The notes under the pieces are model-generated. The model had not been told where the DNA came from. It did not search any database and was given only the letters and a program-made list of their open reading frames with translations. A DNA stretch of 46,180 bases from the NCBI GenBank assembly GCA_023245235.1, contig JAHFKT010000002.1, positions 16,803 to 62,982 on the forward strand, given 5' to 3'. Of this stretch, positions 1 to 46,180 are shown piece after piece. Source of the stretch: Candidatus Yanofskybacteria bacterium (GTDB lineage Bacteria > Patescibacteriota > Minisyncoccia > 2-02-FULL-40-12 > GWA2-44-9). The translations under genes were made by a program, and so were the position numbers. Numbering within the stretch: the first letter of the stretch is position 1; each line of letters opens with the position of its first letter.

Positions 1-1
1 G

Positions 2-229
2 AATCTCCAGAAGAACCTTGACGTGTGCGCCGCGAATCTTGTACGCGCGAAAAAATCAGAGAATGAGGTCGAGCACCTCTACCGCGAAGGTCTGGTGGAG
101 CTTTTCAAGACCAAAGATGTCATCAGGATAATGAAGACCCGCGAGGTGTACCGCCATCTGTCGAACGCCGCTGACCGCGTCGGCGAGGCGGCGGACATCA
201 TCGGCGACATCCTCGTCAAGAATGCATAA
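2..229 (+). CDS. DUF47/PhoU-like phosphate transport regulator, C-terminal part (truncated by window start)
   Basis: ENEVEHLYREGLVELF...MKTREVYRHLSNAADR...DIIGDILVKNA matches the DUF47 C-terminus. Confidence 0.8.
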   Translation, partial: NLQKNLDVCAANLVRAKKSENEVEHLYREGLVELFKTKDVIRIMKTREVYRHLSNAADRVGEAADIIGDILVKNA

Positions 230-324
230 GTTAGAGCGTGAAACCTTGCAGGTCCGGATGAACTAGTCTACAATTCTTTTTAACAAGGTCGAAAAAACTA
301 ACAATAACTTTGAAGAAGATAACC

Positions 325-603
325 ATGTCAAAAACAAAATCTCAAAAAGCGAATGATGCGATGAGGCAATCACTCCTGGTCGGTCTGGGACTACTGGACC
401 TGACGGTCACGAAGGTCGAAAAGTATTTGTCTGAACTGAAAAAAGACCTGCCGGCCAAGGACAGGAAACAGGCGGCTCAGGAGTTCATCAAGTCGGTGAA
501 ATCAAACAGCCAGGCCCTTGAACATTCGGTCAGAAAGAGCCTCAAGAAGTCCCTGGACGAAATGAGCGCCGCGGTGGATCCCGGCAAAAGACGTTCTGCG
601 TAA
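325..603 (+). CDS. small helical hypothetical protein (phasin-like N-terminus)
   Basis: ORF with SLLVGLGLLDLTVTKVEKYL motif; followed by terminator. Confidence 0.55.
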   Translation: MSKTKSQKANDAMRQSLLVGLGLLDLTVTKVEKYLSELKKDLPAKDRKQAAQEFIKSVKSNSQALEHSVRKSLKKSLDEMSAAVDPGKRRSA

Positions 604-616
604 GAACAAGCTCTCA

Positions 617-648
617 TTTAAAACTCCACCGTTCGGTGGAGTTTTAAA
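617..648. terminator. bidirectional intrinsic terminator
   Basis: TTTAAAACTCCACC-gttc-GGTGGAGTTTTAAA, perfect 14-bp stem between convergent genes. Confidence 0.8.
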
Positions 649-675
649 TTGAGCCGGACAAAGTAAAGAAGCCCG

Positions 676-969
676 TCAGGGCTTCATGAACATCCGGTAG
701 ACGCCAAAGAGGATAAAAGAGAACGGCACCAGCAGATAGAGCTTCGGCCAGAGACCAGTATAAACCTTGCGGGTGTACCAGGCCTCGACCAGCGGTGAAG
801 CTCCCAAGAGCACAAAGAACGGACCGACCGATAACGTTCCCGTTACGGCATATCGTTCAAGCTGAAAAACGAGTGCCGACGAAAGAAGAACTACACCTGC
901 CAGACGTATCCAGTTCGGCATCAGGTTTTTGACGCTCGTATGGCTGCCTAACGGAGTCCAGTAAGTCAT
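676..969 (-). CDS. small membrane protein (about 3 TM)
   Basis: hydrophobic ORF; TTGACA-17-TATCTT upstream. Confidence 0.6.
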   Translation of the reverse strand: MTYWTPLGSHTSVKNLMPNWIRLAGVVLLSSALVFQLERYAVTGTLSVGPFFVLLGASPLVEAWYTRKVYTGLWPKLYLLVPFSFILFGVYRMFMKP

Positions 970-1044
970 CTGTTTTCTGCGGTAAAAAGATACCGATATT
1001 TTGTGGTTCTGTCAATCAAAAACACCCCGGGCGGGGTGTCTGAT

Positions 1045-1425
1045 CTAATTGGCCTGAATGAGCTCGATGGGCATGTTGGCTATCTCATCTTTGCCGACCT
1101 TTATCCGGATGGAATACCGGCCGGGTTTCTGGAAACTCACATTCTCAAAATTGAGGATAAGATTCGGGGACTGGTTATCCTCTTTTGTCTCAAGTTTGAA
1201 ATTCAGTTCGGGAACGGCCGGTTTCCCGCCCTGGTCGAGAATCGCTACGACTCCGTCGTACATTCCCCGTGTGCCCACCTTCAGATTGGCCACAAAAGAG
1301 AACCGGGGATGTGTAAGCGGGAACTGTTTACCGGAGATGGCCCCGAAGATACCGATGACATTAACCTTGCCGTCCTGCGACAGGAAAGCGTAGTCACACA
1401 AGTGCGCATAATTGAGCTTTATCAT
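1045..1425 (-). CDS. DUF6941-like beta-sandwich protein
   Basis: LCDYA...DGKVNVIGIF...FQKPGRYSIRI motif pattern. Confidence 0.7.
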   Translation of the reverse strand: MIKLNYAHLCDYAFLSQDGKVNVIGIFGAISGKQFPLTHPRFSFVANLKVGTRGMYDGVVAILDQGGKPAVPELNFKLETKEDNQSPNLILNFENVSFQKPGRYSIRIKVGKDEIANMPIELIQAN

Positions 1426-1440
1426 ACGGTATTTATAGCA

Positions 1441-2052
1441 TTAATCGTCCAGATTACGAATATCTTCAACAAGTTCCGGAAATTCCTCCTGATTTAAATG
1501 TTTCCTGTCATCAAAAATCCGGGTATGGGCTTTCGGCAAAGCTTTCCTGTACTTTTCCAGAGCAGAGAACGGAACGACCGGGTCGTCCGTGCTGTGATAC
1601 AGGTAGATCTGTTCAGTTTGTAAGTTTAACGTATGCGGCAAAGCAAAGCCGGCCAAAGAATATCCGTCACAGTCTGTATCATAGACCGCGCCGACAAGGA
1701 ACACAGCCTTTATCTTTTTGGGGAATTTGTTTTCGGACAGATATTTTACGACAAAGGACCCGCCAAGAGAGTGCCCCATCAGGATAACCCCGTCGTTCAA
1801 AAAAGGAATGAGCTTCCCGAACCACAGTTTCCATTCCTTGAATCTGGCGTTCGTCTTGTTGGGCATGGCCGGCAGGATAACCTCGTAACCCTCGCCCAGT
1901 TTTTGTCTCAATCCCGGCTTCCAGTCATCCTTGCTCGTCTTGTACCGTTCGATGTCGATCTTGTAATTCCGGAGAAAATCCAAATACCTTCCATAGGTTT
2001 CAAAGGTGTCTCCCCCATGAATAATAACAACCTGTTTTTTCAGAATCGGCAT
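1441..2052 (-). CDS. alpha/beta hydrolase, RBBP9/YdeN family
   Basis: IIHGG, GHSLG nucleophile elbow, HSTDDPVVP, catalytic His in RKHLN. Confidence 0.85.
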   Translation of the reverse strand: MPILKKQVVIIHGGDTFETYGRYLDFLRNYKIDIERYKTSKDDWKPGLRQKLGEGYEVILPAMPNKTNARFKEWKLWFGKLIPFLNDGVILMGHSLGGSFVVKYLSENKFPKKIKAVFLVGAVYDTDCDGYSLAGFALPHTLNLQTEQIYLYHSTDDPVVPFSALEKYRKALPKAHTRIFDDRKHLNQEEFPELVEDIRNLDD

Positions 2053-2135
2053 ATTCAGACTTCATTCTAGCATAGCAATAGGCTCCGGACATCATCAATT
2101 TCTGAAAATCAAAGAGCCCCGATGGGGGCTCCGTT

Positions 2136-2441
2136 CTACTTTGCGGTTTCGTCCGCGGCGATGCGCAGAGAGCGCAGGAAGCGCCGGTCGTTGGCGGTTA
2201 TGTCCGGACTGCCGGGCATCCGGGGTTCGGCGTGTTCGGCCGGCGGGACTTTCATAAGCGCGGTGCTCGTGGTGGCGGGCGGGCGGTGAACGAAGTGAAC
2301 AACGGCTTCGAGCGACAGCCTCATTTCGAATCCCGCCGCCCGTGCTTTCTCGCGGCATGTCTCGACCTGAGGATTCCCGGCGATCGCCTCGGCGATGGCC
2401 TGGGCAAGCTCGTGCGCGAACCGGTTGACGATGTCGTCCAT
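2136..2441 (-). CDS. hypothetical protein with C-terminal NDRRFLRSLRI motif
   Basis: GC-rich ORF with upstream promoter-like AT region and downstream hairpin (2114-2131). Confidence 0.7.
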   Translation of the reverse strand: MDDIVNRFAHELAQAIAEAIAGNPQVETCREKARAAGFEMRLSLEAVVHFVHRPPATTSTALMKVPPAEHAEPRMPGSPDITANDRRFLRSLRIAADETAK

Positions 2442-2516
2442 AAGAACTGATTTGTCCTTGAATTAGACGATATTTTGTTTAAAAAATCAATACAATCTGC
2501 AGCACCCCGAACATCT

Positions 2517-3146
2517 TTACGGCAAAGCTACTCCGAGTTCTTTTAGATCAGCTTTCAGCTGCTCGTTATTTTTGAACAGTATCGGCACGTAACCGATCTC
2601 AGCGGATTTTTCCAGGCTTTTCACCGCGTCGTCAACAAAAACCACTTCTTCCGGCTTCACATGAAGCTTCTCAAATATGACCCGGAAGGCTCCCTCGTGA
2701 GGTTTTTGAAATCCTATCTCCGCAGAAACAACGACCTCATCCACCAGATCGGTTATGTTCTTCTCGCGCAGACGCTCTCTTAAGTCCGAGGTGTTATTGC
2801 TCAATATGCCGATCTTCAATCCTAACTGCCGGAGTACCGGTAATAGGACCAACAGTTCACTGTTCATCTCTCTTTTCGAGTTGGCATCACGTACCATCGC
2901 TCTGACTTTGCGTTCTATCTCGGGACTATCGTTAAACTCTGCAACAACTTTTACTATCATATCTTCCCAGCTCAAATTTTCTACATTGGACAGATGATTG
3001 TACTTAAAATAGGCATTTCGGAACTCATCGAAAGAAACGCCCAACAAGTCGGCGATAGATTTCCTCATGTCTCCGGCTTCTAATTCTATGACTCCTCCGT
3101 AGTCAAAAACTACCGCCTTAATATTTTTGTTCGTGTGATTCGTCAT
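2517..3146 (-). CDS. HAD-superfamily phosphatase (subfamily IA)
   Basis: VVFDYGGV motif I, LSN motif II, KP motif III, FVDD motif IV; start moved to MTNHT behind TGgTACCAT. Confidence 0.85.
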   Translation of the reverse strand: MTNHTNKNIKAVVFDYGGVIELEAGDMRKSIADLLGVSFDEFRNAYFKYNHLSNVENLSWEDMIVKVVAEFNDSPEIERKVRAMVRDANSKREMNSELLVLLPVLRQLGLKIGILSNNTSDLRERLREKNITDLVDEVVVSAEIGFQKPHEGAFRVIFEKLHVKPEEVVFVDDAVKSLEKSAEIGYVPILFKNNEQLKADLKELGVALP

Positions 3147-3196
3147 GTTCTCGGTCTTATGGTACCACAACGTTCCCAACGTCATCAATTTCCCAA

Positions 3197-3226
3197 CCCA
3201 AAACCCGCCGACTGGCGGGTTTTGGG
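3197..3226. terminator. intrinsic terminator downstream of protease gene
   Basis: CCCAAAACCCGCC-gact-GGCGGGTTTTGGG hairpin. Confidence 0.7.
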
Positions 3227-3255
3227 ATATTTTTAGTCGAAGATAACATAAGTGA

Positions 3256-4185
3256 CTACTTAGGAAAATCAATCTCTGAAGCCGCCACTATCTCCGATCC
3301 TTCTGTCGATTTCTTTGGTGTTTTAGTTATTACCGGATACGTATTTAGTATGTGTTCTAAGGTTGGATGATTGTTTACATCGCGGGTTATGATTAAACCC
3401 GTTTCCCTATCTTTAAGATTTCTCATTGAAAATTCTAAAATTTCAGAAACGATATATGCAGGTATAGCTAAAGTAAGCGATGTATCGGTATAATAAGGAA
3501 GTCTGATGTCATTCGGTAGAGAAATATTTTTATTATCAATAATGCCCGCGTATAACAAAGCAGTAACCTTATTGGTTTTTGGATTAAAAATTGGAGAACC
3601 ACTTGCTCCACCCTGGACTACGGCATCAATAAGCAATCCGTGAGGCTTAGCACACGGGAACGGCTGAATAGCACTTACGATTCCTCGTTGCAGTACCGGA
3701 TTGATCTGATGAATCCAACCCGGAGCACGAAGCGTCGCAGTTCCTAGCGGATATCCCGACATATAAACCTCGTCACCTTCTTGGAGGTCAAAAATTTTTT
3801 CCAGTTCGAGCGAAGGGAGTCCTTTTACTTTTACGTATATCAGTCCAATATCAGGTACATCCGGACCATAGTGAATACCTTCTACTGGTTTTTCGCGTCC
3901 TAGTGTCGCAACAGCTTCAACGTCCATGAATAATTCCGCCATGCCCTTGCCAGGTATACTGTGTAAATACATAACACTGATCGGCCATTCATCGCCCGGA
4001 GCCCCCTTTTTCCTCGGTAATTGCTTTATTAATTCAATAACGTGATTATTTGTAACAATAATCCCATCTTCGTGAGCTATAAATCCAGTACCAATAATGT
4101 CTGGAAAGTCGGGCCTTTGTGAGATTCTAGAAACAATAGCTACGACTCCAGGTTTAAGTTTTTTGTATTCTTCTGAGAAAGGCAT
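3256..4185 (-). CDS. trypsin-like (S1) serine protease, no signal peptide
   Basis: GTGF, TNNHV (His), DIG (Asp), GYPLG, GASGSP (Ser). Confidence 0.85.
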   Translation of the reverse strand: MPFSEEYKKLKPGVVAIVSRISQRPDFPDIIGTGFIAHEDGIIVTNNHVIELIKQLPRKKGAPGDEWPISVMYLHSIPGKGMAELFMDVEAVATLGREKPVEGIHYGPDVPDIGLIYVKVKGLPSLELEKIFDLQEGDEVYMSGYPLGTATLRAPGWIHQINPVLQRGIVSAIQPFPCAKPHGLLIDAVVQGGASGSPIFNPKTNKVTALLYAGIIDNKNISLPNDIRLPYYTDTSLTLAIPAYIVSEILEFSMRNLKDRETGLIITRDVNNHPTLEHILNTYPVITKTPKKSTEGSEIVAASEIDFPK

Positions 4186-4207
4186 TTCTATATAGTTAGT
4201 TTACCTA

Positions 4208-5575
4208 TCACGAAACACCCATCACAATTTTTGCCGCATGATAATATAAGCTGCTCTTTGTTTGGTCGTGATGCGGCTTACATAATGGTTCGCCGTTATT
4301 CGGGTCCCATAACGCGGCACATCCACAGGCCTGGGCAGTATTAGTTATCCTATAGTCTCGTAATATGCCATAAAATGATTTATACCGGTGATGAATCTCC
4401 AGATTTTCCGTTTTGTCACATGTGGCGATGGCGCACTTTCTGCCGAATCTTTCAAAAACGATCTTTCTCCAATTCTGATATTCGGGCATGCTCTCTATTT
4501 CTTTTCGTAGTTTGGTATATGCAATCCACGCTTCTTGCCTTCTTTGCTCCGCCTCTATTCGTATCTTCTCTTGGTTCTCCGAACGTATGCGAGCATCTTC
4601 GGCCAGTTTCCGCGCCCTCTCCGCTCTACGCTCCGGAGTATTATGCTCAATAATCTCCGCAACAATCTTCACAACAATCCAGCCACCAATCAAGAAAAGG
4701 ACTGCCTGCCAGGCAAAAATCGCAAGAGGAATTAGAATCACTAGAGATATTCCGTAGCCAATGATGCGAAGAATTGGTCCGAGTACGGGTATTGTTGTTA
4801 CATCTTTAACGTACGAGGAAGAGGGAATGTTTGTCGGCACTTGTGGTTGACTTCGTTGGGTGGCCGAAGTTGCACGAACTCGGTTATCTACTGGATCAGA
4901 TTTGAGTACAGAAGGACCCTTTATGTTTACATTCTCCACGCCTTCGCCTAGTACCGGGAGGATGGCCGTTGTCTTCTCTTTCGCCAATACCTGCGCTCTA
5001 TTCTCTAATGCATTCATATTTGTTGGCTCAATTTTTAAAACTTCATCAAAAGATTTCAGGGCATTTTGATGATCGCCAATTTCGTACAAGGCAACTCCTT
5101 TATTGTTTAGCACTAATACATTTGTTGGCTCAATTTTTAACACCTCAATATAAGCCTCCAGGGCCTCCTTGTGTCTACCAAGATTTCTGAAACAAAATCC
5201 GATATTGGCTAAAGTAGTGATCCTATTATTTAGTGCTAATATATTCTGTGGATCAATATTTAATATTCCGTCATCAGCCTCCAGGGCCTCTTGATATCTG
5301 ATCAACGCCTCATGATATTTGCCAATATATAGTGAGATAAACCCCTGATATGCTGAAAACCGACCTTTGTTGTTAAGTGCTTCGACATCTTCAGGATTAA
5401 TTTTTAAAACTTGGCGATAACCCTCCAGTGTCTTCTCTAGAATTGCAATATGTATCTGAGCACTTAAAATTCTTTTTGTGCCGTGTAGCGCCCCTACGTA
5501 TTTAGGGTCAGTTTTTAATCCTTCGCTAATTAAATCCAGATTCTGCTCTAATTCTTCTTTATCAGATAGATTCAT
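4208..5575 (-). CDS. TPR-repeat + transmembrane hairpin + C-terminal HNH endonuclease protein
   Basis: repeated ALNNKG/LKIEP TPR motifs; ~45-aa hydrophobic segment; CAIATC...LEIHH...NGEPLCKPHH. Confidence 0.8.
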   Translation of the reverse strand: MNLSDKEELEQNLDLISEGLKTDPKYVGALHGTKRILSAQIHIAILEKTLEGYRQVLKINPEDVEALNNKGRFSAYQGFISLYIGKYHEALIRYQEALEADDGILNIDPQNILALNNRITTLANIGFCFRNLGRHKEALEAYIEVLKIEPTNVLVLNNKGVALYEIGDHQNALKSFDEVLKIEPTNMNALENRAQVLAKEKTTAILPVLGEGVENVNIKGPSVLKSDPVDNRVRATSATQRSQPQVPTNIPSSSYVKDVTTIPVLGPILRIIGYGISLVILIPLAIFAWQAVLFLIGGWIVVKIVAEIIEHNTPERRAERARKLAEDARIRSENQEKIRIEAEQRRQEAWIAYTKLRKEIESMPEYQNWRKIVFERFGRKCAIATCDKTENLEIHHRYKSFYGILRDYRITNTAQACGCAALWDPNNGEPLCKPHHDQTKSSLYYHAAKIVMGVS

Positions 5576-5748
5576 ATCATTTATTTCAATTTCCTAACTG
5601 GCTCCAATGCCGAGAATCTTTCAAATTCTATTGCCCTAGATTATACCACATAACGGTTCTTTTGTGAAGGCCTGCGAAAGCGAAGCCCCATGTCTTCAGC
5701 GAGAAGCTGCGCAGGCCCGAAGCTTGGTGCTTGGTGAGGGCCGAGCAT

Positions 5749-6414
5749 CTATTTGACTTTTTGCTCAATTAAATTGCCGGATGTTTTATCAAATCTGAAC
5801 ATAGGCCCCAGAGATTGAGTCGATTTATCGTAGAAATAGATATAGAGTTCTCCGTTCTTATGAGAATAGCCTTCCGAGTAATAAACTGGCCAATCAACGG
5901 CGTTGCCGTGCTTAAGACCATCCTTTCCCATAACCAGAGGGATCAGTTCCCCAGTGCAAATAGCACCACCACACCAGTCTTGAAAAACAAAATAGCTATT
6001 GCCATTAAAATCGTAACGGTCATATCCTGCAAACTCATAGCCATATGCAAATTGATCGGACTCGGAATCAATTTTAAGTATGCTCGTTTTATTTTTAAAA
6101 ACCTCCAGATACCTCCAGCGGGTTTCACTAACGGCACCGTCCATAAATCCTTTCTCGATCTTTAGTGAATAGTCTGAAAAGCCCTCCAGCATAAGAACGG
6201 GGCTTTGCGGATCACTGCTGATAAAGTCTGCAGAGCTATGAACGATCCCGTCTTGGGAAGTGCGGGTAGGCGTAGTGATTGGAGTTTCCAAGCTATTAGA
6301 CACAAGGTTAGCGCTAAGATTAGGGGCTTGAGAAACTTTGTAAGTCAGGGCAAAATAACTGACTCCGGCAAGAATCAGAATACCGAGGGTATAGAATTTA
6401 TGTTCTGCTTTCAT
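5749..6414 (-). CDS. membrane-anchored/secreted hypothetical protein
   Basis: N-terminal TM helix, Thr/Pro linker, CGGAIC loop. Confidence 0.7.
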   Translation of the reverse strand: MKAEHKFYTLGILILAGVSYFALTYKVSQAPNLSANLVSNSLETPITTPTRTSQDGIVHSSADFISSDPQSPVLMLEGFSDYSLKIEKGFMDGAVSETRWRYLEVFKNKTSILKIDSESDQFAYGYEFAGYDRYDFNGNSYFVFQDWCGGAICTGELIPLVMGKDGLKHGNAVDWPVYYSEGYSHKNGELYIYFYDKSTQSLGPMFRFDKTSGNLIEQKVK

Positions 6415-6590
6415 GATTTTTAATCCTTACCCCCGACGATGATATCAGGGGTGTATGACTCCCGATCATCGTCGGGGGTGCATCCCAATTGAATTAGCTC
6501 GAGGCCTGCTCAATCTCCGTAGAAATTGACGTGCCCTTATTTAGTTAGCACTGCTCTCTAATCACAATCAGGGGTAAGGATTAAAACTCA
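6414..6590. repeat. nested inverted repeats (20-bp outer arms, 15-bp inner arms)
   Basis: 6414-6433 vs 6571-6590 (19/20); 6429-6443 vs 6465-6479 (15/15). Confidence 0.85.
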
Positions 6591-6598
6591 CTGAACGG

Positions 6599-6919
6599 CT
6601 AGCGCGAATTATTTCGCCATCGCAGTTTATTCAACCAGTTATGAGAGATACCGGAATAAGTAGTAAACCGCCACCACCAAGGAAGTTTCTTTTCTTCCTC
6701 AAAGAGCATCTTCCTCAACTCCAGATGTCTTGGTTCTTGGTCAACTTTCTTTGGATCAAGCGGGCCCGCTCTACCAACAGAGTAATGAGCAGCCGTATAT
6801 AAATGCAACTGTAGACCTATCCCTCTACGGAAATATCTTCCGCAGACGGGACATTTAATGCGGTCGTAGCAATTAGTATCTTTCCAATCATTTATGAATT
6901 GTTGCAGAGAGTTTATCAT
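6599..6919 (-). CDS. small protein with C2H2-type zinc finger
   Basis: CPVCGRYFRRGIGLQLHLYTAAH = C-x2-C-x3-F-x5-L-x2-H-x5-H. Confidence 0.65.
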   Translation of the reverse strand: MINSLQQFINDWKDTNCYDRIKCPVCGRYFRRGIGLQLHLYTAAHYSVGRAGPLDPKKVDQEPRHLELRKMLFEEEKKLPWWWRFTTYSGISHNWLNKLRWRNNSR

Positions 6920-7152
6920 GTTAGATTTTATTCCATCAATTAACCCTTAATCTTGTCCATTGATTATCCATTAATTGTCCATTCTTTTACCCCTATTTAA
7001 GACAAAACCCGCACGTTGGCGGTTTCCTACAAATCACTCCTTGATATTTAATGGTCCCCTTTGGCCGTCTTGTTTCATATCTTTCTCTTTATAGCTGAAG
7101 AATAAATTTTACGCAATAGATTTATATCAACAGCTCCGGTGCCGAATGTTTA

Positions 7153-7283
7153 TTCCAATGCGGGTCGTCGGACAATGACTCGGCAATGCCTAGCATCGTC
7201 CTCCTCTTGGGAACCAGGCGGTTCCCAACTTCCTCCACGGGAGCGTTACGCCGCTCCCGACCCCATACGTCCCCGCAATGGAA
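7153..7283 (-). ncRNA. candidate multi-branched structured RNA/element downstream of rpsI
   Basis: closing stem plus three hairpins; one hairpin has a G-U pair on the minus strand. Confidence 0.35.
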
Positions 7284-7285
7284 AA

Positions 7286-7312
7286 GAAAACTCCCGCGAG
7301 GCGGGAGTTTTC
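7286..7312. terminator. rpsI operon terminator
   Basis: GAAAACTCCCGC-gag-GCGGGAGTTTTC. Confidence 0.8.
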
Positions 7313-7319
7313 AAAACGC

Positions 7320-7895
7320 TTAACGTTTGTTCCATTGCGGGGCCTTGCGGGCTTTCTTGAGGCCGTATTTGCGGCGTTCTTTGATTCTTGAATCGCGGGT
7401 CAGGAAGCCGGACTTCTTGAGCTTCTTGCGGAAGTTCGGATCAAACAGTTCCAATGCGCGGGAGATGCCATGCTTGATGGCGCCGGCCTGGCCGGCAATG
7501 CCGCCGCCATGGACCAGGACCGTGGCCTTGAAACGGTTCAATGATTTGAGCTTGCGCAGAGGCGACTCCACGACATGCTGGAGGTTCACATCCTGGAAAT
7601 AGTCGATATAGTTCTTGTCGTTGACGGTCACCAAAGCCCGTTCTTCATCGACGGTATCGGAGGCTTTCTTGGTATATAAACGGACGCGGGCGATGGATTC
7701 CTTGCGCCGGCCGACGGACTGGAAATATTTCTCGGTGCCGTTCGCCTTCTCCTCGGTGCTCTCGGTGTCCTGAACAACATCAAGACCGGCGAGCGGGACG
7801 GCTTTGATCTCGACTTCGGGTTCCGCAACTGCCGGCGCCGGATGTGCCGGAGCTTTATGGACAACCTTATGTTTTACGGGTTTCTTGGTAGGCAT
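7320..7895 (-). CDS. rpsI: 30S ribosomal protein S9 with N-terminal extension
   Basis: VGRRKESIARVRL, GGGIAGQAGAI, LTRDSRIKERRKYGLKKARKAPQWNKR. Confidence 0.97.
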   Translation of the reverse strand: MPTKKPVKHKVVHKAPAHPAPAVAEPEVEIKAVPLAGLDVVQDTESTEEKANGTEKYFQSVGRRKESIARVRLYTKKASDTVDEERALVTVNDKNYIDYFQDVNLQHVVESPLRKLKSLNRFKATVLVHGGGIAGQAGAIKHGISRALELFDPNFRKKLKKSGFLTRDSRIKERRKYGLKKARKAPQWNKR

Positions 7896-7945
7896 ATTTA
7901 TATAACTTGCTGGCCGCACGCTCTTGCCTTGGGCATTCGAGCGGC

Positions 7946-8043
7946 TTTTGACCGACCTGCTTCGTTAGATCTTCCGCTTGCTCCTCAATGTACCACAGTA
8001 CATATCGTCGCAATACTCGGATCTGCCTCGCATTCGGTCAAAC
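7946..8043 (-). repeat. dispersed palindromic repeat
   Basis: TTTTGACCGA...TCGGTCAAAA outer arms, GTAC hairpin, GAGGAGCAA/AACGAAG motifs. Confidence 0.65.
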
Positions 8044-8080
8044 CAGCAGCGTTCTATTTGATTCGATTACTCATTTTTAA

Positions 8081-8422
8081 TTATTTGAACTTGATATTTT
8101 TGATTATCTTATCGCGGGTTTTGTTGACCGGCAACATGCGGTATACGATATGGCTCAATAACTTCTGCGGCTCTTTCTCCCAGCGCTCGCCCATGGTCCG
8201 GCTCTTGATGCCGCTGTGGTATCCGGAATAGTGGTGATACATTTTCTGATCGAGCTTGTTGCCGGTAAATTTGGCCTTATCGAGGTTTTTGATGACGACT
8301 TCGATATTAGGCATCTTGTTCGGCTCATAGGAAGGCAGATGTTTGCCGCGCAAAACCGTCGCCACTTCGGTTGCGATCCTGCCTAATGCCCTGTCTGTTG
8401 CGTCTATTTCGTATGTGGTCAT
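8081..8422 (-). CDS. rplM: 50S ribosomal protein L13
   Basis: IDATDRALGRIAT...LRGKH...YHHYSGY...YRMLP. Confidence 0.96.
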   Translation of the reverse strand: MTTYEIDATDRALGRIATEVATVLRGKHLPSYEPNKMPNIEVVIKNLDKAKFTGNKLDQKMYHHYSGYHSGIKSRTMGERWEKEPQKLLSHIVYRMLPVNKTRDKIIKNIKFK

Positions 8423-8811
8423 TATTTTGTTGCGGGTGTAGGTGTCGGTGCGTTATGGGTGTGGCCACGGGTGAACTCCACTAATGCCATTTCGGCACCG
8501 TCGGATTTACGCTGGCCCAAACGGATCATGCGGGTGTAACCGCCCTGGCGGTCGGCGAACTCGCGGGCAAGCTCGCCCATCAGTTTCTTGACGGCTTTTT
8601 CACCGACATGCCCGAGCAGCTCTCTCCGGGCGTTCAGATTCTGGCGTTTGGCCAGCGTGACCAGCCGGTCCATGACCGGGATGAGGGACTTGGCCTTGGC
8701 CTGGGTCGTCTTGATCTGGCCGTGGTCTATCAATGCCGTCGCCAGCCCTTTGTAGAGGGCGTTGCGGAGCTTGGTCGTGAGTCCGAATTTTCGGTGATAG
8801 CCGCGTCGCAT
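8422..8811 (-). CDS. rplQ: 50S ribosomal protein L17
   Basis: IKTTQAKAK, RQGGYTRMIRLGQRKSDGAEMALVE. Confidence 0.96.
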   Translation of the reverse strand: MRRGYHRKFGLTTKLRNALYKGLATALIDHGQIKTTQAKAKSLIPVMDRLVTLAKRQNLNARRELLGHVGEKAVKKLMGELAREFADRQGGYTRMIRLGQRKSDGAEMALVEFTRGHTHNAPTPTPATK

Positions 8812-8817
8812 GGGTGA

Positions 8818-9558
8818 TTACTTGGATTTCTTTTTAGCTTTGGGTTCTTTCTTCTCTTTTACTTCTTTCACTTCCGGTACCGCCACTTCCGAAACGACTC
8901 TGAAATGGTCGATAAGGATCTCGGCCGCTTTCTTCATGGCCGCTTCGGGCTGGAGCGAACCGTCGGTCTCAAGTTCCATGGTGATCTTGTTGAAATCGAT
9001 GCGGTGGCCGACACGGACGTCCTCTATCTTGAAATTGACCACCTGGACCGGCGAGAAGGCCGCGTCGATGGCGATGACGCCGATGGCGAGCTTTTCTTTT
9101 GCGCGCTGTTCGACGGGAACGTAGCCGATGCCTTTTTCGATATCAAGCTCCATCGAGAACTCGGTTTTCTTGTCGGTGAGGGTGGCGATATGCTGGTCGG
9201 CATTGATGACCTCGACATCGGCATTGGCCTTGATGTCGCGGGCGGAGACTGTTTTCTCGCCCTTGACCTCAAGGTGCAGTTTGACCGGTCCGTCGCCGTG
9301 AAGATTGAACCGGATCTTCTTTACATTCAGAATGATCTGGATGACGTCTTCAAGGACTCCCGGGATGCTTGAGAACTCATGGTCAACCTTGCCGATCTTG
9401 ATGGAGGTGACGGCCGAACCTTCGAGCGAGGACAATAAGGCCCGGCGCAACGGGTTTGCGATGGTGGCGCCGTATCCCGGCATCAACGGTCCGATCTCAA
9501 ACGTGGCCCAGTTGGCGTTCTTCGCTATTACTTTGACTTGTTCCGGTAGCTGTATCAT
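8818..9558 (-). CDS. rpoA: RNA polymerase alpha subunit (N-terminal domain only)
   Basis: GPLMPGYGATIANPLRRALLSSLEG, HEFSSIPGVLED, DAAFSPV; position between rpsD and rplQ. Confidence 0.96.
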   Translation of the reverse strand: MIQLPEQVKVIAKNANWATFEIGPLMPGYGATIANPLRRALLSSLEGSAVTSIKIGKVDHEFSSIPGVLEDVIQIILNVKKIRFNLHGDGPVKLHLEVKGEKTVSARDIKANADVEVINADQHIATLTDKKTEFSMELDIEKGIGYVPVEQRAKEKLAIGVIAIDAAFSPVQVVNFKIEDVRVGHRIDFNKITMELETDGSLQPEAAMKKAAEILIDHFRVVSEVAVPEVKEVKEKKEPKAKKKSK

Positions 9559-9604
9559 GTGTTTTTGGTTCTTCGCCTTAATAATCAGCGCATGGCCATT
9601 GTTA

Positions 9605-10240
9605 TTACCGCGAATAAAACTCGATTATTGCCTGCAGGTCGGTCGGCTGGATACCGCTTTCTTCGGTGGTGGCCTGGCCCTTTACGGTCGCGGTCATCGT
9701 ATCTTTGTCCAACTGGAGCCACGAAGGCGGATCGTGCTTGGGCAGCCATTCCGGGACCAAGTTCATGAAATAAGCGGATTTCTTGGAACCTTCCCTGACG
9801 GAAATGATGTCGCCGATGGAAACATGGGCCGAAGGGATGCCGCACTTGCGGCCGTTGACCAGTATGTGGCCGTGGTTGACGAGCTGGCGGGCCTGGTCGC
9901 GGGACTGGCCGAGGCCCATGCGGTAGACCACGTTATCGAGCCGGTGCTCAAGCGCGTTGAGGATGGTCCCGTACGGTTCTTTTCTCGAGGCGACGGCCTG
10001 CTTGATGGAGTTCTTGAACTGCTTCTCAAGCATGCGGTAGGTGTTCCTTACTTTCTGTTTGGCTTTCAGCTGCTGGCCGAACTCCGACAGTTTGCGGCTC
10101 GGCTTGCGGCCCTGCTGGCCGGGCGGATACGGCTTTTTGGTGATGGACGTTTTGCCCATGACCGAACGCAGGCCCTTGATGCCGATCTTTTCGCCGATGC
10201 GCCGCTCTATTTTTTCTCGTGGTCCGGTATATCTTGCCAT
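9605..10240 (-). CDS. rpsD: 30S ribosomal protein S4
   Basis: MARYTGP, LEHRLDNVVYRMG, ARQLVNHGHI, IIEFYSR. Confidence 0.97.
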   Translation of the reverse strand: MARYTGPREKIERRIGEKIGIKGLRSVMGKTSITKKPYPPGQQGRKPSRKLSEFGQQLKAKQKVRNTYRMLEKQFKNSIKQAVASRKEPYGTILNALEHRLDNVVYRMGLGQSRDQARQLVNHGHILVNGRKCGIPSAHVSIGDIISVREGSKKSAYFMNLVPEWLPKHDPPSWLQLDKDTMTATVKGQATTEESGIQPTDLQAIIEFYSR

Positions 10241-10252
10241 GGTAGTAAAATG

Positions 10253-10705
10253 TTATACGCGTCGCGGTTTCTTACGTCGGACGCCGTTATGCGCGATCGG
10301 GGTCGCATCCTGGATAGCCAGAATGTTCATGCCGGTGCCGGCCAGTCCGCGGATAGCCGATTCACGGCCGGGGCCGATGCCCTTGATAATGATCTTAATG
10401 TTGGTCAGGTTGTATTTCTTGGCTTTCTCGATGCAGTCCTTAGCGACCATATTGGCAGCATAGGGAGTCGATTTCTTGGTGCCTTTGAACCCGAGCAGGC
10501 CGGCCGATGACCATGAAATGACCTGGCCCTTGGAATCACTGACCGAGATGAGCGTGTTGTTATATGAAACGTTTATGACCGCGATGCCGTTGATGACCTG
10601 TTTCTTGGCGTTCTTTTTCTGAGTGTCCGAACCCGCCGCCGGCTGTTGTTCGGAAGTGGCGGCCTGAGGCGCGTCTTCTTTTGTGATTATTTTCTTTTTA
10701 CCCAT
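10253..10705 (-). CDS. rpsK: 30S ribosomal protein S11
   Basis: GFKGTKKSTPYAA, GPGRESAIR, DATPIAHNG. Confidence 0.97.
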   Translation of the reverse strand: MGKKKIITKEDAPQAATSEQQPAAGSDTQKKNAKKQVINGIAVINVSYNNTLISVSDSKGQVISWSSAGLLGFKGTKKSTPYAANMVAKDCIEKAKKYNLTNIKIIIKGIGPGRESAIRGLAGTGMNILAIQDATPIAHNGVRRKKPRRV

Positions 10706-10726
10706 CGTGGTTATCTATATGAGCGA

Positions 10727-11113
10727 TTATGTCTTCTCTCCTGCGGGTTTGCGGCCCGAACCCATCGTCTTCCGGACATTGCCGCGGGTCGTGCGGGAAT
10801 TAGTCTTGGTCCGGCCGTGAAGCGGCAGACGGCGCGCGTGCCGGACACCCTTCCAGGTGCCGATCTCTTTCAGGCGTTTCACGTTCTGGCTGATCTCCCG
10901 GCGGAGGTCGCCCTCTACACGGTAGCTCTTTTCGATGAGCTTCTGGATCTTATTCATCTCGTCGGCGGTCAGGTCTTTGGCGCGCTTGTTCGGATCAACT
11001 CCGACAGACCGCAAGATAACAGCGCTGGCCGTCTGGCCAATGCCGTAGATGTACTGCAGAGAGTACTCTATTTTCTTGTTATCGGGAATATTGATACCGA
11101 GAATGCGTGGCAT
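10727..11113 (-). CDS. rpsM: 30S ribosomal protein S13
   Basis: PRILGINIP, IYGIG, VEGDLRR, RTKTNSRT. Confidence 0.97.
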   Translation of the reverse strand: MPRILGINIPDNKKIEYSLQYIYGIGQTASAVILRSVGVDPNKRAKDLTADEMNKIQKLIEKSYRVEGDLRREISQNVKRLKEIGTWKGVRHARRLPLHGRTKTNSRTTRGNVRKTMGSGRKPAGEKT

Positions 11114-11122
11114 ATGTTTTGT

Positions 11123-11236
11123 TTAACCCTGGCGCTGTTTATGCTTCGGATTCGTGCATAAGCAATAGAGCCGACCCTTTCGTCGGACCAATTTGCAGTT
11201 CGTACACATCTTTTTTACACTTGCTCGTACTTTCAT
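11123..11236 (-). CDS. rpmJ: 50S ribosomal protein L36 (not in ORF track)
   Basis: manual translation [37 protein letters not shown]. Confidence 0.96.
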
Positions 11237-11244
11237 GTTATACG

Positions 11245-11315
11245 TTGTATAATCTGCTCGTTCGGACAAAGTGTAAGCTCAGCCTCCACTTTGCTCCTCA
11301 CTCACGATTATAACT
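11245..11315 (-). repeat. palindromic intergenic element between infA and rpmJ
   Basis: TATAATC...GATTATA and CAAAGTG...CACTTTG nested arms, GAGGAGCAA motif on minus strand. Confidence 0.5.
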
Positions 11316-11346
11316 TGCGCGTTACGTTCTAATTTCTGATTCTTTA

Positions 11347-11562
11347 TTAATAACGATACGTGATCCTGCCCCGGGAACCGTCCGGGCTCAGTTCGACCGC
11401 AACTCTGTCGCCGATCATGACCTTGATATAGTGAAGCCGCATTTTGCCGGCCAGATATACAAGCACCTCACGGCCGTCTTCCAGCTGGACTTTGAATTTC
11501 GTGTCCGGAAGGGCCTCGATGACCACAGCGTTGAGTTTTTCTTTTTGCGGTTGGTTGGGCAA
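11347..11562 (-). CDS. infA: translation initiation factor IF-1 (probable TTG start)
   Basis: VIEALPDTKFKV, AGKMRLHYIKVMIGDRVAVELSP, RGRITYR. Confidence 0.95.
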   Translation of the reverse strand: MPNQPQKEKLNAVVIEALPDTKFKVQLEDGREVLVYLAGKMRLHYIKVMIGDRVAVELSPDGSRGRITYRY

Positions 11563-11682
11563 TTGATTACTGAAAAAATTAAGCCACTCATAAAGTGGTA
11601 GAAAGGGGTTCACCACTTAATAATCATGGGGACCCCGGATTGGAGCCTAGCCCCGATCGCGGGAGGATTTCTCAGCCCTGGT

Positions 11683-11711
11683 ATGGTAGCAAAATACCCG
11701 GGCCATGTCAA
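11683..11711 (-). promoter_or_regulatory. sigma70 promoter of infA-rpsI operon
   Basis: TTGACA-17 bp-TACCAT with extended -10 TG. Confidence 0.75.
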
Positions 11712-11716
11712 CACGG

Positions 11717-13591
11717 TTAATAGGACAATATGATATGGACCCGGCTCCGGTCGTGCGGAATTGACCTGACCCATAGCGGGGACAAAAGGACATTGGCTGA
11801 CGCGACATCCGGAAGGCCCTTCAGGTAATCCCGGATCTGAGTGCCATTTTTACCTATCAGGTCCGATATAAGCCGCTCCTGGTCTATCTTTTTGAATCCC
11901 GGACCTTTGACCGAAACGGTGAAGCTCAGGGCGTTCGTGATCGGATTGAACTGGATGTTCTGGTATTCCACGGCCAAAGAGTCGGCCCGTGCGACCAGGC
12001 TGTACTTAGCGTCGACATATTGGCTGATAAGCCCCTGAAGGTCAGACTCTTTGAATCCGACGGTTTTGAGCGAGCCGGCGATATTCATAGTGAACGTATC
12101 GGCGGCATCATCGACCGCGGCCGTTGAATCGACCTTGTCGACATTGACCTGGGAATCGCCGATGACCTTCAATCCGGCGATCTCCGACTTCAGTTCGTCG
12201 CTGACCGACGTCTTCAGCCGGTCCGTCAATGTGTCTTTGGCCTGGCTGTAATCGCCGGCCGCCACGACGCTTGCCTTACCGCTGGTGCCGCCGTGCATCG
12301 CGGCATCGGATTGGCCGTAAATGTTTTCGTACTTTACCGCGTCTCCTTTTTCGTGGAATGCGGGGATGGTGAATGTTCCGGCGGCGATATTAAAATCCTG
12401 GCCGGCTTTATCGGCTATGACCTGAATGATGACCTTGCCCGGCACCGTGGAATTTTTAGCGGCCGGAACTATCACTCCCTGCAGGGTGTGGAAGATATGA
12501 TGATCCGCCGACTCAAAGCGCGTCGTGGCGACCAACTGCTGGGCGGCGGAAGTTTTATTATACGCGGTAATGATACCGCGGGCCTTCTGGGCGACGTCCT
12601 GCGATCCGGTCGCATGGAAATCCTGCGATACCTTTTTTTCGATCGTGAACAGCTGCCCCGGGATCTTCAGGTCGCCGACGCTTACCGACGAAACCGTGTC
12701 GGCCGCGGTCACGTTCAATTTAAGGTCGAGAGGTTCCGATTGAGGCTTGATGGTGATCTCGGCGGTTCCGGTCGAAATGTATATGACGACGCCGAACAGT
12801 ACCAGCGCGACTGCGCCAAAGCCGACCATCGTACGATGGTAGCCGTTTTTGGGCGTGAACTTCTTGACCGAAAGTTTGGGTCCGGGCCATGAGGACCAGA
12901 AACTCGGTATCGCTTTCTTAGCCGGCATGACGGACGTGCCTGATTGCCAGACGGTTTTTATCTCATCCAGCGCCCGCCGTTCAAGGGCCTCGCTTTTAAA
13001 ATCATGGTGAACATCTATGGGAGCCCGTTTTTCACGGACAGCGGAAATTTTCACATCCCGCTTTTTATCATAATCCACCTGAACGATATCCTGCATCTTG
13101 CGGGAAGGGGCGGCCGGTGCTTCGATTTCGTCCTCCTCATCTTGTCCGCCGTCATCGGCCGGTTGTTCGTCAATCGCCTGCTCATCCGGAACTTCCGGCC
13201 GCGAGGGTTCAGGCACCGGCTTTGGTTGAACGACCGGCGCCGGAGTTTGTTCGTAGAAATCTTCAATCTCGTTGACCATACTGATGGAGCCCGATTCACT
13301 GCGGGGCGTGCCGGACTTCCTGACCGGCGAGGATGAGCGCGTCAACAGGACGTCAAAGCCGTATTTTTTGGCCATTTCGTTGAGTTCCGCGTTCGAACAA
13401 AGAAATGAAACGGCCTTGCCGAGCTGTTTTGTTTCCTTCTTGAGCTCGGAGAAATGCTCTTCTTTTTGAAATGCTTTCGAACGTTTGGGCAGGACGAAGA
13501 TAACCTCCTCGGCCGGCGTTGCTTTGAAGAGTTCGAGGATCTCCTTAAAGGAGTCATCCTTTAAAACATTGATAATCTTTGTTGAAGCCAT
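11717..13591 (-). CDS. membrane-anchored baseplate J/gp47-like domain protein
   Basis: N-terminal domain, acidic linker, single TM, KARGIITAYN...LVATTRF...ADKAGQDFNI...GGTS, terminal LSPLWVRSIP. Confidence 0.7.
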   Translation of the reverse strand: MASTKIINVLKDDSFKEILELFKATPAEEVIFVLPKRSKAFQKEEHFSELKKETKQLGKAVSFLCSNAELNEMAKKYGFDVLLTRSSSPVRKSGTPRSESGSISMVNEIEDFYEQTPAPVVQPKPVPEPSRPEVPDEQAIDEQPADDGGQDEEDEIEAPAAPSRKMQDIVQVDYDKKRDVKISAVREKRAPIDVHHDFKSEALERRALDEIKTVWQSGTSVMPAKKAIPSFWSSWPGPKLSVKKFTPKNGYHRTMVGFGAVALVLFGVVIYISTGTAEITIKPQSEPLDLKLNVTAADTVSSVSVGDLKIPGQLFTIEKKVSQDFHATGSQDVAQKARGIITAYNKTSAAQQLVATTRFESADHHIFHTLQGVIVPAAKNSTVPGKVIIQVIADKAGQDFNIAAGTFTIPAFHEKGDAVKYENIYGQSDAAMHGGTSGKASVVAAGDYSQAKDTLTDRLKTSVSDELKSEIAGLKVIGDSQVNVDKVDSTAAVDDAADTFTMNIAGSLKTVGFKESDLQGLISQYVDAKYSLVARADSLAVEYQNIQFNPITNALSFTVSVKGPGFKKIDQERLISDLIGKNGTQIRDYLKGLPDVASANVLLSPLWVRSIPHDRSRVHIILSY

Positions 13592-13614
13592 CTACGTTAA
13601 AGAGTTACGCTTCT

Positions 13615-14793
13615 TTATTCGGGCTGAGTCTTTTCGCGTTTTTCCTCGCGGTCGATCTCGAGTTCTTCCTCCTCGGGCGTAGTGTCGGCGGGATCGCCGT
13701 CCAGATCGCCGGTATATTCGGAATCAATTCCTGTCGGGTTCGGCTTTTTATCCTGATCCTGCTCTGACTCATCCTGAACTCTGTCGAATTCTTTGGCGAC
13801 GTCTTCCTCACTGACTTTTGGTTTAGGTTTATTCATATTGCCAGTATACCACGGGTCAAGTATTCCATCTATATCTTCAGCACGCCGAACAGTCATGAGA
13901 GCTGCCCTTAATTCTTTGGCGCCGTCAAAATCATTGATATATACCTTTATGAACCTTTTCATGACATCGAAATTTTTGTCCGAACCCCACAATTGAGTAA
14001 ACAATCCGATATGTTTTTTCATGAGAGCTATCTTATCCCGGGGTGTTTTTGAGGCAGGATCCACGGCCGGGTCAAAGAACCAGGGATTCAAAAAAACTCC
14101 CCGGCCGATCATGATGCCGTCGAGGCCGTAGCGGCTCGCCTTCTCGATTCCTTCAGCATGGCTCATGACATCACCGTTGCCGACGATCGGAATGCCGGCT
14201 TTACGGCACAGCACGGCCGCTTTACCGATCTCGTCCCAGTGGGCGGGAACTTTGGACATTTCCTTCATCGTCCGGCCGTGAATAATGATAGCGGCCGGAC
14301 CCGCTTCTATAAGATGCGAGATCCATTCTTCGGTGATTATTTTATTGTAGCCGATGCGGGTCTTGACCGAGACCGGCAGACCGCCGGCCCCGCGCTTGGT
14401 CTCACGGATTATTTCTTTAGCCAGTTCCGGATTGAGTATCAGACCGGCCCCGCTGTCCTGCTTCACTATTTTTCCGGCCGGACAGCCCATATTGATATCG
14501 ATGCCGTCAAAGCCGAGTTCTTTGGCGAGCTGAGCGCATTTGAAAAAGTTCTCCGGTTTGGAACCGAAAAACTGGGCCACGACCGGCCGTTCATTATCGG
14601 AGAATGCAAGATGCGGAAGAAGTTTCGGCCGGCCCTTCTCGGAACAGAGTCCGTCGCATGATACGAACTCCGTAAATAAAACATCCGGCTTGCCGCATGA
14701 GACCACGATCTGCCGGAAGGCCATATCGGTCACATCGGCCATCGGCGCCAGAATAAAAAACGGTCTTTTGAGTTGTTGCCAGAAATTTTTCAT
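13615..14793 (-). CDS. dus: tRNA-dihydrouridine synthase with in-frame acidic C-terminal extension
   Basis: LAPMADVTD, GIDINMGCP, VSVKTRIG, IHGRT, GNGDV, MIGRG. Confidence 0.92.
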   Translation of the reverse strand: MKNFWQQLKRPFFILAPMADVTDMAFRQIVVSCGKPDVLFTEFVSCDGLCSEKGRPKLLPHLAFSDNERPVVAQFFGSKPENFFKCAQLAKELGFDGIDINMGCPAGKIVKQDSGAGLILNPELAKEIIRETKRGAGGLPVSVKTRIGYNKIITEEWISHLIEAGPAAIIIHGRTMKEMSKVPAHWDEIGKAAVLCRKAGIPIVGNGDVMSHAEGIEKASRYGLDGIMIGRGVFLNPWFFDPAVDPASKTPRDKIALMKKHIGLFTQLWGSDKNFDVMKRFIKVYINDFDGAKELRAALMTVRRAEDIDGILDPWYTGNMNKPKPKVSEEDVAKEFDRVQDESEQDQDKKPNPTGIDSEYTGDLDGDPADTTPEEEELEIDREEKREKTQPE

Positions 14794-14829
14794 GATGTCT
14801 ATCTACTTATTATAACGAAAACCCGAGCA

Positions 14830-15381
14830 TTAGGCTCGGGCGGTGTCTGATTGAAGCTGAAGCTCCGACTTATGACGCTCCAGCGGAATATACTCGTGAG
14901 CCAGTCTGACCAGTTCGCGGGATGCCTGTTTCTCCCATGAGACCACGATGGTATGGATCTTTCTGCGGCGCTCCTGGACCCGTTTCAGTAACGGGCAGAA
15001 ATCGCCGTCGCCGGAAAAGAGCATGATGGTGTCGACGGGACCGTTGTGGAGAGTGTCCATCACGTCGATGGCGATCTCCACATCATGATTGCCGAACGAA
15101 TGCACGGTCCCCTTTTGCGTGTCGTATACCCTCCGGATCTGCTTTTCGCGGACCGTGAATCCTTTGTCTTTGAGCATGTGCCCGAACCCGCTGCCATGCC
15201 GCTCATGTTCGAGCCGCATGATGTCGAAATCGATGATATAGATGAACCGGTTGGTAACGGTACCGAACCGGTCGGTCAGTTCGATCAGGCGGTCAAAATC
15301 CATGTCCCAGCCGCGGTTGGTCGGGCAGATGTTATGGAAATCAATGAATACGCTGACGAGTGCCTGTTCCGGCATTTTCAA
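14830..15381 (-). CDS. NYN-domain (LabA/DUF88, PIN-like) ribonuclease
   Basis: VFIDFHN, GNHDVEIAIDVM, LFSGDGDFCPL, SRELVRLAHEYI. Confidence 0.88.
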   Translation of the reverse strand: MKMPEQALVSVFIDFHNICPTNRGWDMDFDRLIELTDRFGTVTNRFIYIIDFDIMRLEHERHGSGFGHMLKDKGFTVREKQIRRVYDTQKGTVHSFGNHDVEIAIDVMDTLHNGPVDTIMLFSGDGDFCPLLKRVQERRRKIHTIVVSWEKQASRELVRLAHEYIPLERHKSELQLQSDTARA

Positions 15382-15432
15382 TGTCCATTGATGCCCATAT
15401 ATTACAATTAAATTCTGATTTGGTCAAATAAA

Positions 15433-15460
15433 GCAAAGAGCGCCTGTGGAGGCGCTTTGC
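15433..15460 (-). terminator. intrinsic terminator of the 23S-like RNA
   Basis: minus strand GCAAAGCGCC-tccaca-GGCGCTCTTTGC followed by TTTATTT. Confidence 0.7.
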
Positions 15461-15469
15461 AAAGAACCA

Positions 15470-15763
15470 GTCGAGGATGCCTGTGCGGGCTCATCCGTCC
15501 CGCCAGCATGGCCGCAAAACGATGTTGTTGTGCGGAGCGGCAATGCTGTGTTTAGGCTTACCTGTGATCAGCAGGTGGATTCCCTTGGGTTTCGTCGGTA
15601 TTGCCCGGCGTGACTTATGCCCGAGGTACTCAGGAGCCGGTTAGCTTGATCCTGCGATGGTTCAAGCAGATAGCCGGTCCTACAACCCCAGCCGGCACGG
15701 CTGGTTTGGCCTGATCCCGTCACTGGGACTCACTGTTGTTTTGCTCAACAGACATCCCTCGAC
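15470..15763 (-). ncRNA. candidate ncRNA mimicking the core of 23S rRNA domain I
   Basis: terminal 15-bp stem; collinear 23S motifs AAAACAACAGUGAGUCCC, GGGAUCAGGCCAAACC, GGGGUUGUAGGAC, UCCUGAGUAC, GGAAUCC, AAGCCUAAACAC; own promoter and terminator. Confidence 0.75.
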
Positions 15764-15770
15764 AAGATCT

Positions 15771-15800
15771 ATGATAACAGAGCCCGGAGCCGGTCGTCAA
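15771..15800 (-). promoter_or_regulatory. sigma70 promoter of the 23S-like RNA
   Basis: TTGACG-18 bp-TATCAT with extended -10 TG; predicted +1 near 15764. Confidence 0.65.
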
Positions 15801-15805
15801 AGATG

Positions 15806-17665
15806 CTAGTCCACAACTGCACGGATGCGCCGGGCGCCGCCGGAAACCGACTCTTCCTTAGTGATAGTGATGCGGCCGATCTCGCCGGTATGGGTCACGT
15901 GGGGGCCGCCGCAGAGCTCCCGGCTGAACCAGTTCTTTTCGTCGCCGATGGTGTAGACCTTCACCCGCGGCGGATATTTAAGCTTAAAGAAAGCCGAAGC
16001 GCCGGAATCCAGTGCTTCCTTCAGATCCATCTCTTGAGCGGTCACCGGCAGATCTTTGGCTACGATATCGTTGGCGATATCTTCGGCCTGCTTCAATTCT
16101 TCCGGAGTGACCTTGCGCGGAAAAGTAAAATCAAAACGCAAACGCTCAGCCGTGATGTCCGAACCGGCCTGGGGTAACTTCTGGCCGAGCACTTTCTGAA
16201 GCGCGGCGACAATAATATGGGTCGCGGTATGGAGGCGGGTTTTCTTCTTCATTTCTTCGGCATCCCCCGCCGTCAGGTCGCCTTCTTTCATTCCGTGTCC
16301 GCCGAATTTCTTCCCGGCTCCGGCGCGGGATATCTCCTGATGGCGCTTTCGTTCTGTCTCAAAATCTTCCCTGGTCAGCCCCGAAGCTTTGTTCCGGGCG
16401 ACCTCGCGGATGACCTCGAACGGCAGGCCGAAGCTTTCATATAACCGGAACGCGGAGACGCCGTCGACAGAATCGAGCTTTTCAAGTTCCCGAAGACCGT
16501 TCTTGAATGTTTTCTGGAATTTTTCATTCTCCGCGTCGAATGCCGATTTTATTTTCTCGATATTCAATTCGGGATAGTAGGCACCGCAGAGCTCAACGAT
16601 CTTTTCAAAGATGTTATGGATGGCTTCGAGTTCGATACCGTTCAGATGGCATTGGACGATGACCCGGCGCATCAGGCGGCGCAGAACATAACCCTGCTCT
16701 TTATTCGAGGGCACTATGCCGTCAGCGATAAGAAACGCCGCCGCCCGGCTATGGTCGGTAATGATGCGTTTGACCCGTTCATCAACGCCGTCATCCGGCA
16801 GTATCTGTATGAGCGGCTCGAAAACGTCCGTCGAGAATATGTCCGGTTGGTTTTGTGCCGCCGCCGTGATCCTTTCAAAACCGCCGCCGAAATCAACATT
16901 CCGCTGCTTGAGGAGTTCGAAAGTTCCGTCAGGCAGTTTTTTGTACTCCATAAAAACGCTGTTGCCGATCTCCAAAAATCTTCCGCAGTCGCAATTGGGA
17001 TGGCATTCTTTGCCGTATGAAGGGTCATGAGGAACATCAAATTGATAGAATATCTCCGAATCTGGGCCCCCGGGCTCCCCCGCGGGCATTGTGTCCGGCC
17101 TCCCGGCCCGTGACCACCAGTTCTTTTCGGCACCATAAAAAAATATGCGGCTATCCTTCATGCCGACCTTTGATGCGTTGGCGAGAGTTATGAGATCGGC
17201 CTCTTTCGCATCAATGCCGGCCTCTTCGAACAGCTGTTTCCAGATAGCCGGGGATTCCGTGTCTCTGGGGATGCCGTTCTTTTCGTCACCGGCAAAAACC
17301 GTCACATAGAGCCGCGCCGGATCAATGCCGACCTCTTTCGTCAGAAATTCAAATATCCAGGCCAGTTGTTCTTTCTTCCAATAATCGCCGAATGACCAGT
17401 TGCCGAGCATCTCAAAGAATGTCGTATGCCGGTTATCGCCCACCTCATCAATATCGTCGGCCCGAAAGGACTTTTGAATATCGGCGATGCGTTTCCCGAG
17501 CGGGTGGGGCTCTCCCAGAAGATACGGCATCATCGGCTGCATGCCTGATCCGGTAAAAAGCGTGGTCGCGTCATTTGCGGGCAACAGTGAAGACGAGGGC
17601 ACGATGACGTGCTTTCGGGCTTCGAAAAAATCCAGAAATTTTTGGCGTATCTCATGGCTGGTCAT
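15806..17665 (-). CDS. alaS: alanine--tRNA ligase, short form without C-Ala domain
   Basis: TLFTGSGMQP, RHTTFFEMLGNWSFGDY, RLHTATH, ELCGGPHV, RRIRA at terminus. Confidence 0.95.
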   Translation of the reverse strand: MTSHEIRQKFLDFFEARKHVIVPSSSLLPANDATTLFTGSGMQPMMPYLLGEPHPLGKRIADIQKSFRADDIDEVGDNRHTTFFEMLGNWSFGDYWKKEQLAWIFEFLTKEVGIDPARLYVTVFAGDEKNGIPRDTESPAIWKQLFEEAGIDAKEADLITLANASKVGMKDSRIFFYGAEKNWWSRAGRPDTMPAGEPGGPDSEIFYQFDVPHDPSYGKECHPNCDCGRFLEIGNSVFMEYKKLPDGTFELLKQRNVDFGGGFERITAAAQNQPDIFSTDVFEPLIQILPDDGVDERVKRIITDHSRAAAFLIADGIVPSNKEQGYVLRRLMRRVIVQCHLNGIELEAIHNIFEKIVELCGAYYPELNIEKIKSAFDAENEKFQKTFKNGLRELEKLDSVDGVSAFRLYESFGLPFEVIREVARNKASGLTREDFETERKRHQEISRAGAGKKFGGHGMKEGDLTAGDAEEMKKKTRLHTATHIIVAALQKVLGQKLPQAGSDITAERLRFDFTFPRKVTPEELKQAEDIANDIVAKDLPVTAQEMDLKEALDSGASAFFKLKYPPRVKVYTIGDEKNWFSRELCGGPHVTHTGEIGRITITKEESVSGGARRIRAVVD

Positions 17666-17711
17666 TGTGGTTACTCTATCAAAAATCCCGTGTTCATTCA
17701 AACAAAAAGCC

Positions 17712-18017
17712 CTACTGTCCCAAAAAGGTAAATAGGGCGTTCAGGTGCATCATGACCATCATTGTGTACGCTCCGAGGAGGAACGAAAGGAGCAGAAAGC
17801 TTTCTCTCCGGTACAGTTTAACGCTCAACCCGATGCCGATGCCCCGGGTAATGAGCATCGCGGGCACGACACCGACAAGATGCATCAGCGCCTTATCGAG
17901 CGGATTCGCTTCAGCGGCGGGACCGAACCGCTGGACCCAATACCAGGTCCAGGTGCCGTCTGCGATCAACGCGCCGCATAAAAATACGAACAGCCACAAG
18001 GCATGTTTCGGTTTCAT
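17712..18017 (-). CDS. small membrane protein (DUF5658-like, EANP motif)
   Basis: DGTWT...EANPL and 3 hydrophobic segments. Confidence 0.6.
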   Translation of the reverse strand: MKPKHALWLFVFLCGALIADGTWTWYWVQRFGPAAEANPLDKALMHLVGVVPAMLITRGIGIGLSVKLYRRESFLLLSFLLGAYTMMVMMHLNALFTFLGQ

Positions 18018-18068
18018 TATTGTCAAAGAATTGCCGATACCGTATCATAGCGGGGCATCCTTAACAAC

Positions 18069-19106
18069 ATGCCTGAGCCACGCTGTCCGGTCGACTGCCT
18101 GCTTCATGACCATGGCGACGGCGCCTATCCGCTGGCCATTGTTCTGCGCGACCTGTTCACCATGGCCGGGAAAGCGATACCCGACAATGCTGACCTCGTG
18201 GCGCAGGTCCGGAAAAAGTTCCAGGACCCGCACGCGGACATCATCGAGGCCTTCTCCAATACCACCGGCGTCCTGCAAACCTGGGATGCCTTGTTCCTGG
18301 CCGCTCACAACCATGTGGTCGTCCGGGCCTCACAGGGCATCCGGTACGCCGAGGTAATGTTCGCGCCCCAGTACCACGGGTTCCAGGGTCTCACGCCCAA
18401 ACGGGCCGTGGAGGCAATCATTGCCGGTATTAAGTCAGGCGAACAGAAATGTCCCGACATTGAGGTCAATTTCCTGGCCGCTATCGGCCGTGAATTGAGC
18501 CCCGAGCAGGCCATTGAGCTCATCAAGGTCTTTGAAGAGTGCGACCGGAACTATCTGGTCGGTATTGACTGGGTATGCGACGAGGCGGCATTTCCGCCGG
18601 AACGGCACATCAAGTCAGTCCGGTATGCCCACGATGCAGGATTCCCGGTTGATTTCCACGCATCCGAATGGGTCCGCGGTCCCCACGACACGCCCGACTT
18701 CTGGCGCGACCTGCCGCAGCTGGTCCAGAATTTGAATATTGCGATGAGAGTAATGCGGTGCAAACGCATCGGGCACGGTATTGCCCTGCCCTATGCTCCC
18801 ACCCTGATGCGCTACGCCCTCATCAATCAGATCGGCATTACCGGTTGCCCCGGTTCCAATCTTCAGGGTCAGAATGTGCCGGACCTGGAAGCTCTCCAAA
18901 TTACGCAAATGCTTGATTCCGGTATTTTGTGGTCAATGAATCCCGATGACGATTTCTTCCAGCCGGATATCAACGAGGTCTATCAGGCCTGCGACCGGGT
19001 CTACTGCTTCACCGCCGAACAGCGCATGAGAATGCGCCTGAACGCGTGGAAGACAAGGTTCGGGAAACGCAAACCGGTCCCGAACGATATTGCACCGCTC
19101 ATCTGA
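18069..19106 (+). CDS. adenosine/adenine deaminase family protein
   Basis: HDHGDG, YAEVMFAP, FHASE, RIGHG, CPGSN, NPDDD. Confidence 0.88.
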   Translation: MPEPRCPVDCLLHDHGDGAYPLAIVLRDLFTMAGKAIPDNADLVAQVRKKFQDPHADIIEAFSNTTGVLQTWDALFLAAHNHVVVRASQGIRYAEVMFAPQYHGFQGLTPKRAVEAIIAGIKSGEQKCPDIEVNFLAAIGRELSPEQAIELIKVFEECDRNYLVGIDWVCDEAAFPPERHIKSVRYAHDAGFPVDFHASEWVRGPHDTPDFWRDLPQLVQNLNIAMRVMRCKRIGHGIALPYAPTLMRYALINQIGITGCPGSNLQGQNVPDLEALQITQMLDSGILWSMNPDDDFFQPDINEVYQACDRVYCFTAEQRMRMRLNAWKTRFGKRKPVPNDIAPLI

Positions 19107-19126
19107 GCGGTTTTCTTTTACAAAAA

Positions 19127-20980
19127 TTACAGTCCCAGCCTCTTGTGGAGGTAAAAGAGACGCGAGGAGTTGGCGAACGGGATGAAGTCAGTGGCAAAGT
19201 TGTATGCGGCCGCGCCGGCGGGTCCGATGACGCCGGCAATGACCAGGCCGAAACCGATGGCGTTCACAATACCCCAGATCCAGAAGTCCTGGCGGGCTAC
19301 GCTCATTGTGTACCGTCCGAGCTCTATCGCATCGCCGATCTTGGAAAAGTCATCCTTCATCAGCGCGATATCGGCAGCCTCAATAGCGGCATCGGAACCG
19401 ATGACGCCCATTGCAATGCCGACATCGGCCAAGGCCAGAGCGGCCGCATCATTGACGCCGTCGCCGACCATGGCCACCTTTGTTTTCTTATTCAGCTCTT
19501 TTTTAATATAGGTCAGCTTGTCTTCGGGTAACAAGTTAGCGTGAATATCGGTGATGCCCACCTCGTCCGCTATCTTCTGCGCAACCTTCTCATTGTCGCC
19601 GGTGAGCATGACCAGTTTTGAAACGCCGAGGCTCTTGAGCTCTTTGATGGCTTCGGGCACTTCGGGCCTGATCTGGTCGGCCAGACCGATAAATCCTATC
19701 AGCTCTCCGCCATACGCGATCAACGTCGTATTCAGGCCCTTATTCTTGGCTGACTCCAGGTCGCCAAGCTGGTGATTTGAGACCGGGATCTTCTTGTCCT
19801 GCATGAATGTCAGTTTGCCGGATATGATCTCCTTGCCGTCCAGCTCTCCGACACTGCCCTTGCCGGGCGTTTCGTGGCAGTTATTCGGCTGGGGGTGATC
19901 AATATGTTTTTCTTTCGCGTATAAGACGATGGCCTTGGCGGCCGGATGGTCGGATAAGCATTCGGCAGTGGCCGCGTATTTTATCAGGTCATCCGATGAG
20001 AAATTATCGAACGGCACCACGGCCTGAACTCTCAAGATGCCCGCCGTGAGCGTGCCGGTCTTGTCCATAAGCAGGGTTTTTACTTTTGTCAGCCCCTCCA
20101 GAAAATCACCGCCCTTGATAATGATGCCCTGCCGGGCGGCGGTTCCGATGGCGGCCAGGAACGCGAGCGGTACGGCAACCGCGATATCGTCGGCGCAGGC
20201 GACCAAGAGCAGAGCCAGTACAAAGTTCAGGTTGCCGGTCCAGAAATAAACGATGACCGCGCCGATGAGGGTCGAACTGATGTACCAGGTCGTGAAACTT
20301 TCAGCGATGGTATGAATACCGGCCTTTGATTCCTGCGATGATTCCACCAGTCTGATGATCTTAGCCAGAGTGGTGTCGCTGCCGATCTTATCGGCCCTCA
20401 CTTCCAAAGTGCCGGAAACATTGAGGGTCGAGCTGAAGACCCGGTCGCCCTTTTGTTTTGAGACCGGGATGGATTCACCGGTCAGCGATGACTGGTCAAT
20501 GCTGGCGGTTCCGTCTTCCACGATGCCGTCAACCGCGACCCGTTCCCCGGCTTCAATGACAACAAGGTCACCGACCTTCACATCTTCAACGGAAATCTCT
20601 GTGACAGCCCCGGCGCGCCTGACCTTAACCTGCTGTGGCCGGAGCTTGAGCAGGCTCTGAATGGCCCGGCGGGCCTGGCCTTCGGTATAACGGCCGAAGA
20701 TACGCGCCGATGACAACATGAGGTTGATGAATACGGCCGACGGCCATTCCTTGGCCAGCATGGACGCAACCAAGGCGATACTGGCCAGAAGGTCAATTGA
20801 AATTTCGCGGTTCTTCAATGACCGGAACGCGCTGATGACGACGGGGATGGTGCCGATGAATGCCAGCACAAAGAGCGCCCGGTCATCGAATGAGTTCAAG
20901 CCGCCGGAATAGTGGAGCCCCAAAAAACCTGCTAATAAAGCGAGGAGGATGTAATCGAACCATTCTTCAAGTCGTTGCAT
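19127..20980 (-). CDS. P1B-type heavy-metal-translocating ATPase
   Basis: TGES, DKTGTLT, HP, TGDN, GDGVNDA; CAD in place of CPC. Confidence 0.93.
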   Translation of the reverse strand: MQRLEEWFDYILLALLAGFLGLHYSGGLNSFDDRALFVLAFIGTIPVVISAFRSLKNREISIDLLASIALVASMLAKEWPSAVFINLMLSSARIFGRYTEGQARRAIQSLLKLRPQQVKVRRAGAVTEISVEDVKVGDLVVIEAGERVAVDGIVEDGTASIDQSSLTGESIPVSKQKGDRVFSSTLNVSGTLEVRADKIGSDTTLAKIIRLVESSQESKAGIHTIAESFTTWYISSTLIGAVIVYFWTGNLNFVLALLLVACADDIAVAVPLAFLAAIGTAARQGIIIKGGDFLEGLTKVKTLLMDKTGTLTAGILRVQAVVPFDNFSSDDLIKYAATAECLSDHPAAKAIVLYAKEKHIDHPQPNNCHETPGKGSVGELDGKEIISGKLTFMQDKKIPVSNHQLGDLESAKNKGLNTTLIAYGGELIGFIGLADQIRPEVPEAIKELKSLGVSKLVMLTGDNEKVAQKIADEVGITDIHANLLPEDKLTYIKKELNKKTKVAMVGDGVNDAAALALADVGIAMGVIGSDAAIEAADIALMKDDFSKIGDAIELGRYTMSVARQDFWIWGIVNAIGFGLVIAGVIGPAGAAAYNFATDFIPFANSSRLFYLHKRLGL

Positions 20981-21026
20981 CTTTTTATTGTATCTTATTT
21001 CACCCCTAAATTGTAAGTTTTTTAAT

Positions 21027-21055
21027 TTGACTTTTGATGATTTTCCTGATATAAT
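21027..21055 (+). promoter_or_regulatory. sigma70 promoter
   Basis: TTGACT-17-TATAAT with extended -10 TG. Confidence 0.7.
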
Positions 21056-21103
21056 TTGATAACTAGTTCTTAATAACAACATGCAAAAGGACAGGAGGCA
21101 GCG

Positions 21104-21679
21104 GTGAATCTCACCATGCTCGCGTGCGTCGTCGCCGTTGTCGCATATTGCTTCATGGCCCGCGGCCTCTTGGCCGGCGATTCGGAGCAGAACTTCACCA
21201 CCTGGATACTCTGGGGAGTGCTCGACGGCATCGCCGCCGCGACCATCTTCTTCCAGAGCGGCAGCTGGGCCATCCCGGCCGTCTATGCCGTCGGCAGTAC
21301 GGCCACGGCGTTCCTCATCCTCAAGTCAGGCACCGTTTCATGGACCTGGTTTGATACGATGATCATCTGCATGGTGGTCGCGTGCATGGTTATCTGGAAG
21401 GTCTCGGGGGCCCGCACCGCAACCATCGCCAGCACCGTCGCCGTGACCATCGCCGGTATCCCCCAACTCGTCGAAACATGGAAAAAACCGGAAGGCAGTC
21501 CGTTTCCGGTCTATCTGATGTTTGTCGTCGGCAACAGCCTCGCGACGGCCGGGGCCAAGAGCTGGAGCGTCGAAGAACGCCTCTATCCCGCCGTCTGCAT
21601 CGCGCTGACGACCGCCTACCTATTGGCCATGTCCCGCAAGTTCCTGCCAAGTCACCAAAAAGCCGCCAACGCTCTCTAG
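21104..21679 (+). CDS. polytopic membrane protein (about 7 TM)
   Basis: hydrophobic ORF, GGAGG SD, TWILW and IPQLVETWKKP motifs. Confidence 0.75.
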   Translation: MNLTMLACVVAVVAYCFMARGLLAGDSEQNFTTWILWGVLDGIAAATIFFQSGSWAIPAVYAVGSTATAFLILKSGTVSWTWFDTMIICMVVACMVIWKVSGARTATIASTVAVTIAGIPQLVETWKKPEGSPFPVYLMFVVGNSLATAGAKSWSVEERLYPAVCIALTTAYLLAMSRKFLPSHQKAANAL

Positions 21680-21789
21680 CGAAGGCGGCTTTCCTCATTT
21701 TTATGAATCATTTTGGTTTGACTTTTTATTAAATTACTATATAGTATTACACGGACAGTTCCTCAAAACATGCAAAGGAAGGTGCGCTG

Positions 21790-22377
21790 ATGATCCGAAC
21801 AAGCGTGGTTCTTGCCGCTCTGGCGGCATTCTTCATGCTGAGCACTCCGGCTAGGGCGCAGGTATCAGGCGAGACCGAGAGCGGCACCGATGGCCGCGGC
21901 GGTTCATTCGTCAGCCAGTATGTCTTCTACGACTGGAAGGACGACAATCTGTTGGTCCGATACTTCTGGGTCAACGGGGCCGTCAATCGTGCCGAGGTCG
22001 CCTTCGGCCCGACTTTCAAGACCGGTAATACCGTCACCAAACTGCAATTCGGAGCGACGACCGCCAAAGAAGCGATGGCTGCCGTTCTGATCATCAGCAA
22101 GGTCGGAGGGCGGCAACTGATGTATATCGGCGACTTCAAGCCGGCGATGGGACACCTGGACTACGCACTGTACCAGAAGTTCTTCTGGGCCATCGATACA
22201 AAGTCCGTCTGGCAGTTCCGGATCGAGGCTCTGAACATCAACCGCGGGCAGGCGTTCCTCCGGATCGGCGGCGAATACCAGCTCCAGTTCGATCCCAAAC
22301 ATCACCTCTACGTTGCACCTTTCTACGACCCTGTCGTAAAAGCGCCGGGAGTGCAATTCGGCTTCCGATTCTTCTAA
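21790..22377 (+). CDS. secreted protein with outer-membrane beta-barrel-like pattern
   Basis: signal peptide ending ARA-Q; alternating hydrophobic strands; ends VQFGFRFF. Confidence 0.65.
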   Translation: MIRTSVVLAALAAFFMLSTPARAQVSGETESGTDGRGGSFVSQYVFYDWKDDNLLVRYFWVNGAVNRAEVAFGPTFKTGNTVTKLQFGATTAKEAMAAVLIISKVGGRQLMYIGDFKPAMGHLDYALYQKFFWAIDTKSVWQFRIEALNINRGQAFLRIGGEYQLQFDPKHHLYVAPFYDPVVKAPGVQFGFRFF

Positions 22378-22436
22378 CCGCCCGCGAAAGGCCCGCACTC
22401 CGTGCTCGCGCCTTCGCGGGCTTTTCGTTTTTAGGG

Positions 22437-25388
22437 CTATGCCATCATTTTGCGGAGCGCGCAGTATTCGCAGTCCTCGTCATCGCAGGACTTGTCCCAA
22501 AACGAGAGTTCCGATATCTGCGAAACGACATCGCGGACGACCTTCTCAAGTTCTTTCACTTGTTCGCCGGAGATGGCGAATTTTTCTTTCTTGTATTTGC
22601 CGCTGTCATTCGGTTCAAGAAAATCTATCTCGCCGGAGACCATCTTAAATTTCCCTTTTTGCCACCGGTCAAGCAATAATTTATAGAACACGAGCTGACG
22701 GAACTCGTTGCCGGTGGAGTTCTTCGTCTTACCCATGATCTCATTGGCCGACATCGGTTCTTTGGTCTTATAGTCCACGACGTTCACGGTCCGGCCGTCA
22801 GGTGCCGGCTCAATCCGGTCCAGCTGGCCCGACAGCGGGATACCATCAAGTTCCATGCCATCTATTTTTTGTTCGGTGATGATCTTTTCGGGCCATTTGC
22901 CGACATACCAGTCGTAATAGCCTGATAATATCTTTTTACCTTCGGCGAGGGCCTGCTCGATCTGCCGCTCGGGCAGGGGTGCACGCTTCAATGCCGTTTC
23001 AAAATGAGAGACCAGGTAGTTCTTTCCGGGATCGGCGGCGGCGGCGAACTTATCAAAAAATGCTTTCAGCGCGGCGTGAGCGGCTTTGCCGTACTCCGAC
23101 GGCACGCTTGGCGCTTCAGGTATGCGCACCAGATTGGTAAAGAAGTACCGCCATGGACAATCAAGAAAGTTATTGAGCGCCGTTACCGACAATCCCTGCG
23201 TTCTGAACAGCTGGTTCAGATATTCTTTTTGGGTCAGGAGAGCGGTACGCGATGGTTCAGCGAACTGAACATCCCGATGCTTCTCATACTCTTTGGCCCA
23301 TCGCGATACATCTGCCTGTTTTTTATATTCCGCCGGGATAGCCAGCACGAACACGCTCGGTGATTGCTCTTTGCCGTCAGCTTTTCGTTCAGACCAGGTG
23401 ATGATGGCTTCCTTCTTTGCCCGCGTCAGCGCCACATAAAAAAGATTGCGCGTATCGGCCTCGGAGTCCTCTTCTTCATCAAGTCCGGCGGTAATGCGCC
23501 AGACCGCATCCGGCAGTTTCAGCTCCGGCGGCTTTCGGGCGCCGTCCCAACGGCCGTGAGCGGCATTGATGATAAATACGGTATCAAATTCCAGACCCTT
23601 GGCTTTATGGACGGTCATCAGGCGCACGGTATGTTCCGGAGGCACGATCTGAACCCGCAACGAACCCCCGTGCCTGGATAACAGATCGAGCGAATCAAGA
23701 AACCCCGTCATGGTCAGATCTTTGGCTGATTCCATCTGGGAGCGGACGAGATCGAACAACGCATGCAGCTTAGCCAGAACCCGGTCACCACCCGGCAACT
23801 TTATGCCATGCGGCAGGAATCCGGTTTCACGCACCAGAGATTCCAAGGCCAGACCCGCGCTTTTATTGGAGCACTCGCGGGCCAAGAGAGAAAGCATCTT
23901 GAATACGGCCTTAACGCGGGCGGGATCCTCCAGGTTCAATTTTTTTAGCTCGGCATCGGAGCGGATAATATCCCAGACGTTAACGCGCTGACGGGTCGCA
24001 TAAGCGGAGATCTTGAATACATCGAGCGGTGCGACGCCCAGGAAATCAATGTACAGCGTCCGCAACAAAGATCCCGGATCATCCATATGGCATGCCGTCC
24101 GCGCAATGAGGAGCAATCTACGGATCTGCGGATCTTCCAGTACTTCGTCATCGGATTCCACGGCGTATGGAACATTGAGCCGCTCAAGCATGCGGGCGAC
24201 CGGTTCGGCTTCGGCGTTCGTCCGGTACAGGATAGCGATGTTCTCGAGCTTTGTACCGGTTTTTATTCTCTCCCGTATCATTCCCGCGATGGCATACTCC
24301 TGAATGGCGGGGCTTGGGAACGCATACAGTGCGACCGGTCCTTCCTTATGCCCGGCTTTTGCTTTCAAACTCCCCTGTTTTGGTGAAATTCCGGCGGCGG
24401 CCTCCAAGACCGCTTGCGTGGAACGATAGTTCTCTTGGAGCTTTATGATGGCGGCTTTAGGATACCGGGCCGTAAAATCACGGAAATTTTCAAGCGATGC
24501 ACCCTGAAACCGGTAGATGGCCTGCTGGAGATCGCCGACCACGAATATATTGGGCTGGTCATGGAATTCACCGATGAGCTGGACGATACGGTTCTGGGTC
24601 CGGTTGGAATCCTGATGCTCGTCCACAAGAATATAGAGATACTTTTCCTGGAATGTCAGCCGGAGGTCCTCATCGGTTTCAAGGGCTTTGGCCACCTCCA
24701 TGAGCATGTCGGCAAAGTCGTAGAAATTATCCCTGAGCAGCGTGTCCTGATATTCGCGGTATATGCCGGCCAGTTCCTGCTGTTTGAATATCGCCTTTTC
24801 GGCCGAGCGGTATTTAGCTCTGGTTTTACCGCTCTCGTCGGCCAGATCTTCAGTGGCGGCAAATACTTTCTTCTCTTTGACGAGCATCGCTTCAAAATCA
24901 TCCGGACTCACACCTTCACGCTTAAGGTCATCGATAGCGCCTTTGACCGATCTCACATAGGCTTCCGGCCGGCCCAGGGGCCGCAGCCATTTCAAGGGCC
25001 GCTGCATGATGATGGCCTCCAACAAGCGCAATTGATCGGGCTCGGTGATGGAAGAACCGCCGATGATGTGCGGAAACTCATCCGGCTCGGTTTGGATAAC
25101 CTCGTTGCAGAATCCGTGGAATGTCCGGATATGGACGCGATATGCCGCCTCGCCGATCATCTCAATGAGCCGCTGACGCATATTGTACGTTGCTTTTTCG
25201 GTGAACGTGAGTGCCAGAACCGCTTCGGGCGGCGTGTCGGTCTTTTTGAGTATGTTGGCGATACGGAGCGTAAGGATCTCGGTCTTGCCGGTGCCCGGTC
25301 CGGCGACGACCATGACCGGGCCTTCAATGGTGTTCACCGCTTTCTTTTGCTGAGGGTTGAGTTCTTTGTATCGCTTCTCGAAATCCAT
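22437..25388 (-). CDS. UvrD/PcrA-family helicase fused to C-terminal PD-(D/E)xK nuclease with Cys cluster
   Basis: AGPGTGKT, VDEHQDSN, NYRS, TVHKAKGLEFD, YVALTRAK; GQLDRI...VVDYKT; CP and CxxxxCxxC. Confidence 0.92.
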   Translation of the reverse strand: MDFEKRYKELNPQQKKAVNTIEGPVMVVAGPGTGKTEILTLRIANILKKTDTPPEAVLALTFTEKATYNMRQRLIEMIGEAAYRVHIRTFHGFCNEVIQTEPDEFPHIIGGSSITEPDQLRLLEAIIMQRPLKWLRPLGRPEAYVRSVKGAIDDLKREGVSPDDFEAMLVKEKKVFAATEDLADESGKTRAKYRSAEKAIFKQQELAGIYREYQDTLLRDNFYDFADMLMEVAKALETDEDLRLTFQEKYLYILVDEHQDSNRTQNRIVQLIGEFHDQPNIFVVGDLQQAIYRFQGASLENFRDFTARYPKAAIIKLQENYRSTQAVLEAAAGISPKQGSLKAKAGHKEGPVALYAFPSPAIQEYAIAGMIRERIKTGTKLENIAILYRTNAEAEPVARMLERLNVPYAVESDDEVLEDPQIRRLLLIARTACHMDDPGSLLRTLYIDFLGVAPLDVFKISAYATRQRVNVWDIIRSDAELKKLNLEDPARVKAVFKMLSLLARECSNKSAGLALESLVRETGFLPHGIKLPGGDRVLAKLHALFDLVRSQMESAKDLTMTGFLDSLDLLSRHGGSLRVQIVPPEHTVRLMTVHKAKGLEFDTVFIINAAHGRWDGARKPPELKLPDAVWRITAGLDEEEDSEADTRNLFYVALTRAKKEAIITWSERKADGKEQSPSVFVLAIPAEYKKQADVSRWAKEYEKHRDVQFAEPSRTALLTQKEYLNQLFRTQGLSVTALNNFLDCPWRYFFTNLVRIPEAPSVPSEYGKAAHAALKAFFDKFAAAADPGKNYLVSHFETALKRAPLPERQIEQALAEGKKILSGYYDWYVGKWPEKIITEQKIDGMELDGIPLSGQLDRIEPAPDGRTVNVVDYKTKEPMSANEIMGKTKNSTGNEFRQLVFYKLLLDRWQKGKFKMVSGEIDFLEPNDSGKYKKEKFAISGEQVKELEKVVRDVVSQISELSFWDKSCDDEDCEYCALRKMMA

Positions 25389-25426
25389 TGTTTTGAGTAT
25401 ATCACATCAGCATAACAAAAAGCCGC

Positions 25427-25747
25427 TCAGTGAGCGGCGGTTTCGGGCAGGTCGGCGAACATGAATCCCTGATGAATATCATGGGCATCATCCGAGGACC
25501 AGTCAAGCAGACCGCCCTTGAATGTCTTCGGAAATCCCGCCAGGATCTCGGACCACTTCATGGACAACGTAACGGTGCCGTGCAGATCCCGTTCCTCCTG
25601 GAATCTCATGACCTTACGAAGGTCGGAGAACAGACAAACCAGTTTCGTGCCGTCCGTTTCGTCGGTGTGGCCGTATATCGCATAATCGCGGCCGGAGCGG
25701 ATGACATAGAACTTCCGGTCCTTCGGAATCGTTTTGAAGTCCAGCAT
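25427..25747 (-). CDS. hypothetical protein
   Basis: ORF with protein-like composition, hairpin at stop. Confidence 0.55.
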   Translation of the reverse strand: MLDFKTIPKDRKFYVIRSGRDYAIYGHTDETDGTKLVCLFSDLRKVMRFQEERDLHGTVTLSMKWSEILAGFPKTFKGGLLDWSSDDAHDIHQGFMFADLPETAAH

Positions 25748-25981
25748 TGTCAGGGATCAATTAGATGCAGTCTAGTCCTAACCTCCCTAAAAAACAATGA
25801 CCGCTGGGACCCCACCTCTCCATACTCTCCGCCCGCGATATCAGTCAATATCCGCGAGGCCCATGAATGAGGACGAGATGTATCGGTCGATACATCAAGG
25901 ACGAATGAAGATGGTATCGCGGAGATTGGCTTTATCCCACAGAGATTCCCGGCTAAAGCACGAGAACCTTCTCCGAGAAGG

Positions 25982-26084
25982 GTTGCGGCAGTTTTTCCGC
26001 CTGGCTTCGTTGCTCCTCGGAGCTGTAGCTTTGGCTACTAATCTCCTTCGTCGCGCCTTGCCAGACAAAAAAACTGCCCGCAAC
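25982..26084 (-). repeat. dispersed palindromic repeat
   Basis: minus strand CAAGGCGCGACGAAGG...GTAGC/GCTAC...CCGAGGAGCAACGAAG inside GCAGTTTTT/AAAAACTGC arms. Confidence 0.75.
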
Positions 26085-26114
26085 GCGGGACAGGATTGTA
26101 TGGTGAGGTGGGGT

Positions 26115-26522
26115 CTAATGGGCGGTCTCCGGCATATTGCCGTCGAGCAGGCATCTGATGGTAGCGGCGTCGTAATGGCGGATCTGGTCATACGTCACCC
26201 ACGATACGGTCCGGTGAGCTTCCACAAGAACCGTGAACTCCGGGTCCTCATCGTGGATCTCTTCCAATCCGCATTGAGCGCAGATGCGAAGGATGAAGTG
26301 TGTTGTCCGGCTTTCACAGATCACCGAAGCATCGTGAACGCAGGAGCCCTGAAGCTCCGCCTTGAGGTCAGCGACCACCCGGTTGAGCCGATCGATCTCC
26401 CGCAGGTGGGATCTGATCCAGCTTCGATGAAGGTCGTCCTTCTCATCATTCGCAGGGTCAAAGAGCGTATCAAGCTCTTGGAGTAACGGATCAGTGGTTG
26501 GCTGCATAAGAACTATGGACAT
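26115..26522 (-). CDS. hypothetical protein, possible Zn-binding (CxH, CxxC)
   Basis: coiled-coil followed by CVH...ICAQCGLEE. Confidence 0.6.
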   Translation of the reverse strand: MSIVLMQPTTDPLLQELDTLFDPANDEKDDLHRSWIRSHLREIDRLNRVVADLKAELQGSCVHDASVICESRTTHFILRICAQCGLEEIHDEDPEFTVLVEAHRTVSWVTYDQIRHYDAATIRCLLDGNMPETAH

Positions 26523-26575
26523 ACTATACTGCTAAAACAACTTTTTGTCAAAATAAGACCGTCGGAAAACGACGG

Positions 26576-26968
26576 TCAGACGGTCTCGAAAAGTCCCCTC
26601 CCGACTTTGATGGTATCTCTGAAACAGTCGGCAATGATCGAGAATATGCCCTGCGTCCGGTGGATGTCTTCGGGCAACACCGCCAGCGCGAAGAAGGCCT
26701 GTTCGCAAACCCCGACCGCGAAACGAATGTCGGCTTCGCAGACCGTGTCTCCGCAGATGGTGCGCAATTCATACATGCCGAGCTCTTCAAGGGCGATACT
26801 CCCCTCATCGAGCTGGAATCCGCGCTCGATATCGCGCAGGAGTTCAAGCGCTACATCGAGGGCGGCCCGGGCCTTCTCGTCCCACTTGCCCTGTTCGTAC
26901 AGGTCCAGTGAGTATTCGCCGCGGATGCACCAGACGGCCCGTTCGATGATTTCCCAGTTATTGAGCAT
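26576..26968 (-). CDS. hypothetical protein
   Basis: ORF coupled to upstream ORF (2-bp gap). Confidence 0.6.
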   Translation of the reverse strand: MLNNWEIIERAVWCIRGEYSLDLYEQGKWDEKARAALDVALELLRDIERGFQLDEGSIALEELGMYELRTICGDTVCEADIRFAVGVCEQAFFALAVLPEDIHRTQGIFSIIADCFRDTIKVGRGLFETV

Positions 26969-26970
26969 GG

Positions 26971-27339
26971 TCAGACTCCGACCAACACCCGATCGCGCTG
27001 GGACAGTTTGAATAGTGCGGCCTCGTGAGCGGACCTGGCAACTTCCGCCGGAATATCCAGATGGTCTATCGAGACAACACGGAGGTGGTCCAGCGGATAG
27101 CCGATGCGGCCGTTGGTCAGGACGGTCACCGATTCGATAAAGCAGTCATCCCGCAGGGCTTCACAACCGATACCGGCAGCCCGACGGTCTTTGAAGTAGT
27201 CGAGCACCTTGCGATCGCTGACGTTTTTCAGGACCGACCACTCCTCGACTCTCCAGCCGGCCAGCGAAGAGCCGCGCGTGAGCTGGCTGTCGGCCCTTTC
27301 GGCATCATTAAGCTCCGGATGATTGTACAGTTGCCACAT
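26971..27339 (-). CDS. hypothetical protein
   Basis: ORF divergent from obg behind AT-rich promoter region. Confidence 0.6.
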   Translation of the reverse strand: MWQLYNHPELNDAERADSQLTRGSSLAGWRVEEWSVLKNVSDRKVLDYFKDRRAAGIGCEALRDDCFIESVTVLTNGRIGYPLDHLRVVSIDHLDIPAEVARSAHEAALFKLSQRDRVLVGV

Positions 27340-27427
27340 ATTTATTCAGGTACGTGGCCAGAATATACATATAAAAACAACATTAGTCCATAGACTAAAA
27401 TATTTTTTCGTGTCATAATAGGTGCTC

Positions 27428-28396
27428 ATGTTGATCGATGATATTACAATCAGAGTGGTAGCGGGAAACGGCGGTGACGGCATGGTGGCATTCAATAAGA
27501 ACATGATGTCGCTGGGCCCGACCGGCGCTTCCGGCGGTACCGGCGGCCAGGTCTATGTCGAGAGTATCTCTGATCTCGGCGCTTTGACACGCCTGCGCAA
27601 CGCCAAGGTCTTTAAGGCCGGAAACGGCGGCACCGGCGGACGGCAATATAATGATGGTTCCGATGGCGAAGACCTGGTCATCAACGTTCCGGTCGGCACG
27701 GTCATCCACAATCTCGACACCAAAGAACACAAAGAGATAACCAAGATCGGTGAACGCGTCCTGATCGCCAATGGCGGCCGCGGCGGCAAGGGCAACTTTC
27801 ACTACCGCTCCTCGACCAATACCAGCCCCAAACAGTCCCAGAAGGGCGAACCGGGCGAAAAGTTCCGGATACGGCTCGAGCTGAAACTCATCGCTGATGT
27901 CGGTCTTATCGGCCTGCCGAATGCCGGCAAGTCCTCTCTTTTAAATGAACTGACGCGAGCCAAAAGCCCGGTAGCTAATTATGCTTTCACGACCCTCGAG
28001 CCTTACTTAGGCGTATATTATGACCTCATCCTGGCCGATGTGCCGGGTATCATCGAAGGTGCTTCCGGCGGCAAGGGCCTCGGTATTAAATTCCTCCGTC
28101 ACGTCGAACGTACCAATACTCTTTTTCATCTCATTTCAGCCGAATCGCTTGACCCGGTCAAAGATTACCAGGTCATCCGCAAGGAACTCGGCGACTATAA
28201 TCCGGCACTCCTGGAAAAGAAGGAGCATCTTTTCATATCGAAGTCGGATATGGTTTCGCCTGAACAGATCAGGACGATGGTCAAAGAATTGAAGCCGCTG
28301 AACGCAACGGTGACCCCCATATCCATCCACGACATGGAAAGCCTGGACACGGTCAAAAAAATACTCAATAAGCTTGCGGACGAGAAGATCGCATAG
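27428..28396 (+). CDS. obg: Obg/CgtA GTPase (no C-terminal OCT domain)
   Basis: Gly-rich Obg domain, LELKLIADVGLIGLPNAGKSS, YAFTTLEP, DVPGIIEGA, FLRHVER. Confidence 0.96.
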   Translation: MLIDDITIRVVAGNGGDGMVAFNKNMMSLGPTGASGGTGGQVYVESISDLGALTRLRNAKVFKAGNGGTGGRQYNDGSDGEDLVINVPVGTVIHNLDTKEHKEITKIGERVLIANGGRGGKGNFHYRSSTNTSPKQSQKGEPGEKFRIRLELKLIADVGLIGLPNAGKSSLLNELTRAKSPVANYAFTTLEPYLGVYYDLILADVPGIIEGASGGKGLGIKFLRHVERTNTLFHLISAESLDPVKDYQVIRKELGDYNPALLEKKEHLFISKSDMVSPEQIRTMVKELKPLNATVTPISIHDMESLDTVKKILNKLADEKIA

Positions 28397-28451
28397 TATT
28401 GATAGGGTCGTCAAATACGAATACCATTAGGGGTAGAACCTTCAAGCGTGC

Positions 28452-28844
28452 GTGGCTCTGACTGACCTCGAACGCCTCCGGCTAGCCCGCGAACACCTTT
28501 ATTTGCGGGATACTCCTCTGGAAAGCTGGACCTTTGAGGAGCTGGAGCGGTTAAAAAATCTCATCATCGAAGCCGATGAGAAGATAGACGGGAACGATCC
28601 CCGCGATATGCGGCGGATCCGAGCCGTTAAAAAATTGTGGACCGACGTTTATCTTGCATTCAAGAATCTGAAGGGCCACAAAGATATCGCGGCGCCGGGA
28701 TCATCCGGCCAGGCCTCAACGCCCCGAAAAGCATACCGTCTTGAATTCAACGACCGCCGCCTTTTGCGAAGCATGGGTATCGTCAGTGACGATGATGAAC
28801 CGGAACCGGAGAATGACGAAGACGAGCCGAACGGGAACAAATAA
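28452..28844 (+). CDS. hypothetical protein with NDRRLLRSMGI motif and acidic tail
   Basis: GTG-start ORF followed by terminator 28850-28874. Confidence 0.65.
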   Translation: MALTDLERLRLAREHLYLRDTPLESWTFEELERLKNLIIEADEKIDGNDPRDMRRIRAVKKLWTDVYLAFKNLKGHKDIAAPGSSGQASTPRKAYRLEFNDRRLLRSMGIVSDDDEPEPENDEDEPNGNK

Positions 28845-28872
28845 CGTATGAGCCTCTCATGAGGCTCTCTTT

Positions 28873-29325
28873 TTATTTATTCTCAAGCTGATTGAGTATC
28901 TGGAGAATGAGCTTATTCTGATTTTCCAGGTGCAAAAGGATGGTCTCGATCTCATCCTCGGCTTGGACGTTCACGTCATAGTCCGCTTCGGCCCGGGCCT
29001 CGGCGTGTTTACCCTGGAGATTCTGGCCGACCATGATGAGCGGCATGAGCATGATCTGGATCATGTTAGATATGAACAACCAGAGGACAAAGGCCGGGAA
29101 CGGGTCAAATCTGAGATGAACCGGGGCGAAGATGTTCCAGCTCAGCCATAATGCGGTCCATCCGAGAATAAGAAGAAAAAATCCCATTGTACCGACATGA
29201 CCGGTGATAAAGAGGGCGACTTTCTCAAGATGCGAAAGCCTCTCATGGTGTTCGATATTAACATTGCGTGGAGCCTTACGGCGGGCGCGGAGTTCCTGAA
29301 CGGTCAACGGAGTTTGAATGGTCAT
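28873..29325 (-). CDS. DUF1003 membrane protein
   Basis: FDPFPAF...PLIMVGQN...RAEADYDVN. Confidence 0.88.
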   Translation of the reverse strand: MTIQTPLTVQELRARRKAPRNVNIEHHERLSHLEKVALFITGHVGTMGFFLLILGWTALWLSWNIFAPVHLRFDPFPAFVLWLFISNMIQIMLMPLIMVGQNLQGKHAEARAEADYDVNVQAEDEIETILLHLENQNKLILQILNQLENK

Positions 29326-29337
29326 GATCCTATTATA

Positions 29338-29724
29338 TCAGAAGAGGGCATATAATATTCCGCCGGCCAAGTCGGCCATGAGATCCGTCAATGTATCGAT
29401 CAGATCGCCGCCGTAGAAATATTTATGAAGCAGCGGATGGGAGGGCGCCAAGAATGAAGAACTGAACTCGGCGAACTCCCAGATCAGACCGACAAGCCCG
29501 GCCATAGCGACTAAGATCAAGAACCGGTGGAACCGGGAGACGCCCGCCAAGTCCTTTTGGAAGAACCGGGCAAAGAACCACGCCACGATGAATCCCCCGG
29601 AAATATGGAGGATCTTATCAAAGTGAGGGATGGCGGAATAGATATCGAACTTCGTGGCCAGTACGATGCCGAATGCCATCACAGCAAAACCGACAATGAT
29701 CGGGAGAAATAATCTTCGGGACAT
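29338..29724 (-). CDS. VanZ/DUF2238-like membrane protein
   Basis: FDKILHISGG, WEFAEF, DTLTDLMADLAG. Confidence 0.75.
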   Translation of the reverse strand: MSRRLFLPIIVGFAVMAFGIVLATKFDIYSAIPHFDKILHISGGFIVAWFFARFFQKDLAGVSRFHRFLILVAMAGLVGLIWEFAEFSSSFLAPSHPLLHKYFYGGDLIDTLTDLMADLAGGILYALF

Positions 29725-29744
29725 TTATACCAAGTATACCACGG

Positions 29745-30359
29745 TTATTGCCCGGGAACCGCCTGGCAGTGGGAGCGCAGATGATCCAGATGCCTGCTGT
29801 GCACGGTGTCGTCCACGGTATCGAGTATCTTTTGACACAGGGCCTGGCGCTGGTCTTGCATAAAATTCAGTTTTTCAGCCTGATCGATGGTGTCATTGGC
29901 TTCATTTTGAAAATCATCCGAAAGGTGGCCGACGGTTTCATCGTTATCCTCATCAATACCGGGATGCTCGGCCTTCATCTCCTCGATCTCATGAAGCCGC
30001 CGCTGAGCGAACGACTGATGAAGAGCGACCTGCTGTTGCGGCGTTGCCAGTCCGAGCCGGACCTGCTCGCTGAAGCGTTTGAAATTATAGAGCGGGTGGC
30101 TTGCCGGCACGTTATTGGCATCGGCATAGGTCATGACACCGCCCGTCATTGAGACTGCAATAAGTCCGGCAACAAGCGCGTAGCGCCATTTGACGACATG
30201 ATGGTGAATGGGAATTCTGGCAGGCTTCAGTTCGGTCCGGATCTCTTGGGTGAATCTGTTTTTTGCCGACTTCAGAAATCCCCCGTCGGGAGCATAATAC
30301 CGCCGCAACTGATTGCGGAGCTTTCGTTCTTGAAGTTGTCGGCGAATAGCATTAATCAT
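29745..30359 (-). CDS. putative anti-sigma factor, DUF5667-like
   Basis: single TM; PASHPLYNFKRFSEQVRL...AQRRLHE; overlaps sigma gene. Confidence 0.75.
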   Translation of the reverse strand: MINAIRRQLQERKLRNQLRRYYAPDGGFLKSAKNRFTQEIRTELKPARIPIHHHVVKWRYALVAGLIAVSMTGGVMTYADANNVPASHPLYNFKRFSEQVRLGLATPQQQVALHQSFAQRRLHEIEEMKAEHPGIDEDNDETVGHLSDDFQNEANDTIDQAEKLNFMQDQRQALCQKILDTVDDTVHSRHLDHLRSHCQAVPGQ

Positions 30360-30882
30360 AGTGTTTGATGATCTTCTTTTTGAGCCTGTGGATGATGACC
30401 CGCAGATTGGCCTCTGATTTTCCGGTTATCCGCGCAATGTCGGTATATGACAGGTCGGCCAGGAAGTGGAGCTGGAACAGTTCCTGCTCCTCGGCCGGCA
30501 GTGTTCTGACCGCGTTCATCACTTCCCGGAGTTCCGCGTTCACAACGGTCCGGTCGGACGGATCTGCGATATTTTCTCCTTCCTGGTCCAGCTCTTCAAG
30601 ATACCCGGATTTCTTCTGGCGGAAGAAGTCGATGAGCGCGTTGTGAGCGATGCGCCAGAACCATGGGGTAAAATCACCCTGCTCGGCGGCATAGCTCTGG
30701 ATATTCCGGACAACCTTCAGAAAAACTTCCTGGGTCAGGTCCTGGGCGGTCTCGCGATGATTCGTACGGGCAAAGAAAAACCGGTAGATCTGAGGCGAAA
30801 AATAATCAAAGATCTGACCGCCGGCGGTTTCATCACCCCGCTGAAGGCGTTCGGCAAGCGTATTGAATTTCGGCTTACTCAT
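30352..30882 (-). CDS. ECF RNA polymerase sigma-70 factor
   Basis: AQDLTQEVFLK, FTPWFWRIAHNALIDFFR, LSYTDIA...IIHRLKK. Confidence 0.93.
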   Translation of the reverse strand: MSKPKFNTLAERLQRGDETAGGQIFDYFSPQIYRFFFARTNHRETAQDLTQEVFLKVVRNIQSYAAEQGDFTPWFWRIAHNALIDFFRQKKSGYLEELDQEGENIADPSDRTVVNAELREVMNAVRTLPAEEQELFQLHFLADLSYTDIARITGKSEANLRVIIHRLKKKIIKHYD

Positions 30883-30997
30883 ATATACGGATTAGGTGCC
30901 TATTATGTTGCGTATTGCAGAATCAAGGGTACTCCAAAACCGGCGATAATTCAACCGATCGAGCGATATGTAATAACAGATCGGCCGGGTCGTATAT

Positions 30998-31077
30998 GTT
31001 ATCGGAGCTGACTCCTTAGACACACCTCTTATAGGAAACCTCCCGAAACCGCCGCTGACCTACGGCGGTTTCGTTTT
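30998..31077 (+). ncRNA. candidate small RNA behind an ECF-type promoter
   Basis: TGTAAT-16-CGTATA at 30969-30996; 11-bp terminator stem plus TTTT at 31044-31077. Confidence 0.4.
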
Positions 31078-31128
31078 GGTCTGGATTTTTACCGGAAAAT
31101 CAGATATAATAGCAGTGATTAACATTAT

Positions 31129-31201
31129 GGGGGCTATGGTGAAACGGTTATCACAGCGCTCTGTGGAAGCGCGGTCATGGGTTCAATTCCCATTAGCCCC
31201 C
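31129..31201 (+). tRNA. tRNA-His(GUG), G-1 encoded
   Basis: GGGGGCTA/TAGCCCCC acceptor, GCGCT-CTGTGGA-AGCGC anticodon arm, GGTTCAATT T-loop. Confidence 0.95.
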
Positions 31202-31344
31202 CAGATATAAAACACCGCTTGAGCGGTGTTTGGTTTTCCCGAAAGAGGCCTTTTTTTACCGGTCTGTGACAAGATTGTTTAGGGTTTGAAAACAGGGCTA
31301 CTTCGTGTTACTCTTTGCCCCGAGTACGTTTACATCTAAAGATA

Positions 31345-33624
31345 ATGGGCACTAAAGGTCCTCAAGATGCCGTTCTAGCATTTTTCAGGAGCAAGCTCAA
31401 AAAAGACTACTGGGTCATCAAGCGCCGTCCATGGCTGAAATACGTCTTTCTGGCACTTGGTCTCTTCATCGCCGTGGGCGCATACGGAGCGTATTACTAC
31501 GTATACCGCTACAGCGGCGACCTGAAAGACGACCAGGGCCGGCCGCTGGACTTCAGTAAATTGGCCAGATCTGATTTCAAGAAGGCCTCCTACGTCTACG
31601 CTGATGACGGTGAGATCGTGGGCAGGTTCTTCGGACAGCCGGTGCTTGACCCTATCAAGATCGCCGAGGTCCCGGAGTTATTGAAAGATGCGTTCATTGC
31701 GGCTGAAGACAGACGATTCAACGAGAATCGCCCCAAGCGGTTGTGGATGGACAGCATCTGCGATCCTCTTTATGGAGGGGTCGATCCCTGCGCCATTCTT
31801 CGGGCCGGGTTGGGCAATATCACGAGAGACCATCGCCTTTCGGGCGCAAGCGGCATAAGGCAACAGTTCGTACGGTTGTGGTACGGGGGCGAGCTGGCCG
31901 AGTTCAGGACCAGGCAACATAGCATCAAACGCAAGGTCAAAGAAGCCCGGCTGGCCATCCAAATAAGCCGGAAGTACCGAAAAGATGAGATCCTCGAAGG
32001 TTTCCTGAATCTGATCTATTTCGGCCACGGCGCCCAGGGAGTCCTGGAAGCTCCGCGGAGATACTTCGGCAAAGACTTGAGGCGGGGCGACAAGCTTACG
32101 CTCCGGGAGATTGCCATTCTGGCCAGTCTTAATAAATCGCCGACCCTGTACGATCCGATATTCCATAAGCCGGCCAAACCGTCCGAGACGGCCGGGAGTG
32201 AAACGCAGCATGAATACGAATCGGCATTGGCTCATGAGATGGCCCGGGTTCTTGGAGCCCGGGACCGATCGAATTGGGTATTAGGCCGGATGCTTGAAGA
32301 CGGCTACATCAGCCGGAGCGAATATCAGAAGGCACTTTTTAAGGAAGACGAGCCCCTGGACCTGCCCGACCTCAATGTCCGGCCGCTCAAAAACCCGGGC
32401 TTCGGATACGGTGACCGTCTGGTCAAAGAGATGCTCCTTGGCTCCGGTCATAGCGAGGATGAACTATCCGCTTCGGGCGGATTACGCATTCATACGACAA
32501 TTGACGCGGCCATTCAAAGGATTGCCACCAATGAGTTCGAGAAACACCTTATTCTGGTCAATCAGGAAAAGGAGCCCGACGACCACATCGAAGGAGCATT
32601 CGTGATCATCGAAGTTAAAACCGGCAAGATACTCGCATTGAGCGGAGGCCATAATTTCGACGAGTCCCAGTACAACCGAGTGATGGCCTCGCGCTCTCCG
32701 GGCTCCGCATTCAAGCCGTTCACCTATGCGGCGGCGATGGAATACTTCGGCAAAGGATTTTTCGATCCGATCTGCAACTGTCCCTTCTCAATGCGCGGCA
32801 GTTCACCCGGCAAACGATGGGTACCGAAGAACTTCCGGGAAGATAATCCGGTTCCCTACGGTAACATCCCATTTGCCACAGGACTCATCAGGTCGGTCAA
32901 TCTGGCCACGCTGAACCTCGCCCGCTCAATGGACATCAGGTCAGTGGTGAAGCTTGCCAACGATATGGGCGTCTGGGGAAATCCCGGGATGGTCCGGGAC
33001 AGCGATGGGAATGTCTGGTTCAAAAGACCGGGTTACGAGATCAAGGGCGGACTGGTGCCATTGCTGCCGACCGCGATCGGCGCATCCGACGTGAATCTTC
33101 TGGAGCTGGCTAACGCGTACACCGTCTTTTTCCGTGACGGTGCCTATATCAGGCCGACCCTCATAAATGAGATCGACACAACGAACGGCGATCTGATGTA
33201 CCGGCCCGAGCCACCGGCACCGAAGCGGGTGTTGTCGAAGGAAACGACCCAAAAGATGGTTGTACTCATGAGAGCGGTGACCAAGATCGGTACCGCAAAA
33301 GTATCGATGCGCGGCATCGAACAGCAGATGGCCTGCAAAACAGGCACCTCGAACGGCCCGACCGACCTCATGCTGATATGCGGCAATCCGGACCTGGTCA
33401 TGGCAATCCGGATCGGGTACGATAAACCCAAGCCCATCGAACTACCGGTGTACATGAAGAAGATAAGCGGTGCCGGCAATCTGCAGGTCTCGGGCGGATG
33501 GGTCGTCGGCCCGCTGTTCAGGAAGATCGTTGACCAGATCTACACCACCAGACCGAAAGTCGAGTTTGACCCGATGACCGAAGAAGAACTGCAGGCACTC
33601 GACAATCGCCTGCCCTATAAGTAG
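31345..33624 (+). CDS. class A penicillin-binding protein (transglycosylase-transpeptidase, PBP1A-like)
   Basis: AAEDRRF, GASGIRQQ, RKVKE, FLNLIYFG; SAFK, SVN, KTGT. Confidence 0.93.
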   Translation: MGTKGPQDAVLAFFRSKLKKDYWVIKRRPWLKYVFLALGLFIAVGAYGAYYYVYRYSGDLKDDQGRPLDFSKLARSDFKKASYVYADDGEIVGRFFGQPVLDPIKIAEVPELLKDAFIAAEDRRFNENRPKRLWMDSICDPLYGGVDPCAILRAGLGNITRDHRLSGASGIRQQFVRLWYGGELAEFRTRQHSIKRKVKEARLAIQISRKYRKDEILEGFLNLIYFGHGAQGVLEAPRRYFGKDLRRGDKLTLREIAILASLNKSPTLYDPIFHKPAKPSETAGSETQHEYESALAHEMARVLGARDRSNWVLGRMLEDGYISRSEYQKALFKEDEPLDLPDLNVRPLKNPGFGYGDRLVKEMLLGSGHSEDELSASGGLRIHTTIDAAIQRIATNEFEKHLILVNQEKEPDDHIEGAFVIIEVKTGKILALSGGHNFDESQYNRVMASRSPGSAFKPFTYAAAMEYFGKGFFDPICNCPFSMRGSSPGKRWVPKNFREDNPVPYGNIPFATGLIRSVNLATLNLARSMDIRSVVKLANDMGVWGNPGMVRDSDGNVWFKRPGYEIKGGLVPLLPTAIGASDVNLLELANAYTVFFRDGAYIRPTLINEIDTTNGDLMYRPEPPAPKRVLSKETTQKMVVLMRAVTKIGTAKVSMRGIEQQMACKTGTSNGPTDLMLICGNPDLVMAIRIGYDKPKPIELPVYMKKISGAGNLQVSGGWVVGPLFRKIVDQIYTTRPKVEFDPMTEEELQALDNRLPYK

Positions 33625-33664
33625 CTCCCACGAGAAGGGAGCTTTTTGTTTTAAGCCCGGTGAA

Positions 33665-34501
33665 TTACGGCTGGAGAATGCCTTCGGTCTTGCCGTCGAT
33701 AGAGATGACAACTGTATCAATGCCGACAAATTGCTTGATGGTATTTTCTATTTCTGACCTGATAGCGGTGATCCTGCATGAGCCGGCTACGCCTTCCCCG
33801 AGGACTTGGTTAAAATCGACATATGCGGTACGGCCGTCTCCGGAAATACGCAATGAATTCATCTCTGACCCGGCGGGTATTTGAGTCTGGGCACCCTTAC
33901 TGACTTCGACCGGCGCGGGACCCTTGAGAAGTTCCGCTAAGCTCATATACATGGGTTGGTTGGTCCTTGTTATCTCGCGCGGGAAGAGGGTCACCGTCGT
34001 ACAATCGGAACCGTTCAAAAAAGCCGTGTAGACATTCATAGTATCAGTATATTTCAATTGAACCGGCACTGCGGCATAGCCCTCGAACGAACCGTCCCCT
34101 TTCGGAGAATAACTCAACGCTTCGACTTTCATCATCGCCGTTGCCACCCCGGCCGGGATCGGGATACGAACACTGTAATTACCGAACTGGCCGGCATCTT
34201 TGGCATCGGTAAATACATGGGCTTCGGCGACTACGGCACCGCTCGAATTTTTGACCTGAACCGTGAACTGATTCTCAAAAACTCGGGCTTTTCCGGTGAC
34301 TACTATCGGGGAATAAACCGTGTCATTGGTCTTCGGGGAAGTTATGGTAATGTTCGGGCTTGCTCCCGGGGAAACTGATACGCTCGGCGAAGCCAAGACT
34401 GGCTCGCTCGGCGCGACAGCCGGCGATGGTGCCCTCAATAACCACCATGCTCCCAGGAGTACGGCAACAATGATCACCAGTCCGAATGAGATGCGTTTCA
34501 T
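33665..34501 (-). CDS. Gmad2 Ig-like + GerMN domain protein
   Basis: TGKARVFEN; ELLKGP, AYVDFN, GSCRITAIRSEIENTIKQF. Confidence 0.85.
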   Translation of the reverse strand: MKRISFGLVIIVAVLLGAWWLLRAPSPAVAPSEPVLASPSVSVSPGASPNITITSPKTNDTVYSPIVVTGKARVFENQFTVQVKNSSGAVVAEAHVFTDAKDAGQFGNYSVRIPIPAGVATAMMKVEALSYSPKGDGSFEGYAAVPVQLKYTDTMNVYTAFLNGSDCTTVTLFPREITRTNQPMYMSLAELLKGPAPVEVSKGAQTQIPAGSEMNSLRISGDGRTAYVDFNQVLGEGVAGSCRITAIRSEIENTIKQFVGIDTVVISIDGKTEGILQP

Positions 34502-34603
34502 AGATCGTATCGTAATACTTTCTGCCAGTACTGTAAATCCGCGACGGAACTGCTGAAATACCTTTACCGAACGCTATTTTTAGAGTAAAATTCAAAGGTT
34601 AAT

Positions 34604-34675
34604 GCCCCCGTAGCTCAATGGATAGAGCAGGGCTCTTCTAAGGCCTTTATGTGGGTTCGATTCCTACCGGGGGTA
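34604..34675 (+). tRNA. tRNA-Arg(UCU)
   Basis: cloverleaf, CT-TCT-AA anticodon loop, GGTTCGATT. Confidence 0.95.
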
Positions 34676-34698
34676 CAAGAGATGTTGATAGAAATGAC

Positions 34699-34769
34699 CG
34701 GGATGTAGTGTAACGGTAGCACGAGACGTTTGGGACGTTTTAGTCCGGGTTCAAATCCCGGCATCCCGA
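34699..34769 (+). tRNA. tRNA-Pro(UGG)
   Basis: CGGGATG/CATCCCG acceptor, TT-TGG-GA loop, GGTTCAAAT. Confidence 0.95.
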
Positions 34770-34782
34770 CAAAGTGAATACT

Positions 34783-34853
34783 GCGGGTATCGTATATCGG
34801 TAATACATGAGTTTTCCAAACTCAAGAGGCGGGTCCGACTCCCGCTACCCGCT
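34783..34853 (+). tRNA. tRNA-Gly(UCC)
   Basis: GCGGGTA/TACCCGC acceptor, TT-TCC-AA loop; T-loop variant TCCGACT. Confidence 0.93.
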
Positions 34854-34897
34854 CAAGATAATAAAAAAGAACTCAACCGAGTTCTTTTTTATTCTTA

Positions 34898-35035
34898 GGG
34901 TATCGGTTCGAACCCGCGCGGGTTCTCCCGAATTTTTTAACGTTCGCTATCCTTCGCCAGCTCAGGAATAGACGCTCACTAAAATTCGTGTTCAGAATGA
35001 AGCAGTTCACTCTGAACGCCGCTACCCGATCCGCG
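34898..35035. repeat. palindromic element containing tRNA-Gly-like fragments
   Basis: GGTTCGAACCCGC and CCGCTACCCG flank GAATTTT...AAAATTC arms with a CCTGAGC/GCGAAGG core on the minus strand. Confidence 0.55.
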
Positions 35036-35123
35036 AGAGAATCAAAACAGCCCTGACCGGGCTGTTTTGATTCTTGACCAAGTGGGATGTTATAGACTAT
35101 GATTCCCATTACCTCTCGCTACC

Positions 35124-35327
35124 TTGAATACGAGCGGTCAAAAATTGTTCCTTTGTCTGAACTGTTTGAAAGATCGCGGGATCACATTAAGAAAAACCGA
35201 TAAAAACGTACGATTGGGGACCTGTTGTTGTGCGGCCGGCAAGAATCCGCAACAAACCTTCGGCGCCCTCGCCACCTTCCAATCCAACCGCAGAGTCGTT
35301 CTCTCCCCCGCCCCGGCCGGCTTATAG
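35124..35327 (+). CDS. small Cys-rich hypothetical protein
   Basis: CLNC...CCC; TTGACC promoter-like element upstream, hairpin downstream; start uncertain. Confidence 0.4.
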   Translation: MNTSGQKLFLCLNCLKDRGITLRKTDKNVRLGTCCCAAGKNPQQTFGALATFQSNRRVVLSPAPAGL

Positions 35328-35366
35328 CCGGTCTTTGCATTTAAAAAAACCTCCGCTTCAGAGGTT

Positions 35367-36617
35367 TTAGGCTTTACCGCTAATCAAGAACTTAAGTACA
35401 TGGGCTCCCGTACGGATGCCGGAGGCTAATCGTACACCGTAGTATGTCTGGCGATTGCCGGGATCATGCCCGTCAATGGAGAATATTCTCCCGGCATGTT
35501 TATTGCTCATCAGGTTCAGTAATTCCGATGCTCCGGCTAATGCAAGCGAGAGCTTGCCGGGATGGAAGGAATGCAAATTTGTAATACCGTCTTTGGCATG
35601 ATGCCAGAAGACCGGACGGTTACGGTCGATACCGCCGGGAAGCTTGACCCGCCAGCCGACCTTAGCGTGCTCATAACCTGGTATTGTCTTACCGGTGAGT
35701 TCCCGCAATGCATTGCGGAGATACTCAATCTCACGGCGATCGTATCCGCCGATGGGATGGCTTCCAGCCGCAATATTCGTGGGGCCGACCTGAAGGGTTT
35801 GCCCGTGCCTGAGATGGATGACGTATTTCCCGTCGTCGGGAGAGAACGAAATGATATTATTCCTGAACGGCACGCCGGGTACCAACATCTGGGTACCCCG
35901 ATACAGTCTGATGTCCAGATCTATCCCGAACTGCCGGGCAGTTTCTGCCAACCAAGGACCGGTCGCATTCACAATGGAAAGCGGCCGACTCCGGCCCCGG
36001 ATCTTTATCATCGTACCGGTCCGGGATCCGGTCACGTGCAAAGCCTGCACGGTCCGGCCACCGACATGCGCTTCAAATACAGGACCGACCGGCACGATAG
36101 CTGCACCTGCCCCGGAAATGTTCCGACGAAGGACCCCTAGCAGCATTGCCGCATCGACAGCCAGCTCATGTACCACGAATGCACCGGTAAAATAGCCGGG
36201 CCGTAAAGCCGGTTCCAGATCAGACAGATGGGTGCCCGAAATGAACTGATATGGCGGGCGGGCGAGCATCCGGGATGTCAGCATTTCGTAATACGCGATA
36301 AGGCCCTCAATGACCCGCCGCGGGTACGGCATGTTCGGTCCGATCGGTATCACGAATGGGGTCATCCGGATAAGATCCGGGAATAATTTTTGCAATAACA
36401 GGCACGCAGACGCACTTTCCGCGACAAGCGGCAGATCTTCAAGCAGATAGTCGGACCGCGGAGCAATCAGGCCGGTCGCGGATTGGGTCGTGCCCGATAG
36501 ACCCCGATCAAGAACCACTACTGAATAGCCCCGCCGTACGGCATGATATGCCACGGATAATCCGGCAATGCCGGCGCCGATCACCACTATATCAGCTGAC
36601 AGAACTTCTTCTGACAT
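35367..36617 (-). CDS. FAD-dependent oxidoreductase, glycerol-3-phosphate dehydrogenase/DAO-like
   Basis: VIGAGIAG, GTTQSATGLI, EPAL, VNATGPW, GPT, GWR, GKL. Confidence 0.8.
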   Translation of the reverse strand: MSEEVLSADIVVIGAGIAGLSVAYHAVRRGYSVVVLDRGLSGTTQSATGLIAPRSDYLLEDLPLVAESASACLLLQKLFPDLIRMTPFVIPIGPNMPYPRRVIEGLIAYYEMLTSRMLARPPYQFISGTHLSDLEPALRPGYFTGAFVVHELAVDAAMLLGVLRRNISGAGAAIVPVGPVFEAHVGGRTVQALHVTGSRTGTMIKIRGRSRPLSIVNATGPWLAETARQFGIDLDIRLYRGTQMLVPGVPFRNNIISFSPDDGKYVIHLRHGQTLQVGPTNIAAGSHPIGGYDRREIEYLRNALRELTGKTIPGYEHAKVGWRVKLPGGIDRNRPVFWHHAKDGITNLHSFHPGKLSLALAGASELLNLMSNKHAGRIFSIDGHDPGNRQTYYGVRLASGIRTGAHVLKFLISGKA

Positions 36618-36687
36618 TTTTTAGTAAAGAGCGATCGATCTGATTACACCACATTTCCCGGAAACACAAAACCCCTAGACCCCTAAA

Positions 36688-36934
36688 TTAATATAAGCTC
36701 TCGGCGCGTTGTTCGATACCATTGACCGGATCAAGGCGCGATGAGGCAGGTGTACTGGATAGTACTCCGACGAGAAGCAACGAAGATCCGGGCAATGGTA
36801 GCAACAACCCTCCGGGATGCCGGGTTTTTGTTTTGATGCTTCGGCGTTCAGATTTGGAGTAGAGTCTACACCTCCATCCTCTCGCCTTCGCCTGAAAACA
36901 AAAACTCTGGCATCGCGCCAGAGAATTATATTAA
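36688..36934. repeat. composite palindromic repeat (two hairpin units inside outer arms)
   Basis: TTAATATAA..CTCT.GGCGCG / CGCGCC.AGAG..TTATATTAA arms; unit 1 CAAGGCGCGATGAGG...AGCAACGAAG. Confidence 0.75.
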
Positions 36935-36953
36935 CTTAGGAGTCACTGGGTCA

Positions 36954-38111
36954 TTATTCTGTCTCGATCTCTTTTCTGACCGATTGGAACGCGTCATAGC
37001 CGATATTGATCGAGTCACGCATTGTTGCGCTATTGAAATGCCGGAAATGAAATGCCGGAACTTCCCGCGACTTGACCACGATGAGTCTTGTCTTTTTCTG
37101 CCCTCTGAATGAATAGCTCCGTTCAGCCTCGCTGAGCAGAGCGTGGGCGCTAGCCAGAAGCTCGGCAACTTCCGGACTGACCTTATCCTGGCCGGCCAGA
37201 TGTTCGATAAGTGTCCGGGCGGTCTTTGCCTTTTCAAGCTGCTCCAGATCGTTCTGAATGTTGGTCTTCTTCTCCAGAACCAACTTAGTGTTCTCGTCCA
37301 CTACGATGTCCCACGACCGCTGGAGTGTTTCCAGCCAATGGTTATAGGCCGTGTCAGTGGCGCCAATGCTGGCACACGTGTACTGGACGGCGACGATCGT
37401 ATCGCATCCGGAGCGTTCAGCCAGATCTATCGGCGAGTTGCTTATGACGGCTCCGTCCACGTAGTAGTGTCCGGGAGACGCCCTGCGGGCGCTGAAAAAT
37501 CCGGGAATACGGGTACTGTCTACGACACCGTCGATGAACCGCACCGGATCACGGTCCTCCGGGCGGAAATTGGAGACGATGACCTGACACCGCGTATTCA
37601 TATCCACAGCCACCATCTCAACGGCTACCGGAGAGTTGAACGCCAGATCGAAATCCATCACATTAGCCAGAAGATGCTTGAGCCGTTCATTAGAGAAGAT
37701 CGCATCGGACGCAAGCAGTTCTTTGATATCGATCGCTTCCAGGGCAAGCGTGCCGCCGATAACACCGGCGGTAAGGCCATAGCGCATCCAGCGGTTCTTG
37801 ATCTTATTGATGGGCAGGAGAAGAGAAAATGCCGCAAGCGCGGTCAGGCCTCCGAGGACCTCCAGCCTTGGATTAACGGTGTAAAATTGGCCGGGTCTCA
37901 GATTGATGAGCGTTTCCTCGGTTTTCCGGAATTGAGCTCCGTTCCATTGGGAAAGATTGGCCGCCGCGATAGCGCCGGCCGAAACACCCACACAGTAGCT
38001 CGGTACGGGAAAACCCCGCTGAGATGCCTCGAACCATGCTGACGTGAACCCCGAATGGGGGCCAAGCCGGGCAAAGTGGCCAAGGAACACGATACCGATC
38101 TTCGGTGCCAT
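36954..38111 (-). CDS. patatin-like phospholipase
   Basis: GVSAG (GxSxG), YVDGAV (DGA), SNSPIDLA. Confidence 0.85.
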   Translation of the reverse strand: MAPKIGIVFLGHFARLGPHSGFTSAWFEASQRGFPVPSYCVGVSAGAIAAANLSQWNGAQFRKTEETLINLRPGQFYTVNPRLEVLGGLTALAAFSLLLPINKIKNRWMRYGLTAGVIGGTLALEAIDIKELLASDAIFSNERLKHLLANVMDFDLAFNSPVAVEMVAVDMNTRCQVIVSNFRPEDRDPVRFIDGVVDSTRIPGFFSARRASPGHYYVDGAVISNSPIDLAERSGCDTIVAVQYTCASIGATDTAYNHWLETLQRSWDIVVDENTKLVLEKKTNIQNDLEQLEKAKTARTLIEHLAGQDKVSPEVAELLASAHALLSEAERSYSFRGQKKTRLIVVKSREVPAFHFRHFNSATMRDSINIGYDAFQSVRKEIETE

Positions 38112-38175
38112 GTTTTTAACGAGCCATTCTTACTATAAGCATATGCCCGCCGTTATTTTTGGCAAGTATCGAAAA

Positions 38176-38203
38176 ATCAAAACCCGCAATTGCGGGTTTT
38201 GAT
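38176..38203. terminator. terminator after hup
   Basis: ATCAAAACCCGC-aatt-GCGGGTTTTGAT. Confidence 0.75.
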
Positions 38204-38231
38204 CTGATACATTGGATCCAATATACCAAGA

Positions 38232-38513
38232 CTACATGGCGATGGCTTCTTTCAAAAGTTTACCGGCAGTGAATCGCGGCTTCTTGGAAGCTTTGATGTG
38301 GATCTTCTCTCCGGTGCGCGGATTGATACCTTCTCGGGCCTTGCGGTCGGACACTTTGAAGATACCGAAACCGGTAATATTGACTTTATCACCTTTGCGC
38401 AGAACTTTGGTTATCTCATCGGTAAAGGCGTCGATCCATTCGACTCCCTGCTTCTTTGAAACACCCATGCGTTCGGCTAATATCTGTGCTAATTGGCTTT
38501 TTTTGACTGGCAT
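38232..38513 (-). CDS. hup: DNA-binding protein HU
   Basis: GFGIF, AREGINPRTGEKIHI, PRFTAGKLLKEAI; SD AAGGAGGT. Confidence 0.95.
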   Translation of the reverse strand: MPVKKSQLAQILAERMGVSKKQGVEWIDAFTDEITKVLRKGDKVNITGFGIFKVSDRKAREGINPRTGEKIHIKASKKPRFTAGKLLKEAIAM

Positions 38514-38587
38514 ATGACACCTCCTTTCGAATATACCTCGGTACCGCCTTTGCGATAGCCTCGGCGTTAAATTGTTATCATTCACTG

Positions 38588-40120
38588 TTATCTGGCGTGT
38601 TCGATCGCTCGTGTCTCACGGATCACATTCACCTTGATCTCGCCGGGATATTTCATCTCTTCTTCGATCTTTCTGGCCACATCTTTGGCTAATTTAATGG
38701 CCCCCAGATCATCAACGCGTGTCGGCGTGACGAATATTCTCAGTTCACGGCCGGCCTGAATGGCGTATGTCTTTTCAACACCCTCGAAACTGTTGGCGAT
38801 CCGCTCAAGATCTTCCAGACGTTTCAAATAGATCTCGACACTGTCTTTTCTTGCGCCGGGGCGGGCCCCCGAGATAGCATCCGCGGCCTGTACGATACGG
38901 GCTTCCAGGATCGCATACGGATATTCATCATGATGGGCTTCCATCGCCTGGACGACTTTGGGGTCCATATTGAACTTCTGAAGGATCTTCCGGCCGATCT
39001 CGACATGAGTCCCTTGGACCTCATGGTCGACCGCCTTACCTATATCATGGAATAATGCGCCTTTTTTCGCAAGAGAGACATCCGCACCCAGCTCCGAAGC
39101 CAACATTCCGGCGATATGGGTCATCTCCACGGAATGGAGCAGGACATTCTGGCCAAAACTGGTCCTGAATGCCAAACGGCCCAGTAAATACGTGAGTTTC
39201 GGGTCTACTACCCCTACTCCGGTCTCAAAAAGCGCGGCCTCTCCGGCTTCTCTGATCTTATCGTTGATCTCATTCTTAGCCTTTTCCACCATTTCCTCGA
39301 TCTTAGCCGGATGAATGCGCCCGTCGGCAATAAGCTTATCAATAGCCAACTTGGCGATCTGTCTTCGTACCGGATCAAATCCCGATACGATCAAAGCTTC
39401 GGGAGTGTCGTCGATAATAATATCAACGCCGGTCAGCCGTTCAATAGCCTTGATGTTCCGGCCCTCTTTACCGATGATCTTACCTTTCACTTCATCAGAC
39501 GGCAGATTCACAACAGTCGTCATCGAATCGCCGATATGCGAACCGGCGTAGCGCTGAACGGCCAGGGTAACGATCTCCCGGGCTTTTTTCTCAAATTCAT
39601 CGCGGTTCTCGGTCTCAAGCTTCCGCACTCTTTTGTACAGTTCATCCTTATACTCTTCTTCGAGCTTTGATACCAGTTCGGTCTTGGCGGTCTCGCGGTT
39701 CAGACCGGCAATACGCTCAAGTTCCGTGATCTGGCGACTCCTGGTCTGATCAATGTCGGCCTTGATAGTGCGGATCTCATCAGCCTTGGAGCGTAAGACG
39801 TCTTTCTCCTGACCAAGTTCCTTGCTGCGCTGCTCAAGCTCACTTTCCTTGCGGGTCAAGAGATTTTCGATACGAGAAAGCTGGGCCAGCCGGTCCTTTT
39901 CTTCTTTTTTCGATTCTTCGAGAGCTTTGAGGGCGCTATTCTTGGCCTCAAGGAGTACGTCCTGGGCTTTCGATCTAGCATCCGAAATAATAGACTGAGC
40001 CTTTGATTCAGCGTGTGTTGCCCGTAATGCGGCCAGAACCTGACGAATGATATACCCGCCCGCCAAGCCAAAGATCAACGCCAAAAGAACCGCGATTTGC
40101 GATGGGATTCCTAATATCAT
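38588..40120 (-). CDS. rny: ribonuclease Y
   Basis: TM + coiled coil, KGKIIGKEGRNI (KH), RTSFGQNVL, HDIGK (HD), AIQAGRELR. Confidence 0.97.
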   Translation of the reverse strand: MILGIPSQIAVLLALIFGLAGGYIIRQVLAALRATHAESKAQSIISDARSKAQDVLLEAKNSALKALEESKKEEKDRLAQLSRIENLLTRKESELEQRSKELGQEKDVLRSKADEIRTIKADIDQTRSRQITELERIAGLNRETAKTELVSKLEEEYKDELYKRVRKLETENRDEFEKKAREIVTLAVQRYAGSHIGDSMTTVVNLPSDEVKGKIIGKEGRNIKAIERLTGVDIIIDDTPEALIVSGFDPVRRQIAKLAIDKLIADGRIHPAKIEEMVEKAKNEINDKIREAGEAALFETGVGVVDPKLTYLLGRLAFRTSFGQNVLLHSVEMTHIAGMLASELGADVSLAKKGALFHDIGKAVDHEVQGTHVEIGRKILQKFNMDPKVVQAMEAHHDEYPYAILEARIVQAADAISGARPGARKDSVEIYLKRLEDLERIANSFEGVEKTYAIQAGRELRIFVTPTRVDDLGAIKLAKDVARKIEEEMKYPGEIKVNVIRETRAIEHAR

Positions 40121-40310
40121 GATTGTATGAAGTTAAAAACGGCATAGAAGGCGCCAATCCCGATGATGAGACCGGCGGTCGTTATTAAACAAAGTTAAAA
40201 ACCAATGAACATAGTATACGAAAATTCCGTGGTTTATGCAAATTATCATATCAACACGATTTCTTCGGGACAGTAAACTCATTCGGCCGCAAAAGTGTTA
40301 TACTGGCAAT

Positions 40311-41852
40311 ATGCGACCGGTTGTACTCACAATTTTAGACGGCTGGGGATTCTCTAAGCAGCGCCTGGGCAATGCTATCTTAACCGCTCAGACACCCACG
40401 ATCAATGAGATCGCGGCCAATTACCCTTCGATGCTGCTGCAGGCTTCAGGCATGGGTATCGGTATGACCTTTGGTGAATCGGGCAATAGCGAAGTTGGCC
40501 ATCTTACCCTCGGGGCCGGCCGGATAATTTTCCAGTATCTGACCCGGATCAATAAAGCCATTGAGACCGATGACTTTTTCACAAATTCCGTGCTTGTTGA
40601 CGCCGCCAAGCATGTGAAGGAGAACGGCTCCATCCTCCATATAGTCGGCCTTTTGACCTCGGGCGCTGTCCATGCCCACTTTATACACTTGAAAGCGCTC
40701 ATTGAATTTGCGCAGAAGAATGAGCTCCCGTTCCGGCTTCATTTATTCATGGACGGGCGCGATTCGGGCCTCAAAGAAGGCGCGGCAACCTTACGGCGCC
40801 TTTCCGATGAAGTTGACGGGTTATCCAACCTGGGAAGTATCGTCGGCAGGGATTTCGCCATGGACCGCAATCATAACTGGGACCGCACCGAGATTGCTTA
40901 TAAATTGCTCGTGAATGCCGTCGGCAACGCATCAGACGATGTCTTTAAGGCTCTCGAAGGATATTACAACCAGGGTATGACCGATGCTAATATTCCGCCG
41001 ACCGTAGTTAATCCCAGCCCGGTCAATAACGGAGACGCCCTTGTATTTTTCAACTTCCGGGAAGATTCGATGCGCCAGCTGCTTCGGGTGTTCGTGGAGA
41101 ATGGTTTCGATCTGTTCCTTAAAAAAGTCCCCGAGAATCTTTACATCGCCACCATGACCGAATATATCGAATCCCCGGCGTTGCATGTCCTATTTCCTCC
41201 GCCGGCCATAAAGAACTGTCTCGCGGAAGTACTGGCGGATAACGGTAAAAAACAGCTCCATATCGCCGAAACGGAAAAGTACGCCCACGTAACACTATTC
41301 TTCAACGGTCTTCACAATAAACCCTTCAGCGGTGAGGTCGACATTTTCATGGAATCACTGGAAAAACCCCTCGAGAATCCTCAGATGCGGGCTTCCGACA
41401 TCGCCCGGAAGGTCGCGGAAGAGATGGACCGCGATCTTTATGACTTCTTTGTGCTTAATCTCGCTAACGGAGACATCCTCGCCCATCTCGGCGTATTGAA
41501 TCCCGCCGTAATTGGAGTGCAGGCGATCGATACGGCGCTTGAGATCCTGAAAGAAAAAATACTTGAAAAAGACGGCATTATGATAATCACCGCGGATCAC
41601 GGGAATGCCGAATCGATGATCTACCGGGGTACCGGTGAGAAAGAGACTAAACATGACGACAATCCGGTCCCGCTATATCTGATCGGACGGGAGTATCAGA
41701 AACCGCGGAGCGAGGAAGAAGTGGACCGCGATATGAAACAGGCTAACGGCCTTCTGGCGGATGTGGCACCGACCGTTCTCGCATTGATGGGAATAGAAAA
41801 GCCGGTCGAGATGACCGGCGAGAGCCTACTTCCCGCTTTGGGACTTCTTTAG
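40311..41852 (+). CDS. gpmI: 2,3-bisphosphoglycerate-independent phosphoglycerate mutase
   Basis: ILDGWG, GNSEVGH, AETEKYAHVTLFFNG, TADHGNAE. Confidence 0.96.
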   Translation: MRPVVLTILDGWGFSKQRLGNAILTAQTPTINEIAANYPSMLLQASGMGIGMTFGESGNSEVGHLTLGAGRIIFQYLTRINKAIETDDFFTNSVLVDAAKHVKENGSILHIVGLLTSGAVHAHFIHLKALIEFAQKNELPFRLHLFMDGRDSGLKEGAATLRRLSDEVDGLSNLGSIVGRDFAMDRNHNWDRTEIAYKLLVNAVGNASDDVFKALEGYYNQGMTDANIPPTVVNPSPVNNGDALVFFNFREDSMRQLLRVFVENGFDLFLKKVPENLYIATMTEYIESPALHVLFPPPAIKNCLAEVLADNGKKQLHIAETEKYAHVTLFFNGLHNKPFSGEVDIFMESLEKPLENPQMRASDIARKVAEEMDRDLYDFFVLNLANGDILAHLGVLNPAVIGVQAIDTALEILKEKILEKDGIMIITADHGNAESMIYRGTGEKETKHDDNPVPLYLIGREYQKPRSEEEVDRDMKQANGLLADVAPTVLALMGIEKPVEMTGESLLPALGLL

Positions 41853-42083
41853 ATTGACGACCTCCGGATGCAGATCTTCGGTATCTTTCCGAAGCTCCAA
41901 GAGTACCTGGAAGAGCGTGGAACTGCCCAGCAACCGCTTGTCCCGGACAAGCCGGGTCAGCTCGCGCCGCATATCCTGCAAGAATTTGATCCGTTGCTGG
42001 CGCTGGTAAATGAGCTGTCTGAACTCAAGGTCGATCGCCTCATCCGCTCGGATCGGCCGAGGAGGATTGAACGGTTTTGCCAT
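41826..42083 (-). CDS. small helical hypothetical protein
   Basis: ORF with TGaTATAAT upstream; overlaps gpmI end. Confidence 0.5.
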   Translation of the reverse strand: MAKPFNPPRPIRADEAIDLEFRQLIYQRQQRIKFLQDMRRELTRLVRDKRLLGSSTLFQVLLELRKDTEDLHPEVVNLKKSQSGK

Positions 42084-42108
42084 CTGTCAGTCCTGTATCG
42101 TGATTATA

Positions 42109-43146
42109 TCACAAAATCACTCCGCCGCCAAGCAGACGCCGGCCGCGGTAGAAAACCGCCGATTGGCCGGCCGTGACCGCCCGTTCAGGCTTTACAAACT
42201 TTAGAACCCCTCTTCCAGTCAGGGTGGCCCTGACCGAAGGCGCACGATACCGGACCTTAACGCCGAATGCCGCCGGCAGCTTGAGGTCTTTCAGCCAGTT
42301 CAGCTTTCCGATCCGTGCTTCTCCGGCAACAGCATCACGGTCATCGCCGACATAAATGATATTGCGCTTGATGTCTTTTCTTATTACGTAGAAAGGCCCG
42401 GCGCCTGAGCCGATGTTCAGGCCGTGCCGCTGGCCAAGCGTATAATAGTAAACACCGTCATGAGTGCCGATGACACGGCCGTCCTTGTGGATGATCTTGC
42501 CCGGCTTCGGTTTGATATATCCGGCAAGGAATTCTTTCATGTCCAACGGACCGATAAAACATACCCCCTGACTGTCCTTCTTGGCGTAATTAGGGAGTTT
42601 GAATTTTTCTGCCATGACCCGTATCTCCGGTTTCGTATAATCGCCGATGGGGAAAAGACAGTATTGCAGCTGCCCCGGCGTCAGAGTCCATAAAAAGTAC
42701 GACTGGTCCTTATTGTTGTCTTTTGCCTGCCACAGTTGAGTCCCCCTTTTACGCACATAATGTCCGGTGGCGATATAATCGGCCCCCTCTTTCAGGGCCC
42801 GCTTTAAAAATAATCCGAATTTGATCTCTTTATTGCACATCACGTCGGGATTTGGCGTCCGGCCGGCCCGATATTCCCGGATCATATAGTCAGTGACCGA
42901 ATGTTTATATTCTTTCGAAAAATCCCAGGTCAAGAGCGGAATACCGATAACAGCGGCCGAGCGGAGAGCGTCCTCGCGGTCCTGCTTCCATAGACAAAAT
43001 TGGTCATCACCGAACGGCTGCCACGGTTTCATAAAAACTCCGACGACATGAAATCCGCGCTTTTTAAGCAATGCGGCCGCAACCGAGCTGTCCACCCCTC
43101 CGGACATCCCGACATATACCTTTTTCTGACTATATTGACGGAGCAT
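42109..43146 (-). CDS. mnmA: tRNA 2-thiouridylase
   Basis: MSGGVDSS, TPNPDVMCNKEIKF, ATGHY, KDQSYFL, DSQGVCF. Confidence 0.97.
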   Translation of the reverse strand: MLRQYSQKKVYVGMSGGVDSSVAAALLKKRGFHVVGVFMKPWQPFGDDQFCLWKQDREDALRSAAVIGIPLLTWDFSKEYKHSVTDYMIREYRAGRTPNPDVMCNKEIKFGLFLKRALKEGADYIATGHYVRKRGTQLWQAKDNNKDQSYFLWTLTPGQLQYCLFPIGDYTKPEIRVMAEKFKLPNYAKKDSQGVCFIGPLDMKEFLAGYIKPKPGKIIHKDGRVIGTHDGVYYYTLGQRHGLNIGSGAGPFYVIRKDIKRNIIYVGDDRDAVAGEARIGKLNWLKDLKLPAAFGVKVRYRAPSVRATLTGRGVLKFVKPERAVTAGQSAVFYRGRRLLGGGVIL

Positions 43147-43184
43147 AATTCGTGTTATTATATGATAAAATTCTCTATTATTCA

Positions 43185-43403
43185 ATGAAAATTTCAGTAC
43201 AGGCAAAACCGGGAGCCCACGAAAATTCGGTCACAAGAGTAGATGCCGGACACTATATCGTTTCGGTTACTGAGCCTCCGGTGGCCGGCCGGGCAAACCG
43301 GGCCATCATCCAGGTACTCGGCGAATATCTTAATATCCATCCGGGCCGCATTATTATCATTGCCGGCCATACAAACCGGTCAAAGATCGTCGAAATCAAA
43401 TAA
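43185..43403 (+). CDS. DUF167 (YggU-like) protein
   Basis: KPGA...PPVAGRAN...IIAGHTNRSK. Confidence 0.88.
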   Translation: MKISVQAKPGAHENSVTRVDAGHYIVSVTEPPVAGRANRAIIQVLGEYLNIHPGRIIIIAGHTNRSKIVEIK

Positions 43404-43428
43404 AAATCCTCCGTTGCCGGAGGAACTC

Positions 43429-44775
43429 TTAGAGTAAATTATTCTGCTGGAGATACCGGAGCTTCATCATATAGCCCTGCGTCTCCGACTTCAGTCCGCC
43501 CTTTGCGGCCGAAAGTCCGTCGATCCAATCGCCGATACCCGCCAGTATAGCGGCATGCAGGGCTTGGTAGGCATGCTGAGGTTTGCCGTTATATGAGGCG
43601 GCCAGGTACTCTTCAAGCTTGGGATCATCAAGCACTCCCGAGCCGTTTGAACTGATGAGTCCCTTGAGGTTCTCATCATAGAGCAGTATCGCGGCTTCCA
43701 TGGAGTTCACATGATCGCGCGCGCCGGCCGTGAAATCTTTGATCAACGCTGCAGCCGGATAGTCACGTACGATCGCCGAATACGTACCGGGGTACTTTTT
43801 GCCGTTCTTCACGGAGGCGTTATCGGTGAACTGCAGCCATCCGCAGGCGCTGGAAGAATTACAGGTATGTTCAAAGGCCCGGTCTTGATTAGCCCCGATG
43901 ATGACCTGAACCCGCTCAACGGTATTTTGAGGGCTGAGAAAGAACTCGGTCTGATCGGTCTGCTCAAGGAGCGGGATCCGTTGAAAGAAGTACGATCGGG
44001 ATGCGAATACATCCGCGATAAGGGTACTACCGACCGCGCGGGACATCACGCCTTTTCTTCTCAGATCGGCGAATGCCTGTGCTACGACACCGGCCGTATA
44101 ATCGCTCCCCGCCCGGACCAGGTCCTGGCTATGAATATCAGGACTGTACGGCGTATAGACATCGTAGTCGATGGTCTGCTTCGTAACGTATACTGTTTTG
44201 CCCTTATTTTTCTGGGCAACAGTAACCTTGTGATCGCTCGGGTAGACGTTGGCGATAACGACGTAATTCTCCGGCCAATCGATCCGGTATGCGGTATTGC
44301 GTCCGTTCCAACGAATGCCGTTGGGCCGGTCCAGAATAGCGATCCCCCACCCTTGCGGTGCGATAAGGTCGGCGCCCTTTTTATCAATCACGACCGATTT
44401 GATCTCTCCGGTTTGAGTATTCAATACCGCCAGTGCGATCTCTTTTTCCGGTTCCTTAAATGATTTACTGCTCATGATAACCCCATTGGATGCACTGACC
44501 GTGATCCGGGTTTCCTTATAAGAGATATCTTTTGTCCCGACCTTGAGCGTGACGCCCTGGAGCAATGCCGTCGCTTCGGCGATCTTATCCTGGATGGTCC
44601 AGGTCGGGGTCGGAGACGGAGATGGAGCCTGGACTGCTGCGATATTGACCTGCCGGCCGGGCAGAATACCGCCCGGAAATGGTATTCCCAGGGCAAATGT
44701 TACGGCGGCCATACTTGAAAGTATGACTACGACGGTAAGAAATATAAAAACCGTCTTTTTAACATTCGGTTTCAT
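43429..44775 (-). CDS. exported protein with C-terminal lytic-transglycosylase-like domain
   Basis: N-terminal TM; LLEQ, ACGWLQFT, AASYNG, ETQGY resemble SLT motifs. Confidence 0.6.
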   Translation of the reverse strand: MKPNVKKTVFIFLTVVVILSSMAAVTFALGIPFPGGILPGRQVNIAAVQAPSPSPTPTWTIQDKIAEATALLQGVTLKVGTKDISYKETRITVSASNGVIMSSKSFKEPEKEIALAVLNTQTGEIKSVVIDKKGADLIAPQGWGIAILDRPNGIRWNGRNTAYRIDWPENYVVIANVYPSDHKVTVAQKNKGKTVYVTKQTIDYDVYTPYSPDIHSQDLVRAGSDYTAGVVAQAFADLRRKGVMSRAVGSTLIADVFASRSYFFQRIPLLEQTDQTEFFLSPQNTVERVQVIIGANQDRAFEHTCNSSSACGWLQFTDNASVKNGKKYPGTYSAIVRDYPAAALIKDFTAGARDHVNSMEAAILLYDENLKGLISSNGSGVLDDPKLEEYLAASYNGKPQHAYQALHAAILAGIGDWIDGLSAAKGGLKSETQGYMMKLRYLQQNNLL

Positions 44776-44849
44776 GATGTCAGTATACCTCAATTTTCAA
44801 ATGACTATAACTGTATTGTAGCGCGTATAAATATTTTCGGAAGAGAGGA

Positions 44850-46160
44850 TTAAAGACTTAGTTCGATATCAGCCGCGGTCCGTTGGACGGCATTGGCATA
44901 AGAATTGCACGGACCGCTCGAACAGTTAGCTTTGCCGCTATAGTAGGCCTTTGAGGCGGCAATCTCGGCTGCCTTGGTATTTGCGGTTGCACCGGCCCGA
45001 GCCAGTTTTATGGCAGCGGCAGTGAATGCATCCTCCACCTTCCAGGGATCGGCGAAGACCCTGCCGACGATACGGGCAACATCAGCGGCGTACGCGACCC
45101 AGGTCGTCGGAATGAACTGGGCGGGGCCCATGGCACCGCCGTAGCCGTATTGACGGCCGTTGACGTATTGAGGGCATGATACGGCAGTAGTATTGGGGTC
45201 TTTCCCCAATTGAGACGTGATGGTCAGGAATGGTTGGATGTCGTAAGAGTGCATAATGACGCGAAAACCCTTTGAGGGCGGATCGCCGGGGCGATTACAC
45301 TTACCGACATTTTGGCCGAGTCCCGACTCGACTTCCAGCTCGGCGATGAGAAACGCCGGCCGGATGCCGGTGGCGATCGCGGCGAGCTGGCCGTATTTGA
45401 CCGCATCCTCAACCGAAACACCGTTCTGGAGCAAATAATAGACCTGGTCCTGTAATCGCGCGATATCCGTCTTTGATTGTTTGACCAGAACCTGGAACTT
45501 AGATTCCTGACCCTGGGTATCCTTGAGGAGTTTGTCTTTTTCAGCTTTTGATCCCGCCAAACTTCTCTGTTCGACCTGGACCAAGCCCTGCTGTTGTTCG
45601 AGATCGGCCTTCTTGCTCTCAAGGTCAGTTTTTTGGTCTTCTAATGATACCTCGAGGTCCTTGATACTATCGATGGTAAGTTTTAGATCATCCTGAGTTG
45701 TCTTTACCCTGTTGAGATCATTGAAAAACTCGGATAACGTGTCGTTCTTCAGTAAAATACTGGTCAGGCTTTCCTGGTCATTGCGATAGAGCACGCGCAG
45801 ATACTGACCGAGGGTTTCCTGGTCTTTGGTGATCTTAGCCTCGGCATCGCCGATCTTAGTCTCGGTGTCGGCGATCTCAAGATTGGTCTCGGATATGGAA
45901 ATACCCAAGCTCTTCAGTTCCAGAGTGATCTGGCTGATCTTGGCGGTCAGGCTTTTGACCTGGCCCTGAAGGGTTAGTGCCTGGGAATGGATGGTGTCGA
46001 TCTGCTGCTGATAGGCATCGACCTGCTGCTGGATCTCCTGTATCTGCTGATTTTTCGAGGCGATATCATCGGCAACGGCCGCATATACGCCGATTATCGG
46101 ATAAAAAACAAAAAACACGGCCAGCGCGTAAAAACAGCTCTGCATAGGTACTCTTTTCAT
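44850..46160 (-). CDS. coiled-coil (PcsB/CwlO-like) + lytic murein transglycosylase
   Basis: signal peptide, long coiled coil, VESGLG, GAMGPAQFIPTTW, DPW. Confidence 0.85.
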   Translation of the reverse strand: MKRVPMQSCFYALAVFFVFYPIIGVYAAVADDIASKNQQIQEIQQQVDAYQQQIDTIHSQALTLQGQVKSLTAKISQITLELKSLGISISETNLEIADTETKIGDAEAKITKDQETLGQYLRVLYRNDQESLTSILLKNDTLSEFFNDLNRVKTTQDDLKLTIDSIKDLEVSLEDQKTDLESKKADLEQQQGLVQVEQRSLAGSKAEKDKLLKDTQGQESKFQVLVKQSKTDIARLQDQVYYLLQNGVSVEDAVKYGQLAAIATGIRPAFLIAELEVESGLGQNVGKCNRPGDPPSKGFRVIMHSYDIQPFLTITSQLGKDPNTTAVSCPQYVNGRQYGYGGAMGPAQFIPTTWVAYAADVARIVGRVFADPWKVEDAFTAAAIKLARAGATANTKAAEIAASKAYYSGKANCSSGPCNSYANAVQRTAADIELSL

Positions 46161-46180
46161 GTATAAGTATTATACCAAGT

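Follow-up and report, generated by a model that had tools for sequence, protein, structure and literature searches.

Copies of ribosomal RNA sites outside the ribosome are familiar from the leaders of ribosomal-protein mRNAs. Such leaders (L1, L10, L20, S8, S15 and others) are short elements of the 5' UTR, each modelled on a single binding site, and were reportedly treated by Meyer in 2018. Split or fragmented rRNA genes, which occur in organelles and in some bacteria, provide a second precedent: one stretch of the rRNA is encoded separately, and the main gene then lacks it. A third comes from RNAs that act as mimics or decoys, such as 6S RNA, bacterial Y RNA with its tRNA-like module, and tmRNA. 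To our knowledge, mimicry of rRNA itself is known solely as short cis sites in ribosomal-protein mRNAs, and a full-text search of the literature found no stand-alone mimic of a 23S domain.

We describe here an RNA of 234-294 nt, encoded by a few tiny groundwater bacteria, that resembles each of these systems and departs from each. Like the leaders, it copies an rRNA site outside the ribosome, and the likely logic is the same, namely competition for an rRNA-binding protein; unlike them, it is a separate gene and copies a junction of about seven helices. Like a split rRNA, it is a separately encoded counterpart of a stretch of large-subunit rRNA, but here the main 23S gene keeps the corresponding segment intact. 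Like 6S RNA, Y RNA and tmRNA, it would be a stand-alone, stable and abundant RNA that works by resemblance to another nucleic acid, although what it mimics is an rRNA domain and it has no Rfam match to any of the three. In Y RNA the mimic module also sits above a long stem formed by the 5' and 3' ends, an arrangement seen here too. Identity as a Y RNA was considered and rejected: the TROVE domain of Ro60 (PF05731) has no match in the genome, which is 95% complete, and no Rfam Y RNA model matches. We rate the RNA as a new kind of RNA gene, neither a cis leader nor a split rRNA, a rating tempered by the small number of sequences and their narrow distribution.

The gene lies in a stretch of 46,180 nucleotides, hereafter the window, from an assembly (G000) of 826 kb in 42 contigs, a size that falls in the range of Patescibacteria/CPR genomes. 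Its surroundings, in window coordinates, are as follows.

15806-17701, minus strand: alaS (alanyl-tRNA synthetase), upstream of the RNA
15771-15800, minus strand: predicted sigma-70-type promoter, TTGACG, 18-nt spacer, TG-extended TATCAT (scan)
15763-15470, minus strand: the RNA gene, 294 nt
15439-15456, minus strand: predicted intrinsic terminator, a hairpin then a U run (scan)
14830-15381, minus strand: NYN-domain gene, directly downstream of the RNA in this genome
13615-14793: Dus-family gene (dus), downstream, beyond the NYN gene

An earlier note on this DNA had proposed a stand-alone miniature of 23S domain I at 15470-15763. Its sequence and coordinates are as it gave them, with every quoted motif in place (on the minus strand, AAAACAACAGUGAGUCCC at 15742-15725, UCCUGAGUAC at 15635-15626 and AAGCCUAAACAC at 15559-15548), and both the promoter and the terminator that it named were recovered by our scans, at 15800-15771 and 15456-15439 respectively. 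The promoter scan found three promoter-like sites in an 801-base stretch, compared with 0.6 expected in shuffles, and the position of the promoter predicts a +1 of the RNA at about 15763. The scans were applied to G000 only; by eye, the same promoter layout, TTGAC(A/C/G), about 17-18 nt and TGnTAnnAT, is present at all six homologue loci described below, as is a GCGCC..GGCGC hairpin followed by a T run on the 3' side of the RNA.

The RNA belongs to no described family. A search of the whole window with Rfam 15 (4227 models) at the gathering score returned four tRNAs only, in agreement with the earlier claim that the window holds no other rRNA. The four tRNA genes, at 31130-31201 and 34604-34853 on the plus strand, include three that are tightly clustered. 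A permissive scan of 15350-15850 at E<=10 gave four chance-level hits (E 0.94-4.1), none of them to LSU rRNA; the expectation that no known family would match was thus borne out, and the partial LSU hit that had been predicted alongside it did not appear. Correspondingly, the bacterial LSU model (LSU_rRNA_bacteria, RF02541, gathering score 50 bits) did not call the RNA in the window and had no match in G012, G013 and G056, genomes that all carry the RNA.

The likeness to 23S rRNA emerges when the parts of the RNA are compared with the LSU consensus block by block.

15748-15763, minus strand: 5' strand of the closing stem P1, not rRNA-like, pairing with 15470-15484
15732-15739, minus strand: H12-like mini-hairpin with a GA(A/G)nAAA block before it, LSU model positions about 218-232
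15714-15729, minus strand: H13-like hairpin, five pairs, 100% paired, two changed on both sides
15709-15712, minus strand: 5' strand of H14, AGGC, pairing with 15554-15557 (GCCU)
15688-15704, minus strand: hairpin equivalent to LSU model positions 274-299, between CAAACC and GGGGUUGUAGGA
15633-15680, minus strand: base of H18 (GGA.. / ..UCC) with a short variable hairpin replacing the H18-H20 arm
15583-15626, minus strand: H21-like hairpin, 3' of the junction UGAGUA, five of six pairs changed on both sides
15560-15576, minus strand: H22-like hairpin, 3' of the junction GAAnC
15548-15559, minus strand: AA, GCCU (3' strand of H14), AAACAC
15485-15547, minus strand: 3' extension, not rRNA-like, with helices CAGn...nCUG and GCGGG...CCCGC
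15470-15484, minus strand: 3' strand of the closing stem P1 (alignment pair count)

The blocks follow one another as they do in 23S rRNA: GAAGAAA..CAA with the H12 mini-hairpin; the H13 base, GAUUCC / GGGAA; the four pairs of H14; CAAACC, a hairpin and GGGGUUGUAGGA; the base of H18; CCUGAGUA; the H21 hairpin; GAA; the H22 hairpin; and AAG-GCCU-AAACAC. This order, asserted in the earlier note, is real when set against the Rfam LSU consensus, where it spans model positions of about 218-475. Our helix numbers differ slightly from those first assigned, and the hairpin at model positions 274-299 does not keep its former name, H15. What the RNA shares with 23S domain I of RF02541 is the order of the helices and the near-identical strands that join them (GAAGAAA.CAA, GAUUCC...GGGAAGAGGCCAAACC, GGGGUUGUAGGA, CCUGAGUA, GAA and AAGCCUAAA.AC). 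It also differs in several ways: 23S rRNA has about 2900 nt, whereas the RNA and its homologues have 234-294 nt, and each has a promoter, a terminator and a closing stem of its own. A mere hairpin stands for the H18-H20 arm, the loops are not conserved, and a 3' extension has been added.

We quantified this likeness with a covariance model, R1, which was built from two sequences, the RNA and its first homologue, and was used for all searches with a model of the RNA. A pattern that contains two of the blocks, AGGCYAAACC..GGGGTTGNAGGA, was searched in genome contigs, and 23S-type loci of many phyla are among the matches listed (at least 120 stretches). Eighty of these loci, whose record titles point to rRNA-bearing contigs of other phyla, were searched with R1, which gave 73 matches of 17.8-49.6 bits (best E 1.4e-14), scores that are inflated because the loci were selected by the pattern. 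Nevertheless, the R1 match extends well past the selecting pattern. The alignments listed take in H12 to H14 with the hairpin that follows, H22 and the AAGCCUAAA block, and they fail against real 23S rRNA in the closing stem and the 3' extension. The best scores among these preselected loci came from Erysipelotrichaceae, Marinilactibacillus, a Myxococcales MAG and Mycoplasmatales. An R1-guided alignment of six RNAs with 33 23S rows from the pattern-selected loci (one truncated row was left out) has 125 columns shared by the RNA and 23S rRNA, 63 of which are invariant in the six RNAs. At 42 of these 63 the RNAs carry the base that is present in 90% or more of the 23S rows, and at none do they carry another base where the 23S rows agree to this degree; the selecting pattern had by itself fixed about 22 of the 42.

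One argument for selection that had been drawn from this likeness does not stand. The H14 pair AGGC/GCCU had been read as a compensatory swap; the same variant is present in 23S-type loci of several other phyla and, being natural there, is not by itself evidence of selection. The claim of a selected structure survives on other grounds, namely covariation among the six homologues.

Folded on its own, the 294-nt sequence has a z score of -3.4, and none of 200 shuffles folded as well. RNAalifold, run on a MAFFT alignment of the six distinct sequences, returned the 23S-type helices, the closing stem and two further helices on the 3' side. Across the 62 pairs, 93.8% of cells are paired. The number of pairs changed on both sides was 23 of 62, compared with 11.0 +/- 2.1 in shuffles (0 of 500 reached 23) and 1-10 when partners were slid by one to three columns; these counts come from six related sequences and from a structure derived from the very alignment on which it was tested, and relatedness is not taken into account in the shuffle control. 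The RNA has, then, homologues in which compensatory changes keep the helices, as is expected of a conserved structured non-coding RNA.

The changes are spread over both the rRNA-like and the added parts (all counts are for six sequences). The closing stem P1, whose existence had been proposed from a single sequence, is confirmed and covaries: it has 13 pairs, with 92.3% of cells paired and three pairs changed on both sides. In the 3' extension, helices 10 and 11 have four and five pairs, each with two changed on both sides. One of the two pairs of the H12-like mini-hairpin covaries, four pairs of the hairpin at 15688-15704 are changed on both sides, and the helix at the base of H18 has seven pairs, two of which are changed on both sides. 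The stem of the H22-like hairpin varies in sequence among homologues with its pairing maintained. H14 behaves differently: AGGC/GCCU, equivalent to LSU model positions 266-269 / 464-467, is invariant in all six sequences, and the AA-GCCU-AAACAC block that contains its 3' strand is invariant save for one inserted G in G012; real 23S rRNA reads AAG(G/C)CUAAAUAC at that block. Sequence constraint thus sits in the joining strands and helix bases, and the loops and the H18 arm vary freely in length. The H13-like hairpin keeps its stem base with a loop of 6 to about 38 nt, the H21-like loop ranges from 4-5 nt up to about 30 nt, and the spacing from the GGA block to the CCUGAGUA block is 16-43 nt in homologues, the arm of real 23S rRNA (that of the same genome) being far longer. 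The sense strand is free of stop codons over at most 40-72 aa, and the lengths of homologues do not differ by multiples of three; together these make a conserved reading frame unlikely.

The earlier note had pointed to the region downstream of alaS as the place to seek homologues, and six distinct sequences with covarying helices were indeed found there. They come from four of 62 genomes of the family (G000, G013, G012 and G056, all identified by R1) and from two metagenome contigs (L129 and L130). Homologues are 234-291 nt long, and R1 scores on the RNA and its homologues are 86-336 bits. The two contigs were found with a pattern, related to the short-arm pattern described below, that matched three metagenome contigs, the third of which, L128, is identical to the G012 copy. 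Other searches add little to this list. BLAST in 40 relatives gave one weak match, in G013. R1 found the same four carriers among 105 genomes of the order, and G000 and G013 alone among 151 genomes sampled from the class; a pattern that demands a short H18 arm matched these same two among 401 genomes sampled from the phylum. Viral contigs, phage records and plasmid records contained no match.

All six homologues lie downstream of alaS, and five of the six are shown to lie upstream of dus; the L129 locus ends 354 nt past the RNA, and its dus side is therefore not shown. Directly 3' of the RNA the gene differs: it encodes an NYN protein in G000, a Y1 transposase-like protein in G056 and a PaaX_M/Cas2-like protein in L130, and is dus itself in G013 and G012. 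The interval between the RNA and dus can thus be seen as a variable gene slot (window 14830-15381, minus strand; L130:3941-4477; L006:1850-2521). In relatives that lack the RNA, alaS adjoins dus with spacers of about 18, 200, 265 and 390 nt, and R1 with filters off found nothing above 5.6 bits in these spacers. A further genome, G048 (L134 / L146, G048:C19:1-1745), has a 43%-identical NYN gene and dus at the start of a contig. Any RNA there would lie off the contig, and four of 62 may consequently be an underestimate; the G048 assembly may have broken at an rRNA-like RNA gene, leaving carriers undercounted.

The relation of the RNA to the 23S rRNA of its own genome bears on both its origin and its function. 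A search of the whole genome with the LSU model gave one match, covering positions 1-2925, on another contig. Domain I of this gene is intact, with 700.7 bits over positions 1-981 and H12-H22 present, and the region is nearly identical to that of G049, a family member without the RNA. The intact domain means that the RNA is neither a missing piece of the ribosome nor a repair of a defective domain. The gene itself (L001, G000:C14:6860-10257, minus strand) is 3398 nt long, as against 2925 positions in the model, and the H18 arm of its domain I contains an inserted AU-rich segment of about 80 nt; the same insertion is found in G049 (L144), whose 23S gene is 3169 nt. Among five genomes searched with the LSU model, one matched, and G012, G013, G056 and G053 yielded no assembled 23S gene.

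With filters off, R1 scored 49.6 bits on Erysipelotrichaceae 23S rRNA and found nothing in domain I of the 23S genes of G000 and G049, its best scores in these two loci being 7.5 and 10.2 bits, outside domain I. We conclude that the RNA is no recent copy of the 23S rRNA of its lineage. Family 23S genes differ in several junction blocks at which the RNA holds the general bacterial consensus. The RNA either derives from another lineage or is itself an old paralogue that has been under strong constraint.

The sequence is also present in an RNA library from the same sample, where contigs fall on 15511-15763 only and show no differing letters. One contig, with a word depth of 93.9, spans 15511-15721, and the other, with one of 28.7, spans 15692-15763; none was found on 15000-15510 or 15764-16300 in this library, and a DNA run of the same sample spans 15075-16300 at a depth of 10.6. 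DNA contigs from two runs cover parts of the locus without differences. The contig at 15511-15721 holds 38 nt of the extension that is not rRNA-like, and it does not, therefore, derive from the 23S rRNA of another organism. One RNA contig ends at 15763, the predicted +1, which is a weak hint, as contigs show neither strand, ends nor level. The metatranscriptome comparison suggested in the earlier note accordingly bears on presence, with the sequence found and its flanks uncovered, and strand and ends are not readable from contigs. A fold-back RNA contig at window 15692-15763 (run X3, record 6), in which 27 nt of the plus strand are joined to a minus-strand read, is probably an assembly artefact at a hairpin.

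Overall, we are confident that this is a real functional RNA that keeps the core fold of domain I. As to what it does, we tentatively favor, with somewhat less than even confidence, a decoy or scaffold mechanism, in which the RNA works in trans by mimicry on a protein that recognizes the domain I junction. The RNA would have descended from a fragment of a 23S rRNA gene and become independently transcribed. Of domain I it retains the core of the junction (H12 to H14 with the hairpin that follows, the base of H18, H21 and H22). The H18-H20 arm is gone, as are all specific loop sequences, and a new stem made from the 5' and 3' ends closes the whole. Because only the junction core is strongly constrained in sequence, we infer that the RNA probably folds like the core of domain I. 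Acting in trans, it would bind a protein that reads this junction on nascent 23S rRNA, the candidates being ribosomal proteins of the large subunit and assembly factors, helicases included, and could titrate, store or chaperone that protein, coupling its free pool to ribosome assembly. The RNA is dispensable, as most relatives are without it (58 of 62 family genomes have no match), and its narrow, patchy distribution likewise implies that its role is not essential.

The protein bL28 was considered as a partner. Old cross-linking work reportedly placed L28 near 23S positions 195-242 and 368-424, a placement that would agree with what the RNA has retained. When the family was scanned with Pfam for bL28, the matches were weak (22 of 62 genomes at E<=0.001, four of them over the cut-off), too weak to bear on co-occurrence, and showed no relation to the presence of the RNA; in this weak scan G013 carries the RNA and has no bL28 match. 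The genes neighboring the RNA (alaS, NYN, dus, Y1 transposase-like and PaaX_M-like genes) include none for a ribosomal protein or an assembly factor. In yeast, the DEAD-box helicase Has1 is docked on H16 and forms crosslinks with H21/H22 in domain I of 25S rRNA (PMC9196750), and in E. coli reconstitution H21/H22 take on their mature shape in a state named for uL2/bL28 (PMC9935924). These two studies imply that proteins reading this region of domain I exist.

There is a more specific form of this proposal. The RNA would be a captured and miniaturized piece of foreign 23S rRNA, possibly that of a host or neighbor, which folds like the core of domain I and is joined by one or more large-subunit proteins, or by an assembly factor, in a free-standing "mini domain I" particle, an abundant extraribosomal RNP that tunes ribosome production in a symbiont with a reduced genome. 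We regard this version as possible but doubtful. Against mimicry in trans as a whole stands the difference between the RNA and its own 23S rRNA in several junction letters: a protein adapted to that rRNA might in consequence not read the RNA.

The same difference can be turned toward a separate explanation, that the junction is an exapted scaffold, retained as a stable, self-folding core whose present job has nothing to do with the ribosome; the variable arms or the 3' extension might, for example, be presented to some other partner. The parts that are not rRNA-like (helices 1, 10 and 11) are conserved and covary as well, and the loops that make ribosome contacts have not been retained, both of which are consistent with such a use. 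However, the joining strands follow the bacterial 23S consensus almost letter for letter, beyond what a generic scaffold would need, and the variable arms show no conserved sequence to present. We consider the exapted scaffold unlikely, although it is the strongest of the rivals to mimicry in trans.

Mimicry could also serve protection. The RNA might be a decoy for an attacker of domain I of 23S rRNA (a nuclease, a toxin or a modifying enzyme), whether from a phage, a competitor, a host or a toxin gene of the cell itself, and would then resemble an RNA antitoxin or a defense element. The slot after the RNA holds nuclease-type or mobile genes in G000 (NYN), L130 (PaaX_M/Cas2-like) and G056 (Y1 transposase-like), the presence of the RNA is patchy, as with defense genes, and the RNA resembles foreign 23S rRNA more than its own. 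Yet G013 and G012 carry the RNA without such a neighbor. NYN paralogues, at about 25-30% identity, are present in 53 of the 62 genomes of the family, with or without the RNA, which makes co-occurrence with NYN uninformative, and the absence of matches in viral contigs, phage and plasmid records also argues against a defense element. No toxin directed at this part of 23S rRNA is known to us. A protective decoy thus appears improbable to us.

It is very improbable that the RNA is instead a cis-acting leader, forming with its terminator an attenuator of dus or of the inserted gene that responds to a protein binding the rRNA-like fold. Its position upstream of dus at five of six loci, with a terminator after it, would suit such a role, but at three loci unrelated genes separate the RNA from dus and the RNA is still kept. 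Moreover, the NYN gene of G000 is preceded by a separate promoter-like site at 15427-15399 (scan), no alternative anti-terminator pairing is evident, relatives keep alaS and dus adjacent without the RNA, and the contigs of the RNA library fall on the RNA and none on the downstream gene.

Two further readings are hardly tenable. That the RNA is a piece of the ribosome supplied in trans, as the earlier note had suggested, or a replacement for a defective domain I, draws on the likeness to domain I and nothing else, and is largely refuted by the 23S gene of the genome, which matches positions 1-2925 with an intact domain I nearly identical to that of G049, and by the 58 family genomes in which the RNA has no match. 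A functionless, decaying rRNA scrap or an assembly chimera might be suspected, as MAG assemblies break at rRNA-like sequence and the NYN-dus pair of G048 stands at a contig start, but the covarying helices and the RNA library, which holds the sequence with its flanks uncovered, speak against a scrap, and a chimera, a possibility raised earlier, is refuted by the same gene downstream of alaS in six separate assemblies, each with promoter, terminator and closing stem, and by agreeing DNA contigs of two runs.

As a gene of its own in which a multi-helix rRNA junction is preserved in full, this RNA would represent a new class of bacterial non-coding RNA. Ultra-small bacteria lack many standard regulators, and if the RNA binds ribosomal proteins or assembly factors, it would reveal a new regulation of ribosome biogenesis in these cells. 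Work on folding and early assembly would also gain a piece of domain I that is naturally minimized and folds independently; should the mini domain I particle prove real, it would be the first trans-acting mimic of an rRNA domain and a natural minimal model of early 50S folding. The resemblance of the RNA to foreign 23S rRNA makes one ask how fragments of rRNA come to be captured and domesticated. On a practical level, rRNA-like genes of this kind can interrupt metagenome assemblies and can pass for scraps of rRNA.

The neighborhood has other features in common between loci. After dus comes a protein of about 600 aa without a Pfam match (window 11717-13591, minus strand; L130:462-2270, minus strand), which may be a conserved unknown neighbor. 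The alanyl-tRNA synthetases are short, at 574-631 aa (window 15806-17701, minus strand; L129:1140-2864; L130:4894-6639), and in Pfam they match the catalytic and second additional domains and no C-terminal domain. Between alaS and the promoter of the RNA, G012 (L007:1860-2000, minus strand) and L129 (660-1090, minus strand) have small hydrophobic ORFs, without a Pfam match where tested. Finally, an adenosine-deaminase-family gene lies divergently upstream of alaS both in G000 (window 18069-19106, plus strand) and in L129 (3453-4523, plus strand), and synteny therefore reaches beyond alaS.
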